A stretch of 64,000 nucleotides of DNA from contig OY729431.1 in the NCBI GenBank assembly GCA_963422395.1, positions 576,001-640,000 on the forward strand, in the 5' to 3' direction. Both the position numbers and the translations under genes were made by a program. The DNA is from Vicinamibacteria bacterium. GTDB taxonomy: Bacteria; Acidobacteriota; Vicinamibacteria; Marinacidobacterales; Marinacidobacteraceae. Below, one piece after another: positions 1-64,000 of this stretch. How positions within the stretch are numbered: position 1 is the stretch's first letter; the number at the start of each line of letters is the position of its first letter. Under the pieces are notes generated by a model, which searched no databases, was not told the origin of the DNA, and worked only from the letters and a program-made list of their open reading frames with translations.

Positions 1-2
1 AG

Positions 3-1937
3 ATCGCGGTGCTGGATATCTCCGCGGCGGCGCTCGAAGCCGGCCGGAAGAAGATGTTCCAAAAGATCGAAAAGGGCCGCCGCCGGCCGGGCGCCGGCCG
101 CGGGAGCGATGCCGATCGGCTGCGCGCCTCGGTGGAGTTCACCTCCGACTACGGCCGGCTCGAAGGCGCCGGGCTCGTGATCGAGGCGGCTTCCGAAGAC
201 CTGGCGATCAAACGGAGGATCTTCGCCGCGGTGGAAGAACGCACCGAACCCGACGCGGTACTCCTTTCGAATTCCTCCCACATCGAACCGTCCCGCATCT
301 TCAGCGAGCTGGAACGGCCCGGACGCGCCGCGGTCGCACACTACTTCTTTCCGGCGGAACGCAATCCGGTGGTCGAAATCGCGGCCGCCGAGGCCGCCGC
401 TGCGATGGTCCCCTGGCTGCTCTCCTGCTACGAGGAGATCGGCAAGGTGCCGGTTTCCGTCCGTAGCCGGTTCGGGCACGCGTTGAACCCGATCTTCGAG
501 GGTCTCTTCCTGGCCGCGGCGGCGGCCGTCGAAGAGGGACTCGGGACGACTCGGGAAGTGGACGATGTTGCCCGCCGGGCGCTTCGCCTCGGAATCGGTC
601 CCTTCACTGCGATGAACCTCACCGGCGGGAACCCGATCGCCTACGAGGGATTCCGGGAGATGCACGCGCGCCTCCATCCCTGGTTTCGGGCGCCCCGCCT
701 GCTCGACGAGGCGATGGCGGAAGGCGGACCGACGGGCCGGGTCTGGGAGGTTCCGGAACGCGGTGAAGAGGTCGACGTCCCCGAGCAGCGCCGGCGCGCC
801 ATCGAGGATCGGATCACCGCCGCTTACCTCGGGCTCGCCGCCTGGACCGTCGCCGAAGGCGCCCTCCCGGCGCCGGACCTCGACTTGGCCTGCCATCTGG
901 CGCTGGCGGCGGCCCGCCCCTTCGGGCTCATGCGCCGGCTGGGAGCGCGGCGGGTGCGGGAGCTGATCGACGGCTACCGGGAGCTTTCGCCCCATTTCTT
1001 CGACGCCGCCGATCTCGGAGATGTGGTTTCGGTCTGGACCGCCCGCTCCGTCCCTCGGGTGGGCCGCCGGGACGCACCGCTCGAGGACGGTGGAGCGGTG
1101 GCGGTGCTGACCATCAGGCGCCCCGAGGCGCTCGGAGCGCTCGACGAGTCCGTGTTCGCCGAACTCGGATCCCACCTCGACGATCTCTCGCTTTCCGACC
1201 GGATTCGCGGAGTGGTGATCACCGGGTTCGGAACCAGGGCATTCGTATCCGGGGCCGATGTCCGCATGTTGGCGGAGATCGGCTCCCCGGAGGAAGGAGA
1301 GCAGCTTTCGCGCGCCTCGCATCGAGTGTTCGACCGGATCGAAGGGTTCGGCAAACCTGTGGTCTGCGCTCTGAACGGGATGGCGGTCGGCGGGGGCAGC
1401 GAGCTGGCGATGGCCTGCCACGCCCGGATCGCCCGTGAGGGACTCCCGGTGCTCGCAAGGCAACCGGAGCCGGACCTCGGGATCCTCCCGGGTGCCGGGG
1501 GCACGCAGCGCCTGCCGCGGCTGATCGGAGTGGAAGCCGCCTGGCCGCTCCTGCGGAGCGGACGGGGAGTATCCTCGGAGGAGGCGCTTCGGCTCGGTTT
1601 GGTGCGCGAGCTCGTTTCCGGTGAGGAACTTCGGGAACGGGCGGTCGAAATCGTTGCGGCGGCGGCTTCGGGGGAAGCCCCGCTCCCGGGGATTCCCCAG
1701 GGGCCGATCCCGGTCCCCGACGAGCTCCCCGAAGGGGACATCGGGCACCGGTCCCGCGCCGTGGACGCCCTCATCCAGCGAGCGGTGCTCGAAGGCGCGG
1801 CGGGCGATCTCGCCTCCGGGCTGGAACGGGAGATCCGCCTCTTCGGCGAGTGCTGCTCGCTCGAGGACATGCGGATCGGGGTGCGGAACTTCCTCGAAAA
1901 CGGTCCGCGCACCCCCGCCCGCTTCCTCCACCGATAG
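3..1937 (+). CDS. 3-hydroxyacyl-CoA dehydrogenase / enoyl-CoA hydratase fusion (HAD N-terminal, crotonase C-terminal); 5' end lies outside the window
   Basis: LVIEAASEDLAIKR, SNSS, HYFFPA and GPF HAD motifs, then AFVSGAD and GGGSELAMACH crotonase motifs; frame is open from base 3. Confidence 0.9.
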   Translation: MAVLDISAAALEAGRKKMFQKIEKGRRRPGAGRGSDADRLRASVEFTSDYGRLEGAGLVIEAASEDLAIKRRIFAAVEERTEPDAVLLSNSSHIEPSRIFSELERPGRAAVAHYFFPAERNPVVEIAAAEAAAAMVPWLLSCYEEIGKVPVSVRSRFGHALNPIFEGLFLAAAAAVEEGLGTTREVDDVARRALRLGIGPFTAMNLTGGNPIAYEGFREMHARLHPWFRAPRLLDEAMAEGGPTGRVWEVPERGEEVDVPEQRRRAIEDRITAAYLGLAAWTVAEGALPAPDLDLACHLALAAARPFGLMRRLGARRVRELIDGYRELSPHFFDAADLGDVVSVWTARSVPRVGRRDAPLEDGGAVAVLTIRRPEALGALDESVFAELGSHLDDLSLSDRIRGVVITGFGTRAFVSGADVRMLAEIGSPEEGEQLSRASHRVFDRIEGFGKPVVCALNGMAVGGGSELAMACHARIAREGLPVLARQPEPDLGILPGAGGTQRLPRLIGVEAAWPLLRSGRGVSSEEALRLGLVRELVSGEELRERAVEIVAAAASGEAPLPGIPQGPIPVPDELPEGDIGHRSRAVDALIQRAVLEGAAGDLASGLEREIRLFGECCSLEDMRIGVRNFLENGPRTPARFLHR

Positions 1938-1966
1938 CCCGCCCGGAGGGGGAGACCGGCGCTTCC

Positions 1967-2902
1967 CTACTTGCCCAGGTCGTCCCAGGTCTCGCGCAAC
2001 CCCAGCTGATAGGCGACTCGGGAGAGCGCGGACTTCGTGTCGTCGTCGAGGGGGATGCCCAGGGTGCGCCGCTCTTCTTCGATGGCTGCTGCCGGCTGGC
2101 CGGGATAGAGGATCCGGGCGCGGCGCAGATGCCCGAGCCGCTCGACCATCCGATTGCGGAATCCGGCCCAGGGCGCGAAGGCCCGCACCCGGAAGGCGAG
2201 GAACAGGTGTCCGAGACCGCGGTGGACCGGCTCGGGGTGCGGTACCGCGGCGAGCTCCGCGGGCAGCGCGCCGCCGCCGAGCAGGACGAGCGATTCCAGC
2301 GCCAGCGAAAGCCCGAGCTCCGCTTCGGTTTCCTTCTCGCCGTTTTGGGGAGCGGCGAGGCTCAGCACCAGCGGGGCCGCCGTCTCGGCGGTGGGAACCG
2401 CGATTCCCAGCGCTACCGGATCGCGCGCGGTTCCGGACCCGGCGACCTCGGGAAGCGGCGGGGCGCCGCTGATGGCGACTCCGGCCATCTGCTGGGGGAG
2501 CGCCAGCGCGGCGAAATGCCCCGGAGAGCCCAGCCGGTTGCTCCGGCGTACCGCGGTGGCGCCGACCCCGTGCCGCGCGGCGCCCGCGATCGCCTCGGTC
2601 ATGGCGCGGCGCCCGACCGCCGGACCGGGGCCGTTGTCACCGTCGAGAACTGCGGCCCCCCCCGAGGAAGCGGCGACGCGCATGCTCGGGAATGGGTTCA
2701 CATGCCGGGTCGAGAGCCCGTTGACCAGATCGGGCAGCCAACCGACCCCGTTGGCGTCCTCGCCGGCGAGGTTGGCCGCCACCATGGCGTCGGCGGTCTG
2801 GGAGGCGAGCTCGGGCGCGAGCCGAACCCGTTTCAGGGTTTCGCGGACGAAGAAGTGCAGCCGGCCATGCCGGATTCGGAGCGGCTGTCCGGTTTCGCTC
2901 AC
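1967..2902 (-). CDS. Ldh_2 family (malate/L-lactate/ureidoglycolate dehydrogenase-like) oxidoreductase, degenerate
   Basis: AVLDGDNGPG, AARHGVGATAVRRSN, ILYPG..E and GIPLD motifs; GTG start overlaps the upstream stop (GTGA 2899-2902). Confidence 0.75.
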   Translation of the reverse strand: MSETGQPLRIRHGRLHFFVRETLKRVRLAPELASQTADAMVAANLAGEDANGVGWLPDLVNGLSTRHVNPFPSMRVAASSGGAAVLDGDNGPGPAVGRRAMTEAIAGAARHGVGATAVRRSNRLGSPGHFAALALPQQMAGVAISGAPPLPEVAGSGTARDPVALGIAVPTAETAAPLVLSLAAPQNGEKETEAELGLSLALESLVLLGGGALPAELAAVPHPEPVHRGLGHLFLAFRVRAFAPWAGFRNRMVERLGHLRRARILYPGQPAAAIEEERRTLGIPLDDDTKSALSRVAYQLGLRETWDDLGK

Positions 2903-4200
2903 GACAGGAGTTCCCCGAGCGGCCCGCTCCAGCCCCAGAGGAGCACCAGCACGATGGCCGCCGGAATCACTCGGCGAATCCAGAAGAGCCAGAGCGCGCC
3001 CGGCGGCTTCGAGGCGCCGCGCCCGGCTTCGGCCAGCGCCCGGCCGCGGGAGACGAAGTATCCGAGGCCGATGAGGGTGAGCGCCGAGCCCACCGGCTGC
3101 ATCGTGGAGCCCCAGAGCAGATCGCTCCAGGCGAGATAGTCGGAGCTCGCCATGGACGGGACGGCGAGCGGGATCTGGATTGCGATCACTGCCAGAATCA
3201 CTCTGCCTCGACTCCATCCGGTCCAGGGTGCCGCGGAGCCCACGATCACTTCGAGCGCGGCGAGTGCGGAGAGGAAGGCGGCGAGGAAGAGCGCCAGGAA
3301 GAAGATCGGCCCGAACAGCTGCCCTCCCGGCATGGCGGCGAAGACGCGGGGCAGGGTGAAGAACAGCAGCGGCGGCCCGGACGCCGGCGCCACCCCGAGG
3401 GCGAACGCCGCGGGCAGTACCGCGAGCCCGCCGAGGATCGCGGCGCCGGAGTCGCCGAGGATCGTCGAACCGGCGAGGCGGCGCAGGTCGGCGCCGGACG
3501 GCAGGTAGCTGCCGTAGGCGAGGAAGAAGGTCCCTCCGAGGGAAAGACTGAAGAACGCCTGGCCGAGCGCAGCGAGAAATGTCTGGCCGGTCACCTCGTC
3601 GAGATCGGGCCAGAGGAAGTAGCGGATTCCGGCAGCAGCTCCCGGAAGGGTCACCGAGCGGGCGGCGACCGCCAGGAGGCCGACTCCCGCGAGCGGTATG
3701 GCGATTCGGGAGAGCCGTTCGACGCCGCGCCGTACTCCGAGAGCGCAAACCGCGCCCATCGCGGCGAAGACGATGACGGTCCAGCCGAGGTTCGCGGCGG
3801 TCACGCCTCCGAAGTGCGCCGCGTAGAAGGCTTCCGGTTCCGGGACGATGCCTCCCCGCACTGCGTAGAAGAGCACCTGGGCCACCACCACGGTGTAGTA
3901 GGAGGCCGCCATGAAGACGGTCAGGAAGAGCAGCCCGCCGATCGCGCGGCCTCCCGGCATCCCGATGCTGGTGAAGGCTCCGCCCGGCCCGGCGCGGGTC
4001 AGCCGGCCGAGGCTCCATTCGCCGATCAGCGCCGGTGCTCCGAGGAGCAGGACGAAGACGAGATAGAGCAGCACGAACGCCCCGCCCCCGTACTGTCCCG
4101 CCATGTAGGGAAAGCGCCAGATGTTGGCGAGGCCGACGGCGACCCCGATGAGCGCCATCGCCGACCCGAAACGGGTGCCGAAGCGCTCGCTGCTCATCAT
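2899..4200 (-). CDS. Sodium-dependent transporter, NSS/SNF family
   Basis: AVGLANIWRFPY, GGGAF and GQAFFSLSLG signatures; many TM segments. Confidence 0.95.
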   Translation of the reverse strand: MMSSERFGTRFGSAMALIGVAVGLANIWRFPYMAGQYGGGAFVLLYLVFVLLLGAPALIGEWSLGRLTRAGPGGAFTSIGMPGGRAIGGLLFLTVFMAASYYTVVVAQVLFYAVRGGIVPEPEAFYAAHFGGVTAANLGWTVIVFAAMGAVCALGVRRGVERLSRIAIPLAGVGLLAVAARSVTLPGAAAGIRYFLWPDLDEVTGQTFLAALGQAFFSLSLGGTFFLAYGSYLPSGADLRRLAGSTILGDSGAAILGGLAVLPAAFALGVAPASGPPLLFFTLPRVFAAMPGGQLFGPIFFLALFLAAFLSALAALEVIVGSAAPWTGWSRGRVILAVIAIQIPLAVPSMASSDYLAWSDLLWGSTMQPVGSALTLIGLGYFVSRGRALAEAGRGASKPPGALWLFWIRRVIPAAIVLVLLWGWSGPLGELLS

Positions 4201-4264
4201 GGGGTACCGCCTCCTGTCTCCGGCATCCGGATCGGGAACAGGCGCTGGAGCATTGGGCCAGCGC

Positions 4265-4645
4265 CTATTCGACGAAGAGTTTCGCGCCGCGCCGGAGGAC
4301 CACCGCGGCAGGGTGGGCCGCCGCCGCGGGAGGGTGGGAATTCGACCAGCTGAGCTGAAGCCCCAGCAGGGTGAGGAGGCCGGCTCCCGTCAGGCCCAGG
4401 GCGACGCCTACCTGGATTCCCTGGATCTTTCCGGTGAGCACCGCCGAGGCGATGAGGACCAGCCATACGACGGAGGCGATCGGCACGAGCCAAATCATGA
4501 CCCGGCGGAACGATTTCTTCTGGCCTGATTCGATCTTTTCGAGTTTTCGCGCCTCTGCCTCCGCCTCATCGCGAAGCTTCGGATCCTCTGTCAGGAGGCT
4601 CTCGGACGGCGTGACGGGAGGTTCGACGAACGGCTCGTCCTTCAC
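4265..4645 (-). CDS. Small two-TM membrane protein translationally coupled to the Panacea gene (candidate toxin)
   Basis: GTG start overlaps the Panacea stop (4642-4645); acidic N-terminus followed by two hydrophobic helices. Confidence 0.6.
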   Translation of the reverse strand: MKDEPFVEPPVTPSESLLTEDPKLRDEAEAEARKLEKIESGQKKSFRRVMIWLVPIASVVWLVLIASAVLTGKIQGIQVGVALGLTGAGLLTLLGLQLSWSNSHPPAAAAHPAAVVLRRGAKLFVE

Positions 4646-5181
4646 TTCGGCTCCTCGATCTCCTCGTTTGCCAGCGACTTCCGATGCAGCTCGAGCATCT
4701 TCCGGTAATAGAACTCGATGAGGTCGTTCGACATCCTCGCGTGACGGCGGCCTTCCCGGTAGGTCAGCTCCCAGGGCGAACTGGGGGCATGGGTGAGTCT
4801 CGACAAGCGGGAGGCGCTGAGCGGCCCATAGCGTCCGACCGCGTCCAGCATCACCTTTCGCGCCTCGGGATCGAAGTCTTTTTTCGGTTTTTCCGATTCT
4901 AGATTCGACGCTTTCACCGGCTGGGCGCCGAGGTGCTTCACGGCGTGGTACAGCTCGGGGAACACCGGGCCGTACTGCCAAGCCTCCAGCGGTCCGCGGA
5001 CGAGCGGAATCCGGTAGAGGCCGAGCATCCAGCCGTGCGCGAGAAAAACGATCTTGAGGAGCTTCATCGGCGTCATGGGGAAGCCCTGTCTCTCTGATTC
5101 GATGAGGAGGAAGCGGGCGACGGCGATCGCCGAGTGCGCCACCAGCGGCTCCAGACTGTCCCGACTGCGGCGCTTCCACAT
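4642..5181 (-). CDS. Panacea-domain (DUF4065/SocA/GepA) antitoxin
   Basis: TPMKLLKIVFLAHG, EAWQYGPVFPELY and LSRLTH..SPW motifs. Confidence 0.9.
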   Translation of the reverse strand: MWKRRSRDSLEPLVAHSAIAVARFLLIESERQGFPMTPMKLLKIVFLAHGWMLGLYRIPLVRGPLEAWQYGPVFPELYHAVKHLGAQPVKASNLESEKPKKDFDPEARKVMLDAVGRYGPLSASRLSRLTHAPSSPWELTYREGRRHARMSNDLIEFYYRKMLELHRKSLANEEIEEPK

Positions 5182-5270
5182 GGCGGCTCTTCGAGGTTCT
5201 TTCCTCGAATCCTCTCGATCCGATCGAATCGAGGGTCAGTGTACCGACTTCGGCCCGGCCCGCCGCTGCG

Positions 5271-5426
5271 CTACCGGGTCGAGCCGTTTGTACCGCCCGC
5301 TTCCCTCTCGGCGGCGGCCAACCGCCGGCGTTCTGCCGCCAGCCGCCTCCCCATCAGCGCCAGCCGGGCCAGATAGGCCGCCGCCAGCAGGAAGAAAACC
5401 GTGTATCCGGCAGCGAGATAGGCCAT
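5271..5426 (-). CDS. ccmD: Heme exporter protein CcmD
   Basis: 51-aa MAYLAAGYTVFFLL TM segment with basic tail; TGATG-coupled directly after ccmC. Confidence 0.75.
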   Translation of the reverse strand: MAYLAAGYTVFFLLAAAYLARLALMGRRLAAERRRLAAAEREAGGTNGSTR

Positions 5427-6103
5427 CACGAAGCGTCGGCGAACAGCCGCTGCCGCAGCGCCTCCACCGACCGCTGCTCGCGCTCCAGATGCATCCGCCA
5501 GCCGAACAGCCAGAAGAAGAGGATCGTGAACGCGGCGAGGCAGACCAGCAGGGTGATCCACATGTCGGGATGCAGCCCGGAATCGGGACCGCCCATGATC
5601 ACCGGCGCCGGGTGCTGGGTACGCCACCAGCGGATCGAGAAGTACACGATCGGCACATCGGCGGCTCCCAGGATTCCGAGCGCCGCGGCGAGGTTGGCCC
5701 GCCGCGTCGGGTCGTCCACATAACTGCGCAGCATCAGGTAGCCGGCGTAGAGGAGCCAGAGGACGAAGGCAGTGGTGAGCCGGGCGTCCCAGGTCCACCA
5801 GATGCCCCAGGCCGGCTTCGCCCAGATCGTCCCCAGGAGCAGGCCTGCGGTAGTGAACAGCACTCCGATCTCGGCAGCGGCGACGGCGGCGGCGTCGTAG
5901 TGCGGCTTCCGGGTGCGGAGCCAGCCGATGCTCGCTCCGGCCACCACGAAGAAGGCGGCGAAGGCCAGCCACCACGACGCGAGATGGAAGTAGAACAGCC
6001 GCTGCACTTCCCCCATGGTCCGCTCGGTGGGGGCGAAGAAGAAGACCGCCCACAGCGCCGCCGCCATCGCGACCGCGGCGAGCCCGGCGCGGCGGAAGCT
6101 CAT
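5426..6103 (-). CDS. ccmC: Heme exporter/cytochrome c biogenesis protein CcmC
   Basis: WWD domain WAKPAWGIWWTWDARLT; YFH and WWRTQHP His motifs. Confidence 0.95.
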   Translation of the reverse strand: MSFRRAGLAAVAMAAALWAVFFFAPTERTMGEVQRLFYFHLASWWLAFAAFFVVAGASIGWLRTRKPHYDAAAVAAAEIGVLFTTAGLLLGTIWAKPAWGIWWTWDARLTTAFVLWLLYAGYLMLRSYVDDPTRRANLAAALGILGAADVPIVYFSIRWWRTQHPAPVIMGGPDSGLHPDMWITLLVCLAAFTILFFWLFGWRMHLEREQRSVEALRQRLFADAS

Positions 6104-6289
6104 GCGGCGGAAGAACCTCCGCTTCGCTCCCCGAGGGTTCGGTGGTTCATCGCACAGGGCAGCCCCTTTCGAGGGGGCGCCGGACTATACCCACCCGAGG
6201 GTTCCAGGCGGCGGCCGGTCGGTCCGATGCATGCATCGCCGCTTGCGGATAGCGCCGGAGGGTGGGCGGCGCGCCCTATACTCGGGCGG

Positions 6290-7129
6290 ATGCTGCGACA
6301 CCTCCCGAAGCGCTTGGGTGCGCTCCTCGCCGCTGTCGGCTTCCTGGTCGGTGCCGGAACCGCTGCGGCACAGCTGCTTCCGGCGTCCGCCGCTACCGCT
6401 CGCGACCGCCTGAACGCCTCGCCTCGTCACGGGGAGTGGGTCTCGGTCCCTGCCGGAGACGGCGATGCCGTGGAAAGCTGGATCGTCTATCCGGAGCGGT
6501 CGGACCCGGCGCCGGTGATCGTGGTCCTCCATGAGATCTTCGGACTCACCGACTGGATCCGGGCGGTGGCTGACGAATTCGCGGCCAACGGGTTCATCGC
6601 CGTCGCTCCCGATCTGCTGACCGGCAAGGGGCCGGCCGGCGGGCGAACCGATTCGGTGGACCGGGACGGGGCGGTCGCGCTCATCCGCGGCCTCGACGCC
6701 GGAGAGGTCCACGGCCGGCTGCAGGCGGTCGCGGCGTGGGCCACGGCGCTTCCCGCGGCCCGCACCGAGTACGGGATGGTGGGTTTTTGCTGGGGCGGGC
6801 GCACGAGCTTCGCCTATGCCGCGGGCGATCCGGATCTCGGCGCCGCGGTCGTGTACTACGGGACCTCGCCGGAGGAGGAGGCGCTCGCCGCCGTTGCCGC
6901 ACCGGTGCTCGGTCTGTACGGAGGTGATGACGCGCGGGTGAACGCGACGATCCCTGCCGCGCAGGACCGGATGGAGGAACTCGGCAAGGTATTCGAAGTG
7001 GAGATCTTCGAGGGCGCCGGGCATGGTTTTCTGCGGGCTCAGGAGGACCGCGAGGGCCGCAACCTGACCGCTGCCTCGCAAGCGTGGCCCCGCACCGTCC
7101 GCTTTTTCCGCCGGCACCTCGGTTCCTGA
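6290..7129 (+). CDS. Secreted dienelactone hydrolase family protein
   Basis: HEIFGL, GFCWGG nucleophile, AGHGF; signal peptide. Confidence 0.92.
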   Translation: MLRHLPKRLGALLAAVGFLVGAGTAAAQLLPASAATARDRLNASPRHGEWVSVPAGDGDAVESWIVYPERSDPAPVIVVLHEIFGLTDWIRAVADEFAANGFIAVAPDLLTGKGPAGGRTDSVDRDGAVALIRGLDAGEVHGRLQAVAAWATALPAARTEYGMVGFCWGGRTSFAYAAGDPDLGAAVVYYGTSPEEEALAAVAAPVLGLYGGDDARVNATIPAAQDRMEELGKVFEVEIFEGAGHGFLRAQEDREGRNLTAASQAWPRTVRFFRRHLGS

Positions 7130-7210
7130 ACCTGCTGACGGAGTCCGGGCAGGCCGCCGCCCTGTCCACCGCCCCGGAGAATCCGGACGGCGGCGGACCT
7201 CGCCGTCCGC

Positions 7211-8659
7211 TCAGCGGACCAGCGTGAAAGATCTCGCAGTCTCGTAGATCGCGCCGCGGTAGTGGATGCGGATCCCGAGTTCGTAGTTGCCGGGAGCGAA
7301 ACCGTCGAGCGCGATCTCGGCGTTGGCGGCAGCTTGGCGGGTGCTGGTCGGGATCGCTTCGGGAAGGATGAAGCCAGTGTCTCGTCCGTCGCGGCTGAGG
7401 GTGTATTCGGCCAGGATCTGCGGCAGTTCGCCGTCGTCCTCGCGCTCCCCGGGGTAGAAGAAGTAGAAAGCCCCCAGTGTCTCACCCTGCCGAAACACGG
7501 CGTTCGAGCGGGCCCGGAAGTGAGTCCGGCCGAACTGGAAAGCGCGTCCGGGAAGGGCGTTGCTGGTGAACTCGGAAGCGCCGAACTCGGTGGTGGTGGT
7601 CTCGTCGTAGAGGACCACGGTGGAAAAGCCGGGCTCGCTGTCCCGAAAGGCAGGAGCTTCGATCTCGATCGGTGCGGCGCCCCAGGCGTCGGACTGCTCG
7701 TCCACCACCCCGGCGAGCACGCGGTGCCGTCCGGGGGGCAGGATCAGCGAAGCCTCGAAACGGGCCGATCCGTCGGCGGCGTGGATCGCCGTATGGGCGG
7801 TCTCCCAGCGGAAGTTCCCGGAGCCGGGAGCCTCGCGGGCTTCTTCCCCGGCGACCGCCTTCGCGAAGACCGAGACCGCTGCCTGCCCGTCGGGAGCCGA
7901 AGCGAGGTGCCCCGCAGCGGTTTCGTAGAGAAGCGCCACATAGGTCGCTTCGTCGTTCCTGCGGAAGTAGGCGGGAGTCACCCGCAGCCCGAATCCGCCA
8001 TCTCCCGGGCCTTCCCGCGTGAGCCGCTCGAGCACCTGGCGGGCGCGCTTCGATCCCCCGGCAGGGAGGTTCGGAACGACGAGGCGCCCCTCCTCATCGC
8101 GTTCGAAGCCGATTTCGGGCCGCGCGATCAGCCGCCGACGCATCTCCTCGAGCTGTTCGTCCACCCGGGAGCGGTTTTCGAGCCACAGGCCGCCGTCCTC
8201 GTCGCGCAGGTAGTGCGCCTCGACGATCGACTCGACCCCTTGTTCGGGGTCGGCGGGAAAGACCCACAGCAGGCGCTCGGGAGTGGTATCCGTCGCCGGC
8301 TCCGAAAGGGTCTGGACCGGCATTCCGAGCAGCACGAAGACCCGCGCCCGGTCTCCGCCCCCGCCGTAGCCGCCGTCTTGGCCGAAGTTCCGCTCCGCGA
8401 GGCGCACCCGCCCGAGGTAGTGGTCGAGGATCTCGTTCTCGGGGGTTTCCGGCTGCGGGTCCCGCCGCATCCAGAACAGGCGGCGGAACGCTGCCCGATC
8501 GCCGCGGGACATCGCCTCGATCGAGGCGCGCCGTTCTTCGCGAGTCATGAGGAAGGACTCGAGCCAGCCCCGTTCGATTTCCGTGGGACGGTCTCCTTGA
8601 GCCTCGACGGAAATCGGGAGGAGGGCGAAGAACGAGACGGCGGGCAGGAGGCGAAGCAC
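7211..8659 (-). CDS. GWxTD-domain secreted protein
   Basis: FW.RRDP.PETPENE...R..A..F...G...DR.RV...G.P pattern (GWxTD motif degenerate); signal peptide. Confidence 0.8.
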   Translation of the reverse strand: MLRLLPAVSFFALLPISVEAQGDRPTEIERGWLESFLMTREERRASIEAMSRGDRAAFRRLFWMRRDPQPETPENEILDHYLGRVRLAERNFGQDGGYGGGGDRARVFVLLGMPVQTLSEPATDTTPERLLWVFPADPEQGVESIVEAHYLRDEDGGLWLENRSRVDEQLEEMRRRLIARPEIGFERDEEGRLVVPNLPAGGSKRARQVLERLTREGPGDGGFGLRVTPAYFRRNDEATYVALLYETAAGHLASAPDGQAAVSVFAKAVAGEEAREAPGSGNFRWETAHTAIHAADGSARFEASLILPPGRHRVLAGVVDEQSDAWGAAPIEIEAPAFRDSEPGFSTVVLYDETTTTEFGASEFTSNALPGRAFQFGRTHFRARSNAVFRQGETLGAFYFFYPGEREDDGELPQILAEYTLSRDGRDTGFILPEAIPTSTRQAAANAEIALDGFAPGNYELGIRIHYRGAIYETARSFTLVR

Positions 8660-8683
8660 GGCAGCAACCTAACGCGCGCGTCC

Positions 8684-8732
8684 GAAGGCGGAGAAGCGCC
8701 CGGAGGCGGAGAAGCGCCCGGAGGCGGAGAAG
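8684..8732. repeat. 18-bp tandem repeat, about 2.7 copies, intergenic
   Basis: GAAGGCGGAGAAGCGCCC / GGAGGCGGAGAAGCGCCC / GGAGGCGGAGAAG. Confidence 0.9.
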
Positions 8733-8769
8733 TTCGCGCGGCCGCTCGCGAAGGACGCGCTGGCGCGGA

Positions 8770-9261
8770 TCAGCCGCCGGTTGGTTTCGGGACCGGACGC
8801 TCCTTGAACTCGAACTCCTGCTGGCAACACCAGCAGGGTCCCGGAAGGTGGGAAGTGATGTTGCAGGTGAAGCAGAAGTAGTAGGGCTCGATCGCCTGGC
8901 CGTTCTGGATCGTGTGCAGGTGGATGATCTTCCCGAGTCCTTCCTCCCGCCAGAGGGTCACTTCGAGAGGATGGCGGTTCACCCGGGGATCGGTCAGGAT
9001 TTCCACGCGGGGATCCGACGGATCGAGCGGGTGGACCGTTCCGTCCGCTGCCTCGATCCCGAACGCTTCACCGAACGAGCAGCCCTCGACCGGAACGGGT
9101 TGCCCCTCCCGGAGGCAGACCGCGCGTCCGGCCACGGTGACCTCGACCTCTTCCGGGACCGGGGGGACCTTCCCCGAATCCGGCCCGGACGGCGCGGCGG
9201 CGGCACCCACCCCGCCCGCCGCGAGCAGCACCGCCGCCGCGGCCCTTCGCACGAACCCCAC
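8770..9261 (-). CDS. Secreted protein with C-terminal Cys-rich putative metal-binding motif
   Basis: Signal peptide; YYFCFTCNITSHLPGPCWCC; start placed 7 nt after TGCTAGAAT. Confidence 0.7.
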   Translation of the reverse strand: MGFVRRAAAAVLLAAGGVGAAAAPSGPDSGKVPPVPEEVEVTVAGRAVCLREGQPVPVEGCSFGEAFGIEAADGTVHPLDPSDPRVEILTDPRVNRHPLEVTLWREEGLGKIIHLHTIQNGQAIEPYYFCFTCNITSHLPGPCWCCQQEFEFKERPVPKPTGG

Positions 9262-9339
9262 GAACACGATTCTAGCAATCTGTGGAAAAAGGGGCGCGGG
9301 CAGGGGATGGCCGCTCCCGGGCTCTTCAAGGCCGGCGGA

Positions 9340-11526
9340 TCAGCCCGGCGACCAGTACCAGGTGGCCTTTACCAGGAGTTCGCGGCGGTCCGGCTCCGCA
9401 GCGTCCGCGAACAACGAGCGGCGTTCGGTGTACACCAGGTAGAGGTCGCTCCCCGGCGCGTAGGTCCAGCGCAGCTGGATGTTTCCCGAGAAGTTGTCGT
9501 CCTCGGCGTCGCGGTTCCATTGCAGCAGGCCGCGGATATAGGCGTCCGGCGAGAGTGCGGCGAACCCGCGGAGGATCAACAGATTCGTGTCGAAGGCGCC
9601 GCCGGGCTGCGGCAGCCGGATTTCACTCCGCGAGTAGTTCCAGCGAAAACGCACGCGGGGATGCGGCCGGAAAGCGATCCCGGGGGAGAACACGCGGAGC
9701 GTGCCGCCGAAGAAGCCACTCGTCATCGTGAACAGATTTCCCGAGAGCCTCCGGCTCTCCGAGGACTCGAACATGCCGACCAGCTGCCGGGTCACATATT
9801 CGCCGGCTTCGATCACCACTCCCTCGCGGAGCGAGAACGACTCCGAGAGCCCCTCGACGGACCGACCGACATTGAAGAACGCACTGCTGCCGTTGTCGAA
9901 CAGGAGGTATGGGCCGATCGCGACATTCTGCGTCTGCACCGTGCCGTCGGTTTCGCTGATCCGGAGGAAGTCGGGGCCGAAAAAGATCTGGCGGATGCCG
10001 AATCGGCCCGGCCGCGGGTTCCACAGCCCGTTCACCTTGATCTTGCGGATTCCGGTGCGCGGCACGAAACCCAGTTGCGACTCGAACCCCTCTCCGATGT
10101 CGGTGTAATCGGCGCTGAGCAGCCAGCGGTCGTTCGTCGCTTCGGCGTGGAGGCCGAAGGCGGACTCGCGCCCTTCGGCGCCTTCGGTCGCGCTTTTCGC
10201 GGCGAAGCCGTTCACGCGGGCGGCCCCGGCGGGCGCCCAGGAGAAATCGGCGGCGGCGAGCCGGTGGGATCCGACTCCGGTTTCGCTGCGGTCGAGGGCC
10301 AGCACTCCGATCGAGCTTCGCGCCAGCACATCGCGCCGCAGCCGCAGCGCGGAAAAACCGGTGGCTCCGGTTTCGCCGGCAAGCTCTTCCTGCCGGATGT
10401 GGAAGGCGCCGACATCGGTTGCCCCCAGTTTGCCGGTGAGGCGGGCGCCGCCGAGGATCGGCACGATCTCGCCGTCGTCGGAGAGGCCGATGCGGCGGCT
10501 GAAGAACAGGAGCATCTGCGGGGGCTCGAAGGGAAGGCTGGTTTCCCCGACCTGGAAGAGCCCGGCGTTCTCGAGGAAGAAATCGCGCTGTTCAGGGAAG
10601 AAGAGCTCGAAACGGGTCAGGTTGACCTGCTGCTCGTCCGCCTCGACCTGCGCGAAATCGGTGTTCACCGTGACATCGAGATTCAGATTCGAACCGAGCG
10701 CGACCTTGGCGTCCAGCCCGCCGTCCAGGGTCCCTTCGCGCTCGCCGCCGCTGCTGCGGATTCCCGATACCCCGAACGGCTTCAGCTTCAGCCGGCCGCC
10801 GGGTTCGGCGTGTTCGAGCCCGGTGAGCAGGCCGTAGGCGGAGATCCGCCACATCGCGTTGAATCCCCAGTCGTTGGAAATCGGCGCCCAGAAGGTCTGC
10901 TCGCGGGTGCGCGCGACCTGCCGGCCGAAGTTGACGCCGAACTCGGCGGCACCCGCGGGGAAACGGAGAGTTTCGAAGGGGATCACGATTTCGGTGCTCC
11001 ATCCGCTCTCGGTGCGCCGCGATCCGACCTGCCACACGCCGTCCCATTCGGTGTTCAGATCGGCCCCCTCGTTTTGCACCAGTCCGTCCTTGCGGGTGCC
11101 GGCGGCGTTCGTGGTGAAGAAGAAAGCGTTCCGGTGGTCGTGGTAGGTATCCAGGACGACCGTGAAGTTGTCGTCGGAGTCGAGGTTCGCGTCGCGGCGA
11201 TATTCCCTCGCCACCACCCGGTCGGGGTGGGAGTCTTCGAGACGGGCGCCGATCACCAGCGCGTCCCGGGTGTAGAAGACGAACACTTCGGTGGGGAGGG
11301 TCGCCGCCGCTCCTTCGCGCGGTTCGGCCTGGATGAAGTCCCGGGCAACGCCGGCGCGGGTCCACAGCGGCTCTTCGAGGCGGCCGTCGACCAGCGGAAG
11401 CACTTCGAGGAGAGGGGCGGCGAGAGAACGCGGGTGCGCCGGCGCGGCAGCGGGAGACGCCCCCGCAAGACCCGCCGGGGCAGCGAGCAGCCAGGCGAGT
11501 GCGGTGCGGCGGGCTCGCGGGCTCAC
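9340..11526 (-). CDS. DUF5916 / CBM9-like outer-membrane protein
   Basis: VDGRLEEPLW, GWSTEIVIPFETLRF, NTDFAQVEAD, FFPEQRDFFLE; aromatic C-terminal beta strand; GTGA coupling with ccmB. Confidence 0.85.
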   Translation of the reverse strand: MSPRARRTALAWLLAAPAGLAGASPAAAPAHPRSLAAPLLEVLPLVDGRLEEPLWTRAGVARDFIQAEPREGAAATLPTEVFVFYTRDALVIGARLEDSHPDRVVAREYRRDANLDSDDNFTVVLDTYHDHRNAFFFTTNAAGTRKDGLVQNEGADLNTEWDGVWQVGSRRTESGWSTEIVIPFETLRFPAGAAEFGVNFGRQVARTREQTFWAPISNDWGFNAMWRISAYGLLTGLEHAEPGGRLKLKPFGVSGIRSSGGEREGTLDGGLDAKVALGSNLNLDVTVNTDFAQVEADEQQVNLTRFELFFPEQRDFFLENAGLFQVGETSLPFEPPQMLLFFSRRIGLSDDGEIVPILGGARLTGKLGATDVGAFHIRQEELAGETGATGFSALRLRRDVLARSSIGVLALDRSETGVGSHRLAAADFSWAPAGAARVNGFAAKSATEGAEGRESAFGLHAEATNDRWLLSADYTDIGEGFESQLGFVPRTGIRKIKVNGLWNPRPGRFGIRQIFFGPDFLRISETDGTVQTQNVAIGPYLLFDNGSSAFFNVGRSVEGLSESFSLREGVVIEAGEYVTRQLVGMFESSESRRLSGNLFTMTSGFFGGTLRVFSPGIAFRPHPRVRFRWNYSRSEIRLPQPGGAFDTNLLILRGFAALSPDAYIRGLLQWNRDAEDDNFSGNIQLRWTYAPGSDLYLVYTERRSLFADAAEPDRRELLVKATWYWSPG

Positions 11527-12200
11527 TCCTCGAGGACGAATTCGAAAACCATCCATGACGCAGCGAAGAATGCGGCAGCGGCGAGTGCCAGGAACGCCAC
11601 CGCGTCCCCGACCGGCTCGCCCGCCATCGCCGAACCGAGACCGGAGACGCCGGCGATGAGCAGCGGCGCCGCCAGTGGAAACAGCAGGATCGGCAGCAGC
11701 ACTTCGCGCATCGTGGTGGAGACGCAGATCGCCGCCACCGCGACCCCGAGAGACATGAAGCCGAGCGAGCCGCAAAAGAAGATCGCGCCGAGCGCGAGTA
11801 CCCCCTCTACGCCTCGGCCCCCCGCCAGGTTCGCCGCGAAGAGCAGTTCGTAGAGCAGCGCCACCGGGATCTGTACGACGAACAGGAGGAGAGTTCCCGA
11901 AGCCAGCTTGCCGAAATAGATCGCGGCGCGGTCCGCGGGACCCATCATCAGCCCGTGGAGCGCCATCGCCTCGGTCTCCGGGGCGAAGCTGCGGTAGAGC
12001 CCGAGCGTTCCCGCGAGCAGGAACGCGGTTTCGAGAACGCCCGGAGCGAGCGCCGGGTCGCTGTCGAGCCCGAGAGCCAGATGCATCACCAGCAGGATGA
12101 GTGCGGAGAACAGGAACATCGCCGGAAGCCGCTCCCGCGAACGCAACTCGCCGAGCAGGTCCTTGCCGGCGACGGCGAGGGCCGCGTCGAGGACCTTCAC
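11523..12200 (-). CDS. ccmB: Heme exporter permease CcmB
   Basis: KDL..ELRSRE, IYFGK and REVLLPILLFPL motifs. Confidence 0.92.
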   Translation of the reverse strand: MKVLDAALAVAGKDLLGELRSRERLPAMFLFSALILLVMHLALGLDSDPALAPGVLETAFLLAGTLGLYRSFAPETEAMALHGLMMGPADRAAIYFGKLASGTLLLFVVQIPVALLYELLFAANLAGGRGVEGVLALGAIFFCGSLGFMSLGVAVAAICVSTTMREVLLPILLFPLAAPLLIAGVSGLGSAMAGEPVGDAVAFLALAAAAFFAASWMVFEFVLEE

Positions 12201-12922
12201 GAAACGCCGTTCCGCGCCTCCCGGAAACCACCCGATACCGCCGCGGCGTACGCCGCCGCGATTTCCGCCCGGTTCGCTCCCGGATCGTCGGCCGCCACCC
12301 TGCCGCCCGACAGGACCACCGCCCGGTCGCACACGGCGAGGCCGCGTTCGAGGTCGTGGGTGGCGACCAGCACCGCGGCGCCGCGCTCCCGCGCTTCGGC
12401 GAGGAGCCGGAGGAGCCGGTCGCGGGCCCCGCCGTCGAGCCCGGCGAACGGCTCGTCGAGCAGCAGCAGGCTGGGCTGATGGAGGAGCGCCCGCGCGAGC
12501 GAAACGCGCTGCGCGGTGCCGCGGGAGAGGAGGCGGGCCGGGGCGTTCGCTACCCGGAGCAGTCGGTGCCGGTGGAGCAGCTCGTCGAGATCGACTTCGG
12601 CTCGGTGGAGCCGGCGGTGGAAGCTGAGGTTTTCCCGGACGGTGAGTTCGGGATAGAGGAGCGACTCGTGCGAGGCGTAGCCGATCCGGCCGCGGACTTC
12701 GGGGAGCGCTTCGGCTGCCCGAACGCCGCGGTAGAAGAGCGCGCCCGCCGAGGGCCGCAGGAGGGTGGCCGCCATCCGGAGGAAAGTCGTTTTTCCGGCG
12801 CCGTTCTCGCCGAGCAGGCAGACCCCTTCGCCGGCGCCGAGCGAGAGGCTGACTTCGTGGACCACGGGCGTGTCCCGGACCCGGCGAGAGAGCCGTTCGG
12901 CTCGAAAGATCTCTCGAGCCAC
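12197..12922 (-). CDS. ccmA: Heme ABC exporter ATP-binding protein CcmA
   Basis: Walker A GENGAGKTT, LSRG signature, LLLLDEPF; directly upstream of ccmB. Confidence 0.92.
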   Translation of the reverse strand: MAREIFRAERLSRRVRDTPVVHEVSLSLGAGEGVCLLGENGAGKTTFLRMAATLLRPSAGALFYRGVRAAEALPEVRGRIGYASHESLLYPELTVRENLSFHRRLHRAEVDLDELLHRHRLLRVANAPARLLSRGTAQRVSLARALLHQPSLLLLDEPFAGLDGGARDRLLRLLAEARERGAAVLVATHDLERGLAVCDRAVVLSGGRVAADDPGANRAEIAAAYAAAVSGGFREARNGVS

Positions 12923-12930
12923 GGCCCCGG

Positions 12931-14094
12931 TCAGCGGGCCGGCCCGGGACGCGGCGAGCTGCCGCCGCCCAACCCGCGGTGGAGCAGGCCGAACCCCAGC
13001 GCGGCCGCCATCAGCAGGGCGATCGCCCACTTCGAGGCGCGGCCACGATCGGGAAGCAGGCCGATGGTTCCGACCGCGGAGCCGCCGCCTTCGGGTTCGG
13101 CGGCGAGCGGCGGGAGCGGCCGACCCGAGGGCTGCCCCGGGGCCTCGGTCGGAGCGGGCAGCGATCCGCCGCTGAAGACCAATCCGAAGGCCTCGCCCGC
13201 CGCCACCTCGAACTTCCGCGCTCCGGTGATACCGGCGGCTTCGTCGGGGCCGAGGAGCTCCCAGCCGGGAGGCGCGCCGGGGGGGATCTCGATCCGGACA
13301 TCCGCGGGGGAAGCGAAGAGCAGCACTTCGGGGCTGGCGCGCGGGGCGACGAGCGCCGCCTCGTACCGCTCTCCCTGGTAGCGGACCTGGTAGGAGAGCA
13401 CGACTTCGGTCGTGCCGGGCTTGAAGGCGGTGCGGATCGCGTAGTCGCCATCGTCTCCCACCGGGAAACTGCTCTGCGGCACCGGCATCCCGGTCTGCCC
13501 GGTGGCGTTCACCATCGGCACCTCGAGGAGCAGGGCCGCCGGCGGCAGCCGGAAACGGAGGGTCTCGCTGTCGCTCGTGAAGGTGCGGGGCGGATCGGTG
13601 CGGTTTTCGACGATGAAGATGTGATCCACCCGGAGCGCGTCCGCCGGGCCGGGCAGGCGGCGGTAGAGCGCCCGCCAGGTGGTCAGGCCGATCTCCGGCT
13701 CCTCCCAGGTGCCGAACGGTTCGTACACCGTCAACACCGTCGGGGCGGCCTCGCCGCTCCCGTCGGGTTCGAGCCGCAGCGGCTGGTTGTAGTTGACGCC
13801 GCGATAGGTGGCCTGCAGGAGGAAGGGTCGGGCATCTCCGGGGGGCGCTTCGAGAACCTCTTCGGGGCCGGCATCCGGAAGCGAAGCGACCGGTTCCATT
13901 CCCTCGCCGAGCCGGTAGAGGGTCAGCAGCTCGGCCGATCCCGGTCCTCCGGAAGTCCCGTTCACCAGGCGCACCCGCACCGGGCCTGCCTGAGCCGTGA
14001 ACGGCAGGGTAGTGAGCAGCGGCAGGGTAGTGAGCAGCGTCAGGGTGATCCGCCGCCGGGCGAGGAGGGGTGCCGTGAGTCCGGGGGGGCGCAT
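12931..14094 (-). CDS. Periplasmic, C-terminally membrane-anchored protein within the ccm operon
   Basis: Signal peptide, beta-rich domain, C-terminal TM helix; TGATG-coupled to the upstream gene. Confidence 0.7.
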   Translation of the reverse strand: MRPPGLTAPLLARRRITLTLLTTLPLLTTLPFTAQAGPVRVRLVNGTSGGPGSAELLTLYRLGEGMEPVASLPDAGPEEVLEAPPGDARPFLLQATYRGVNYNQPLRLEPDGSGEAAPTVLTVYEPFGTWEEPEIGLTTWRALYRRLPGPADALRVDHIFIVENRTDPPRTFTSDSETLRFRLPPAALLLEVPMVNATGQTGMPVPQSSFPVGDDGDYAIRTAFKPGTTEVVLSYQVRYQGERYEAALVAPRASPEVLLFASPADVRIEIPPGAPPGWELLGPDEAAGITGARKFEVAAGEAFGLVFSGGSLPAPTEAPGQPSGRPLPPLAAEPEGGGSAVGTIGLLPDRGRASKWAIALLMAAALGFGLLHRGLGGGSSPRPGPAR

Positions 14095-14396
14095 CACCCG
14101 GACTTCTCCCCGCCGGGTCCGGTCCCGTCCCGCGCCTCGAGCTGGCGGGTCACCGAGGCCGCTTCGACGAGTAGCTGCCGGCGGCTCGTTCGGTGTTCTC
14201 CCTCGGCGATCTTGCCCGCGTCCCGTTCGAAATCGAGTTCGGCGAGCGCGGCGAGGAGCTGGTCGCGCTTCTCCATGAGCCGCAGCGCGGTGCGGTCCGA
14301 TCCGGTCGGCCCTCCGGATTCTGTTCTGCCGAACACCGGCTGCAGCACGAATGCGGTGGCGGCGGCGGCGATTCCCGCGAGCAGGAACACGATCAC
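14094..14396 (-). CDS. Short CcmI-N-terminal-like membrane protein
   Basis: N-terminal TM, then LAALAELDFERDAGKI resembling the CcmI cytoplasmic loop; follows ccmH. Confidence 0.6.
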   Translation of the reverse strand: MIVFLLAGIAAAATAFVLQPVFGRTESGGPTGSDRTALRLMEKRDQLLAALAELDFERDAGKIAEGEHRTSRRQLLVEAASVTRQLEARDGTGPGGEKSG

Positions 14397-14422
14397 GGCG
14401 GACTACCCGGGAGAGTCCCGGT

Positions 14423-14887
14423 TCAACGGATCTCGGAGACTTCCCGCTCGATCCGCGCAATCAGCTCGGGCGGGAGGTCGGTCTCGGCGATCTCCGCGGC
14501 GGGCGTCCGCCGCCAGCGGCGCAGCAGGAAGACCGCGAGGAGCGCCCCGCCGGCCAGAAAGACGAACGGCAAGACCCATGCCGAGAGGTGGAATCCGGTC
14601 GCCGGCGGCGCTGCCAGGATGGCCAGCCCATAGCGGTCCCGGAACATCTCGATGACCGAGGCGGGGGTGTCGCCGGCCTGGAGCCGCTCGGCGATCTCCT
14701 CCCGGATCGGGTTCGAGGAGGGGCAGCGGTCCATGGCGCATTCGAGCACCAGGGCGGTGCAGCCTCCGCACTGGCAGACGAGGGCGCGGCCGACGGCGCG
14801 GTAGTCCCCGGTGTTGTAACGGTCCTGGACGAATGCGGGGCCGGAGAGGAGGAGGGAAACCGCGGCGGCGGCGAACGAAAGGCGCAT
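14423..14887 (-). CDS. ccmH: Cytochrome c biogenesis protein CcmH
   Basis: LVCQCGGC...C; RYG.AILAAPP..GF...AWVLP. Confidence 0.88.
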   Translation of the reverse strand: MRLSFAAAAVSLLLSGPAFVQDRYNTGDYRAVGRALVCQCGGCTALVLECAMDRCPSSNPIREEIAERLQAGDTPASVIEMFRDRYGLAILAAPPATGFHLSAWVLPFVFLAGGALLAVFLLRRWRRTPAAEIAETDLPPELIARIEREVSEIR

Positions 14888-14889
14888 TT

Positions 14890-16923
14890 TCAGACAGCCT
14901 CCAGCGGGGCCGAGCGGGGCGGTGGAGCGGTCCTCGCCGAGCGGTCCGCGGAACGGGCCTCGATCCGCCCCGGGAGCAGGATGAGCAGCGTGCCGAGGAA
15001 CATGACCAGCCCGCCGATCCAGACCCAGCGGACCAAGGGGTTCCGGTACACATGGACGGTCGCCCGGCCGTCTTCGGTCATCCCGGAAAACACCAGATAG
15101 ATGTCTTCCTGGAAAGTGGCGTGACGCCGCACTTCCGAAGTCCATTGTCCGGTGGCGCGGTCCCACTGCCTTCGGGGCTGGAAGATGCCGATGGGTTCGT
15201 CGTTTTTCGCGAGTAGAAGCTGGGCGCCGAGCCAGTCGTGCACCGGGGTCGAACCGTCTCGCAGGTCCTGGAGGACGACCGAATAGGGGCCGATGCGGGT
15301 CTCTTCGCCCGGGTTCAGATCGGCGATCACATCCCGGTTGAAGGCGTTTCCGGCGAAGCCGATGAAGAGCAGCACGATGCCGAGGTGGACCACATAGCCG
15401 CCGTAGCGCCGGGTATTCCGCATCACCAGATCGAAGAGCGCTGCGCCGTAGCCGCTGCCCCGGTGCGCCCTCCGGGCGCGCACTCCCCGGTGGAACTCGC
15501 TCGCGATGGTGACGACCACGAAGGCGCCCATCGCGAAGCAGACCAGCGCGTAGGGGTGGCGCATCCCGAACAGGAAGAGGAGCCCGCCGGTCGAAAGTCC
15601 AGCCGCCGTCGGGATCACGAAGTTGCGGCGCAGGCTGTCGAGGGAGGAGCGACGCCAGGCGAGCAGCGGCCCGACCCCGGTCATCAGCAGGAGCGCGAGG
15701 CCCAGGGGGACATTCACCCGGTTGAAGAAGGGCGCGCCCACCGTGATCTGCTCGCCCTGCACCGCCTCCGAGAGCACCGGGAACAGCGTTCCCCAGAGCA
15801 CCGCGAAGCAGACGGCGAGCAGCAGCAGGTTGTTGAACAGGAAACCGGACTCGCGGGAGACCACCGATTCGAGTTCGTTCTCGGAGCGGAGATCCCGGAC
15901 TCGGGTGATGAGGAGCGCTGCGGAGAGGATGGCGGCGGCGACGAGGAAGAGCAGGAAGCGCCAGGCGAACTCCGACGAGGCGAAGGCGTGCACCGAGGAG
16001 ACGATCCCGCTCCGGGTGAGGAAGGTGCCGAAGACGCAGAGCAGGTAGGTCGCCATCACCAGCCCGGCGTTCCAGATCTTCAGCATCCCCTTGCGTTCCT
16101 GGATCATCACCGAGTGCAGGAAGGCGGTTCCGGTCAGCCAGGGCATGAGCGCGGCGTTCTCCACCGGGTCCCAGCCCCAGTAGCCGCCCCAGCCGAGCTC
16201 CACATACGCCCAGCGGCCGCCGAGCAGGATTCCGGTGCCGAGGAAGAACCAGGCGACGAGCGTCCAGCGGCGGGTGTTCGAGATCCAGGCGGCGTCGAGC
16301 CGCCGGGTCCAGAGCGCCGCCACGCAGAACGCGAACGGGATCACGAACCCCACATACCCCGTGTAGAGGATCGGCGGGTGGATCGCCATGATGGGGTGCT
16401 GGAGCAGCGGGTTCAGCCCGTTCCCCTCCGGGGGCGCGAAGGGCACGGGGCCGGCGGCGGTGATCTCGGCGAGTTGCCCGAACGGGTTGCACACCCAGTA
16501 GTTCATGTAGGCGAAGAAGAGGACGACTCCGCAGAGGGTGGTGATCACCTGCGGGATGAGCTCGTCACTCCGGCGCAGGATCACCACCGCTGCCGAGAAG
16601 ACGAGCATGAGGAAGGTCCAGAAGAGGAGGGACCCGTCGTTTCCGGCCCAGAGCGCGGAGATCTTGTAGGGCAGCGGCAGCGTGGAGGCCGAGTAGCTCG
16701 CCACATACTGGAAACGGAAGTCGTCGGCGAGGAAGAGCGAGAGCAGCGCCGCGACGGAAAGGGTGGAGAAGCCGGCGGCGGCGATCAGCGCCCGGCGAGC
16801 GCTCGTGACCAGCGCGGTCGCTCCCGTGCGGGCGAGCTGGCGCGCACCGAGCAGCGAGGCGGCGACCCCGTAGGCGCAGAGGACCACCACCGCCATGAGC
16901 GAGAAGTTGCCGAGGTGGTGCAT
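14890..16923 (-). CDS. ccmF: Heme lyase CcmF
   Basis: GLNPLLQ, IHPP, WAYVELGWGGYWGWDPVENA and SVHAF motifs. Confidence 0.97.
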   Translation of the reverse strand: MHHLGNFSLMAVVVLCAYGVAASLLGARQLARTGATALVTSARRALIAAAGFSTLSVAALLSLFLADDFRFQYVASYSASTLPLPYKISALWAGNDGSLLFWTFLMLVFSAAVVILRRSDELIPQVITTLCGVVLFFAYMNYWVCNPFGQLAEITAAGPVPFAPPEGNGLNPLLQHPIMAIHPPILYTGYVGFVIPFAFCVAALWTRRLDAAWISNTRRWTLVAWFFLGTGILLGGRWAYVELGWGGYWGWDPVENAALMPWLTGTAFLHSVMIQERKGMLKIWNAGLVMATYLLCVFGTFLTRSGIVSSVHAFASSEFAWRFLLFLVAAAILSAALLITRVRDLRSENELESVVSRESGFLFNNLLLLAVCFAVLWGTLFPVLSEAVQGEQITVGAPFFNRVNVPLGLALLLMTGVGPLLAWRRSSLDSLRRNFVIPTAAGLSTGGLLFLFGMRHPYALVCFAMGAFVVVTIASEFHRGVRARRAHRGSGYGAALFDLVMRNTRRYGGYVVHLGIVLLFIGFAGNAFNRDVIADLNPGEETRIGPYSVVLQDLRDGSTPVHDWLGAQLLLAKNDEPIGIFQPRRQWDRATGQWTSEVRRHATFQEDIYLVFSGMTEDGRATVHVYRNPLVRWVWIGGLVMFLGTLLILLPGRIEARSADRSARTAPPPRSAPLEAV

Positions 16924-16935
16924 TTCGGAGTGGGG

Positions 16936-17880
16936 TCAGCAGCGAAGCGTGGAGCTCGTCGGCTCCCGCCCGGGAGGGTCTCCCGGGGTTGCCGCGGATG
17001 AGGGATGGGGGGATTCGATCACTGGCTGAAGTGCTTCGCGAGCTGTGGCCCGTTCGTATTCCACCAGGCTCTCGCGCACGCATTCGGCGAACATCGCCAG
17101 GAAAGGCGTCAGGTCGCCGGTCTGGGATTCCTCGGGGGCGTCGTAGTAGCGGTGCCGCTCCTCTCGCGGCACGATGGCGATCGGAAATCGGTACCGCATC
17201 AGGAGCAGGTTCGCGAGGAGACGTACGACCCGTCCGTTCCCGTCCGTGAACGGGTGGATCGTGACCAGCCAGGTATGCGCGGCCGCGGCCGCGAGCAGGC
17301 CCTCGGTGGTGGCGAGCGTGGTTTCCGTCGGGACACTCACCGCTTCGAGCCATTCTGAAAAGACGTCCATCTCTTCTGCCAGCTTTTCCGGTCCGGGAGG
17401 TGAGAAGGCGGATCCGCCGATCGCCACCGGCACCGTCCGGTACGCCCCGGCATGTTCTTCGATGTTCTTCAGTACCAGCGCGTGGACCTGCCGCAGGTCG
17501 TGCGCGGTGAGGGGCGCCGCGCCGGACGCCAACTCTTCGAGGTAGTCGAGTGCTCCCGAGAGATTCCGTGCTTCCGCCTGGTCTTCGAGCGGCTTGCGGA
17601 TGAGCGTGAGCCCCTGTTCGACGACCTGGCGAGTCTCGTCGAGGTCGAGCCGGTTCCCTTCGATCGCGTTCGAGTGGTAGATGTTTTCGATCCGGAAGTG
17701 CTTCCGGAGCCGATGCAGCACTGCGGGGGTGAGCTTCCCGCTCTCCCGCATCGCAGACACCTGCTGTGAGAGCTCCTGGCAGTCGGCGTGGACCGATCGG
17801 TGGCAGGAGTACGGAGTCTCGGCGATCTCGATCCAGGGGTGAGGCGCCGCGGAGACGGCGGCGGCGCTGCTGCTGGTCAT
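16936..17880 (-). CDS. Fic family protein (class II, with N-terminal inhibitory helix)
   Basis: HPFTDGNGRVVR Fic motif; SNAIEGN inhibitory motif. Confidence 0.93.
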   Translation of the reverse strand: MTSSSAAAVSAAPHPWIEIAETPYSCHRSVHADCQELSQQVSAMRESGKLTPAVLHRLRKHFRIENIYHSNAIEGNRLDLDETRQVVEQGLTLIRKPLEDQAEARNLSGALDYLEELASGAAPLTAHDLRQVHALVLKNIEEHAGAYRTVPVAIGGSAFSPPGPEKLAEEMDVFSEWLEAVSVPTETTLATTEGLLAAAAAHTWLVTIHPFTDGNGRVVRLLANLLLMRYRFPIAIVPREERHRYYDAPEESQTGDLTPFLAMFAECVRESLVEYERATAREALQPVIESPHPSSAATPGDPPGREPTSSTLRC

Positions 17881-17972
17881 CGTTTTCGGCTCGTACGGGA
17901 CTTCCGGCTCCTACCGGGTTTTCGGCCCGTGCCGGGTGGTCGGCTCAATCCGGACCGACTCCCCGAAGGCGG

Positions 17973-18443
17973 TCAGGAACCGTCGGTAGCCCGCCGGCCC
18001 ACTGGTTGCTCTTTCGGTCCGCTCGGCTGCCCGGGTTTCGCCTCTTCGTAGGCAGCGTCGTACTTGGAGGCGCACTTCGCCTGCACCTGGCTGGCCTCGA
18101 AAGAGCCGTCCCCGAGCAGTTCGCCTTCGGCCACCGCCTGCGCCCGGTCCACCAAGGTGTCGGGGAGCGGCTCCCGGCCGGTGTAGAGAACGGCCAGGCG
18201 GGTGCCTTCGTGCTCGATCTCGAATCGAACGCGGCCCTCGCCTGCGGAAGCGATCGTCCCGGGAACCACATCGCCGGCGACCCGGATCCGCCGCCCTTCG
18301 GCCTGCGGCCCCATCGCCCGGAGCTCGCCGACCGTCTGGTAGTAGGCCTTCCCTTCCTCGATACCGGTGAGCAGCAGCCCCGTCACCGCCAGCGCGAAGA
18401 TCCCCCCGCCCACGAAGAACTTGACCTTGCGAGCCGCCATCAC
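17973..18443 (-). CDS. ccmE: Heme chaperone CcmE, CxxxY variant
   Basis: N-terminal TM, YY.TV.E, RIRVAG.V.PG, PDT and AKCASKY. Confidence 0.92.
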   Translation of the reverse strand: MMAARKVKFFVGGGIFALAVTGLLLTGIEEGKAYYQTVGELRAMGPQAEGRRIRVAGDVVPGTIASAGEGRVRFEIEHEGTRLAVLYTGREPLPDTLVDRAQAVAEGELLGDGSFEASQVQAKCASKYDAAYEEAKPGQPSGPKEQPVGRRATDGS

Positions 18444-18511
18444 AGTCGAAAATCCTACCATCCCGCACGCTGCCGCGGCGCCCGGGAGGCTGACCCCGTC
18501 CGCGCCGCTCC

Positions 18512-19666
18512 TCAGATCACATTGCCTTCGGGACGGCTCGAGCCGCTTCGGAAGCGGGTGATCGCGAAGTCGGAGATATCCAGCGTCTTCGATCGGCCGT
18601 CGGCGACGAGTTCGGAGATCGTCTTGCCGACCGCAGGGGCATGCTGCATCCCGTGGCCGGAAAAGCCGACTGCCAGCAGGAAGCGGGGATGGCCGGGAGC
18701 GGGGCCGAGGATGGCGTTGTGGTCAGGGGAGATCTCGTAGAGCCCGGCGTTCGCGGTCTTCATGGAGGCGGCGGCGAGGGCGGGGAGGCGCCGGGCAGCC
18801 TGTTCCCAGGCCCCGGCGAGGTAGTCGAGGTCCGGGGTCTGGGAGAAGCCCGGCGGTTCCTCCGGGTCGGAGTTGCCGACGAGCATGCCGCCGCTGTGTC
18901 GGTGTAGGTAGGCGCCGCTGCCCCAGTCGATGGTGAGCGGCATCCTCTCCGGGATCCACGAAAGCGGCTCGGTGGTGAAGAACTGGCGGCGGACCGGCTG
19001 GACCGGGACGGCGACGCCGAGCAGGTTGCCGACCTCGGCGGCCCAGGGGCCGGCGGCGTTCACGAGCCACTCGCAGCGCCAGCTCTCGCGTCCGGCGGTG
19101 AACCTGAAGCTGCCGTCTCGAAGGCTGGCCGCCGCAGTGACCTCGGCTCTCCGGCGCAACTCGACGCCGCCCCGTCGGGCGAGCGCGGCGTAGCCGGCTA
19201 CCAGCGCCGCGGGGGTGGCGACCCCGTCTTCGGCGCAGAAAGTGGCGCCCGCGAGATCGTCGGTCCGGATGCCGGGCAGGAGGCGGGCCGCTTCCTCCGG
19301 GGGGATCACTTCCACGGGTGCGCCCAGTGCGCGCTGGAGCTTCGCGGCGGCGGCGAAGCGGCGGAGGTCCTCCTCACGATTCAGGAGGAACAGGTAGCCG
19401 TCCTGGACGAAGTCCGCATCCACCCCGGTACGTTCCCGGAAGCACCGGATCTCCTCGATGCTGTAGCGGGAGAACGCCACATTCGCCGGAGTGGTGAACT
19501 GGAGGCGCACTCCGCCGGCGGCCTTGGCGGTGGAGCCGGCGCCCAGGACATCCTCGCGCTCGAAGACCACGACCCGCCCGACCTTTCGCTCGGCGAGGTG
19601 GGCGGCGATCGAAGCGCCGATGACTCCGCCCCCGACGATGGCGACTTCGGCGGCGCGGGCGGACAT
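18512..19666 (-). CDS. FAD-dependent oxidoreductase (DAO / sarcosine oxidase beta-like)
   Basis: IVGGGVIG, GSTAKAAGG, VNAAGPW and GFSGHG motifs. Confidence 0.92.
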   Translation of the reverse strand: MSARAAEVAIVGGGVIGASIAAHLAERKVGRVVVFEREDVLGAGSTAKAAGGVRLQFTTPANVAFSRYSIEEIRCFRERTGVDADFVQDGYLFLLNREEDLRRFAAAAKLQRALGAPVEVIPPEEAARLLPGIRTDDLAGATFCAEDGVATPAALVAGYAALARRGGVELRRRAEVTAAASLRDGSFRFTAGRESWRCEWLVNAAGPWAAEVGNLLGVAVPVQPVRRQFFTTEPLSWIPERMPLTIDWGSGAYLHRHSGGMLVGNSDPEEPPGFSQTPDLDYLAGAWEQAARRLPALAAASMKTANAGLYEISPDHNAILGPAPGHPRFLLAVGFSGHGMQHAPAVGKTISELVADGRSKTLDISDFAITRFRSGSSRPEGNVI

Positions 19667-19744
19667 CCCAGAAGGGGGATTCTGGCGAACCGCTCTCGTT
19701 TCCGATACCGGAATCCGGCTCTGCCCCGGCTAGAATTGCGCTCC

Positions 19745-21106
19745 TTGCCCGAAACCGCTGCCAAAGCAACCCCCGGCGAGCTCCCGGAGGGAGTGCCGGA
19801 CGGAACGACAGACGGAATCTCGGGCGGAACCCTGCTCCTCACCGATACCCGGACCGGTGCCCGTTACGAGCTCGAGATCGAACACGGGGCCATCCGTGCC
19901 GCCGGCCTCGCCCAGGTGCGGACCGGCGAGACGGGACCCGGACTCGCAGCCTACGATCCGGCGTTCAAGAACACCGCCGCCTGCATCAGCCGGATCACCG
20001 AAATAGACGGCGACCGGGGCATCCTCCGCTACCGCGGCTATCCGATCGAGGAGCTCGCCGGGCGCGTCAGCTATCTCGATACCGCCTGGCTGCTGCTCAG
20101 GGGGGAGCTCCCCACCTCGGAGGAGAGCGAGCGCTGGCGGCGGGAGATCGCCGCCCAACAGGCGGTCGGGGAACCGCTGCCCCGGCTCCTCGACGGGTTC
20201 GCCCCGGACGCCCATCCGATGGCGATGTTCATCGCGCTGCTCGCCGGTCTCGGCGCGATGCACCCGGAGGCGAAGGAGGTCGCCGACGCCGAGGGCCGCG
20301 CCCGCCAGATCCGCCGGCTGATCGCCGCTGCTCCCACCCTCGCGGCGATGGCCTACCGCCGGGGGCGGGAGCTCGCTCCGGTTCCGCCGCGCGCGGATCT
20401 CGACTTTCCGGCGAATTTCCTGAACATGGTGTTCGGCGGGGAAGGATCCGGGTTCGAACCGGATCCGGTGCTCGGGCGGGCGATGGAGGTGCTGTTCCTG
20501 CTGCACGCCGACCACGAGCAGAATTGCTCCACTTCGGCGATGCGCGGGGTCGGCAGCTCCCACGCCGACCCGTACTCGGCGGCGGCGGCGGCTTCGGCGG
20601 CGCTCTACGGGCCGCTCCACGGAGGAGCGAACGAAGCGGTACTGCGGATGCTCGCCGAGATCGGCAGCCGCGATCGGGTGCCGGCGTTCCTCCGCGAAGT
20701 GAAGGCGGGCGGGCGGCGGCTCATGGGCTTCGGACACCGCGTGTACAAGAGCTACGACCCGCGGGCGACCATCATCAAGCGGACCGCCTACGAGGTCTTC
20801 GAGGCGACGGGAAGGAACCCGAAGATCGACATCGCGCTCGAACTCGAGCGGATCGCGCTCCAGGAGGACTACTTCGTGAAGCGGCGCCTCTACCCGAATG
20901 TGGACTTCTATTCGGGGATCATCTACGAGGCGCTCGGTTTTCCGGTGGGGCTCTTCCCGGTGCTCTTCGCGGTACCGCGGATGTCCGGCTGGCTCGCCCA
21001 GTGGCAGGAGATGCTCGAGGATCCCGAGCAGAAGATCGCCCGCCCGAAGCAGATCTACCTGGGTGAGGCGAAGCGCCCGGTTCCCTCACGCGCGAAAACC
21101 GCCTGA
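19745..21106 (+). CDS. gltA: Citrate synthase (start uncertain; TTG chosen)
   Basis: LRYRGYPIE, HADHEQNCST, GPLHGGANE, GFGHRVYK and YPNVDFYSG. Confidence 0.96.
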   Translation: MPETAAKATPGELPEGVPDGTTDGISGGTLLLTDTRTGARYELEIEHGAIRAAGLAQVRTGETGPGLAAYDPAFKNTAACISRITEIDGDRGILRYRGYPIEELAGRVSYLDTAWLLLRGELPTSEESERWRREIAAQQAVGEPLPRLLDGFAPDAHPMAMFIALLAGLGAMHPEAKEVADAEGRARQIRRLIAAAPTLAAMAYRRGRELAPVPPRADLDFPANFLNMVFGGEGSGFEPDPVLGRAMEVLFLLHADHEQNCSTSAMRGVGSSHADPYSAAAAASAALYGPLHGGANEAVLRMLAEIGSRDRVPAFLREVKAGGRRLMGFGHRVYKSYDPRATIIKRTAYEVFEATGRNPKIDIALELERIALQEDYFVKRRLYPNVDFYSGIIYEALGFPVGLFPVLFAVPRMSGWLAQWQEMLEDPEQKIARPKQIYLGEAKRPVPSRAKTA

Positions 21107-21344
21107 GGGCCACGGGGACTGAGGGCCCCGGGGAGAAGCCGCACCGGGACGATCGGTGATCGCTCCGGACCGTCCCGGCGCCTTCCGCCTCCCGGAGGGC
21201 GCGGTTCTCCGGCTGGTGGCCACGGGGGAGACAGGCCCACTTCCGAGTCCTCTTTTCCCGGTTTGCTTTCCCGGTTTGGCTTCTCCCGCGCTGCCCTTCC
21301 GAACGGAGGGTTCCCCCGCATGGTTATGGTATTATGGCATCGTT

Positions 21345-21677
21345 ATGGCAGATAGCCGACCGGAAGCGCAGAAGCCCCTTCGAGCGGCTTCCTGCAAGGT
21401 GACCTACAGCCTGGATGAGGCAACGGTGGATGCGGTGAACCGTCTTTCTCGGCAGGCCGATCGGCCGAAGAGCGCGGTCGTCCGCGAGGCGGTCCGGTTC
21501 TACGGCGAAGAAATCCGGCGCCGGGAAGCCGCCGACCGCAGCCAGCGGCTGCGCCGTTTCGACGAGTTGATGGCGCGGATCCCCCAGCGCTCCGCAAGGG
21601 AAGTCGATGCCGAACTGAAGGAGATCCGTCGAGAACGGCGGCACTGGGATCGTCGGACGGCCCCGATCGGCGAGTAA
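21345..21677 (+). CDS. Ribbon-helix-helix (CopG-like) antitoxin
   Basis: KVTYSLDE...KSAVVREAV RHH pattern, directly upstream of the PIN gene. Confidence 0.8.
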   Translation: MADSRPEAQKPLRAASCKVTYSLDEATVDAVNRLSRQADRPKSAVVREAVRFYGEEIRRREAADRSQRLRRFDELMARIPQRSAREVDAELKEIRRERRHWDRRTAPIGE

Positions 21678-21687
21678 TCGTCTGCGA

Positions 21688-22071
21688 GTGATCGTTCTCG
21701 ACACTTCGGTCCTCGTGGACGCGATCGGCGGCACCCGAAGATGGGGGCCGGCGCTCCGCCGGGAGCTGGCGGCGGGGACCGCCCTCGGGCTTCCTTCCAT
21801 CGTGCTCTACGAATGGCGGCGGGGGCCGCGGATCGCGGCCGAACTGGAGCTGCAGCGGGAGTTCTTTCCTCCGAGCGCCATCCTTCCCTTCGGGGGGATC
21901 GAGGCCGAAGTCGCCGCCGATCTGTACCGGCGCTTGCCCCGGGCACGCGGCCGGAGCGCCGATCTCGCCATCGCCGCCTGCGCGCTGACCCGAAACGCGC
22001 TGCTGTGGACCGCGAACCGGGCTGATTTCGAGGATGTCGCCGAGCTGCGGCTCCATGAGCCAGCTCCCTAG
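21688..22071 (+). CDS. vapC: PIN-domain VapC toxin
   Basis: IVLDTSVLVD, E, DLAIAACA and LWTANRADF PIN motifs. Confidence 0.92.
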   Translation: MIVLDTSVLVDAIGGTRRWGPALRRELAAGTALGLPSIVLYEWRRGPRIAAELELQREFFPPSAILPFGGIEAEVAADLYRRLPRARGRSADLAIAACALTRNALLWTANRADFEDVAELRLHEPAP

Positions 22072-22133
22072 CAGCCTATGGATGACTGGGCATCGCCGGC
22101 CTTTGGCCGTGCGACTTCGTCCACAGGCTGCTA
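22069..22133. repeat. 65-bp element bounded by 17-bp imperfect inverted repeats (MITE-like or terminator hairpin)
   Basis: TAGCAGCCTATGGATGA ... TCGTCCACAGGCTGCTA, 2 mismatches; flanked by CTAG/CTAA. Confidence 0.6.
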
Positions 22134-22212
22134 AGCCAAGCCCCCTCGACTCCTTGCTTCCGACCGCCTGGATCAGACCGAGGACCGGGTGGATTCGCCC
22201 GGGGCCGGACGA

Positions 22213-23340
22213 TCAGGCGGCGACGGCGGTCTCGGCTGCGGCCTCGGCCAGCGTCTCGCTGATGAGCCCGAGGCTCCGTTCGACCACCTCCGGTTCCGCT
22301 CCGTAGCCGATCCGCAAGAACCCCTCCATCTCGAAGTGGGACGAGGGGACCACCAGCAGATCGCGGGTGATCCGCAGGCGGTCGCCGAGTTTCTCCGAAG
22401 CGATGGGGTGGTGGTAGCGGACCGCGGCGATCGCTCCGGCTTCGGGCGGCGTCCAGGAAAGCCGCACCGGATGATCTTCGTGCGTCCGCACCCAGTCGGC
22501 CACCAGCGGCAGCTGCCGTCGGCAGATGCCGCGCGTCCGCTCGAGGAGGGCGGGACGCCGGTCGAGCGCGATCTGTGCGAGCCGGTCCGAGAGCGCGCTG
22601 ACCGCCAGGGTGTTGTAGTCCCGGTGCGCCCAGAGCTCGGCGGCCTTCTCCGCCGAAGTCACCGTCCAGCCGATCCGGAGCCCCGGCAGCCCGAACGCCT
22701 TGGAGAGCCCCGCGTTCAGCAGGAGCTTCTCGGCCCGGCCCCAAAAGCTCGGGCATTCCCGGCCGTCGAGCTCGGCGCCGCGGTACACCTCGTCGGCGAG
22801 CAGCCAGGCGCCCGCGCGGTCAGCGGCGGCGGCGATCCGGTCCATCTCCGGCTCGGTGAGCACGGCGCCGGTCGGATTGTTCGGATTGCAGACCGCGAGG
22901 AGCCGGGTTCGGTCGCCGACCGCAGCGTCGAGGGCATCGAGGTCCGGCCGCCAGCCGTTCTCCTCGATCAGCGGGAACGGGATCACCCGGGCACCGAGCG
23001 AACGGCAAGCGCCGACGATCTGCATGTAGTTCGGCATCATCACCACCGCCTCGTCTCCGGGGGAGAGGGTGGTGAGCGCCGAGAGGAAATTGGCCTCGGC
23101 GGCGCCGTTCGTCACCAGCACCTGGTCGGGCCCGGCGCCGGGATGGAGTGCCGCGATCCGCTCCCGCAGCGGCAGCGTGCCGTTCGTCTGCGGATAGCCG
23201 AGCAGGGTGTCCCCGAGGTTTTCGCCGGCGGCGAGCTCGGCGAGCGTCAGCGGGTGCACTCCGCTCTCCGAGATGTTCCAGCGAACGGTGTTCTCCCACT
23301 GGCACAGGCTTCGTTCCATCACGAACGGTTCGAACTTCAT
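22213..23340 (-). CDS. PLP-dependent aminotransferase class I/II
   Basis: CNPNNPTG, ADEVY and GLSKAFGLPGLRIGW; GGAGA RBS before the ATG at 23340. Confidence 0.93.
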   Translation of the reverse strand: MKFEPFVMERSLCQWENTVRWNISESGVHPLTLAELAAGENLGDTLLGYPQTNGTLPLRERIAALHPGAGPDQVLVTNGAAEANFLSALTTLSPGDEAVVMMPNYMQIVGACRSLGARVIPFPLIEENGWRPDLDALDAAVGDRTRLLAVCNPNNPTGAVLTEPEMDRIAAAADRAGAWLLADEVYRGAELDGRECPSFWGRAEKLLLNAGLSKAFGLPGLRIGWTVTSAEKAAELWAHRDYNTLAVSALSDRLAQIALDRRPALLERTRGICRRQLPLVADWVRTHEDHPVRLSWTPPEAGAIAAVRYHHPIASEKLGDRLRITRDLLVVPSSHFEMEGFLRIGYGAEPEVVERSLGLISETLAEAAAETAVAA

Positions 23341-23462
23341 GGGCCGTCTTCTCCCGGAGTTTCGCGGCGCCGCCGGGAACCCCGGGTGCGCTCGAGCGGC
23401 GATTCTACGGCGGAGCGCCCGGGTCCGCGTAGCATCCCCCGCGTGATCGAACCGCTTCCCCG

Positions 23463-24533
23463 ATGCTGACGAAGCTGAAGCTCCATCGATTCCGCAGCTT
23501 TCCTTCGAGCACGGCGAAGTTCGCGAATCCCACCTTTCTCGCCGGTCGGAACGGGTCCGGCAAGAGCAATCTCGTCGATGCCTTCGCCTTCCTCGCAGAG
23601 CTATGGAGTCGCCGCTCCGGGCGGTTCTCGACCGCCGCGGCGGCGTTTCCGCGGTGGCCAACCGGAGTTCGGCGCGAGAGCGCCCCGCCGACCTCGGACT
23701 CGGGGTGGAGGTCGAGAGCCCGGAGTTTCGCGCGATCTACGCCTTCGAGATGCGCGCCAGGAGAAGCCACGGATTCGTGGTTCGTCGCGAGCAGTGCATC
23801 GCGCAGCCGAAGTCGGACTCGAAAGTCTGGTTCGATCGCAGCCCCTCGGGATTCCGCAGCAACGTTCCGTCGCTTCAGCCGGCGACCGACGAGGCGGCGC
23901 TCGCCCTGCCCCTCGTGGGAGGTGATATCCGGTTCGGGAGCGTCTTGCGGTTCCTCGCCGGAATCCGCTCGTACCGGATCGAACCGGCCTCGCTTCGGGA
24001 AATGCAGGCCCCGGACGCCGGAGACCGACTGCGCCCGACAGGAGGCAACGCGGCGAGCGTCCTCCGCGAAATCTCGCGCGAATCGCCCGACGACTGGAAG
24101 ACGCTCCAGGAGCTGCTGCAGAGCATCGTTCCCGGGATCTCCTCGGTGAGCCCTCGGCAGCAGGGGAACAAACTCACTTTCCAGTTCGCCCACGGTCCTC
24201 GTGATCGAGGAGCCCGAGGCGACGATCCATCCCGGCGCGATCGGGGCGATCCTGGACCTGCTGCATGATGCGAGCCGTCGCATGCAGGTGGTGGTGACGA
24301 CCCACAGCCCCGATGTCCTCAACGCGAAGTGGATCGAAGCCGGCCACCTGCGGATCGTCACCTGGAACCGGGGGGCGAGCCGCGTCGGCGCGGCCTCGGA
24401 GTCGGTGAGCCGATCCCTCCGCGAGCATCTGATGGGGGCCGGAGAGCTGCTGCGGGCGAACGCTCTCACTCCGGAACCGATCTTCGACGAGCACATCGGT
24501 GAGCCGCGTCTGTTCGAGGACTGTCCGGTATGA
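23463..24533 (+). pseudogene. AAA_21-type ABC ATPase pseudogene (frameshift near 23600, internal deletion near 24191)
   Basis: Walker A GRNGSGKSN, Walker B IEEPE..IHP and TTHSP lie in three different frames; the ABC signature segment is missing. Confidence 0.85.
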
Positions 24534-24690
24534 AGATCCAGCCGATCGTCGAAGGTCATGGGGAGGTAGAAGCCTTCGGAGTGCTTCTCCGAAGGCTGCT
24601 CGGTACGGCCCAAGTTTGGGGTGTCGAGATCGGGGTGCCGGTTCGGCAACCACGCAACAAGCTGGTGAAACAGGACACTCTGAAAGAACC
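24530..24690 (+). pseudogene. N-terminal fragment of a DUF4276/TOPRIM-like partner protein
   Basis: MKIQPIVEGHGEVEA..LLRR start, ATGA-coupled to the ATPase; similarity appears to end after about 50 aa. Confidence 0.65.
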
Positions 24691-24877
24691 GGAAGCTCAG
24701 CCACTCCTTCGGCGTTCTGCTGCGCGGAGTCGGGAAGGACATCGGCGTCTGGCCGCCGGAGTGCTGGCGGACCTCGACGGCGGGCCGCTCCGTGCAGCAT
24801 CCCCCCCGGTGATCGAGCCGCTTCCCATGCTGACGAAGCTGACGCCCCAGCGCCTGTTCTCCCGGATAATCCGCCGC

Positions 24878-26881
24878 ATGACTCGATCCACCCTTTTCCT
24901 GGCTCTTCTCTCGTTCGCGGTTGAACCGGCTGCGGCAGAGACGCTCAGAGCAGAGGCGCCCACAGCAGAAATGGCTGCTGCCGCCGCAGCGCAGGCGGAG
25001 GCCGCCGGCCCCGCGGCGCGGATCGAGTGGCCGGCCTGGGGCGGGGATCAGGGCTCGACGCACTACTCCCCCCTCGCCCGCATCGACCGGGACAATGTCT
25101 CGCGGCTCCGGCTCGCCTGGGAGTGGGACACCGGCGAAGCTCCGCTCTCCGGACCGCGCCTGCCGGTGCCCAGGAATCCGGTCCGGCCCGGCAGTTTCGA
25201 GAACACCCCGATCGTGCGCGACGGGGTGATGTATGTGAGCACTTCCTACAACCGGGTGGCGGCGCTCGACCCGGACACCGGCGAGCTCCAGTGGCTCTAC
25301 GACCCGAGGATCACCGAGTGGGGGCAGGTGCCGAACGGCACCGGGTTCGTCCACCGGGGAGTGGCGCTGTGGGAAGGCGGCGACGGGACGCGGCGGGTGT
25401 TCCTGAACAGCCGCTGGCGGCTCCTCTCGATCGACGCGGTGACCGGCGAGCCCGATCCCTCCTTCGGAGACGGCGGCGAGATCGATCTGACCGCGCAGCT
25501 CCTCTGGCCGGTGAACCGCCTCCACTACACCCAGACTTCGCCGCCCGTCGTCTTCGAGGACCTGGTGATCCTGGGCAACGGGGTGTGGGACCTCTTCGTC
25601 TATGAGCGCGACCCGCCGGGGAATGTGCAGGCGTTCGATGCCCGTACCGGCGAGCTCGCCTGGTCCTTCAACCTGATCCCGCAGCCGGGCGAGTTCGGGA
25701 ACGACACCTGGGAGGACGGCGCCTGGGACCGCACCGGCCACACGAATGTCTGGGCGCCGATGGCGCTCGACGAAGAGCGCGGCCTGCTCTACCTGCCGGT
25801 GGGCACCCCGAGCAACGACTACTACGGCGGCGGCCGGCTCGGCGACAACCTCTACGCCGAGGCGGTGGTCTGCCTCGACGCCCGCACCGGCAAGCGGGTC
25901 TGGCACTTCCAGACGGTGCGCCACGGACTCTGGGACTACGACCTGCCGGCGGCGCCGGCGCTGCTCCCCATCGAGGTGGAGGGCAAGGAGATCGATGCGG
26001 TGGCGGTTCCGGCGAAGACGGGTTTTCTGTATGTCTTCGACCGGGTGACCGGAGAACCGGTCTGGCCCATCGAGGACCGTCCGGTCCCGGCGAGCGATGT
26101 CCCCGGAGAGCGCACCGCGGCGACGCAGCCCTTCCCCACCCGGCCCGCGCCCTTCGCGAAACAGGGTTTCTCCGAGGAGGATGTGATCGCCTTCACCCCC
26201 GAACTCCGCGAGGAGGCGCTCGCCAGCGTGCGCCAGTACCGGATGGGCGGTCTCTACACCCCGCCCTCGCTCCAGGGCACGATCTCGAACCCGGGCATCC
26301 TCGGAGGCGCCAACTGGGGCGGCGCTGCCGCCGATCCGGAAACCGGCGTGGTCTATGTCAAATCGAACGAGTTCCCGGCACTGCTGGCGCTCCGGGAAGC
26401 GGACCCCGAAGCCAGTGAAGGCCGCTACGGGCTCGACCGCGAGCGGCGCTCGCTGAACCTCCCGAACGGACTGCCCATCAACAAGCCGCCCTACGGCACC
26501 CTCACCGCCATCGACCTGAATACCGGCGAGCATCTGTTCCAGGTGCCGGCGGGCAACAATCCGCTGGTCCGCGAACACCCCGCGCTCGAAGGAGTGGACC
26601 TCGGCGAGGAGCGGCTCGGCATCGTCGGCGCGCCCGGTCCGATGGTCACCGCCGGAGGTCTCGTCTTCTTCACCGGCGGCGCGGATCATCTCTTCGCCCT
26701 CGACAAGACGACCGGGGAGGAGCTCTGGGCCCATCCGCTCGGCGCGAGTTCCTATGCGAACCCGATGACCTATGAATCTCCGGACGGGGTCCAGTTCGTC
26801 GTCATCGCGGTGGGGCGCGGCGAGGGGAACAAACTCATGGCGTTCTCACTCGGGCCGGAGGCCGGGGAGGGAATCCGATAG
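24878..26881 (+). CDS. Periplasmic PQQ-dependent dehydrogenase (glucose/quinate type)
   Basis: YSPL.RI...NV, FENTP, HGLWDYD, GGANWGG and PPYG motifs; signal peptide. Confidence 0.93.
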   Translation: MTRSTLFLALLSFAVEPAAAETLRAEAPTAEMAAAAAAQAEAAGPAARIEWPAWGGDQGSTHYSPLARIDRDNVSRLRLAWEWDTGEAPLSGPRLPVPRNPVRPGSFENTPIVRDGVMYVSTSYNRVAALDPDTGELQWLYDPRITEWGQVPNGTGFVHRGVALWEGGDGTRRVFLNSRWRLLSIDAVTGEPDPSFGDGGEIDLTAQLLWPVNRLHYTQTSPPVVFEDLVILGNGVWDLFVYERDPPGNVQAFDARTGELAWSFNLIPQPGEFGNDTWEDGAWDRTGHTNVWAPMALDEERGLLYLPVGTPSNDYYGGGRLGDNLYAEAVVCLDARTGKRVWHFQTVRHGLWDYDLPAAPALLPIEVEGKEIDAVAVPAKTGFLYVFDRVTGEPVWPIEDRPVPASDVPGERTAATQPFPTRPAPFAKQGFSEEDVIAFTPELREEALASVRQYRMGGLYTPPSLQGTISNPGILGGANWGGAAADPETGVVYVKSNEFPALLALREADPEASEGRYGLDRERRSLNLPNGLPINKPPYGTLTAIDLNTGEHLFQVPAGNNPLVREHPALEGVDLGEERLGIVGAPGPMVTAGGLVFFTGGADHLFALDKTTGEELWAHPLGASSYANPMTYESPDGVQFVVIAVGRGEGNKLMAFSLGPEAGEGIR

Positions 26882-27010
26882 CCTGGCGCCGCGCCGCCGG
26901 CGGTGGCGTCTGGCGGTTTAGCATTCCCGGTTGCGGCGTTGACAGCCGCCGCCGAACGAATGCAGGACCCCGGTCTGATGAAGGCGCCCGGTGCGCCGAG
27001 GAGAAATCCC

Positions 27011-27535
27011 ATGCCCCTTCCCCCGCTCTACGACCCCGAAGCCGTCCGCCCCATGCAGGCGGAACTGACCGACTGCCGGGTCTCGCCGCTCCGCCGGGCC
27101 GAGGAGGTGGACGAGTTGCTGGCGCGGCCCGGCACCGCCCTGGTGGTGGTGAACTCGGTTTGCGGCTGCGCCGCCGGATCGGCTCGACCCGGAGTCACGA
27201 AAGCGCTCCAGAACGCCCGGATTCCCGACCACCTCGGCACCGTCTTCGCCGGAGTGGACCGGGACGCCACCGACCGCGCCCGCACCCACATGGCCGAGGC
27301 GCCGCCGTCGTCGCCGGCGATCGCGCTGTTTCGGGACGGCCAGCTGATCCACCTGCTGGAGCGGCGTCACATCGAGACCATGTCTCCCGACGGCATCGCC
27401 GACGACCTCGCCGCCGCCTTCGACGCCCACTGCGAGTCCGAGGGTCCTTCGGTGTCGCGCGAAGTCTGGGAACGCTCGGCCAGCGAGCGCCGGTGCGGTT
27501 CCGAAATCCCGCTCTGGGGCTCCGCACTCCGCTGA
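27011..27535 (+). CDS. Bacilliredoxin (YphP/YqiW family; unrelated to BREX Brx proteins)
   Basis: VVNSVCGCAAGSARP CGC motif; VFAGVD and PPSSP. Confidence 0.92.
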   Translation: MPLPPLYDPEAVRPMQAELTDCRVSPLRRAEEVDELLARPGTALVVVNSVCGCAAGSARPGVTKALQNARIPDHLGTVFAGVDRDATDRARTHMAEAPPSSPAIALFRDGQLIHLLERRHIETMSPDGIADDLAAAFDAHCESEGPSVSREVWERSASERRCGSEIPLWGSALR

Positions 27536-28200
27536 CCGTCGGCGGTTCCGCGGCGCGCCTGCCGGGAACCGCGGGCGAAGAGGCCGGCTCGGGAGGGCGG
27601 TTCCTGACCGTCGAGGGAGTCTCGGGAGCCGGCAAGACCACCCTGGTCCGCCGCCTCGCGGATCGACTGCGCGGGCTCGGTCGGCCGGTTACCGTCACCC
27701 ACGATCCCGGAGGAACCCGCGCCGGGAAAACCATCCGCGAACTGCTGCTCGGCACCGAAGGCCGCCTCTGCCCGGAAGCGGAGGTCGCCCTCTTCTTCGC
27801 CGACCGGGCCCAGAACCTCGACGAGGTGATCCGCCCGGCGCTCGCTCGGGGAGAGACGGTGATCGCCGACCGGTTCACCGATTCCACGATCGCCTACCAG
27901 GGCGGAGGCCGGGGCCTTCCCCGGGAACGGATCCTGGCGGTGGATCGGGCGATCACCGGCGGCTTCCGGCCGCAGCTGACGCTGGTTCTGGATCTTTCCG
28001 CGGCTCGGGGGCTCGCGCGTCTCCGGGGCCCGGACCGGATCGAGCGTGAGGCCGAGCGCTTCCACGAGCGGGTTCGCGAGGGGTTTCTTCGGATCGCCAG
28101 GGAGCACCCCGAGCGCGTCGTGGTGATTTCCGCCGCCGAGCCGATGGAGGAAGTCTTCGAGCGGGCTTTCGCGGTGCTCGCTGCGAGGCTGCTGTCGTGA
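27532..28200 (+). CDS. tmk: Thymidylate kinase (start uncertain: CTG 27532 or GTG 27493)
   Basis: EGVSGAGKTT, DRFTDSTIAYQG and DRIE motifs; upstream of holB. Confidence 0.93.
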   Translation: MTVGGSAARLPGTAGEEAGSGGRFLTVEGVSGAGKTTLVRRLADRLRGLGRPVTVTHDPGGTRAGKTIRELLLGTEGRLCPEAEVALFFADRAQNLDEVIRPALARGETVIADRFTDSTIAYQGGGRGLPRERILAVDRAITGGFRPQLTLVLDLSAARGLARLRGPDRIEREAERFHERVREGFLRIAREHPERVVVISAAEPMEEVFERAFAVLAARLLS

Positions 28201-29342
28201 GCTCCCGCCCATCTTCCGATCTGCTGGCCGCCGCGCCGTTTCCGCGCCTTGCCGGGCTGGCCGCCGGCGGCCGCCTGTCGCCGAGCCTGCTGCTCGCCGG
28301 ACCGTCGGGCGCCCCGACCGCCGAGGCGGCCATCGCGCTGGCAGCCATCGTGAACAGCCCCGACGGGGAGCCCGATTCGAAAGCCACCCGCGAGCTCGAG
28401 GAGCGCATCCGCTGCACCGAAGAACTGGCCCGGTCCACTGCCGGGCGAGATCCTGGCGGCGGTTGGCCGGGACCCGGAGCCGGACCGTACCCCGATGTGC
28501 GGATCGTCCGGCCGGAGAGCGGGAAACCGATCCGGGTCGAGGAGATCCGGACCGCGGTCGCAGCGACCCGGAGCCGCCCCTTCGAGGGGCGGCGGCGCTT
28601 TCTCATCATCGTGGAAGCGGACGCCATGAACCCGCCCGCGGCGAACGCCCTCCTCAAGACGCTCGAGGAACCGCACGACCGTCTCGGGGTCATCGTCTGC
28701 GCGATCCAGGAGGCGGCGCTTCTGTCCACCATCGTCTCCCGCTGCCAGCGCTGGCGGTTCCGGGCGCCCACCGCGCCGGAGGTCGCTGCCTGGCTCCAGG
28801 AACACCACGGCTATTCGGAGGAGGAGGCCGCGGCCGCGGCCGCGGCTGCGAGGGGTGATCGGAATCGGGCCCTGGCCCTCGCCCGCGACCGGCTCCTGCC
28901 GCTCGCCGAGGAGGCCGAACGGATCGCCGCGGTCGTGGGTCGGGGCATACCGGCTCCGGCTCGCGCCGCGCTGACCGAGCGGCTGGCCAAAGCGTCGCCG
29001 CGTTCCCGAAAGGCAGGAGGCCCGCCGGAGGAACTGCGAACGCTGCTGGTCCTGGTGCGGGCGGTGCTGCGCGACCTGGCGGCGCTCCACTCGGGCGCGA
29101 AGCCGCTCACCGGGGGCCGGAGCGGCCGACTGCGGCAGCTCGCAGCGCTGGCACCGGGCCGCGCCTTCGCCGAAGCGGCGCTCCTGGTGGAGGACGCCGA
29201 TCGGAAAATGCACCACTTCCACGGCAACAAACGAATGCAGCTGGATGCGCTGCTGCTGGGTTTCAACGAGATCGCCCGGCCGCTGGTCCTCGCCCGGATG
29301 CGGAATGAACTGCAGCAGAAGCGGGCAGCGGGAACCGGCTGA
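28197..29342 (+). CDS. holB: DNA polymerase III delta' subunit
   Basis: YPDV, IRVEEIR, ADAMN..AANALLKTLEEP, TIVSRCQ; tmk-holB synteny. Confidence 0.88.
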   Translation: MSSRPSSDLLAAAPFPRLAGLAAGGRLSPSLLLAGPSGAPTAEAAIALAAIVNSPDGEPDSKATRELEERIRCTEELARSTAGRDPGGGWPGPGAGPYPDVRIVRPESGKPIRVEEIRTAVAATRSRPFEGRRRFLIIVEADAMNPPAANALLKTLEEPHDRLGVIVCAIQEAALLSTIVSRCQRWRFRAPTAPEVAAWLQEHHGYSEEEAAAAAAAARGDRNRALALARDRLLPLAEEAERIAAVVGRGIPAPARAALTERLAKASPRSRKAGGPPEELRTLLVLVRAVLRDLAALHSGAKPLTGGRSGRLRQLAALAPGRAFAEAALLVEDADRKMHHFHGNKRMQLDALLLGFNEIARPLVLARMRNELQQKRAAGTG

Positions 29343-29582
29343 AGCCGCTACTCCGCCTGCGCAGCTTCGGTCCGGCGGCGGCTCCCCGACCGCAGCTCCG
29401 CCGGTTGGCCAGCGAATCCGCGAGGGGTGCATTTGAAATCCGGACAGTAGAATCGGAACCCGCGGCCTTCGGGGCTTCCCGGCCGGCCGCGGTACCGCCT
29501 TTTTCTGCACATTCCGAATCCCGGACACGGCCCGCGCGACCCCACGATTCGCGCCCTTTCGATTCGAAGGAGTCTCCTGCTC

Positions 29583-30140
29583 ATGGTTTCCGTCTTCTCT
29601 CTCTGGCTGCCGATCCTGGCGGCTGCAGCAGCAGTCTTCCTCGTCAGCTGGGTGCTCCACACCGTCCTCCGCTGGCACCAGAAGGATGTGGCGGCCATCC
29701 CCGACGAGCGCAGAGTCGCCGACGCGCTCCGCCCTTTCGCGATCTCACCCGGCGACTATGTGATGCCCCACGCCGCGGACATGAAGGAGATGAGCACGCC
29801 GGAATTCCTCGAGAAGACCCAGGCAGGTCCAGTGGCCATCCTGACCGTCTTTCCGAACGAACCGTTCGCGATGGGGAAAACACTCGTCCAGTGGTTCGCT
29901 TACAGCATCCTCGTCGGCGGGCTGGCAGGCCATGTCGCCGGCTTCAGCCTGGGACCCGGCGCCGAAGCCGCCGCCGTTTTGCGGGTGGTCGGCGCGGTGA
30001 CCTTCGCCGGGTATTCGCTCGCCATCCTCCAGGCTTCCATCTGGTGGGGCAGGAGCTGGGGGTACACGCTCCGCACGATGGCGGACGGTCTGCTCTACGC
30101 GCTGCTCACCGGCGGAATCTTCGCCTGGCTCTGGCCCTGA
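29583..30140 (+). CDS. Hypothetical membrane protein
   Basis: About 4 TM helices; AAGGAG RBS. Confidence 0.8.
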   Translation: MVSVFSLWLPILAAAAAVFLVSWVLHTVLRWHQKDVAAIPDERRVADALRPFAISPGDYVMPHAADMKEMSTPEFLEKTQAGPVAILTVFPNEPFAMGKTLVQWFAYSILVGGLAGHVAGFSLGPGAEAAAVLRVVGAVTFAGYSLAILQASIWWGRSWGYTLRTMADGLLYALLTGGIFAWLWP

Positions 30141-30519
30141 CCGGCAATCGACAGCGGTTCAGGCGGCGAACCCGCGTCCGGGCGATCACCGCGGGGTGCC
30201 TGCTTCTCGCCTTCGCCGCCAGCGGCTGTTCCATCGTGTTGGTCCACGGTCCTCCGCGCCCGGGCGAATCGGACCACGACCCGACGGGCCGTTACGAAGC
30301 CGGCGTGCCCTGCACCAGCAGCAGGGCGTGGCCCCTCCTCGACACCGCGATCCTCCTCTGGGTTCTCGCCGTGACCTCGACCTACGATCAGACCGACGAC
30401 CAGATAGACGGCAGTCTGACTGCGGCGGCGGCGGCGATTTCCGCGTGGGTCGGCTACGGCGGACGAGTGCCTGCCGCCAAGCGCAGGCAGCAGCCGTCGG
30501 GCCGCCCCCGTTCGGCTGA
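30137..30519 (+). pseudogene. Small lipoprotein with apparent frameshift near 30460
   Basis: Basic n-region and lipobox LAFAASGC; Cys in CTSS; C-terminus TSACRQA lies in another frame. Confidence 0.5.
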
Positions 30520-30526
30520 GCACCGG

Positions 30527-31200
30527 GCGGTTCGGGAACGGGGCGTTGCCGCTCGTCCCACGAGAGTGCGCAACGCAACCCGACCTCCACGCCCCGTGCG
30601 AGAGGTTTCGACCCTTTTTCGAGGCCCGGGGAGGCATGTTGCGCCCGAGGCTATGGCTCGGGCGCGGCACAGCGGGGGAAAGTGTGAAAGGGGGTTTACC
30701 CCCGTTCACAGAGTAGTGACTCGGAATCGCACTCGCTGCCGCCCACTGCGGCAATGGCTGGAGATGGGGTTCGAGGAACGGAGGGAGCGGCAGGAGTGCG
30801 GATTCCCGGCGCGAAGCGCCGAGCGGTTCGGGAACGGGGCGTTCCCACTCGTCTCACCAGGGTGCGAGACGCGGCATGACCTCCACGCCCCGTTCGAGAG
30901 AGTAGCGACCCCCGTCCGTGGCCCAAAACGAACTGTTGCGCCCGAGGCTATGGCTCGGGCGCGGCACAGCGGGGGAAAGTGTGAAAGGGGGTTTACCCCC
31001 TTTCACGAATTGGTGACCCGGAATCGCACTCGCTGCCGCCCACTGCGGCAATGGCTGGGGATGGGGTTCGAGGAACGGAGGGAGCGGCAGGAGTGCGGAT
31101 TCCCGGCGCGGAGCGCCGGGCGGTTCGGGAACGGGGCGTTCCCACTCGTCCCACCAGGGTGCGAGACGCGGCATGACCTCACGCCCCGTTCCCGAACCGC
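30527..31200. repeat. Tandem ~297-bp structured repeat, about 2.3 copies
   Basis: GCGGTTCGGGAACGGGGCG recurs at 30527, 30823 and 31120; several internal hairpins. Confidence 0.92.
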
Positions 31201-31206
31201 TCTGCC

Positions 31207-31731
31207 TCAGCCGAGTGCCGCGCGGATTTCGCGGGCAGCCTCGCGCTCGCGGACGGTCTCTCGCTGGTCGCGATTGCTCTTGCCCCGGGCGAGCGCGACC
31301 TGCACCTTGATCCAGCCGTTCCGCAGGTAGATCCGCAGCGGCACCAGGGTGAGGCCCGCGGTCGTCAGCTTGCCGGCGATCTCCTGCACCTCGTCACCGT
31401 GGAGCAGGAGCTTTCGGTTGCGCTCGGGATCGCCATGATCCGCCGGGGCGTGGGCATAGGGCGCGATGTGGCACTTCACCAGGAAGAGCTCGCCGTTCCG
31501 CACCCGGCCGTAGGCGTCCTTGAGGTTCGCTCCGCCCGCCCGGCAGGACTTCACTTCGGGGCCGGTGAGGGCGATCCCGGCCTCGAATCGATCGAGCAGG
31601 GTGAAGTTCCGCCGCGCCCTTCGGTTCTCGGCGAGGACCTGCCCGGCCGCAGGAGCCCCGGAACCCGACCGCGAACCCGAACCGCCGGAGCGGAGACGGC
31701 GCTTCTTCCGCGCCGTCTTCTTTCGACTCAC
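31207..31731 (-). CDS. smpB: SsrA-binding protein SmpB
   Basis: NRRAR, FEAGIAL.G.EVKS, R.RKLLLH, GLTLVPL and LARGK. Confidence 0.96.
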   Translation of the reverse strand: MSRKKTARKKRRLRSGGSGSRSGSGAPAAGQVLAENRRARRNFTLLDRFEAGIALTGPEVKSCRAGGANLKDAYGRVRNGELFLVKCHIAPYAHAPADHGDPERNRKLLLHGDEVQEIAGKLTTAGLTLVPLRIYLRNGWIKVQVALARGKSNRDQRETVREREAAREIRAALG

Positions 31732-31827
31732 GACCCCCTCCTGCTCTCTCGTTCGCAGGCGAGTTTAGCGAGCCTTCCCGGGCCGGTCGGCGCGGCCTCC
31801 CGGTAGTTACCATCGGGGGATCGAGCG

Positions 31828-33057
31828 ATGCCGGAGTTCGGATGCCAGGTCGGCGAACCCGGGGGGGAGCTCCGCCGTCTCCGCGTCGAAGCCGGGAACG
31901 CCGAGGCGGCGAGACGCCAGCTTCGCGACCAGGGATTCCATGTGTTCGCGGTGCGGCGCGTCTCGACCCTCGCCGGTCTCCGGCGGCTCCTCGGCGGAGC
32001 CGCGGTCTTCCGCCGTCGGCGGGCGGTCCGAAGCCGCGAGGTGCTCCTCTTCAACCAGGAACTCGCCGCGCTGCTGCGCGCCGGGCTGCCGCTCGCCGAA
32101 GCGCTCGCCATCATGGTGGAACGCATGGAAAACCGAACGCTGCGGCTTTCGGTCGAGGCGATCCTGGCGGAAGTCCGGGCGGGCGCCCCGATGAGCGCTG
32201 CGGTGAAGCGCCATTCGTTCTTCCCCGGCGTGTATTCCGCTTGCCTGCAGGCGGGAGAGACGAGCGGCGATCTCGCCGGGATGCTGTCCCGGTTCACCGA
32301 CTCGATGCGGGTGGCGGTGAAGGCGCAGTCCAACCTGACCGCGGCGCTGGTCTATCCGGCGTTCTTGCTGGCGGCGCTGCTCGGCACCGCCGCTTTCCTG
32401 CTGCTCGGGGTGGTGCCGAACTTCATCCCCTTCTTCGCCGGCTTCGACCAGGAGCTTCCCGCCCTGACGATGGTCCTGCTCGGCGCCGCCGAGTTCCTGC
32501 GGGATCGGTTCTGGTGGGTCGCCGCCGGGCTCGCCGCCTCGGGTGCGGTTTTCGCCGCCTGGTCACGGACGAAGCGCGCCGGACGGCTTCGCGACCGCTG
32601 GGTCCTGCGCCTCCCGGCGGTCGGCGAAGTGCTGCGGCTCTACGCGATGTCCCAGTTCAGTCGAGCTCTCGGAACCCTGCTCGCCGGGGGCATGCCGCTC
32701 GCGAACGCCATTCCGGTGGCGGCCGGCGGGATCGGCAACCGCCACCTGCGCTCCTCGATCGAACCCACTGCCCGGCAGGTCCGCGAGGGCCGCTCCTTCG
32801 TGGACGCGCTGGCCGAGACCGGTGAGATCCCCGGATTCGCGCTCCAGTTGGTCCGGGTGGGGGAAGGCGCCGGTGACCTCGCCCGGATGGTGACTGCGAT
32901 CGCCGACTTCAACGACGAGGCCATCGAGAACCGGATGACCGTTCTACTCAGCCTGCTGACTCCGGTCGTCCTCGTCCTGCTGGGCGGTTTCGTGGCGCTC
33001 GTGCTGCTCGCCATCTACCTGCCGCTCTTCAGCCTCGCCTCGGTCCCGCAGTTCTGA
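31828..33057 (+). CDS. Type II secretion / type IV pilus platform protein (GspF/PilC)
   Basis: FNQELAALLRAGLPL, GE.SG.L, AL.YP and second GE..G.L domain. Confidence 0.93.
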   Translation: MPEFGCQVGEPGGELRRLRVEAGNAEAARRQLRDQGFHVFAVRRVSTLAGLRRLLGGAAVFRRRRAVRSREVLLFNQELAALLRAGLPLAEALAIMVERMENRTLRLSVEAILAEVRAGAPMSAAVKRHSFFPGVYSACLQAGETSGDLAGMLSRFTDSMRVAVKAQSNLTAALVYPAFLLAALLGTAAFLLLGVVPNFIPFFAGFDQELPALTMVLLGAAEFLRDRFWWVAAGLAASGAVFAAWSRTKRAGRLRDRWVLRLPAVGEVLRLYAMSQFSRALGTLLAGGMPLANAIPVAAGGIGNRHLRSSIEPTARQVREGRSFVDALAETGEIPGFALQLVRVGEGAGDLARMVTAIADFNDEAIENRMTVLLSLLTPVVLVLLGGFVALVLLAIYLPLFSLASVPQF

Positions 33058-33560
33058 TGCGTTCGAGCCTTTCCCCGAAGCGCCGGCGGGGGCGGGAGGA
33101 AGGTTTCACCCTGATCGAGCTGGTGATCGCCGCGGGGATCCTCGCGGTGCTCGCCCTCGCGATCATCCCGGTGGCGAAGGTGAGTTCGGTGCGGGTGAAG
33201 GAGATCGAGCTGCGCCGGAACCTGCGCACCGTCCGGATGGCGATCGACGCCTACCGGGAAGCCGCCGAGGTGGGCGAGATCGACGGCGATTTCGTCGAGC
33301 CCGACCACGAGAACTACCCGCCCACCCTCGAATCGCTGGTGGAAGGAGTGCCGGGGCCCCGCCGGGAAGACGGGAGGACCCCGGTGGTCCGTTTTCTCCG
33401 ACGCTTACCGCTCGACCCGATCACCGGACGCGCTGACTGGCTGCTGCGTTCCTACCAGGACGACTTGGACACCCTCTCCTGGGGCGGCGAGAATGTGTAC
33501 GACCTGCGCTCCGCCTCTCCGCGGACCGCACTCGACGGAACTCCCTACCGGTCATGGTGA
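33057..33560 (+). CDS. Pseudopilin, GspG-like
   Basis: Prepilin site GFTLIE; YPPTLE.LV, FLRRLPLDP and DGTPY..W. Confidence 0.9.
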   Translation: MRSSLSPKRRRGREEGFTLIELVIAAGILAVLALAIIPVAKVSSVRVKEIELRRNLRTVRMAIDAYREAAEVGEIDGDFVEPDHENYPPTLESLVEGVPGPRREDGRTPVVRFLRRLPLDPITGRADWLLRSYQDDLDTLSWGGENVYDLRSASPRTALDGTPYRSW

Positions 33561-33961
33561 ACCCTGGCCCCCGCGCTCCCGGAGACGCCGGCTTCAGCTT
33601 CATCGAGATGGTGCTGGTGCTGTTGGTGCTGGGAGTGCTCTTCGGGATGGCGGTGCCGCGCTACCAGGCGCAGGTCGTGAAGGCGAAGGAAGCGGTCCTT
33701 TCGCACAACCTCGCGGTGCTGCGCGAGCGGCTCGACCAGTACCGCGCCGACCGCGACGAGTTCCCGAACAGCCTGGCGGAACTGGTCGTCTCCGGGTACC
33801 TCCGGGGAATCCCCGAGGACCCCATGACCCAGTCCATCCTCTGGGAGGAAGTGCGGGACGGCTACGACCCGCTGTTCCCCGATGCCCCGGCGGGGGTGTC
33901 CGATGTGCAGAGCCGCTCGGCGGAGCTGGGCAGCGACGGGCGGCCGTACCGTGAGTGGTGA
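33554..33961 (+). CDS. Pseudopilin, GspG-like
   Basis: GFSFIE; KAKEAVL and YLRGIPEDP. Confidence 0.9.
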   Translation: MVNPGPRAPGDAGFSFIEMVLVLLVLGVLFGMAVPRYQAQVVKAKEAVLSHNLAVLRERLDQYRADRDEFPNSLAELVVSGYLRGIPEDPMTQSILWEEVRDGYDPLFPDAPAGVSDVQSRSAELGSDGRPYREW

Positions 33962-34565
33962 GGTGCGCCCCGGCGGGCGCGGAAGCGCCCCCGGCTATGT
34001 GCTCTTCGGGGTGCTCGTCGGGGCGGTGCTCCTTTCCCTCGGGATGATGGCGGCGGTCAGTCTCTGGAGCCGGGTGGTCCAGCGCGAACGCGAAGCCGAG
34101 CTGCTGTTCCGGGGCGAGGCGATCGTCCGCGCCCTCGATCGCTACCAGCAGGATCGGCCGGGAACCCTTCCCGAGACCCTCGACGAGCTCGTGGAAGGGC
34201 GCTACTTGCGGCGTGCCTTTCGCGATCCCATGACCCGCGGCCCGTTCCGCCTGCTCCGCGCCGAAGGCGCCGCGGGGGAAACCGTCGGCGGCCCCCCACC
34301 GAATCCGCGGGAAGACGCCCCCTTCGCCGCCTCTCCCGGGGAAACCGGAGAGCGCAGCGGAGAAGGCGGGAGAGGAGGGGAAGACGAAGAGGGAGAGGAC
34401 GACGGATCGGGCTCCGACTCCGGGGCGTCCCGGGGCATCGTCGGCGTGGTGAGCACCAGCGATGCGCTCAGCTTTCGCACCTACGAAGGCGCCCGTCGCT
34501 ACAGCGAGTGGAGGTTCGAGGTCTCGGCTGCGGCCTCCGCCGGCCGCCGCTCCCGGGAGCGCTGA
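33951..34565 (+). CDS. Minor pseudopilin-like type II secretion protein
   Basis: GYVL hydrophobic N-terminus; QREREAELLFRG, YLRR.FRDPMT and YSEWRF. Confidence 0.85.
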   Translation: MSGEVRPGGRGSAPGYVLFGVLVGAVLLSLGMMAAVSLWSRVVQREREAELLFRGEAIVRALDRYQQDRPGTLPETLDELVEGRYLRRAFRDPMTRGPFRLLRAEGAAGETVGGPPPNPREDAPFAASPGETGERSGEGGRGGEDEEGEDDGSGSDSGASRGIVGVVSTSDALSFRTYEGARRYSEWRFEVSAAASAGRRSRER

Positions 34566-35607
34566 GACCCGGAACAGAAACATTGCTTCGGCCTTCCGCC
34601 GCGTAGAAGTCGGTTCGGATCGGCGGGTCCGTCCGGTAGCCGATCTGTCCCCGGTGGAAGAGCCGGCTGCCGGCGCCCCCGTTCGGTCCCATCAGGCCCT
34701 CTTTCTCGAGCCTGTCGATCACCACCTGGTGGGCGCCGTTCCAGATGTCCACTGCGACCCAGCGCCGTCCGAGCCGCTCGGCGGCAACCGGCGTCGTGGC
34801 GCACCCGGCGAAGGGGTCCAGGACCAGATCCCCCCGGTTCGAGGAGGCGGCGATGATCCTCTCGTAGAGCGCCAGGGGCTTTTGGGTCGGATACCCGGTT
34901 CGCTCGGGATTCCAACCGGTCACCGTCTTGATGTCGTCCCACCAGTCGGTCAGCGGAGTGCCGCGGTCCAGGTCGATCCGGTTGTGCGGTCCGGAATAGG
35001 TGCTGTGGATTCCGACCGCCTGGGTATTGGCCTTGTACGGTTTGCGCTCGGTGTGGAAGGTGTATTCCCTGGACTTGGTGTACCGCAAGATGATGTCGTG
35101 CTTCCGCGGAAAGTCGTTTCGCGGGACGCCGCCGCCGGAATAGCACCAGACGATCTCGTTGCGGAAATTGCGCCTGCCGAAGATCGAGTCCAGGAGTTGT
35201 TTCAGGTAGTGGGAAGCCGTTGGGTCGCAATGCAGGTAGAGGCTTCCGGTATCTCGAAGCACCCTTCGCATTTCGAGGAGCCGCACCCCGAGGAAACACA
35301 GGAAGGCACCCATATCGTCGCCGTAACTCCCTCGCGCGGCCTGGATGACCCGAAGAACATTCGGCCGATCGTCCTCGATCCGATCCAGCCAGGCCTGGTG
35401 CTCATCGCCGTTCCAGCTCCATCGATCGAGAAAGGAGGCGCCGCGCGCGAGGCTGTCGGGGGCCGCCTGGAAGTTCTTCCCCTTGTTGAAGGGAGGATCG
35501 GTAGCGATGAGATCGACCGTCCTCGAGTTCATCCCTCGAAGCACGGGAAGGTTGTCTGCGTGGTACAGCGTCCTCGACGCGAAGTTCGGTTGGGGTGGGC
35601 AGGACAG
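34468..35607 (-). CDS. Orphan N6/N4 DNA methyltransferase (beta class); probable CTG start; C-terminus possibly truncated
   Basis: TLYHADNL, IATDPPF, YPTQKP and VLDPFAGCAT; GGAGG 7 nt before CTG 35607. Confidence 0.88.
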   Translation of the reverse strand: MSCPPQPNFASRTLYHADNLPVLRGMNSRTVDLIATDPPFNKGKNFQAAPDSLARGASFLDRWSWNGDEHQAWLDRIEDDRPNVLRVIQAARGSYGDDMGAFLCFLGVRLLEMRRVLRDTGSLYLHCDPTASHYLKQLLDSIFGRRNFRNEIVWCYSGGGVPRNDFPRKHDIILRYTKSREYTFHTERKPYKANTQAVGIHSTYSGPHNRIDLDRGTPLTDWWDDIKTVTGWNPERTGYPTQKPLALYERIIAASSNRGDLVLDPFAGCATTPVAAERLGRRWVAVDIWNGAHQVVIDRLEKEGLMGPNGGAGSRLFHRGQIGYRTDPPIRTDFYAAEGRSNVSVPGLSAPGSGGRRRPQPRPRTSTRCSDGRLRRCES

Positions 35608-35664
35608 TGCGAATCCTCCCTCGGTGTGGGTATGGGGTCCGGTGGACGATGCTCTCCCCGGAAG

Positions 35665-38535
35665 TCAGGGTAGATACCTGGCGAGGTATTCCGCGGGGTG
35701 GAGCGCCTCCCGCCCCGCAGCGTCGAAGAGCTGATGCCGGCAAGAGGTTCCCGCCGCGATCACCGCATCTTCCGGCGGCAGCTGCCGCACTGCGGGAAGG
35801 AGCCGCCTCTCTCCCACCGCGAGGGACAGCTCGTAGTGATCGGCGGTATAGCCGAAACTCCCCGCCATGCCGCAGCATCCCGAATCGGCGACGGTGATCT
35901 CGGCGCCGCTGGTCCCGAGCAGCCCGGCGAGCGGCGCGGTCCCGCAAAACGCCTTCTGATGGCAGTGGCCGTGCGCGAGCGCGCGGGAGCCTTCGCCGCG
36001 GCCGCCGAGCAGCCGGGCGAGGGCCTCGCGCTCCCGGGCCAGGAACTCGTCGAACAGGAACGACTGCTCGGCGAGGAGACGAGCCGCCGGGCGGGCGGGC
36101 TCGGGAACGAGCTCGGGGATCTCGTCGCGAAAGCTGAAGAGGCAGGACGGCTCCAGGCCGACGACCGGAGTTCCGGACTCGGCGAAATGCGAGAGAGCCT
36201 CGACGCTTTTCCGGGCTAGACGCCGCGCGCGGCCGAGGAGGCCGCGCGAGATGGCCGGGCGGCCGCAGCACGCCTCCGGAGCGAGCACCACCCGGTAGCC
36301 GAGCCCCCAGAGCACTCGGCAGGCCGCGATCCCGATCTGCGGCTCGAAGTAGTTGGTGAAGGTGTCCGCGAAGAGCGCCACTTCGGCGCGGGGCGCTTCG
36401 GGCGCCGCTCCCGCCCCCTGTTCGCGGAACCAGCGGCGGAACGAACGGCGGGCCAGTGCGGGAAGGCTGCGCCGGCGGTCGAAACCGACCAGCCGCGAGA
36501 GCAGGGCTCCGGTCCAGCCCCGGCGGTCGAGGAAACCGGGAAGCGGCCCCATCCGGCTTCCCCAGCGGGCGAGAACCTCCGGCGCTCCGAAGACGAAGTC
36601 GGCGAGCGGCCGCCGCCGGTTGCGGTAGTAGCGGTGGAGGAAATCCGCCTTGAGTCGTGCCATGTCCACCCCGGAAGGGCATTCGGCCTTGCATGCCTTG
36701 CAGGAGAGGCAGAGATCGAGCGCTCCCTTCACCCGGTCTTCGGACTCCCGGCCGGGCGCGAGCCGCCCGTCGAGAAGGGCGCGCAGCAGATTGGCCCGCC
36801 CCCGCGTGGAGTGCTCCTCCTCGCGGGTCACCATGAACGAAGGGCACATCGTCCCGGCCAGTTCCTTGCGGCAGACCCCCGCCCCGTTGCACAGCTCGAC
36901 CGCGCCGGCGAAGCCGTTCTCGCGCGGATAGGGGAACACCACGGGCAGCTCGGCGGCGCGGTATCCCTCGCCGTAGCGGAGGTTCTCGGTCATCGCCGGA
37001 GCGTCCACCACCTTGCCGGGATTCATGATGCCGGCGGGGTCGAAGGCGGCCTTGAGCCGGCGGAACGCCTCGTACACGCGCGGTCCGAAGGCGCGCTCGT
37101 TGAAGTGGCTGCGGGCGAGGCCGTCGCCGTGCTCGCCGCTCATCGAGCCGCCGAAGTCGAGCACCAGGTCGCAGACCTCCCGCGCGAGCGCGTCCATCTT
37201 GCGGACCTCGGCGGGCTCCTTGAGGTCGATGAGCGGCCGGATGTGGAGGCAGCCGGCGCCCGCGTGAGCGTAGAAACTGCCTTCGGTGTTCCGGCCGGCG
37301 AGGATCTCCTCGAACCGCGCGATGAACTCGGGGAGACGCGCCGGCTCGACGGCGGTGTCCTCCACGAACGCGATGGGTTTCTTGCCCCCGGGGAGGCTCA
37401 GCAGCAGCGGGAGCGCCGCTTTGCGCACCTGCCAGACATTCTGCTGCTCCGCGGGGTCGAGCATCCGCAGCAGGGGCTGGCCGTGTCCGCCGAGGCGGCG
37501 TTCGAGGAGGTCGAGGCGGGAGGCTGCCTCGGCGCGGCTCTGCCCGGCGAACTCGACCAGCAGGAGCGCTCCGGGCTCGCCCTCCACGAAACCGAGCCGG
37601 CGCGAGTACTCGAGCGACTCGCGCGCGAGCGTCAGCACCATCCGGTCCACGAGCTCGACCGCCGTCGGCCCGAGATCGAGCGCCACCACCCCGGCTTCGA
37701 GCGCCGGCAGCAGCCCGTCGAAATGGAGGACGGCGAGGGCGGCCGCGGGAGGCTTGCGGACGAGCTTCACCCGGGCCTCGACGACGGTGGCGAGTGTTCC
37801 TTCGGAGCCCACCACCAAGTGGGCGAGGTTCACTCCCACCGGGTCGAGCAGCACATCGAGGTTGTAGCCGGAGACCCGCCGAGGAATTCGCGGGAAGCGC
37901 GCCGCGATCTCTTCGCTGTATTCGGCGCGCAGCGCCAGCACTTCGCGGAGGATGCGGGCGAGCGGCCCCGCCTCCCGAGCTCTCCGGCGGATGTCGTCCC
38001 AACGCATCCAGGAGAGCCGTTCGAGGCTTCCGTCGGGCAGAACGACGGTGGCGTCCATCACATTGTCCACCGTCTTCCCATAGACGAGCGAGCGAGCTCC
38101 CGCCGAGTTGTTGCCGATCATCCCGCCGAGGTTGGCGCGGTTCGAGGTGGAGGTCTCCGGCCCGAATCGCAGCCCGAGCGGGCCGAGCACCGCGCCGAAG
38201 GCGTCCTGCACGACGCCCGGCTGCACCCGCGCCCACATCTCCTCGCGGTTCACCTCGAGCACGCTCCGAAAATGGGCCGAGAGATCGAGGATCAGCGCTT
38301 CGCCCACTGCCTGTCCGGCGAGCGAGGTGCCCCCGCCCCGCGGCAGCACCGGCGCTCCGGCGGCGGCGCAGGCCCGCACCGCCTCCGCCACATCGGCGGA
38401 GTGGCGGGGAATCACCACCCCGGTGGGTTCGATCTGGTAGATGCTCGCGTCGTTCGAGTAGAGGATCCGGGTGGCGCGGTCGAAGCGGACATCCCCTTCG
38501 AGGCGCTCCCGAAGCTCGCGGGCCAGCTCTCCCAT
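35665..38535 (-). CDS. FAD-binding, Fe-S oxidoreductase (GlcD/GlcF fusion, YdiJ/D-lactate dehydrogenase-like)
   Basis: PRGGGTSLAGQ, GSEGTL, SGEHGDG, CLSCKACKAECP and CCG domains. Confidence 0.93.
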   Translation of the reverse strand: MGELARELRERLEGDVRFDRATRILYSNDASIYQIEPTGVVIPRHSADVAEAVRACAAAGAPVLPRGGGTSLAGQAVGEALILDLSAHFRSVLEVNREEMWARVQPGVVQDAFGAVLGPLGLRFGPETSTSNRANLGGMIGNNSAGARSLVYGKTVDNVMDATVVLPDGSLERLSWMRWDDIRRRAREAGPLARILREVLALRAEYSEEIAARFPRIPRRVSGYNLDVLLDPVGVNLAHLVVGSEGTLATVVEARVKLVRKPPAAALAVLHFDGLLPALEAGVVALDLGPTAVELVDRMVLTLARESLEYSRRLGFVEGEPGALLLVEFAGQSRAEAASRLDLLERRLGGHGQPLLRMLDPAEQQNVWQVRKAALPLLLSLPGGKKPIAFVEDTAVEPARLPEFIARFEEILAGRNTEGSFYAHAGAGCLHIRPLIDLKEPAEVRKMDALAREVCDLVLDFGGSMSGEHGDGLARSHFNERAFGPRVYEAFRRLKAAFDPAGIMNPGKVVDAPAMTENLRYGEGYRAAELPVVFPYPRENGFAGAVELCNGAGVCRKELAGTMCPSFMVTREEEHSTRGRANLLRALLDGRLAPGRESEDRVKGALDLCLSCKACKAECPSGVDMARLKADFLHRYYRNRRRPLADFVFGAPEVLARWGSRMGPLPGFLDRRGWTGALLSRLVGFDRRRSLPALARRSFRRWFREQGAGAAPEAPRAEVALFADTFTNYFEPQIGIAACRVLWGLGYRVVLAPEACCGRPAISRGLLGRARRLARKSVEALSHFAESGTPVVGLEPSCLFSFRDEIPELVPEPARPAARLLAEQSFLFDEFLAREREALARLLGGRGEGSRALAHGHCHQKAFCGTAPLAGLLGTSGAEITVADSGCCGMAGSFGYTADHYELSLAVGERRLLPAVRQLPPEDAVIAAGTSCRHQLFDAAGREALHPAEYLARYLP

Positions 38536-38628
38536 GCGGCGGTGAGAATACCCGCGCGCTTTTCCGGGGAGTCCGAGGCGGGAGCGGGTGGTTTCGATTC
38601 CGGCCTGGATCTAGCGGGAGGCTCGGTC

Positions 38629-40524
38629 ATGGCATTCCGGTCTTTCGAATCCTTCGAGGCGTTACGGAAACAGCTGGGTTCGGCCTCCTTCGAAGCGGCG
38701 CCGGAATACGAGATCCTCCGGGTCGCCGCGCGGGTCGAAGCCGACGACGGAGCGGCCGCAGCGAATACCTGCCGCGCCGTGATCCACGATTGGGCGAGGT
38801 CGCGCAGCGGCGGGGAGCTGCCGCCGGCAGCGGAGAATCACGGGAGCTTTTCCTTCTCCGACGGCCTTTGGCGCTGCGAGGGCATTCGGATCGAGAGCGC
38901 GGAGACCGACACCTGGGCGCTCCGCCTACGCCACTCCGACGGCGCCGACGCGGGCCGCGTCTGGATCACCGAAGTCGATGTCGAAGCCCCGGCGGGGAGG
39001 CACCCGGAGTTCCGGCTCCGCGTCCTGCTGGATCGAGATCCGTCCTCGCCCGACTTCGAACCGCGCGTGCCGGAAATCCTGGGAAAGATCGCTTCGCGGT
39101 TGGAACTGCGGCAGTTCGGCGAGCCGATCTGTGCCGATCCCTGGTTCGTCGACTCCCCTGCGGAGGCCGAGCGGCTCTGTCAGATCCTCCTGGCACCGGA
39201 TCGCCGGCGCCCGGTCATCGTCCTCTCGGTACCGGAAGGCGCTCCGGAGCCCTGTCGGCCGCTGCTCGATCCGGTGCTGCTGACTCGTGCCGCGCTGGGG
39301 CTGGCGTCGGTGGTGGTGCTTCCCGCCGCCTTCACCTGGAATCTGACCCGGAATTTCGACAAGCGCCTCGCCGTCTATAACGGTGCGGTCCGCCTCTATC
39401 TGCCCGGTTTCAGCCGAGGCGCCGACGAGCGGAAGCACTGCCTCATCCTGGGGGGCCGACTCGAGTCCTGGGAGGGGGCGATGCGCTGCCGGGCGGAGAT
39501 CCTGCGCCGGGTCGCCGAGCAGAGTCTGCACTCGCAGCCTGCCTGGTCCTTCGAGGAGGTTCGCGAGCTGGCGCGCCAGACGGCCCCCCGCGAGGAGCCC
39601 GCCCCCCCGGCGGCACCCTCCCCGGTGGAACCGCTGGAAGACGATCCGGCATCCCCCGAGGCCGCGGAGCTCGTTCCCGCTTCCGGCCCGCCGGCGGCCC
39701 CGAAGCAGACCGCGGTGGAAGAAGCAGCGGCGCCCGAGCCGCCGTCCCAACGCCCTTCCGGCGCCTTGCGGCGGCTTTGGAAACGGGCCCGCCGGCTGGC
39801 GCGCCTCTTGTCGCGAACCCCCGCCCGCCTGGCCGGAGAGGATTCGGAGCGGGCGAAGAGGGAACGGGAAAACGCCGCCCTTCGTGGGAGGATCGACGAG
39901 CTGGTGCACGCCGTCGAGCGGGCCGAACGGACGCGCCGGGAGTCCGAAGCGGAATCCAGCAAGGAAAAAGAGTTCTACCTTTCCGAATACGAACAGGCCT
40001 TCCGCCGGGCGGAAGCAGCCGAGCGCCAGCGGAGCGCCGTGGAAGAACAGCTCGGCAAACGGGTCCGGCAGCTCACCGACCAGCTGCAGCGGCACGGCCG
40101 CATCCCGCATCCGGAGACCTGGAAGGACATGCGCCAGTGGTGTGAAGAGGCGCTGGGTGGCAGCGTTGCGCTCCAGCCCGGCGCGGTGCAGGGAATCAAG
40201 AAGGCGGAGTTCGACGACCTCTGGCTTGCCGCCGAATGCCTCCTTTGGCTCGCCGGCCCGTATCGCGAATCCCGGATAGCGTCGACAGGCCGCAAGCCGG
40301 ACATCGAGAAGGAGGTGGACTCCCGCCTGAGCGACGGGCCCGCCGGGAAAAGCGTCCAGTTCAAGGACTGGAGCCATGTGCCGCGCCACGAGCGCCGCAA
40401 CATCAGCCGGGGCAACAACCGCGAACGGAAGAACTGTCTGCGGATCTACTACTACTGGGACGAGACTGCCGGGAAGGTGGTGATCGTTTCCATGCCCCAC
40501 CACGCCCATACCCGGGCGTCGTGA
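38629..40524 (+). CDS. Hypothetical protein with coiled coil and C-terminal RelE-like motif
   Basis: GGGAGG RBS; C-terminal CLRIYYYWDE..KVVIVSMPHH. Confidence 0.75.
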   Translation: MAFRSFESFEALRKQLGSASFEAAPEYEILRVAARVEADDGAAAANTCRAVIHDWARSRSGGELPPAAENHGSFSFSDGLWRCEGIRIESAETDTWALRLRHSDGADAGRVWITEVDVEAPAGRHPEFRLRVLLDRDPSSPDFEPRVPEILGKIASRLELRQFGEPICADPWFVDSPAEAERLCQILLAPDRRRPVIVLSVPEGAPEPCRPLLDPVLLTRAALGLASVVVLPAAFTWNLTRNFDKRLAVYNGAVRLYLPGFSRGADERKHCLILGGRLESWEGAMRCRAEILRRVAEQSLHSQPAWSFEEVRELARQTAPREEPAPPAAPSPVEPLEDDPASPEAAELVPASGPPAAPKQTAVEEAAAPEPPSQRPSGALRRLWKRARRLARLLSRTPARLAGEDSERAKRERENAALRGRIDELVHAVERAERTRRESEAESSKEKEFYLSEYEQAFRRAEAAERQRSAVEEQLGKRVRQLTDQLQRHGRIPHPETWKDMRQWCEEALGGSVALQPGAVQGIKKAEFDDLWLAAECLLWLAGPYRESRIASTGRKPDIEKEVDSRLSDGPAGKSVQFKDWSHVPRHERRNISRGNNRERKNCLRIYYYWDETAGKVVIVSMPHHAHTRAS

Positions 40525-40614
40525 CGACATCGCCCTTTGGCGCGCCCTCCGGGAGAGGCCGGCCAACGCCGGCGATTCGGCCTGCGGAAGGAGAGCTGCC
40601 GGGGGCGCCGCTGT

Positions 40615-41055
40615 TCAGGAGGAGGTGGGCGAGCGGCGGGCCAGCAGGCCGAAGACCGCCGCGACCACGACCAGGAACAGCGGGATGGTGGCGGCGCCGA
40701 GTCCGAAGCTGGTGTCGAGCAGGGGAACGCGCAGCAGGATGACCAGCGCGTTCGCCAGCGTACCGGCCAGCAGCCAGGGGAAGAGCCGGGCTTTGCGCCG
40801 GTAGGGTCCCCAGGCGATTCCGAGCAGCAGGACGCCGTAGGACAGCCCGAAGGCCGCCGCGGTGCCCCGCCGCGCCGAGAGCGCCTTCGCCACCTCTCCA
40901 TCGCCGTTCGCCACCTCCTCGGGGGTGTATCGGCCGGCGATGAGGTCCGCGCTCGGATCCAGGTAGGCGGCGCTCACCGAGCTCAGCGAAAGCGCGACGG
41001 TCGCCGCGCCCAGGAGGGCGAAGAGGACCCAGCTGATGGTGTGGGCGTATTTCAT
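40615..41055 (-). CDS. Small membrane protein
   Basis: 4 hydrophobic segments; ATGA-coupled to the amidohydrolase. Confidence 0.75.
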   Translation of the reverse strand: MKYAHTISWVLFALLGAATVALSLSSVSAAYLDPSADLIAGRYTPEEVANGDGEVAKALSARRGTAAAFGLSYGVLLLGIAWGPYRRKARLFPWLLAGTLANALVILLRVPLLDTSFGLGAATIPLFLVVVAAVFGLLARRSPTSS

Positions 41056-42365
41056 GGTTGCTCCGTCTCCTCGGAAGAGGCGCCGATCCAGCCGGTGCTC
41101 AGATTCGCTCGGTCCACGGGTGTACCGCGCAGATACACCGCTTCGATGCGGCGGGTGTTCGTGATGTCTTCCAGCGGGTTCGCTTCGAGGACCACGAAGT
41201 CGGCGCTCTTGCCGGGCTCGACCGTGCCGGTATCGTCCATCCGCAGGAATTCGGCGGCGCTCCCGGTCGCCGCCGCCAGCACCTGGTGCGGAGTCATGCC
41301 CGCCGCCACCATGTCCGCCATCTCGATGTGCGGCCGCCAACCGGCGTTCCCGTCGGTGCCCATCGCGATCTTCATGCCCGCTTCGTGCAGCCGGACCAGG
41401 TTACGCGCCTGGATGCCGAAGGATTCGTGGGCCTCGGGACGATCCCGGTAGCCAGCCTGCAGCTCCTCGAGTTCGCCCGCCGGGACGGTGCCGGCGAGCC
41501 AGGCGAGGTCCTCGTGGACGCCGCGGCTTCCGAGGTTGGGCACCAGGACCACTTCCGGCCGTTCCCGGATCAGCTCCAGGAACTCGTCGTCCACATCCTG
41601 GTCCCGCACGCTGTGGGCGAAGGCGTCCACCCCGGCGCGCAGCAGCCCCTTCGCGTCTTCGAGCGAGAAGATGTGGGCGGTGACCCGCAGTCCGTGCCCG
41701 TGGGCCTCGTCGATGACCGCGCCGTAGAGCTCGGGGGTCAGCTTTTCGTAGCGGCCGCCCCGGTCGTCCACCCAGATCTTGACGAAGTCCACCCCTTGCT
41801 CGGCGAGCTCCCGGACTGCTGCCCGGGCTTCTTCCTCGGTGTCCACCCAGTAGGGGATCTCGGAGCGCCCCGGCTCGGGCCTGGTGATGCCGCGGCCGGC
41901 GGTCAGCGCCCGCGCTGCGCCCGCAACCGGGGCCTCCCGGACTGCAGCTGCGGCCTCGCCGTCGTCGTGGCCGAGGCTCACTGCGACTCCGACGCCGTAG
42001 TAGGCGCGGCGGCGCAGGTCCTCCAGGAGCTCCTCCTGCGGGACCGCGAGGTGGACATGGGTGTCGATCAGCGCCGGGATGACGGTGCGGCCGGTCAGAT
42101 CCACCCGCTCGGCGCCTTCCGGCGGCTCGACCTCGCCGGCGGCGCCCACCAGGACGAAGCGGTCCTCCTCCACGACGAAGACGGCGTTTTCGATCGGACC
42201 GCTCCCGTCGCCGACGAGGAGCCGCGCCCCTTCGAAGACGACGGCATCGGTCGGAGGAGGCGCCTCCGGCGCCGCGCAGGCGGCGAGGAAGAGGAGTGCC
42301 GCGGCGCCGGAAGCGGCGGCGGCGAAGAGGGTGGTCCCCCGGTTCTTTCCGTGGTTTCGGCTCAT
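41052..42365 (-). CDS. Amidohydrolase family lipoprotein
   Basis: Lipobox FLAAC; PALIDTHVH, VKIW, AH, H and MGTD; GKSADFVVL. Confidence 0.9.
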   Translation of the reverse strand: MSRNHGKNRGTTLFAAAASGAAALLFLAACAAPEAPPPTDAVVFEGARLLVGDGSGPIENAVFVVEEDRFVLVGAAGEVEPPEGAERVDLTGRTVIPALIDTHVHLAVPQEELLEDLRRRAYYGVGVAVSLGHDDGEAAAAVREAPVAGAARALTAGRGITRPEPGRSEIPYWVDTEEEARAAVRELAEQGVDFVKIWVDDRGGRYEKLTPELYGAVIDEAHGHGLRVTAHIFSLEDAKGLLRAGVDAFAHSVRDQDVDDEFLELIRERPEVVLVPNLGSRGVHEDLAWLAGTVPAGELEELQAGYRDRPEAHESFGIQARNLVRLHEAGMKIAMGTDGNAGWRPHIEMADMVAAGMTPHQVLAAATGSAAEFLRMDDTGTVEPGKSADFVVLEANPLEDITNTRRIEAVYLRGTPVDRANLSTGWIGASSEETEQP

Positions 42366-42381
42366 GCTGACTGTCCTCCCC

Positions 42382-44466
42382 CTATCGGGGCTCGCCGAGG
42401 TCGAGGGGCTCGGCATCCACCAGCCGGACCGCCCAGAGCCCCGAGTTGTGATCGGCGAGGAAGATGTTGCCCTTGTGGGGCTGGGGGCCCCAGACCATCG
42501 GTGCGTTCGGAAGGAAGCTCTCTGGATCCTGCGGCCGGAAAACGGCGATTTCACGGCCCTGTCGGTAGAGGTCGCCGCGCAGCTCTCCCGAGATGTCCAC
42601 CACCCGCAGCCCGCCGTTGTAGTACGCGATGTAGAGGATGTCGTCCTCTACCCACAGGTTGTGCGTCCCCGCCTCCGGAACCTGATACCGCGCCACCTCG
42701 CGCGCATCCTCCCAGTCCTCCCACTCGAAGATGTGGATCCAGCCGGCGGCGCGGTCGGGGCTCCCCGGCCCTTCCATCGTCTGGTAGGGGAAGGCCTCGT
42801 CGCCGCCGATCATCAGGAACTTCCCGGTGGACTGGCTTCGATACGGGTACGCCGCGTGGTTCCAGCCGCTCGGATACGGCGTGCTCCCCAAAAGCACCGG
42901 GTTGTTCGGCGCTCCTCCCCGGCCGCCGCCCCCCACATCCACCGCGACCACCCCGTCGCTCCAGTTCGACGAATACGCGATCCCGTCCTCGACCCACACA
43001 TCGTGGATCGAGTGCCCCGGAGTGTCCAGCTCGAAACGCCCCACCCGGTACGGGTTCGCCGGGTCCTCCGCGTTCAGGATGTCGTAGCGCCGTCCCGCCG
43101 ACAGCGCGTAGATGTGGTTCTCGGCGAGGAACACGTTGTGGACCCCGCCGCTGAGCTGGTCGTCGTAGCGCGCCATCACCGTGATCCCGTTCTGCGGGTC
43201 GCTCACATCCAGGATCACCAGGCCGTTCTTCCGGTTCGAAGCCCCCTCCCGGCTGATGACCGCGAATTTCCCGTCCGCCGAAACCTTCACATCGTTCACC
43301 GTCCGCGCATCCACCCGCACCGTGTCGATGAGCGCCATCGCCGAGGGATCCGTCACATCGTAGAAATAGGCGTGGCCGTCGGCGCCCCAGGTGCCGATGA
43401 CGGCGTAGTCGCGCCCGTCGATCCCCTCCCAGACCCACAGGTCCGAGGTGTGGCGGTCGCGGACCGGTGCCTGGCCGAGCACCTCCACATCCTTCCGCAC
43501 CTCGCGCGCCGTCACCGCGACGGTTGCCGAAGCCGACTTCGTGAAGCCGTCGGCGATCACGGTGTAGGTTCCCGAGCGCTCGGCCACGAACGCCCCGTCC
43601 GCACCGATCTGCGAAGTCGCCCCCGGCGCCACGATCCCCTCGGCCGGCGTCCCGAAGGCCGCGAACTGGATCGGATACTCCGGCACCGCCTCCCCCGCAC
43701 CGTCCACCGCCGACGCCTCGAAGAACACCACCTCACCGGTCCGAACCGGACCGGTGAGCCCCCCGCTCAGGGTGATCGAAGCCACCGGGTTCGCCAGCAC
43801 CTCGATCTCCACCTCACCGGCCGCCTCCGCCGCCGAAACCGTCAGCGCCGTCCGCCCCACGCCGGCCAGCGTCAAGACCCCGAGCGCATCCACCCCCGCG
43901 ACCGATGCGTCGGCGCTCCGCCAACCCACTTCCACATCGCTCCGCTTCGCCCCCGAAGTGTCCGTGACCGCAGCCCGCAGCCCGATCTCGGTCCCCTGGT
44001 AGAGCCGGCCCGGCAGGTCCACCACCTCGACCGACGCCACCGGCGGCTTCGGAATCGTCACCGGCACCTCCACCATGACCGCCGGCTCTGCCCGCCGGTC
44101 GTTGTCCTCCGGATCCTTCGGCACCATCGCGACCACGGTGTGCTCTCCCGGTCGATACGCCTCGACCACTCCCGCCGGGTTCACCCCCACCGAGCGCCGC
44201 CGCCGCGAATAGAAGACCACCGTCCGGTCCAGCGCTTCCCCCCGAGCGTCCAGAACCTCCGCCGAAAGAACGAGCGTGTCCCCCACTTCCAGCTCCACCT
44301 CGGACGGAGTGACGATCAACTCCGCCGGCTCGGGCCCCGCCTCCGCCTCGGTGGCTCCCTCCTCCGGCGCCGCCTCCTGGACCGCCGAGGCGAACCCGAA
44401 ACCGGGAAACAGCGCGAACAGCAGCAAGGCAGGGGCTGCCGGACGGAAGCGGTGGGTGCGTCTCAT
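42382..44466 (-). CDS. Secreted Ig-like (Big_2) plus LVIVD-repeat beta-propeller protein, copy 1
   Basis: Signal peptide; W.S....VA.VD..G Ig motif; GLVILDVSDP, GVVAVDV and GGLRVVDIS LVIVD repeats. Confidence 0.88.
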   Translation of the reverse strand: MRRTHRFRPAAPALLLFALFPGFGFASAVQEAAPEEGATEAEAGPEPAELIVTPSEVELEVGDTLVLSAEVLDARGEALDRTVVFYSRRRRSVGVNPAGVVEAYRPGEHTVVAMVPKDPEDNDRRAEPAVMVEVPVTIPKPPVASVEVVDLPGRLYQGTEIGLRAAVTDTSGAKRSDVEVGWRSADASVAGVDALGVLTLAGVGRTALTVSAAEAAGEVEIEVLANPVASITLSGGLTGPVRTGEVVFFEASAVDGAGEAVPEYPIQFAAFGTPAEGIVAPGATSQIGADGAFVAERSGTYTVIADGFTKSASATVAVTAREVRKDVEVLGQAPVRDRHTSDLWVWEGIDGRDYAVIGTWGADGHAYFYDVTDPSAMALIDTVRVDARTVNDVKVSADGKFAVISREGASNRKNGLVILDVSDPQNGITVMARYDDQLSGGVHNVFLAENHIYALSAGRRYDILNAEDPANPYRVGRFELDTPGHSIHDVWVEDGIAYSSNWSDGVVAVDVGGGGRGGAPNNPVLLGSTPYPSGWNHAAYPYRSQSTGKFLMIGGDEAFPYQTMEGPGSPDRAAGWIHIFEWEDWEDAREVARYQVPEAGTHNLWVEDDILYIAYYNGGLRVVDISGELRGDLYRQGREIAVFRPQDPESFLPNAPMVWGPQPHKGNIFLADHNSGLWAVRLVDAEPLDLGEPR

Positions 44467-44533
44467 GGTGCGAGGTCCTCGGGCCCGGCCCGGCACGAAT
44501 ACCGGGCCGAGAGTATGGGTGGGGTCTTCGGGG

Positions 44534-46635
44534 TTACCGGGGCTCGCCGAGGTCGAGGGGCTCGGCGTCCACCAGCCGGACCGCCCAGAGCCCCGAGTTG
44601 AGGTCGGAGAGGAAGATGTTGCCCTTGTGGGGCTGCGGGCCCCAGACCATCGGTGCGTTCGGGATCCGGCTGTCGGGATGGCGGGGGAGGAAGGACGCGA
44701 TTTCACGGCCCTGTCGGTAGAGGTCGCCGCGCAGCTCTCCCGAGATGTCCACCACCCGCAGCCCGCCGTTGTAGTACGCGATATAGAGGATGTCGTCCTC
44801 CACCCACAGGTTGTGCGTCCCCGCCTCCGGAACCTGATACCGCGCCACCTCGCGCGCATCCTCCCAGTCCTCCCACTCGAAGATGTGGATCCAGCCGGCG
44901 GCGCGGCCCGGAGTGCGTTCCGCTTCCATGGTCTGGTAGGGGAAGGCCTCGTCACCGCCGATCATCAGGACTTCCCGGTGGACTGGCTCCGATACGGGTA
45001 CGCCGCGTGGTTCCAGCCGCTCGGATACGGCGTGCTCCCCAAAAGCACCGGGTTGTTCGGCGCTCCTCCCCGGCCGCCGCCCCCCACATCCACCGCGACC
45101 ACCCCGTCGCTCCAGTTCGACGAATACGCGATCCCGTCCTCGACCCACACATCGTGGATCGAGTGCCCCGGAGTGTCCAGCTCGAAACGGCCCACCCGGT
45201 ACGGGTTCGCCGGATCCTCCGCGTTCAGGATGTCGTAGCGCCGTCCCGCCGACAGCGCGTAGATGTGGTTCTCGGCGAGGAACACGTTGTGGACCCCGCC
45301 GCTGAGCTGGTCGTCGTAGCGCGCCATCACCGTGATCCCGTTCTGCGGGTCGCTCACATCCAGGATCACCAGGCCGTTCTTCCGGTTCGAAGCCCCCTCC
45401 CGGCTGATGACCGCGAACTTCCCGTCCGCCGAAACCTTCACATCGTTCACCGTCCGCGCATCCACCCGAACCGTGTCGATGAGGTGGATGCTGGCCGGAT
45501 CGGTCACATCCCAGAAGTAGGCGTGGCCGTCGGCGCTGTGGGTGCCGGTTACGGCGTAGTCGCGCCCGTCGATCCCCTCCCAGACCCACAGGTCCGAGGT
45601 GCGCCGGTCGAGAACCGCGCCGTGCCCGACGACTTCGACATCCTTCCGCACATTCCTCGCCGTCACCGCGACGGTCGCCGAAGCCGACTTCGTGAAGCCG
45701 TCGGCGATCACGGTGTAGGTTCCCGAGCGCTCGGCCACGAACGCCCCGTCCGCACCGATCTGCGAAGTCGCCCCCGGCGCCACGATCCCCTCGGCCGGCG
45801 TCCCGAAGGCCGCGAACTGGATCGGATACTCCGGCACCGCCTCCCCCGCACCGTCCACCGCCGACGCCTCGAAGAACACCACCTCACCGGTCCGAACCGG
45901 ACCGGTGAGCCCCCCGCTCAGGGTGATCGAAGCCACCGGGTTCGCCAGCACCTCGATCTCCACCTCACCGGCCGCCTCCGCCGCCGAAACCGTCAGCGCC
46001 GTCCGCCCCACGCCGGCCAGCGTCAAGACCCCGAGCGCATCCACCCCCGCGACCGATGCGTCGGCGCTCCGCCAACCCACTTCCACATCGCTCCGCTTCG
46101 CCCCCGAAGTGTCCGTGACCGCAGCCCGCAGCCCGATCTCGGTCCCCTGGTAGAGCCGGCCCGGCAGGTCCACCACCTCGACCGATGCCACCGGCGGCTT
46201 CGGAATCGTCACCGGCACCTCCACCATGACCGCCGGCTCCGCCCGCCGGTCGGTGTCCTCCGGATCCTTCGGCACCATCGCGACCACGGTGTGCTCTCCC
46301 GGTCGATACGCCTCGACCACTCCCGCCGGGTTCACCCCCACCGAGCGCCGCCGCCGCGAATAGAAGACCACCGTCCGGTCCAGCGCCTCCCCCCGAGCGT
46401 CCAGAACCTCCGCCGAAAGAACGAGCGTGTCCCCCACTTCCAGCTCCACCTCGGACGGAGTGACGATCAACTCCGCCGGCAACTCCGCCTCCGCCGTCTC
46501 GGCGGCATCCTCCTCCTGGGCCGCCAGGGCGAACCCGAAACCGGGAAACAGCGCGAACAGCGCTGCAATCGATGCCAAGCGGCCGAGCGCGGTCCGATGC
46601 CGCGCCCGCCGATCGTTCTGCTTCTTCAGGATCAT
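44534..46635 (-). pseudogene. Ig-LVIVD protein copy 2, split by a 1-bp deletion near 44970
   Basis: Near-identical to copy 1; reads CATCAGGACTTCCC where copy 1 has CATCAGGAACTTCCC. Confidence 0.85.
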
Positions 46636-46671
46636 CCGGTTCCTCCCGATGTCAGGAAGCGGGCGCCTCAG

Positions 46672-47832
46672 TCAGGGCTCCCCCTTCCAGTAGATGATGC
46701 CGCCGGCCTGCTTGCCGACATCCACCTTGCCGACGCGCGCCGCCGCGCCGATGTCATAGACCTCGACGGTGCCCGGCTCGCCGCCGACTCCTTCGAGGGA
46801 CACCAGGGCGTAGCGGTCGTCGTCGGAAACCACCACCCCGTGCGGGACCCGCCGGGTGGTCTCCGGTGCGGCGATCAGCGTGCCGCTCGCGAGGTCCCAG
46901 AACCCGACCTTGCCTCCCGACTTGTAGGTGGCGACGAGCACTGCCCCGTCCGAGGTGATCTCGAGGTTGTAGGGATTTTCGCCGGGGCCGGCGTCGAAGC
47001 GCCGGGACACTCGCCAGTCCTCGAGATCAACTTCGTAGATGGCGCTGTCGCCGTTGCCCGCCACGTACACCTTCCCGGCAGGCGAAGGCTTGGTGGCCCA
47101 GGTCGGCTTCACCACCGCCATCCGCATCCCCTCCATGCCCTCGTGTCCGGCGTGTGCTCCGGGGTCGGTTCCGAGCGGCAGCCGCCGGGCGACCTCGAAG
47201 CGCATGGCATCCACTTCGACCAGCTCGTCGTCCATCATGTTCACCGAGTAGAGGCGGCGTCCGGCGGGATCGAAGCGGGCGCCGTGGGGCATGACCCCGG
47301 TCTCGATGGTCGCCACCTCGATCATCGTTCCGGTCTCGACCACCGAGATGGTGCTCGGCACCATGTCGCCGTGCAGGTTGAAGTTCACGACATAGAGGAG
47401 GCCGGTGCTCGGCGAGATGTCCATCGTCGCCGGGAACATCCCCAGGGTGGCGTCGCCGAGCCACTCGTTGGTGCCGGTCTCGTACTTGTGCACCGAGCCG
47501 AACGGCATCCCGTGCGCGATGGACAAGAACCAGTGGCGGCCGTCGGGGGAGATGATGATCCCGTGCGGCCCCTCGGTTTCGGTGGGAAAGCTGCCCACCG
47601 CGATCTCGTCCACCTCCTCGAAACCGGACGGGCCGAAACGGAGCAGGTGCACGGTGTCGTCCGACTCGGCGCAGACATAGACGAAGTGGTTGCGCCGGGG
47701 CGGCTCCGGACTCTCGGCGGCGCTGGCCGGCGAAGCCGCGGCGAAGCTCCCCCCGAGGAGAAGCGCGGCGGGCAGCAGTGCCGGCAGGGGAGAAAGCCCG
47801 CGGAAGAAGCAGCGGCGAGTCTCCGGGATCAC
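46672..47832 (-). CDS. YncE-like secreted beta-propeller protein
   Basis: Repeated PHG, SPDG and TISVV motifs; signal peptide; GTGA-coupled to copy 3. Confidence 0.85.
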   Translation of the reverse strand: MIPETRRCFFRGLSPLPALLPAALLLGGSFAAASPASAAESPEPPRRNHFVYVCAESDDTVHLLRFGPSGFEEVDEIAVGSFPTETEGPHGIIISPDGRHWFLSIAHGMPFGSVHKYETGTNEWLGDATLGMFPATMDISPSTGLLYVVNFNLHGDMVPSTISVVETGTMIEVATIETGVMPHGARFDPAGRRLYSVNMMDDELVEVDAMRFEVARRLPLGTDPGAHAGHEGMEGMRMAVVKPTWATKPSPAGKVYVAGNGDSAIYEVDLEDWRVSRRFDAGPGENPYNLEITSDGAVLVATYKSGGKVGFWDLASGTLIAAPETTRRVPHGVVVSDDDRYALVSLEGVGGEPGTVEVYDIGAAARVGKVDVGKQAGGIIYWKGEP

Positions 47833-49940
47833 TGGGGCTCTCCCATGTTGCGCGGCGTCTCCGGGTCCACCAGTTTCACCGCCCAGAGCCCCGAGTTCCA
47901 GTCGGTGAAGAAGATGTGCTCCTTGAAGGGCTGCGGGCCCCAGACGAAGGGGGCGTTCTTCTTGTAGCCGTCGGGATCGGCGGGCTCGAAGAAGGCGATC
48001 TCCCGCCCCTGCCGGTAGAGGTCGCCGCGCAGGTCGCCCGAGACATCCACCACCCGCAGGCCGCCGTTGTAGTAGCCGACATAGAGGATGTCCTCCTCGA
48101 CCCAGAGGTTGTGGCTGCCGGCCTCCGGCACCTGGTAGCGCGCCACCTCGCGGCCCTCCCCGGCATCGTCCCATTCGGCGATGTGGATCCAGCCGGCGGC
48201 GCGGTCGGGGAGGTCTCCGTCGGGCTCGAAGCCGTACGGGAAGCTTTCGTCGCCGGCGAACACCAGCATCTTGCCGGTGGACTGGCTCCGGTAGGGGAAG
48301 CCGGCGTGGTTCCAGCCGTTCGGGTAGCGGAAGCTGCCGATCATCTTCGGGTCGTTCGGCGCTCCCCCGAGGCCGCCCCCCCCGATGTCCACCGCGACGA
48401 CGCCGTCGGTCCAGTTCGACGACCAGGCGATCCCGTCCTGGACCCAGACATCGTGGATGCCGTGGCCGGGGGTGTCCAGCTCGAAGCGGCCCACCCGGTA
48501 GGGAGCCGCCGGATCCTCGGCGTTCAGGATGTCGTAACGCCGCCCTGCCGAGAGCGCCAGGATGTGTTCGTCGGCGACGAACACATTGTGGACGCCGCCG
48601 CTGAGCTGGTCGTCGTAGCGCGCGAGGATGCGCACCCCGTCGGTGGGGTTCGAGACATCGAGGATCACCAGGCCGTTCTTCCGGTTCGACGCCCCCTCGC
48701 GGCTGATGACCGCGAACTTCCCGTCCGGCGACACTTTGACATCGTTCACCGTGCGCGCATCTACCCGCACCGTGTCCACCAGGTGGATGCTGGCCGGATC
48801 GGTCACATCCCAGAAGTAGGCGTGGCCGTCGGCCCCCCAGGTTCCGGTGATCGCGTAGTCGCGGCCGTCGAGCCCCTCCCAGACCCACAGGTCCGAGGTG
48901 TGGCGGTCGCGCACCGGACCGCGGCCCACGATCTCCCAGTCCTTTCTCAGGTTGCGCGGAGTGGCGCGGATGGTGCGCCGCGCGGTGAGACCGCCCCCCG
49001 ACACCACCACCGTGTGCAGCCCGGCGCGCTCGGCGACGAAAGCGCCGTCCGGCTCCACGAAGGCGGCGGCACCCGGCGCTACCAGTTCGTCGGGAGTCCG
49101 GGTGAAAACCCCGAACTGCAGCGGGTATTCGGGGACTTCGTCACCGTCCCCGTCGAGCGCCCGGGCCTCGAACCAGACCACATCGCCGGTGCGCACCTCT
49201 TCCCGGTCGGCGCCGAGTTCGAGCCGAACCGCCGGGTTCGGAACCACGGTGACGGCGGCCTCGCCGCGCGCCGATTCGGCGCTCGCGCTGATGGTGGCGG
49301 CGCCCTCGCCGTGGAGTGTCAGCATTCCGTGCTCGCTCACCGCCGCTACCGCCGGATCACTCGAAGCCCAGGTGAAGTCGGGCCGCCGCTCGGCCCCCGA
49401 GGCGTCTTCGGCGAGAGCGTCGAGCGGCAGGGAGGTCCCGGCGTAGAGGCTCCCCGGCAGCGCGGCGATTTCGATACGCTCGATGGGCGGCCAGGGCACG
49501 CTCACCGGGATCTCCACCATCAGTGCCGCCTCGGCGCGCCGGTCCAGTACGCCCGCTTCCCGCGGCACCATCGCCACCAGGGTGTGCTCTCCGGGGCGGT
49601 ACGCCTCGACGAGGCCCGCCGGGTTCACCCCGACCTGGCGGCGGGCGCGGGAGAAGAAGACGACGCCTCGATCCAGCTCGTTGCCGTCTTCGCCGCGGAC
49701 GACCGCGGTGAGCTGGGCGGTCTTCCCCACTTCGAGGGTGAGCTCGGGCGGGTCCACCAGGAGTTCGGCGGGCAGGAGCTCGGCGGGGTCCGCTTCGCCG
49801 GCTTCCTGCGCACCCGCGGCCGCGGCGAAGAAAGACGCCGCAGCGATCGGCGGGACGAGACTCCCGGCGGCGGCCGCCGCCCGGAAGAACCAGAAGCGCC
49901 GGCCACGCCAGCCGGCGGAAGATCGAAGCGTGTGCGGCAT
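47829..49940 (-). CDS. Ig-LVIVD protein copy 3 (more diverged)
   Basis: Same architecture and motifs as copy 1. Confidence 0.88.
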   Translation of the reverse strand: MPHTLRSSAGWRGRRFWFFRAAAAAGSLVPPIAAASFFAAAAGAQEAGEADPAELLPAELLVDPPELTLEVGKTAQLTAVVRGEDGNELDRGVVFFSRARRQVGVNPAGLVEAYRPGEHTLVAMVPREAGVLDRRAEAALMVEIPVSVPWPPIERIEIAALPGSLYAGTSLPLDALAEDASGAERRPDFTWASSDPAVAAVSEHGMLTLHGEGAATISASAESARGEAAVTVVPNPAVRLELGADREEVRTGDVVWFEARALDGDGDEVPEYPLQFGVFTRTPDELVAPGAAAFVEPDGAFVAERAGLHTVVVSGGGLTARRTIRATPRNLRKDWEIVGRGPVRDRHTSDLWVWEGLDGRDYAITGTWGADGHAYFWDVTDPASIHLVDTVRVDARTVNDVKVSPDGKFAVISREGASNRKNGLVILDVSNPTDGVRILARYDDQLSGGVHNVFVADEHILALSAGRRYDILNAEDPAAPYRVGRFELDTPGHGIHDVWVQDGIAWSSNWTDGVVAVDIGGGGLGGAPNDPKMIGSFRYPNGWNHAGFPYRSQSTGKMLVFAGDESFPYGFEPDGDLPDRAAGWIHIAEWDDAGEGREVARYQVPEAGSHNLWVEEDILYVGYYNGGLRVVDVSGDLRGDLYRQGREIAFFEPADPDGYKKNAPFVWGPQPFKEHIFFTDWNSGLWAVKLVDPETPRNMGEPQ

Positions 49941-50123
49941 GACTCTTTTCGAACCCTCCTGCTGCTCCCCCCTGCGGGGAACCGGCAATTGTAATCGGGT
50001 GAGGCAGCGCTCCGGGAAACCCCGGCCGGATCGGACCGGATCGGGCCGTCCGGTCCGGCAGCGATCCGCATCGGGGGTCCGCCTCGGGAACCGGCCTCCG
50101 CCGACTCCCGGCGGCGGCGCGCC

Positions 50124-51002
50124 TCAGCCGCCCCGATACTTCCCGTCGGGGAGGACGGTCGGGATCCGGTAGCGCGGGTCGGTGAGGAGTTCGAACACCG
50201 CGGGGTCGCCCGACATCAACAGCCCGCGGGTGTGGAGGCGCCACTCCCGGCCGATTTCCGGTGCGCGGTTCTCCTGCGCGCCGAGCAGCGAGGTCAGCGC
50301 CCAGTACAAGTACTCGACGAGCATGCACTCGTAATCGCAAGTCGTATCGTCGTAGGTGAACCAGGCTCCTTCCGGCCAGGAATCCGGCACCCGCTCGAAC
50401 CGACCGCCGCGCGCCCGGTCCATCGCTTCGGCCAGCCGGCTCTCCCGGGAGATCCCGAACGCTTCCGGCCAGACCCGGGCGTAGCCGACGAAGGTGATCA
50501 GGTGGAGCACCTCCTCGATCGCGGCGTCGAAGGGGCCGGTCCGGCCGTTCTCGTGCCATTCGGGGCGGGTCTCGTCGTTTCCGAGATCCTGGCCCACCGC
50601 GGCCAGCGATTCCGGCAGCCGCAGCAGGTCGCTCTGCCGGCTCCACATCGCGAGGAAAGCATCGGCCTCCCGCATCGCTTCCACCACTTCCGGCTGGTCC
50701 GGCTCGCCGTCCTCGTCGTTGTCGAGGTACCGGGCCATCAACCGGGCCGCGTGGAGCAGCTTCCGGTCCTCCACCTGCTCGAAAGCGAGAATGGGAATGC
50801 CGAAGACCTCCACCTGGCGGTGGAAGGCCGCGAGTCCGGGGTCGGCAACGGCGGTGATCCGGAAATTCGGGTCGTCGCCGGGCGAGATCGCCGCGGCTCC
50901 CGCAGCCCCCGCAACGGGTTTCGGCACCGCGGACCCGCCAGCGCCGCCGCTGCCGCAGGAGAGCGCCGCCGCCGAGACGGCAGCGGCAGCTGCCAGAAAC
51001 AT
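50124..51002 (-). CDS. Lipoprotein, possibly zincin-like with an EExxH variant motif
   Basis: Lipobox AALSC; AAIEEVLHLIT ... EYLYW. Confidence 0.65.
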   Translation of the reverse strand: MFLAAAAAVSAAALSCGSGGAGGSAVPKPVAGAAGAAAISPGDDPNFRITAVADPGLAAFHRQVEVFGIPILAFEQVEDRKLLHAARLMARYLDNDEDGEPDQPEVVEAMREADAFLAMWSRQSDLLRLPESLAAVGQDLGNDETRPEWHENGRTGPFDAAIEEVLHLITFVGYARVWPEAFGISRESRLAEAMDRARGGRFERVPDSWPEGAWFTYDDTTCDYECMLVEYLYWALTSLLGAQENRAPEIGREWRLHTRGLLMSGDPAVFELLTDPRYRIPTVLPDGKYRGG

Positions 51003-51210
51003 CGTTCGGCATTCCGTCAATGGACGGGACCTCCTCCGGGAGATGTTCCCACGGGAGGGCGGCGGGGGGCCGTTCGCCCTGACCGCAGCCTCGCTATTCC
51101 CACTTCCGCGGCTTTCCACCGGCTGCCCGCCGTCCCGGCGCAACGCTTCCGTATCGAAGTTACGGGGCATCACCGAGCAACTGGCAGGTATTTCTGAATA
51201 CACCGATGTA

Positions 51211-51265
51211 TTACCGGCAAACTTGCCGGTAAAAATTGTCATAACCATAAGTCTCTGTCTATACT
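51211..51265 (+). promoter_or_regulatory. Sigma70-type promoter of the BREX operon with an upstream perfect palindrome
   Basis: TTACCGGCAA-AC-TTGCCGGTAA (51211-51232); -35 TTGTCA 51236-51241; 18-bp spacer; -10 TATACT 51260-51265. Confidence 0.75.
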
Positions 51266-51275
51266 GTTCGCTCTC

Positions 51276-52109
51276 GTGCCTGTCCTCGCTGCTCCGCCGA
51301 CCGCGTGGACCACCTCCGCTGCCTGGGAAGACCGGACGGAAGCCAGGTCCAGGCACCGGGCGGAGCGCGCCGGATTCCGCTTCGGAGCCGTCGGTGCGCA
51401 CAGCAGCCGCACGATCATGCTGGCCGAACTGAGCGAAATCCTCGCCGCCCTCCCCGAGGACGCCTCCGCCGCCGCCTATACCGAAGCGGTGCTCGCCGAG
51501 AACGCGCTCGGAAAGCCGACCGCAGCCTCCCGAAACCACTCGCACCAGCACCTCCGCGAGCTCTACGGCTGCGACCCGCGGCTCCCCATCTTCCGCGTGC
51601 TGCGGCGTTTGTGGGCGGTGGACGAACCCGGACGGCCGCTGCTCGCCCTGCTCGCCGCGCTCGCCCGCGACCCGGTGCTGCGCGCCACTGCGCCGGCGGT
51701 CCTGCCGCTTCCGGTCGGCGCCGAACTCGGCCGGACCTCCTTTCTCGAAGTGATCCGCGCCGGGACCGGCGACCGGTTCAACGAAGCGGTGCTCGACAAG
51801 GTGGCTCGCAACGCCGCCAGCTCCTGGTCGCAGTCGGGCCACCTCGCGGGACGGATGCGCAAGCTCCGCCGCCGGATCGAGCCGACCCCGGGCGCGCTCG
51901 CGCTCGCGGTCTGGCTGGGGGCGCAGGAGGGGATCGGGGGTGCGGCGCTGCTCGACTCCCGCTGGGCACGGGTGCTGGACCGGACCTCCCGCGAGCTCGT
52001 CGAAGTCGCGTTCCAGGCGCAGCGGCACGGCCTGCTCGAGGTCCGGCGCGGGGGCGGGGTCTTCGCGATCGAAGCGGGCGGGCTCGATTTTCGGGGCGAT
52101 TCTCGATGA
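51276..52109 (+). CDS. brxA: BREX BrxA-like protein
   Basis: SRTIMLAEL, N.LGK.T..SR, L.ELY and RN..SSW.Q.GHL; first gene of the operon, ahead of brxB and brxC. Confidence 0.75.
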   Translation: MPVLAAPPTAWTTSAAWEDRTEARSRHRAERAGFRFGAVGAHSSRTIMLAELSEILAALPEDASAAAYTEAVLAENALGKPTAASRNHSHQHLRELYGCDPRLPIFRVLRRLWAVDEPGRPLLALLAALARDPVLRATAPAVLPLPVGAELGRTSFLEVIRAGTGDRFNEAVLDKVARNAASSWSQSGHLAGRMRKLRRRIEPTPGALALAVWLGAQEGIGGAALLDSRWARVLDRTSRELVEVAFQAQRHGLLEVRRGGGVFAIEAGGLDFRGDSR

Positions 52110-52657
52110 GGAACCGGCTCGAAGAGCTCGCCCGGCGCTACCGGCGCCATGTCCTCGCTCCCTGGCAGCCCGCACTCGCCGGTGCCCAGCGGGTCGTCTT
52201 CGTGGTGTACCCGGAAGAGCTGGAGCGGGCGCTGCGGGTGCGCCTCGGTGAGTTCCAGCACCTCACCGAAGCTGCCGGGCACGGCTTTCGCCGGACCGAC
52301 TGCACCCGCTGGTTCGCCGAGTGGCTGGCTGACGACGAGTACCGCGAGGAGTGGTTCGAGAGCCCGGACCTGCTCGCCTCGAAGCTGGAAGAGGAATTTC
52401 CCGACTACGCCGCCGCCAGGCTCGGCGACGCGCTTCGAGAGGCCGACGAGCAGAGCGTGACGGCCCTCACCGGAGTGGCGTCCCTCTACGGATTCCTGCG
52501 CGTCTCCAACCTGATCCGCAGAGTCGAACCCGAGATCCGCGGCCGGCTGGTGGTCTTCTTCCCCGGCGCGAAGGACGGGACGAACTATCGGCTGCTCGAC
52601 GCCCGCGACGGCTGGAACTACCTGGCGCAGGCGATCACCCTGCACGACGAGGCCTGA
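52106..52657 (+). CDS. brxB: BREX BrxB (DUF1788)
   Basis: VVYP...ER, GRLVVFFPG, NYRLLDARDGWNYLA. Confidence 0.88.
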   Translation: MRNRLEELARRYRRHVLAPWQPALAGAQRVVFVVYPEELERALRVRLGEFQHLTEAAGHGFRRTDCTRWFAEWLADDEYREEWFESPDLLASKLEEEFPDYAAARLGDALREADEQSVTALTGVASLYGFLRVSNLIRRVEPEIRGRLVVFFPGAKDGTNYRLLDARDGWNYLAQAITLHDEA

Positions 52658-52683
52658 ACGAAGCCTGAAGACGAGAGCTGACC

Positions 52684-55600
52684 GTGCCGAAGATCCGCGA
52701 ACTCCTCGAACGCGACCCCAGGACCACCGCGCTCGCCAACCGGGGGCAGGCGCGCCTCGGCGAGGCCGGCGCCGGAGAGCGCGGCGACGAACTCCGCGCC
52801 GAGCTGGAGAGCTTCGTCTGCAGCGGGCGTTTCGCCGAGGGCCTCCAGCGAATCCTGGATCGGTTCCTCGCCGCGCTCGACAGTCCGCGGCAGGAGGCGG
52901 TGTGGGTCAGCGGCTTCTTCGGCAGCGGGAAGTCGCATCTGCTGAAGATGCTCGTCCACCTCTGGAAGAACACGCAGTTCGAAGACGGGGCGACCGCCCG
53001 AGCTCTGGTCCCCGGGGGCCTGCCGGCAGACATCCGCGCCGCGTTCACCGAACTGGACACGCGGGCGCGCCGTACCGGAACCCCGCTCGCCGCGGCGAGC
53101 GGAACCCTGCTCGGCGAGACGGAACGGGTCCGCGCCGCGGTGCTGGCGATCGTGCTCCGAGCTTGCGGCCTCCCGACCGGGGTGCAGCAGGCGCGGTTCT
53201 GTTTCTGGCTGCGAGAGCAGGGGCACCTCGCCCCGGTGCGCGCCGCGGTCGAGGCCTCGGGAAAGCCTTGGCATCGGGAGCTGAACAGCTTCCTGGTGAG
53301 CCCGAAGATCGCCGAGGCGCTCCTCGAAGCGCGGCCCGATCTCGCTGACGGGCCGAAGGAGCTCCGGCCGCTGCTCGCCAGCCAGTTCCCGCCCCTCAGC
53401 GGCGATCTGACGACCGACGAGTTCGTGGACCTCGCCTGGAAGGCACTGTCGGGCGGCGGCCCGCCGGAAGACGGCGCCCAGCCGAAGGCGGAAATGCGGA
53501 CGAAGGCGGAAATGCGGCCGGCGGCGGAAATGCGGACCAAGGCGAAAACGCTGCCGCTGACGGTCCTGGTGCTGGACGAAGCCCAGCAGTACATCGGCGA
53601 GTCCGGAAACCGCTCGGCGGTCTTCACCGAAGTCGCCGAGGCGATCCAGACGCAGTTCGCCAGCCGCGTCGCCCTCGTCGCCTCCGGCCAATCCGCACTC
53701 TCCCAGACCCCCGCGCTGCAAAAGCTCCGCGACCGGTTCCGCAACCAGATCGAACTGACCGACGCCGATGTCGAAGAGGTGACCCGCAAGGTGGTGCTCC
53801 ACAAGAAGGCGAGCGCCGCTGCTTCGATCGAAGCGATGTTCGCCGCGCACGAGGGCGAGGTCTCCCGCCACCTGCGGGACACCAAGATCGGAGCGCGCGC
53901 CGAAGATCGCCGCACGCGGGTAGACGACTACCCCTTGCTCGGCGTCCGCCGGCGTTTTTGGGAGGCGTGTCTGCGGGCGGTGGACAGCGGGGGAGTCCAC
54001 AGCCAGTTGCGCTCGCAGCTGCGGATCCTCCACGACGCGCTCTCCGCCCTCGCCGACCGGGAGCTGGGTGCGCTGATTCCGGCGAGCGATCTCTTCCACG
54101 CTCTCGCGCCGGGCTTGCTGGGTTCGGGGGTCCTGCTGAACGAGATCCACACCCGGATCGGCAAGTTGGCAGATCAGGGATCGGAAGTCGGGACCGAGGA
54201 GGGGCGGCTGCGCCGCGACCTCGCCGCGCTCGTCTTCCTGATCGGAAAGCTGCCGCGCGAAACGGCGGTGGACCTCGGCGTGCGGGCCGACCCCCCGACG
54301 CTCGCCGAGCTGCTGCTCGCCGACCTCGCCGCCGACTCCGGCCCCTTCCGGAAGCGGGTCGAGGGCGCCCTGTCCGCGCTGGCCGGCGAACGGGAACGGG
54401 TGCTGATGCGGGTGGGCGGCGAATACCGCCTGCAGACCACCGAAGGCGCTGCCTGGGACAGCGAGTTCCAGCGACAGACGACGGCGGTCCGGAACGACGA
54501 GGCGGCCATCGGCGCCGAGCGCGACCGGTTGTTCGGCGCCGCGCTGCAAGAAACGGTCGCTGCGATCAGACTGCGGCACGGCGCCGCGAAAGAACGCCGG
54601 CCGCTTCGCCTCCACCGCGGCGCCGAGCCTCCGCCGCCGGGCGCCGAGGGAGTGACCGTCTGGCTCGGCGATGGCTGGATGGGTTCGGAGCGGGAGTTCG
54701 AGGAGCAGGCGCGGGCCGCCGGGACCGACGATCCGACGCTCCATGTCCACCTTCCGAAACGGGATGGGGACGCGCTGCGCGACCGCATCGTGGCGGCGCT
54801 TTCGGCGCGGCGGGTTCTCGATCACCGCGGTACCCCGCAATCCCCCGAGGGACGCGAAGCGCGCGCCGGCATGGAAAGCCGCCGGTCCGAAGCGGAGAAC
54901 GGGCGCGACGGCATCGTCCGCGGCCTGCTGCGGGAGGCGAGGGTGCTGCAGGGCGGCGGGAACGAGATCTCCGTCGGGGCCGGCGGTCTCGCGGAACACA
55001 TCGAGAAGGGCGCCCGGGCATCGCTCGACCGCCTCTATCCGCGCTTCGCGGAGGGCGACGGCGCCGCCTGGAGCGCGGCGGTGAAGCGCGCCCGCGAGCA
55101 GTCCGAGCGTCCCTTCGCACCGCTCGGTTGGGAGCAGGATGCCGCCGACCACCCGGTGGCGAAGGAAGTCATGAGAACGGTCGGGGCCGGGGAGCGCGGC
55201 AACCGAGTCCAGAAGGCGCTCCGGGTGCCGCCGTTCGGCTGGCCGCAGGACGCGGTGGACGCCGCCCTGATCGCTCTCCACGCCGCCGGACGGCTGCAAG
55301 CCGCCCGGAACGGACAGCCGGTCGCCGCCGGCCGCCTCGATCAGGCGGGGATCAAGACGACCGTCTTCCGTCCGGAGCAGGTGGTCCTCGCCGCGGCCGA
55401 GCGGATCGCGCTCCGCGGACTGTTCCAGCGAGCCGGCATCTCCGTCCCCTCGGGCGAAGAGGAACGGGGCGCGCGGGAGTTCCTCGCGGCGCTCCGGGCT
55501 CTCGCGGCGCGGGCGGGGGGCTCCCCGCCGCTCCCGCCCGTACCGGATTCGTCTCCGCCGGTTTCGGCACTCCTCGAGGATCTAGGACAGCGGACCGGAA

Positions 55601-56355
55601 ACGACCAGCTGCGGGCGATACATCGGCACCAGAAGGAACTCGAGCCGCTCCCCGAGGCCTGGAAGGCGCTCGCCGGGCGAGCCGAACCGCGCCAGCTCGC
55701 CTGGAAGCAGGTGCAGGAGCTCTGCCGGTATGCGGAGGACATACACCCCGAGCGCCGGTCGGTCGTGGAGGAGACCGCTCTGGAACTCGAGGCGGTCCGG
55801 GGCCGGCGGTCGCTGCTCGCGGAAACCGACCCGCTCGCACCGCTGATAGCGAAGCTGGCCGCCGCGCTGCGCACCGAACTGACGGCGCTCCACCGCGCCT
55901 TCGACGACGCGGTCCGAGAAGCGGACGAACGGCTGGCAGCCGACCCGCACTGGACCGGGCTCGACCCGGAGGAGCGGAGGAAGATCCGGCGGGCACACCA
56001 TCTGTTCCCCCCGCCGCCGCTCGAAATCCCGACGGACGAGGACCTGCTGCGAACGCTCGGCGAACGGCGGCTCTCCGCCTGGCGGGCGGAAGCCGATGCG
56101 GTGGGTCCGCGGCTCGAGCGCGCCCTCGCCGAAGCGGCGGAAAAACCTGCCGCGGCCGAAAAACATGCCGCAGCGGGGAATGTCACCGCGCCCCGAACCC
56201 CGGAGCCAGACGACCCCGAAGCCCTCGAGACGGCCGCCGCGGTCCCCCTCCGCCGCACCACCCTGGCCGACGAAGCGGCGGTCCGGGCCTGGCTGCGGGA
56301 AACCGAGACCGCGCTTCTCGAAGGAGTCCGCAAGGGCCCGGTTCGAGTGGAATAG
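52684..56355 (+). CDS. brxC: BREX P-loop ATPase BrxC
   Basis: WVSGFFGSGKSH Walker A; LVLDEAQQYIG Walker B; DRF, YP and PPFGWP motifs; 1223 aa. Confidence 0.93.
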   Translation: MPKIRELLERDPRTTALANRGQARLGEAGAGERGDELRAELESFVCSGRFAEGLQRILDRFLAALDSPRQEAVWVSGFFGSGKSHLLKMLVHLWKNTQFEDGATARALVPGGLPADIRAAFTELDTRARRTGTPLAAASGTLLGETERVRAAVLAIVLRACGLPTGVQQARFCFWLREQGHLAPVRAAVEASGKPWHRELNSFLVSPKIAEALLEARPDLADGPKELRPLLASQFPPLSGDLTTDEFVDLAWKALSGGGPPEDGAQPKAEMRTKAEMRPAAEMRTKAKTLPLTVLVLDEAQQYIGESGNRSAVFTEVAEAIQTQFASRVALVASGQSALSQTPALQKLRDRFRNQIELTDADVEEVTRKVVLHKKASAAASIEAMFAAHEGEVSRHLRDTKIGARAEDRRTRVDDYPLLGVRRRFWEACLRAVDSGGVHSQLRSQLRILHDALSALADRELGALIPASDLFHALAPGLLGSGVLLNEIHTRIGKLADQGSEVGTEEGRLRRDLAALVFLIGKLPRETAVDLGVRADPPTLAELLLADLAADSGPFRKRVEGALSALAGERERVLMRVGGEYRLQTTEGAAWDSEFQRQTTAVRNDEAAIGAERDRLFGAALQETVAAIRLRHGAAKERRPLRLHRGAEPPPPGAEGVTVWLGDGWMGSEREFEEQARAAGTDDPTLHVHLPKRDGDALRDRIVAALSARRVLDHRGTPQSPEGREARAGMESRRSEAENGRDGIVRGLLREARVLQGGGNEISVGAGGLAEHIEKGARASLDRLYPRFAEGDGAAWSAAVKRAREQSERPFAPLGWEQDAADHPVAKEVMRTVGAGERGNRVQKALRVPPFGWPQDAVDAALIALHAAGRLQAARNGQPVAAGRLDQAGIKTTVFRPEQVVLAAAERIALRGLFQRAGISVPSGEEERGAREFLAALRALAARAGGSPPLPPVPDSSPPVSALLEDLGQRTGNDQLRAIHRHQKELEPLPEAWKALAGRAEPRQLAWKQVQELCRYAEDIHPERRSVVEETALELEAVRGRRSLLAETDPLAPLIAKLAAALRTELTALHRAFDDAVREADERLAADPHWTGLDPEERRKIRRAHHLFPPPPLEIPTDEDLLRTLGERRLSAWRAEADAVGPRLERALAEAAEKPAAAEKHAAAGNVTAPRTPEPDDPEALETAAAVPLRRTTLADEAAVRAWLRETETALLEGVRKGPVRVE

Positions 56356-56373
56356 CCGGAAAGGAACGACACC

Positions 56374-56516
56374 ATGAAAACCTCCGACCCAAACCGGTCG
56401 TGGCCATCGAGCCGCGGGGCAGCGAACGGACTTCGCAGGTCGTGAAGAATGCTGCGGACCGGATCGTGAAGTGGAACACCGACAGCATCGTGCAAGCGAT
56501 CCGGGAGCTCGCATGA
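56374..56516 (+). pseudogene. Internally deleted TIR-like (DUF1863/MTH538, ThsB-like) gene
   Basis: RBS plus MKT start joined out of frame to KPVVAIEPRGSERTSQVVKNAADRIVKWNTDSIVQAIRELA, a typical DUF1863 C-terminus. Confidence 0.7.
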
Positions 56517-56998
56517 CGAGCGAGCCCGAGCAGCGAGAGCGCGAGTCGCAAGAGCCCGAACGACGCGAGTTGTTCGCGATCTACCAGCTCCACGCCGATC
56601 TCGCCGACCGGGTGAGCCAGCGGCGGGAGGGCGCGAACCGGCTGTTCGTGAGTCTCCTGACCGGTCTGCTGGTCTTCGGTGCCGTGTTCCTCCGGTTCGG
56701 GACCGGGGATCTGGAAGCGAATGCAGTGATGGCCTGCTTCGGCATCGTGGGAGCTCTGCTCTCCATCGCCTGGTTCGCCGTCATCCGCTCTTACCGCCAG
56801 CTGAACACCGGCAAGTTCCAGGCGCTCCAGGAACTCGAGGGGAAGCTCGCCTACCCGTTCTTCCGGCGCGAATGGGAGCTGCTCGGCGAAGGCCGGGATC
56901 GGAGCAGGTATTGGAAACTCACGGTGGCGGAGACGCTGCTGCCGATCGTCTTCGGACTGCTCTTCCTCGGAATTCTCCTGTTCATAATCCTCCGGTGA
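56513..56998 (+). CDS. RipA/8xMP-like small membrane effector protein
   Basis: ADRVSQRR..ANR.F, W...I.SYRQLN.GKF..L.ELE..L and F.REW; 3 TM; ATGA-coupled to the TIR remnant. Confidence 0.75.
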   Translation: MTSEPEQRERESQEPERRELFAIYQLHADLADRVSQRREGANRLFVSLLTGLLVFGAVFLRFGTGDLEANAVMACFGIVGALLSIAWFAVIRSYRQLNTGKFQALQELEGKLAYPFFRREWELLGEGRDRSRYWKLTVAETLLPIVFGLLFLGILLFIILR

Positions 56999-57021
56999 TA
57001 AGCAGAAGGAGACCCCTGAAG

Positions 57022-57330
57022 ATGTCCGCGAATTTCGAGACCGATCTGCTCCGTCCGGTGGCGGTCGCGCCGCGCGAGGGTTTTCGCATCTGGTTGCGTT
57101 ACGCCGACGGCGTGGAGGGCGAAGTGGATCTTTCCCACCTCGCCGGGAAAGGCGTTTTCGCCGCCTGGCTCGACCGGACCTTCTTCGAACGGGTCCACCT
57201 CGGCGGCGGATCGGCCATCGCCTGGAGCGATGAAATCGACCTGTGCGCGGATGCACTCTATCTCCGGCTCACCGGGAAACGGCCCCGAGAGATATGGCCC
57301 GGACTGAAGGAACCCGTTCGGAATGCCTGA
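57022..57330 (+). CDS. DUF2442 (DhiA-like) antitoxin
   Basis: IWLRYADGVEGEVDLS, GVF, IAW...IDLCADALY. Confidence 0.85.
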   Translation: MSANFETDLLRPVAVAPREGFRIWLRYADGVEGEVDLSHLAGKGVFAAWLDRTFFERVHLGGGSAIAWSDEIDLCADALYLRLTGKRPREIWPGLKEPVRNA

Positions 57331-57587
57331 AATAAGCCGCTTCTACGGCATCGTGATCCAGATCTTTTGGGACGATCACGGCCCACCGCATTTCCACGCG
57401 AAATACGCTGATTCCGAGGCGCTGTTCGAAATCGAGGACATCTCGATGCTTCAGGGGGGACCTCCCCCGACGCGCCCGTGAGTTGGTCATAGTCTGGGCC
57501 ACGCAACATCGGAGTGCGTTGCAAGAGGCTGGGTGGGCACGGGCGCAACGCCATGAGGCGCCGGGAAAGATCGAGCCGCTCGACTGA
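57323..57587 (+). pseudogene. DUF4160 (DhiT/HicA-like) toxin, +1 frameshift in a G6 run at 57454-57459
   Basis: MPEISRFYGIVI...DHGPPHFHAKY; removing one G restores GDLPRRARELV.VWA...KIEPLD. Confidence 0.85.
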
Positions 57588-57617
57588 GTGTCGGGACGGC
57601 GGGGAAGGGACACGATC

Positions 57618-60600
57618 GTGGGTCGCGCGCTGGATCGGGAGCTGCGCCAGCAACTGGCGAAGGCGGTCCGTTCGGCGCGGAGGACCGCCGAGGCGGGAGC
57701 GCGGGCGGCACTCTCGGCGCTTTCGGTCGAAAGGGCGAAGGCCGATCCGTTCCTCTCCGCCGAAGAAAGACAGCTCCGGCGGCAGCTGCGGGCGCACGGG
57801 CGGCAACTCGGCGACCGGCAGCGAATCGGCAAGGCTGGCGAGGAGCAGGAGATCACCCGCCTGGCGCACGAGGTGGCCTACGAGCACTGGCACCGGATGC
57901 TGTTCGCCTGCTTCCTCGCCGAGAACCAGCTGCTGATCGAACCGGAATCCGGGGTCGCAGTGTCCCTCGACGAGTGCCGGGAGCTGGCGCGGGAGGGCGG
58001 CGAGAATTCCGGGAGCCCCTGGGCGCTCGCCGGGCGGTTCGCCGAAGCGATGCTGCCGCGCATCTTCCGCCCCGGCGATCCCTCGCTCGCGGTGCGGCTT
58101 CCCCCGGAGACCCGGCAGGCGCTCGAGGAGACGCTCGCCGAGCTGCCGGCGGCGGTCTTCCGCGCCGACGACGCGCTCGGCTGGACCTACCAGTTCTGGC
58201 AGGTCGACCGGAAGGACGAGGTGAACCGCAGCGGGAAGAAGATCGGGGCCGACGAGCTGCCGGCGGTCACCCAGCTCTTCACCGAGCCCTACCTGGTGCG
58301 CTTCCTCTTCCACAACACCGTCGGCGCCTGGCGGGCGGGGAAGATCCTCGAAGCGCGGCCCGAGCTCGCGGCGGGCGCCGAGAGCGAGGCCGAGCTCCGC
58401 CGCGCGGTCCGGATCGAGGCGGGAGGCGGCTACGACTTCGAGTACCTGCGCTTCGTCCGCGAGCCGTCCGCGGGCGATAACGGGGGCGAAGACGGGGGCG
58501 TCGGGCGCTGGCGGCCCGCCGCCGGGTCGTTCGGCGAGTGGCCGAGCTCCGCCGCCGAGCTGCGGGTGCTCGATCCCTGCTGCGGCAGCGGGCACTTCCT
58601 GGTCGAGGGCCTCCAGCTGTTCGTCCGGCTGCGGATGGAGGAGGAGGGGCTCGCGCCCGAAGAGGCGATCGGCGCGGTGCTGCGCGAAAACCTCCACGGA
58701 CTGGAGCTCGATCCGCGCTGCGCCCAGCTCGCCGCCTTCGCGGCGGCGTTCGCGGCTTGGAAGCTGGCCGGTAAGTTGGCCGGGAAATCTGCCGGGCGGG
58801 GGATCGAGCTGCCGCCGTTCCGGATCGCCTGCTCGGGGCTCGCCCCGAACGCGACGAAGGCGGAGTGGCTGGCGGTCGCCGAAAAAGCGTCGGCAGCGGC
58901 CGGTTCCGCAACCCGGAAAGACTCCTCCGAGAGACGGGAAATCCTCACCTCGGAGGCGCTCCGGCAGACTCTCGGGGCGCTCCACGACCTCTTCGTCCAG
59001 GGACCGACACTCGGTTCGCTCCTCGATCCGCGCGCCGCCGGCGAGAGCATGTTCGCGGCGCGGTTCGAGGCCGTGCGGCCGCTCCTCGACGCGGTGCTCG
59101 CCGAGAAGGAAGTGGACCCCGAGCGGCGGGAGCGGGCGGCGGCCGCCGCCGGGATGGCGGAAGCGGCCAATCTGCTCACCGCCCGCTACTCGCTGGTGAT
59201 CACGAATGTGCCCTACTTGTCGCGGGGGAAGCAGGACGGCGCGCTCCGCGCTTTCGCCGACGAGCGCCTTTCAGCGGCGAAGGGAGACCTGGCGACGATG
59301 TTCCTCGTCCGCTCGTTCGGCTGGCTCGGCGAAAGCGGGACCGCGGCGGTCGTCTCCCCGCAGAATTGGCTGTTCCTGAAGAGCTACCGGAAACTCCGCG
59401 AGAACCTGCTGACCGACCGGCGCTGGCGGATGGTGGCGCGCCTCGGCGCACATGCCTTCGAAGATTCCGGAGCCTTCACCGCGTTGGTCATCGTCTCCGC
59501 CGATAAAACCCGGGGGGGGGGGGGGGGGGGAGAGAGACTGTCGTTATGGATGTGTCCGCCCCACCGGGCCAGACTCCGATCCTGGCCCCGGAGAAGGCCC
59601 GCCTGCTCCCCAGCTGCCGCATCCATTCGGTGCGGCAAGCCGATCAGCTCAGAAATCCGAACTCTGTCGTCAGCATGGCAGTGTCCAACGAATCAGGACT
59701 ATTGGAATTACACGCATCCGGCCTGGCCGGCATGCTGACCGGTGACACCCCTAGATTCCTCAGCATGTTCTGGGAGTTCGCCGACATCTCGGAGTACTGG
59801 GCGTTCCTGCAATCGACCGTCGGTGAATCCATTCCGTTCGGGGGGCGTTCTGCCCTGGTCCAGTTCGATGGTCCGAATCGGCAGGATGAGCGTCCCTCTC
59901 CCTATGAACGCCTGCACGATTGCTACCGAAGAGGGAACAAGGCTTGGGGAAAGGAGGGCGTATCCGTTAGTTCGATGGGCGATCTCCCCGTCACGCTCTA
60001 CACCGGAGAACGATTCGATCCCAATGTTGGGTTAGTTCTGCCGAAGAATCCCGAGACGCTGCCGGCGGTGTGGTGTTTCTGCGCCTCGCCGGAATACGCC
60101 TGCCTAGTCCGCGAGGTAGACCAGAAACTCAATGTGACGAACGCGACCCTCGTCCAGGTCCCCTTCGATCTGGACCGCTGGAAGCGGGTCGCCGCCGAGC
60201 GCTACCCGAACGGCCTCCCGGAGCCCTATTCCGACGACCCCACCCAGTGGGTCTTCCACGGCCACCCCTGCGGCAGCGTCGTCTGGGACGAGGAGACGAA
60301 GCGGCTCGCCGAAGGTCCCCTCCGCACCGACGAGGCGGTGCTGCAGGTCGCAGCGGCGCGGCTCCTCGGCTACCGCTGGCCTGCGGAACACGACCCGGCG
60401 ATGCGCCTCGCCGAGGAGCAGCGCGCCTGGGTTTCCCGCTGTTCCGACCTCCACGAGTTCGCCGCCGCCGACGGGATCGTCTGCCTCCCCGCCGTGCGGG
60501 GCGAGCCCCGCGCCGAAGAAAGGCTCCGCGCACTCCTCGCCGCCGCCTACGGCGCAGCGTGGTCCTCGACGACCGAACAGCGCCTGCTGCGCGAGGCGGG

Positions 60601-61336
60601 GAGAGACGGCAAACCCGCGGCGAGCCTCGACGCTTGGCTCGAAAAGCACTTCTTCGAAGAGCACTGCCGCCTCTTCCACCACCGCCCCTTCGTCTGGCAC
60701 CTCTGGGACGGCCTCCCGGACGGCTTCTCGGCACTCGTCGCCTACCACCGGCTGGCAGGCCCGGACGGCGAGGGCCGAAGAACGCTCGAAGCGCTGACCC
60801 ACAGCTATCTCGGCGACTGGATCGACCGCCAGCGGGGAGAACTCCGCGAGGAGAGACCCGGTGCCGAAGGCCGGCTCACCGCCGCCCTCGAACTCAAGAC
60901 CCAGCTGGAGCGCATCCTGGAAGGGGAACCGCCGCTCGACCTCTTCGTCCGCTGGAAGCCGCTCCATCGCCAGCCGCTCGGCTGGGACCCGGACCTCGAC
61001 GACGGCGTCCGGCTGAACCTCCGCCCCTTCCTCCGGGCGGAGCTCCGCAAGGGCGGCCGGAGGGGGGCCGGCCTCCTCCGTTGGAAACCGGAACTCCACT
61101 GGAACAAGGACCGCGGCAAGGAACCCCGCACCCTCCGCGCGAAGCGCAGAGGCGAAGCGGGCGAGGAGATCCGCCCCCGCGCCGACTTCCCCTGGTTCTG
61201 GTCCTGCCCCGGAGACGGGAGCGAATCCGAACGCACCGACTTCTTCCCCGGCGGCCCCGCTTTCGACAGCCATCGCTGGAACGACCTCCACTATACGAAC
61301 GCCGTGAAACGCGCCGCCCGCGCCCGCCGCGAGTGA
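57618..61336 (+). CDS. pglX: BREX adenine methyltransferase PglX, out of frame at the G19 tract
   Basis: LGWTYQFW, PAVTQLFTE.Y, LDPCCGSGHF and NVPY; C-terminal half (FHHRPFVWH, WDPDLDDGVRLN, RWNDLHY) is in a +2 frame after 59530. Confidence 0.9.
59512..59530 (+). repeat. G19 homopolymer inside pglX
   Basis: 19 consecutive G; G17 or G20 would restore the frame. Confidence 0.9.
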
Positions 61337-61472
61337 GCGAGCTCCGAGTGACTGTTCCTCTCCCGTCACCGCCCGACCCTTCGACGCCTGGAGCGGACCG
61401 CCGATCAGCGGTCCATCTCTCTCTCGCGTCCTTTTCCTGTCCTGCGCACTTCCAAGCCATGACTTCCCCAGC

Positions 61473-61847
61473 ATGACCTTCTTCCGAAACCCGTCAGAAA
61501 TCTGGCAGCGCGAAGTGCCCGGCGCGCGCTGGTTCAAGACCGATCTCCATGTGCACACGATCGATGACCACGCCGGCAGCAGAGCGAAGGTTCCAACGGA
61601 ACTCTCCGGGATATCCGACCCCGAGGAAATGCTGCAGCGATATGCACGCCTCCTGGCGACCCACAACGCCAATATCGTGGTCAACGGCGATGCGGACATG
61701 GTGATCCTGCTGGAGGCTGACGCCGATCACGGAACCGTTGCTTGCGCAGGGGCCATCGAGATGCCCGAAGTGCGTGACGCTATCGTGCGAACGGTGGATG
61801 GCGGCAGGGCCGCCTTTCCGTTGCGCCGGACGAAGTACGGGTTCTGA
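61473..61847 (+). pseudogene. PHP-ATPase (TrlF/Ppl-like) remnant: N- and C-termini fused by an in-frame deletion
   Basis: GARWFKTDLHVHT (PHP start) joined to ATHNANIVVNGDAD...DGG..AF.LR..KY (ABC-ATPase end) within 124 aa. Confidence 0.8.
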
Positions 61848-61855
61848 GGCGCGTC

Positions 61856-63067
61856 ATGGAGTGGCTCGAAGTCATGAATCACATCGAGGCCGGCGAGAGC
61901 CGTACGGTTGAATTCAAGGAAGGATTCGATACCGGCAAGATCGGACCAGCGGCCTGCGCCTTCGCGAATACCGACGGAGGCGTCGTGATCTGCGGCGTCA
62001 ACGACGCCGGCGCCATCGTCGGCGTGGAGCGCGATCCCGACTCGGTGCACGAGCGGCTGACCGCCTTCCTGGGAAACGGATTCAACTATCCCATGACCGC
62101 TGCCTGTGGCCGTTATCAGGATCCGCAAGGCTGGGTCCACTGGGTTCAGGTACCGAAACAACGGAATCCCGAACCGATGCGATTCCGGGATGTCGCCTGG
62201 GTGCGTCGAGAGCGAAGCAGCGTCCGACCCTCTCCGAGCGAATTGGAGGGACTGAACAATCTGTTCGGATATGTGATGACCGAAGATCAGATCGTGTCCA
62301 GCGCAACCACTGAGGATATCGATGAGAGCTGTTTTCGGAATCACCTCGAACGGCAACGGTTTTCGAAGCGCAGGACGCGCCGACCGAATATCCTGGACGA
62401 CTATCGGAATTTCGATGTAGTGCGGGATCTCGAGAGAAGGCCGACACCGACCCTGTACGGCTTGCTGGCGTTCGGAACGAATCCACAACGGTTTCCGAAC
62501 ATGCGCCATCTACTGGTGCGAAACACCGCCTACGCGGGGATTGGCCGCGCAGCGGGGGTATCCCTGGCCATGGACGCCCGGGGGCGGCTCGCCGAACAGG
62601 TGGAAGGGAGTCTTCACTGGGCGCAGAGCCTGGGGCGGCAGGAATCCTATGGGACGGCGAGGCGGTCGGATCGGTTCGTATTGCCGATCCCCGCGCTGCG
62701 CGAGGCGATCGTGAACGCCGTCATCCACCGCGACTATGCGATCACCGGGACGCCGATCACGGTGGATGTGTTTCGGGATCGAGTCGAGATCGCCAGCCCG
62801 GGAACGCTTCCCAACGGAATGACGCTTTCGAGGCTACGACGCGGCGGCAACATCCGAACCAGAAACGAAACGATGGCGCATTACGCCATCGTGGAGGGAC
62901 TCATGGAATCGCGGGGAATGGGCTGGCCGGTGATCGAGGACGCGATGCACGAGTTCAATGGCACGGATCCCCGGATCGAGGAAGATCGCGAGGGCGCCTG
63001 GGTCCGGATAACTCTGGTTCTAGAACCAGGGAATACCGATGCGGCACATCCGCCCGATGCCGGCTGA
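61856..63067 (+). CDS. AlbA_2 (Schlafen-like) plus HATPase_c_4 domain protein, copy 1
   Basis: GESRTVEFKE, CAFANTDGG...GV.D; ALREAIVNAVIHRDY, EIASPG and RN. Confidence 0.9.
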   Translation: MEWLEVMNHIEAGESRTVEFKEGFDTGKIGPAACAFANTDGGVVICGVNDAGAIVGVERDPDSVHERLTAFLGNGFNYPMTAACGRYQDPQGWVHWVQVPKQRNPEPMRFRDVAWVRRERSSVRPSPSELEGLNNLFGYVMTEDQIVSSATTEDIDESCFRNHLERQRFSKRRTRRPNILDDYRNFDVVRDLERRPTPTLYGLLAFGTNPQRFPNMRHLLVRNTAYAGIGRAAGVSLAMDARGRLAEQVEGSLHWAQSLGRQESYGTARRSDRFVLPIPALREAIVNAVIHRDYAITGTPITVDVFRDRVEIASPGTLPNGMTLSRLRRGGNIRTRNETMAHYAIVEGLMESRGMGWPVIEDAMHEFNGTDPRIEEDREGAWVRITLVLEPGNTDAAHPPDAG

Positions 63068-63193
63068 AGGCGCGTCGCTGCGCCACATCGAGGCGATCAG
63101 TGGCAGGCCCGACGGAAACTCGACCCTTCCTGTGGGCGGAACTGCAGGAAAGGCAGCGATCGAGGATGCCAGCGGGGCGAGGAAAGTGACCTG

Positions 63194-64000
63194 ATGGACT
63201 GGAGCGAAGTGGAACGCCGCATCGCCGCCGGCGAGGACGAGCGCACCGAGTACAAGCGCGATGTATCCGATCTGCGAGCCGTGGGCCGGGCGCTTTGCGC
63301 CTTCGCCAACGGCGACGGAGGTCTGCTGATACTCGGGGTCGATGATTCCGGCGCGGTGGTCGGCACGCCCCAGGATCCCGAGAAGGTGCAAGAACGGCTG
63401 ACCGCTTTCCTCCACAGTGGGCTCGGCAAACCGGTTACCGCCCGCTGCGGGCGCCGGCGGACCGAAGGCGGGTGGGTTCACTGGATCGAAGTCCATCGCC
63501 ATCAGCGGGGCTACGAACCGTTTTCCCACGATGGACGGTTCTGGGTCCGGCGGGGCCGGGCGACGGCGGCGCCCTCCCCAGCGGAACTCCAGGAGCTGCT
63601 GAACGCCTTCGGTCTCGTTCTCACCGAACGGCAGATCGTCCCCTCGGCATCTGTCGAAGACCTCGACTTCAGCGCGGTGCGCTCCTTCCTGAGGGCGCAG
63701 GGGCTCGATACCGACGAGCCGCCGCAGCCGGCGCGCGAGGACGATCTGCTGAACGCCAGCATCGCCGATACGCTGGACGGCACCCTCCGGCCGACGCTCT
63801 ACGGACTCATGGTGTTCGGACGAGACCCGCAGGCATACCCCCACACTCCGAGCCTCTTCGTCCAGTGCGCGGCCTACGGCGGGGCGGACCAGGCCGCCGA
63901 AGTTCTGAGCGCCGGAGAGGGGAAAGGAAGACTGGAGGATCAGGTGAACCGCGCGATGGGCTGGTTCCGCAGCCTGGGCCGCAAGGAGGTGTACGAAGGG
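63194..64000 (+). CDS. AlbA_2 domain protein, copy 2 (runs off the window)
   Basis: MDWSEVERRIAAGEDERTEYKR, CAFANGDGG.LILGVDD and PTLYGL; colinear with copy 1. Confidence 0.88.
   Translation, partial: MDWSEVERRIAAGEDERTEYKRDVSDLRAVGRALCAFANGDGGLLILGVDDSGAVVGTPQDPEKVQERLTAFLHSGLGKPVTARCGRRRTEGGWVHWIEVHRHQRGYEPFSHDGRFWVRRGRATAAPSPAELQELLNAFGLVLTERQIVPSASVEDLDFSAVRSFLRAQGLDTDEPPQPAREDDLLNASIADTLDGTLRPTLYGLMVFGRDPQAYPHTPSLFVQCAAYGGADQAAEVLSAGEGKGRLEDQVNRAMGWFRSLGRKEVYEG

Follow-up and report, generated by a model that had tools for sequence, protein, structure and literature searches.

What is the short interval between brxC and pglX in the BREX locus of this Vicinamibacteria bacterium, where two ends of a TIR gene stand ahead of an intact gene for a small membrane protein, and is that protein still able to act? 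We analysed the interval within a stretch of 64,000 nucleotides (contig OY729431.1, positions 576,001 to 640,000 of the forward strand), called the window throughout, together with related loci from genomes and metagenomes. We find most of the TIR gene deleted, and we consider it probable that the interval is what remains of a two-gene BREX cargo module of Thoeris-like make-up and that the surviving protein, a member of the 8xMP family, is the inert orphan of a recent deletion.

A type 1 BREX locus with an insert between brxC and pglX

A type 1 BREX locus occupies the 3′ part of the window. The core genes on either side of the insert, and two further genes within it, are the following.

52684..56355, + strand: brxC, the BREX ATPase and the upstream neighbour of the module (PADLOC BrxC PDLC02489, 1165 bits, model 2-1145 of 1146)
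57022..57330, + strand: DUF2442 gene of the DhiA-like antitoxin family, further cargo (Pfam PF10387, E 8.1e-11)
57323..57587, + strand: DUF4160 gene, DhiT-like (Pfam PF13711, E 3.6e-11)
57588..61336, + strand: pglX, the BREX methyltransferase (PADLOC PglX PDLC02528, in two parts, N = model 3-568 and C = 600-1121)

The type 1 set of brxB, brxC, pglX, pglZ and brxL is present in one locus, with PADLOC matching BrxB at 2.6e-64 and placing PglZ at 837 bits and BrxL at 904 bits, both full length, just downstream of the window; BrxA was recognised by eye only. The GC content drops from ~0.73 to 0.60-0.66 over 56300-57500, which marks an insert. The DUF2442 and DUF4160 genes in it also match NCBIfam DhiA (E 2.1e-6) and DhiT (E 6.6e-13), respectively, each under the cut-off of its model. 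A scan between brxC and pglX found no promoter-like sites and no + strand terminator-like sites, and because no such site separates brxC, the cargo and pglX, the 8xMP gene is probably still transcribed, together with BREX.

BREX loci are known to harbour embedded defence systems. Extra defence genes stand between BREX core genes in such loci, and the same arrangement is seen here, in two bays. The second bay lies between pglX and pglZ (window 61856-64000 and L181 1-13739, genome 637000-650739) and contains three Schlafen/AlbA_2 genes, the first of which also has HATPase_c_4, as well as a Ppl-like gene (PADLOC Ppl 1.7e-142); it is followed by the full-length pglZ, brxL and a SoFic/PDC-S04-like Fic gene.

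The TIR gene is reduced to a stump and a 3′ remnant

Two pieces of a TIR gene follow brxC.

56374..56445, + strand: 5′ stump of a thsB-like TIR gene, with ATG, MKT and then an out-of-frame continuation to TGA, 23 codons (sequence and translation)
56382..56516, + strand: 3′ remnant of the TIR gene, its last 44 codons and stop, one frame off the ATG at 56374 (family profile)

An AAGGAA Shine-Dalgarno-like site stands ahead of the ATG at 56374, and the 23-codon reading frame, which past MKT bears no resemblance to anything, ends with the stop at 56443-56445. Intact homologues begin MKT/MRT-Y/H-N-L-F-I-S-H-S-W. The frame of 56373 reads HENLRPKPVVAIEPRGSERTSQVVKNAADRIVKWNTDSIVQAIRELA, a 47-residue peptide that ends at TGA 56514-56516. 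We made a family profile from 29 intact partners encoded upstream of 8xMP homologues, and it matched 56382..56513 over positions 93-136 of 136 (55.8 bits, E 3.5e-15); the remnant was the sole match of this profile in the whole 2.9-Mb genome (E 7e-15). The invariant columns of alignment A2, 11 in number, all fall in this stretch, and the remnant keeps every one (11 of 11). The first-pass annotation had read the site as an RBS-ATG-AAA-ACC start joined out of frame to a TIR C-terminus and had set the TIR similarity of the peptide as a check; sequence and profile confirm the first, and the HMM search with the family profile the second. PADLOC ThsB1 matched the remnant weakly (E 0.0016). Pfam gave no match to it, and is blind to the remnant because its TIR model covers residues 7-107 of the intact partners and the remnant lies mostly behind that.

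Of the conserved ~136-aa protein, three codons at the start and 44 at the end are left in the window; ~89 codons between them (residues ~4-92) are missing, and the deleted length is not divisible by three. Among the residues lost is the invariant Glu of SKWIxxE; this is E84 of alignment A3, found in 12 of 12 intact partners, which we take to be the catalytic glutamate of the TIR. Since positions 4-92 including this Glu are gone, the window copy, lacking the intact TIR with its glutamate that marks Thoeris, is not a functional Thoeris system, and we conclude from the sequence that its TIR signal maker is dead. The remnant carries no stop within its 47 codons and is too well preserved to be old, so the deletion looks recent.

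The junction in read-derived contigs

Contigs of runs X2, X3, X4 and X5 (4 samples, 2 studies) span 56200-57399 with 0-1 differing letters, the coverage of X5 coming in two pieces (56249-56900 and 56936-57399), and some of these runs may have been the source of the window. In none of the four do the contigs have an insertion or joint at the junction, 56374-56516. It is hardly credible, then, that the TIR deletion is an assembly or sequencing error and that the true genome has an intact TIR gene: the assembly and the read-derived contigs do disagree at two nearby sites, by one base at 57453 and three at 57530, but the contigs from both studies hold no inserted sequence at the junction itself, and a loss of ~270 nt is unlike a homopolymer error. 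We conclude that the TIR junction is not an assembly artefact.

Two further breaks in the island could be set beside it. The DUF4160 gene is frameshifted in the assembly at the G6 run 57454-57459, where each of the four runs has contigs shorter by one base (and by three at 57530). Since none of the four runs shows the frameshift, the population probably has an intact gene, and the assembly probably carries small indel errors near it. The reading frame of pglX switches at a 19-G run (59512-59530), splitting the N and C parts; the length of this run is not trustworthy, and the public-run contigs are cut there. The run has the look of a phase-variable tract, or else of an error in homopolymer length, and pglX is reported to phase-vary through G tracts in Streptomyces. 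We also weighed a general decay of the island, and the DUF4160 result and the full-length PglZ and BrxL led us to reject it. Apart from the TIR deletion, the only clear lesion, the island is complete, and the earlier statement that only the TIR had been deleted holds, the pglX break falling in a run of untrustworthy length.

An intact 8xMP protein follows the remnant

The gene behind the remnant, and the site from which it would be translated, are as follows.

56503..56507, + strand: GGGAG Shine-Dalgarno-like site for 8xMP, within the TIR remnant and 5 nt before the ATG (sequence)
56513..56998, + strand: intact 8xMP-family gene, 161 aa, 3 TM, presumed effector (Pfam PF24838, E 3.6e-32)

The 8xMP ATG overlaps the stop of the TIR remnant (ATGA, 56513-56516). 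Its product, P0002, belongs to Pfam 8xMP over the whole model (111.5 bits against a cut-off of 30, residues 22-159 aligning to model 2-135 of 136) and has three hydrophobic segments by hydropathy (41-64, 67-94 and 134-161), which bears out the earlier description of an ATGA-coupled, intact, 8xMP-like protein with three TM segments. There were 1053 homologues at E<=0.001, the best 120 of which are 60-77% identical to P0002. P0002 keeps all family-invariant residues, and 33 of these 46 fall in the N-terminal helix and the TM2-TM3 loop, two Arg/Lys-rich stretches that are predicted to be cytosolic. The protein has no recognisable ligand-binding domain, which counts against a signal-gated effector.

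An AF2 model of P0002 (pLDDT 78.3) gave a helical hairpin plus a third TM helix. When four copies were modelled the self-association score was 0.59, compared with 0.04 for the best of 3 controls, and the protomers were packed side by side through the conserved stretches, with at least 87% of contacts agreeing among runs and partner pLDDT of at least 72. In calibration 20 of 30 solved homomers attained the mark for self-association, as did 1 of 23 solved single chains; since this calibration used two copies and four were modelled here, it gives rough support, and it speaks for association and not for copy number. Pfam 8xMP includes clusters named 'RipA family octameric membrane protein', and an octamer is here taken from the family name alone.

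No NCBIfam model scored above its cut-off for P0002 at E<=10, a PDB sequence search with the 8xMP profile returned 0 matches at E<=1, Foldseek of the P0002 model against the PDB returned nothing at E<=0.001, and the VIA wide fold search returned generic helical bundles only (Z<=10.6). PADLOC has no 8xMP model, and we found no paper on the 8xMP / PF24838 family in the literature. The ESM Atlas clusters nearest P0002 carry PF24838. Viral contigs held one distant 8xMP relative only (35%), and 8xMP was present in 11 of 400 other genomes of the phylum sample.

8xMP genes stand beside ThsB-type TIR genes

A scan of species-representative genomes gave 233 confirmed 8xMP loci, from which the best 80 were kept; these come from 10 named phyla and are 51-72% identical to P0002. 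Among these best 80 of 233, a TIR gene or its remnant lies directly upstream of 8xMP in 63, the linkage that the first-pass annotation had named as a check on its reading; 43 of the 63 have an intact TIR, 12 a TIR in pieces and 8 a partial remnant, and the other 17 loci have no adjacent TIR. In most kept loci the start of 8xMP abuts, or is overlapped by, the end of a ~136-aa gene. The intact partners are ThsB_TIR (PF08937, formerly DUF1863) in 7 of 7 tested, at E 1e-14 to 4e-17, and those tested also match PADLOC ThsB1 at ~1e-10. The family thus shows the ThsB-type TIR in an operon with an effector that characterises Thoeris, while the window has only the stump and the 44-codon remnant.

Several of these loci depart from the common layout. 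L013 (3509-5441) carries tandem modules, a TIR with a 177-aa membrane protein that looks by eye like SLATT/DUF4231, then a TIR with 8xMP. In L038 (3865-4989) the TIR is split by ~700 nt holding a 260-aa ORF, with profile positions 1-118 upstream of this insert and 111-136 directly before 8xMP. In L005 / L084 (G006) the 8xMP frame lacks its usual stop and extends into a 936-aa open frame, by either fusion or a lost stop, and the TIR upstream is in pieces.

The 8xMP gene is full length in 77 of the best 80 of 233 loci, the 17 without an adjacent TIR and the 20 with a broken one notwithstanding. The mean 8xMP profile score is 234.3 bits in TIR-less or broken copies and 234.3 in paired copies, and no difference by TIR state was detected (Mann-Whitney p = 1.0 and 0.40). 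A full-length 8xMP with an absent or broken TIR is common (37 of 80), and this counts against an inert orphan, which would be expected to decay. It favours instead a self-sufficient membrane module, for example a sensor-effector or a BREX accessory, that works without a TIR and for which the TIR would be dispensable and costly; we regard this as possible, though on the unlikely side, and return to it below.

One TIR clade with exchangeable partners

The TIR was also used as the anchor. At least 527 metagenome matches to the profile of 8xMP-linked TIRs were obtained and the best 80 were kept. An 8xMP gene is adjacent in 46 of these 80 (29 downstream and 17 upstream), a ~315-aa caspase-like gene in 28, and a SLATT_1/DUF4231 partner in 2, one SLATT partner matching at E 4e-14; one locus has both 8xMP downstream and the caspase-like gene upstream, and in the other 5 the flanks are too short to tell, hold no recognised neighbour or hold a further TIR gene alone. 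The caspase-like neighbours are Peptidase_C14 in 5 of 5 scanned. The reverse order, 8xMP and then TIR, in 17 of the 80 metagenome loci is that of a sub-clade (L126, L133, L138, L140, L143, L150, L151, L154-L157, L161, L162, L164 and L169, as well as L137 and L141, where 8xMP is in two pieces).

The TIR clade that exchanges partners is narrow (54-74% identity). A FastTree built on 109 TIRs interleaves 8xMP-linked with caspase-linked members; at least 9 label changes are needed, and starred branches force at least 3, the topology being soft because the alignment has few columns. According to a recent preprint, TIR with a caspase-like protease constitutes type IV Thoeris (Yirmiya et al., bioRxiv 10.64898/2025.12.03.692087) and TIR with SLATT type VII, and one TIR cluster typically serves several effector types (bioRxiv 10.64898/2025.12.03.692087). 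We therefore find one TIR clade with alternative known effectors: because the same clade swaps 8xMP, caspase-like and SLATT partners, interleaved on the tree, 8xMP behaves, by its genomic company, as an exchangeable Thoeris effector. The earlier proposal that the ancestor was a Thoeris-like TIR with a non-canonical membrane effector is well supported by this partner swapping together with the ThsB_TIR matches and the upstream linkage.

Recurrent loss of the TIR, inside and outside BREX

BREX genes were found in 10 of the 80 8xMP-anchored loci by tblastn with the window's BREX proteins. In 7 loci besides the window (L006, L007, L010, L018, L020, L042 and L071), from Pseudomonadota, Spirochaetota and Acidobacteriota, the module has brxC upstream and pglX downstream, as expected if, as had been proposed, it is BREX cargo. 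The TIR-8xMP cargo differs from BREX cargo in general in recurring at this one brxC/pglX junction in the three phyla.

Within the window's own family, 8xMP is present in 7 of 24 genomes. The order in G014 is brxC, intact TIR, 8xMP, DUF2442 and DUF4160, and G015 likewise has an intact TIR-8xMP pair, while the TIR is in pieces in G006 and has left no trace in G003 (= L010) and G008, which have brxC and 8xMP. In L006, from another phylum, 8xMP begins 25 nt after brxC and no TIR could be traced. BREX-embedded copies that lack the TIR are thus four: the window, L006, G003/L010 and G008. In L010 a 117-aa hydrophobic ORF (4571-4924), for which there was no significant Pfam match, stands in the place of the TIR between brxC and 8xMP. 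The TIR losses in G000, G003 and G008 look independent.

These losses, the untraceable TIR of L006, and the rarity of broken 8xMP in the TIR-anchored set, where only 2 of the 46 adjacent copies are in pieces (L137 and L141), add to the case for an 8xMP that works without a TIR. Several points stand against it, however. The two sets come from different collections and each comprises only the 80 best-scoring matches to its anchor, which favours intact anchors in any comparison of decay. The window's deletion is apparently recent, so an intact 8xMP here says little. The dN/dS of 0.14 between G000 and G003 was obtained at a dS of 1.36 and therefore reflects mostly the time before TIR loss, the values among family members being saturated or uninformative on the time since. 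Finally, no alternative conserved partner is adjacent to the TIR-less copies. We suggest that the one-sided decay points either to a cost of the TIR or to an independent value of 8xMP. A more specific form of the latter, in which 8xMP is an uncharacterised class of Thoeris effector that, in contrast to other effectors, is repeatedly kept after TIR loss for a TIR-independent role, such as an abortive-infection back-stop at the membrane, built into BREX operons at the brxC/pglX junction, appears to us rather doubtful.

It could also be that the roles are reversed, with the TIR as a toxic, NAD-depleting effector and 8xMP as a membrane sensor, anchor or regulator, such that loss of the TIR would leave a harmless sensor. 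The recurrent loss of the TIR and not of 8xMP fits the loss of a toxic gene, and the limitations section of the preprint allows that the TIR might be an NAD-depleting effector in unverified Thoeris-like types (bioRxiv 10.64898/2025.12.03.692087). Against this, the same narrow TIR clade pairs with caspase-like proteases and SLATT proteins, effectors in the verified types IV and VII, and the TIR protein consists of the ~136-aa domain alone, lacking any sensor or membrane part. We consider a reversal of roles improbable.

No second TIR found in the genome

The first-pass annotation had allowed that the surviving protein might respond to a TIR elsewhere. The genome is a single contig of 2.9 Mb that is 93.8% complete, and family searches of it gave 0 matches to ThsB_TIR PF08937, TIR_2 PF13676 and TIR PF01582, and 0 to SMODS PF18144. 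Divergent members may escape such searches: Pfam PglZ PF08665 gave no match genome-wide where PADLOC found PglZ (837 bits), the missed gene sitting ~7.6 kb past the window's end. A six-frame search of the genome with the clade profile is a firmer negative, and it returned nothing besides the remnant. The suggestion of a TIR acting from elsewhere is thus not supported. For the two other fates that the first-pass annotation had offered, an 8xMP that acts alone or one that guards BREX, the recurrence of TIR-less copies is no more than a hint. With no other TIR found in the genome, the window's 8xMP has most likely lost its activating input.

A proposed mechanism

We propose that the ancestral module consisted of a ThsB-type TIR signal maker and, behind it, a translationally coupled 8xMP membrane effector, the two lying between brxC and pglX. 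In intact relatives the ~136-aa TIR would sense infection and make an ADP-ribose-derived signal. The 8xMP protomers would form a ring whose conserved cytosolic face, rich in Arg and Lys, would bind this signal, and the ring would then breach or depolarise the inner membrane, aborting infection. In P0002 the putative basic pocket between protomers would involve R33, R37, R38, R43, R92, R95 and K101. In the window the internal ~89-codon deletion would have killed the TIR and orphaned 8xMP, which keeps its own ribosome-binding site.

The window copy, itself a dead system, directs attention to a large and unstudied TIR-8xMP module that is widespread and unusually conserved across phyla. Its recurring BREX position and one-sided TIR loss make it a natural system for how composite defence islands gain and shed parts.

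Comparison with known Thoeris systems

It is plausible, from the linkage and partner exchange described above, that the TIR-8xMP module class is a new Thoeris variant. No mention of it in print was found; the accessible text of bioRxiv 10.64898/2025.12.03.692087 does not contain 8xMP, PF24838 or RipA, though its Figure 1/Table S1, with 29 putative effector types, may list it, and in the same text the type IX effector is unnamed.

Type V Thoeris (ThsB + ThsF/DUF2270, PF10028) is a parallel in layout: there too a two-gene operon pairs a small ThsB-type TIR with a small protein that has 3 TM. Models of ThsF/DUF2270 show a homo-oligomeric ring in which positively charged pockets lie between the protomers (bioRxiv 10.64898/2025.12.03.692087), and 8xMP resembles ThsF, so described, in its 3 TM, its conserved basic cytosolic face and its predicted self-association. 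The two have no sequence kinship, however: P0002 is not a member of ThsF/DUF2270, with no PF10028 match at E<=10 and an hhalign probability of 1.4%.

In types VII (ThsB + SLATT) and II (ThsB + Macro-TM) the TIR signal is thought to gate a membrane-disrupting effector, as we propose for 8xMP. The 8xMP protein differs from those effectors in having no Macro match and no match to SLATT/DUF4231 (none at E<=10 for P0002), and in having 3 TM and no separate ligand-binding domain. If our reading is correct, TIR immunity would gain in 8xMP a membrane effector that is signal-gated and minimal in size (~150 aa).

The TIRs of type IV Thoeris are close kin of the 8xMP-linked TIRs, with Peptidase_C14 genes beside 28 of the best 80 TIRs and the two kinds of TIR interleaved on the tree. 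The type IV effector is a protease, whereas 8xMP is a membrane protein. The type IV signal is N7-cADPR according to bioRxiv 10.64898/2025.12.03.692087, and if the module works as proposed, the kinship of the 8xMP-linked TIRs with type IV ThsB would predict the ligand of 8xMP.
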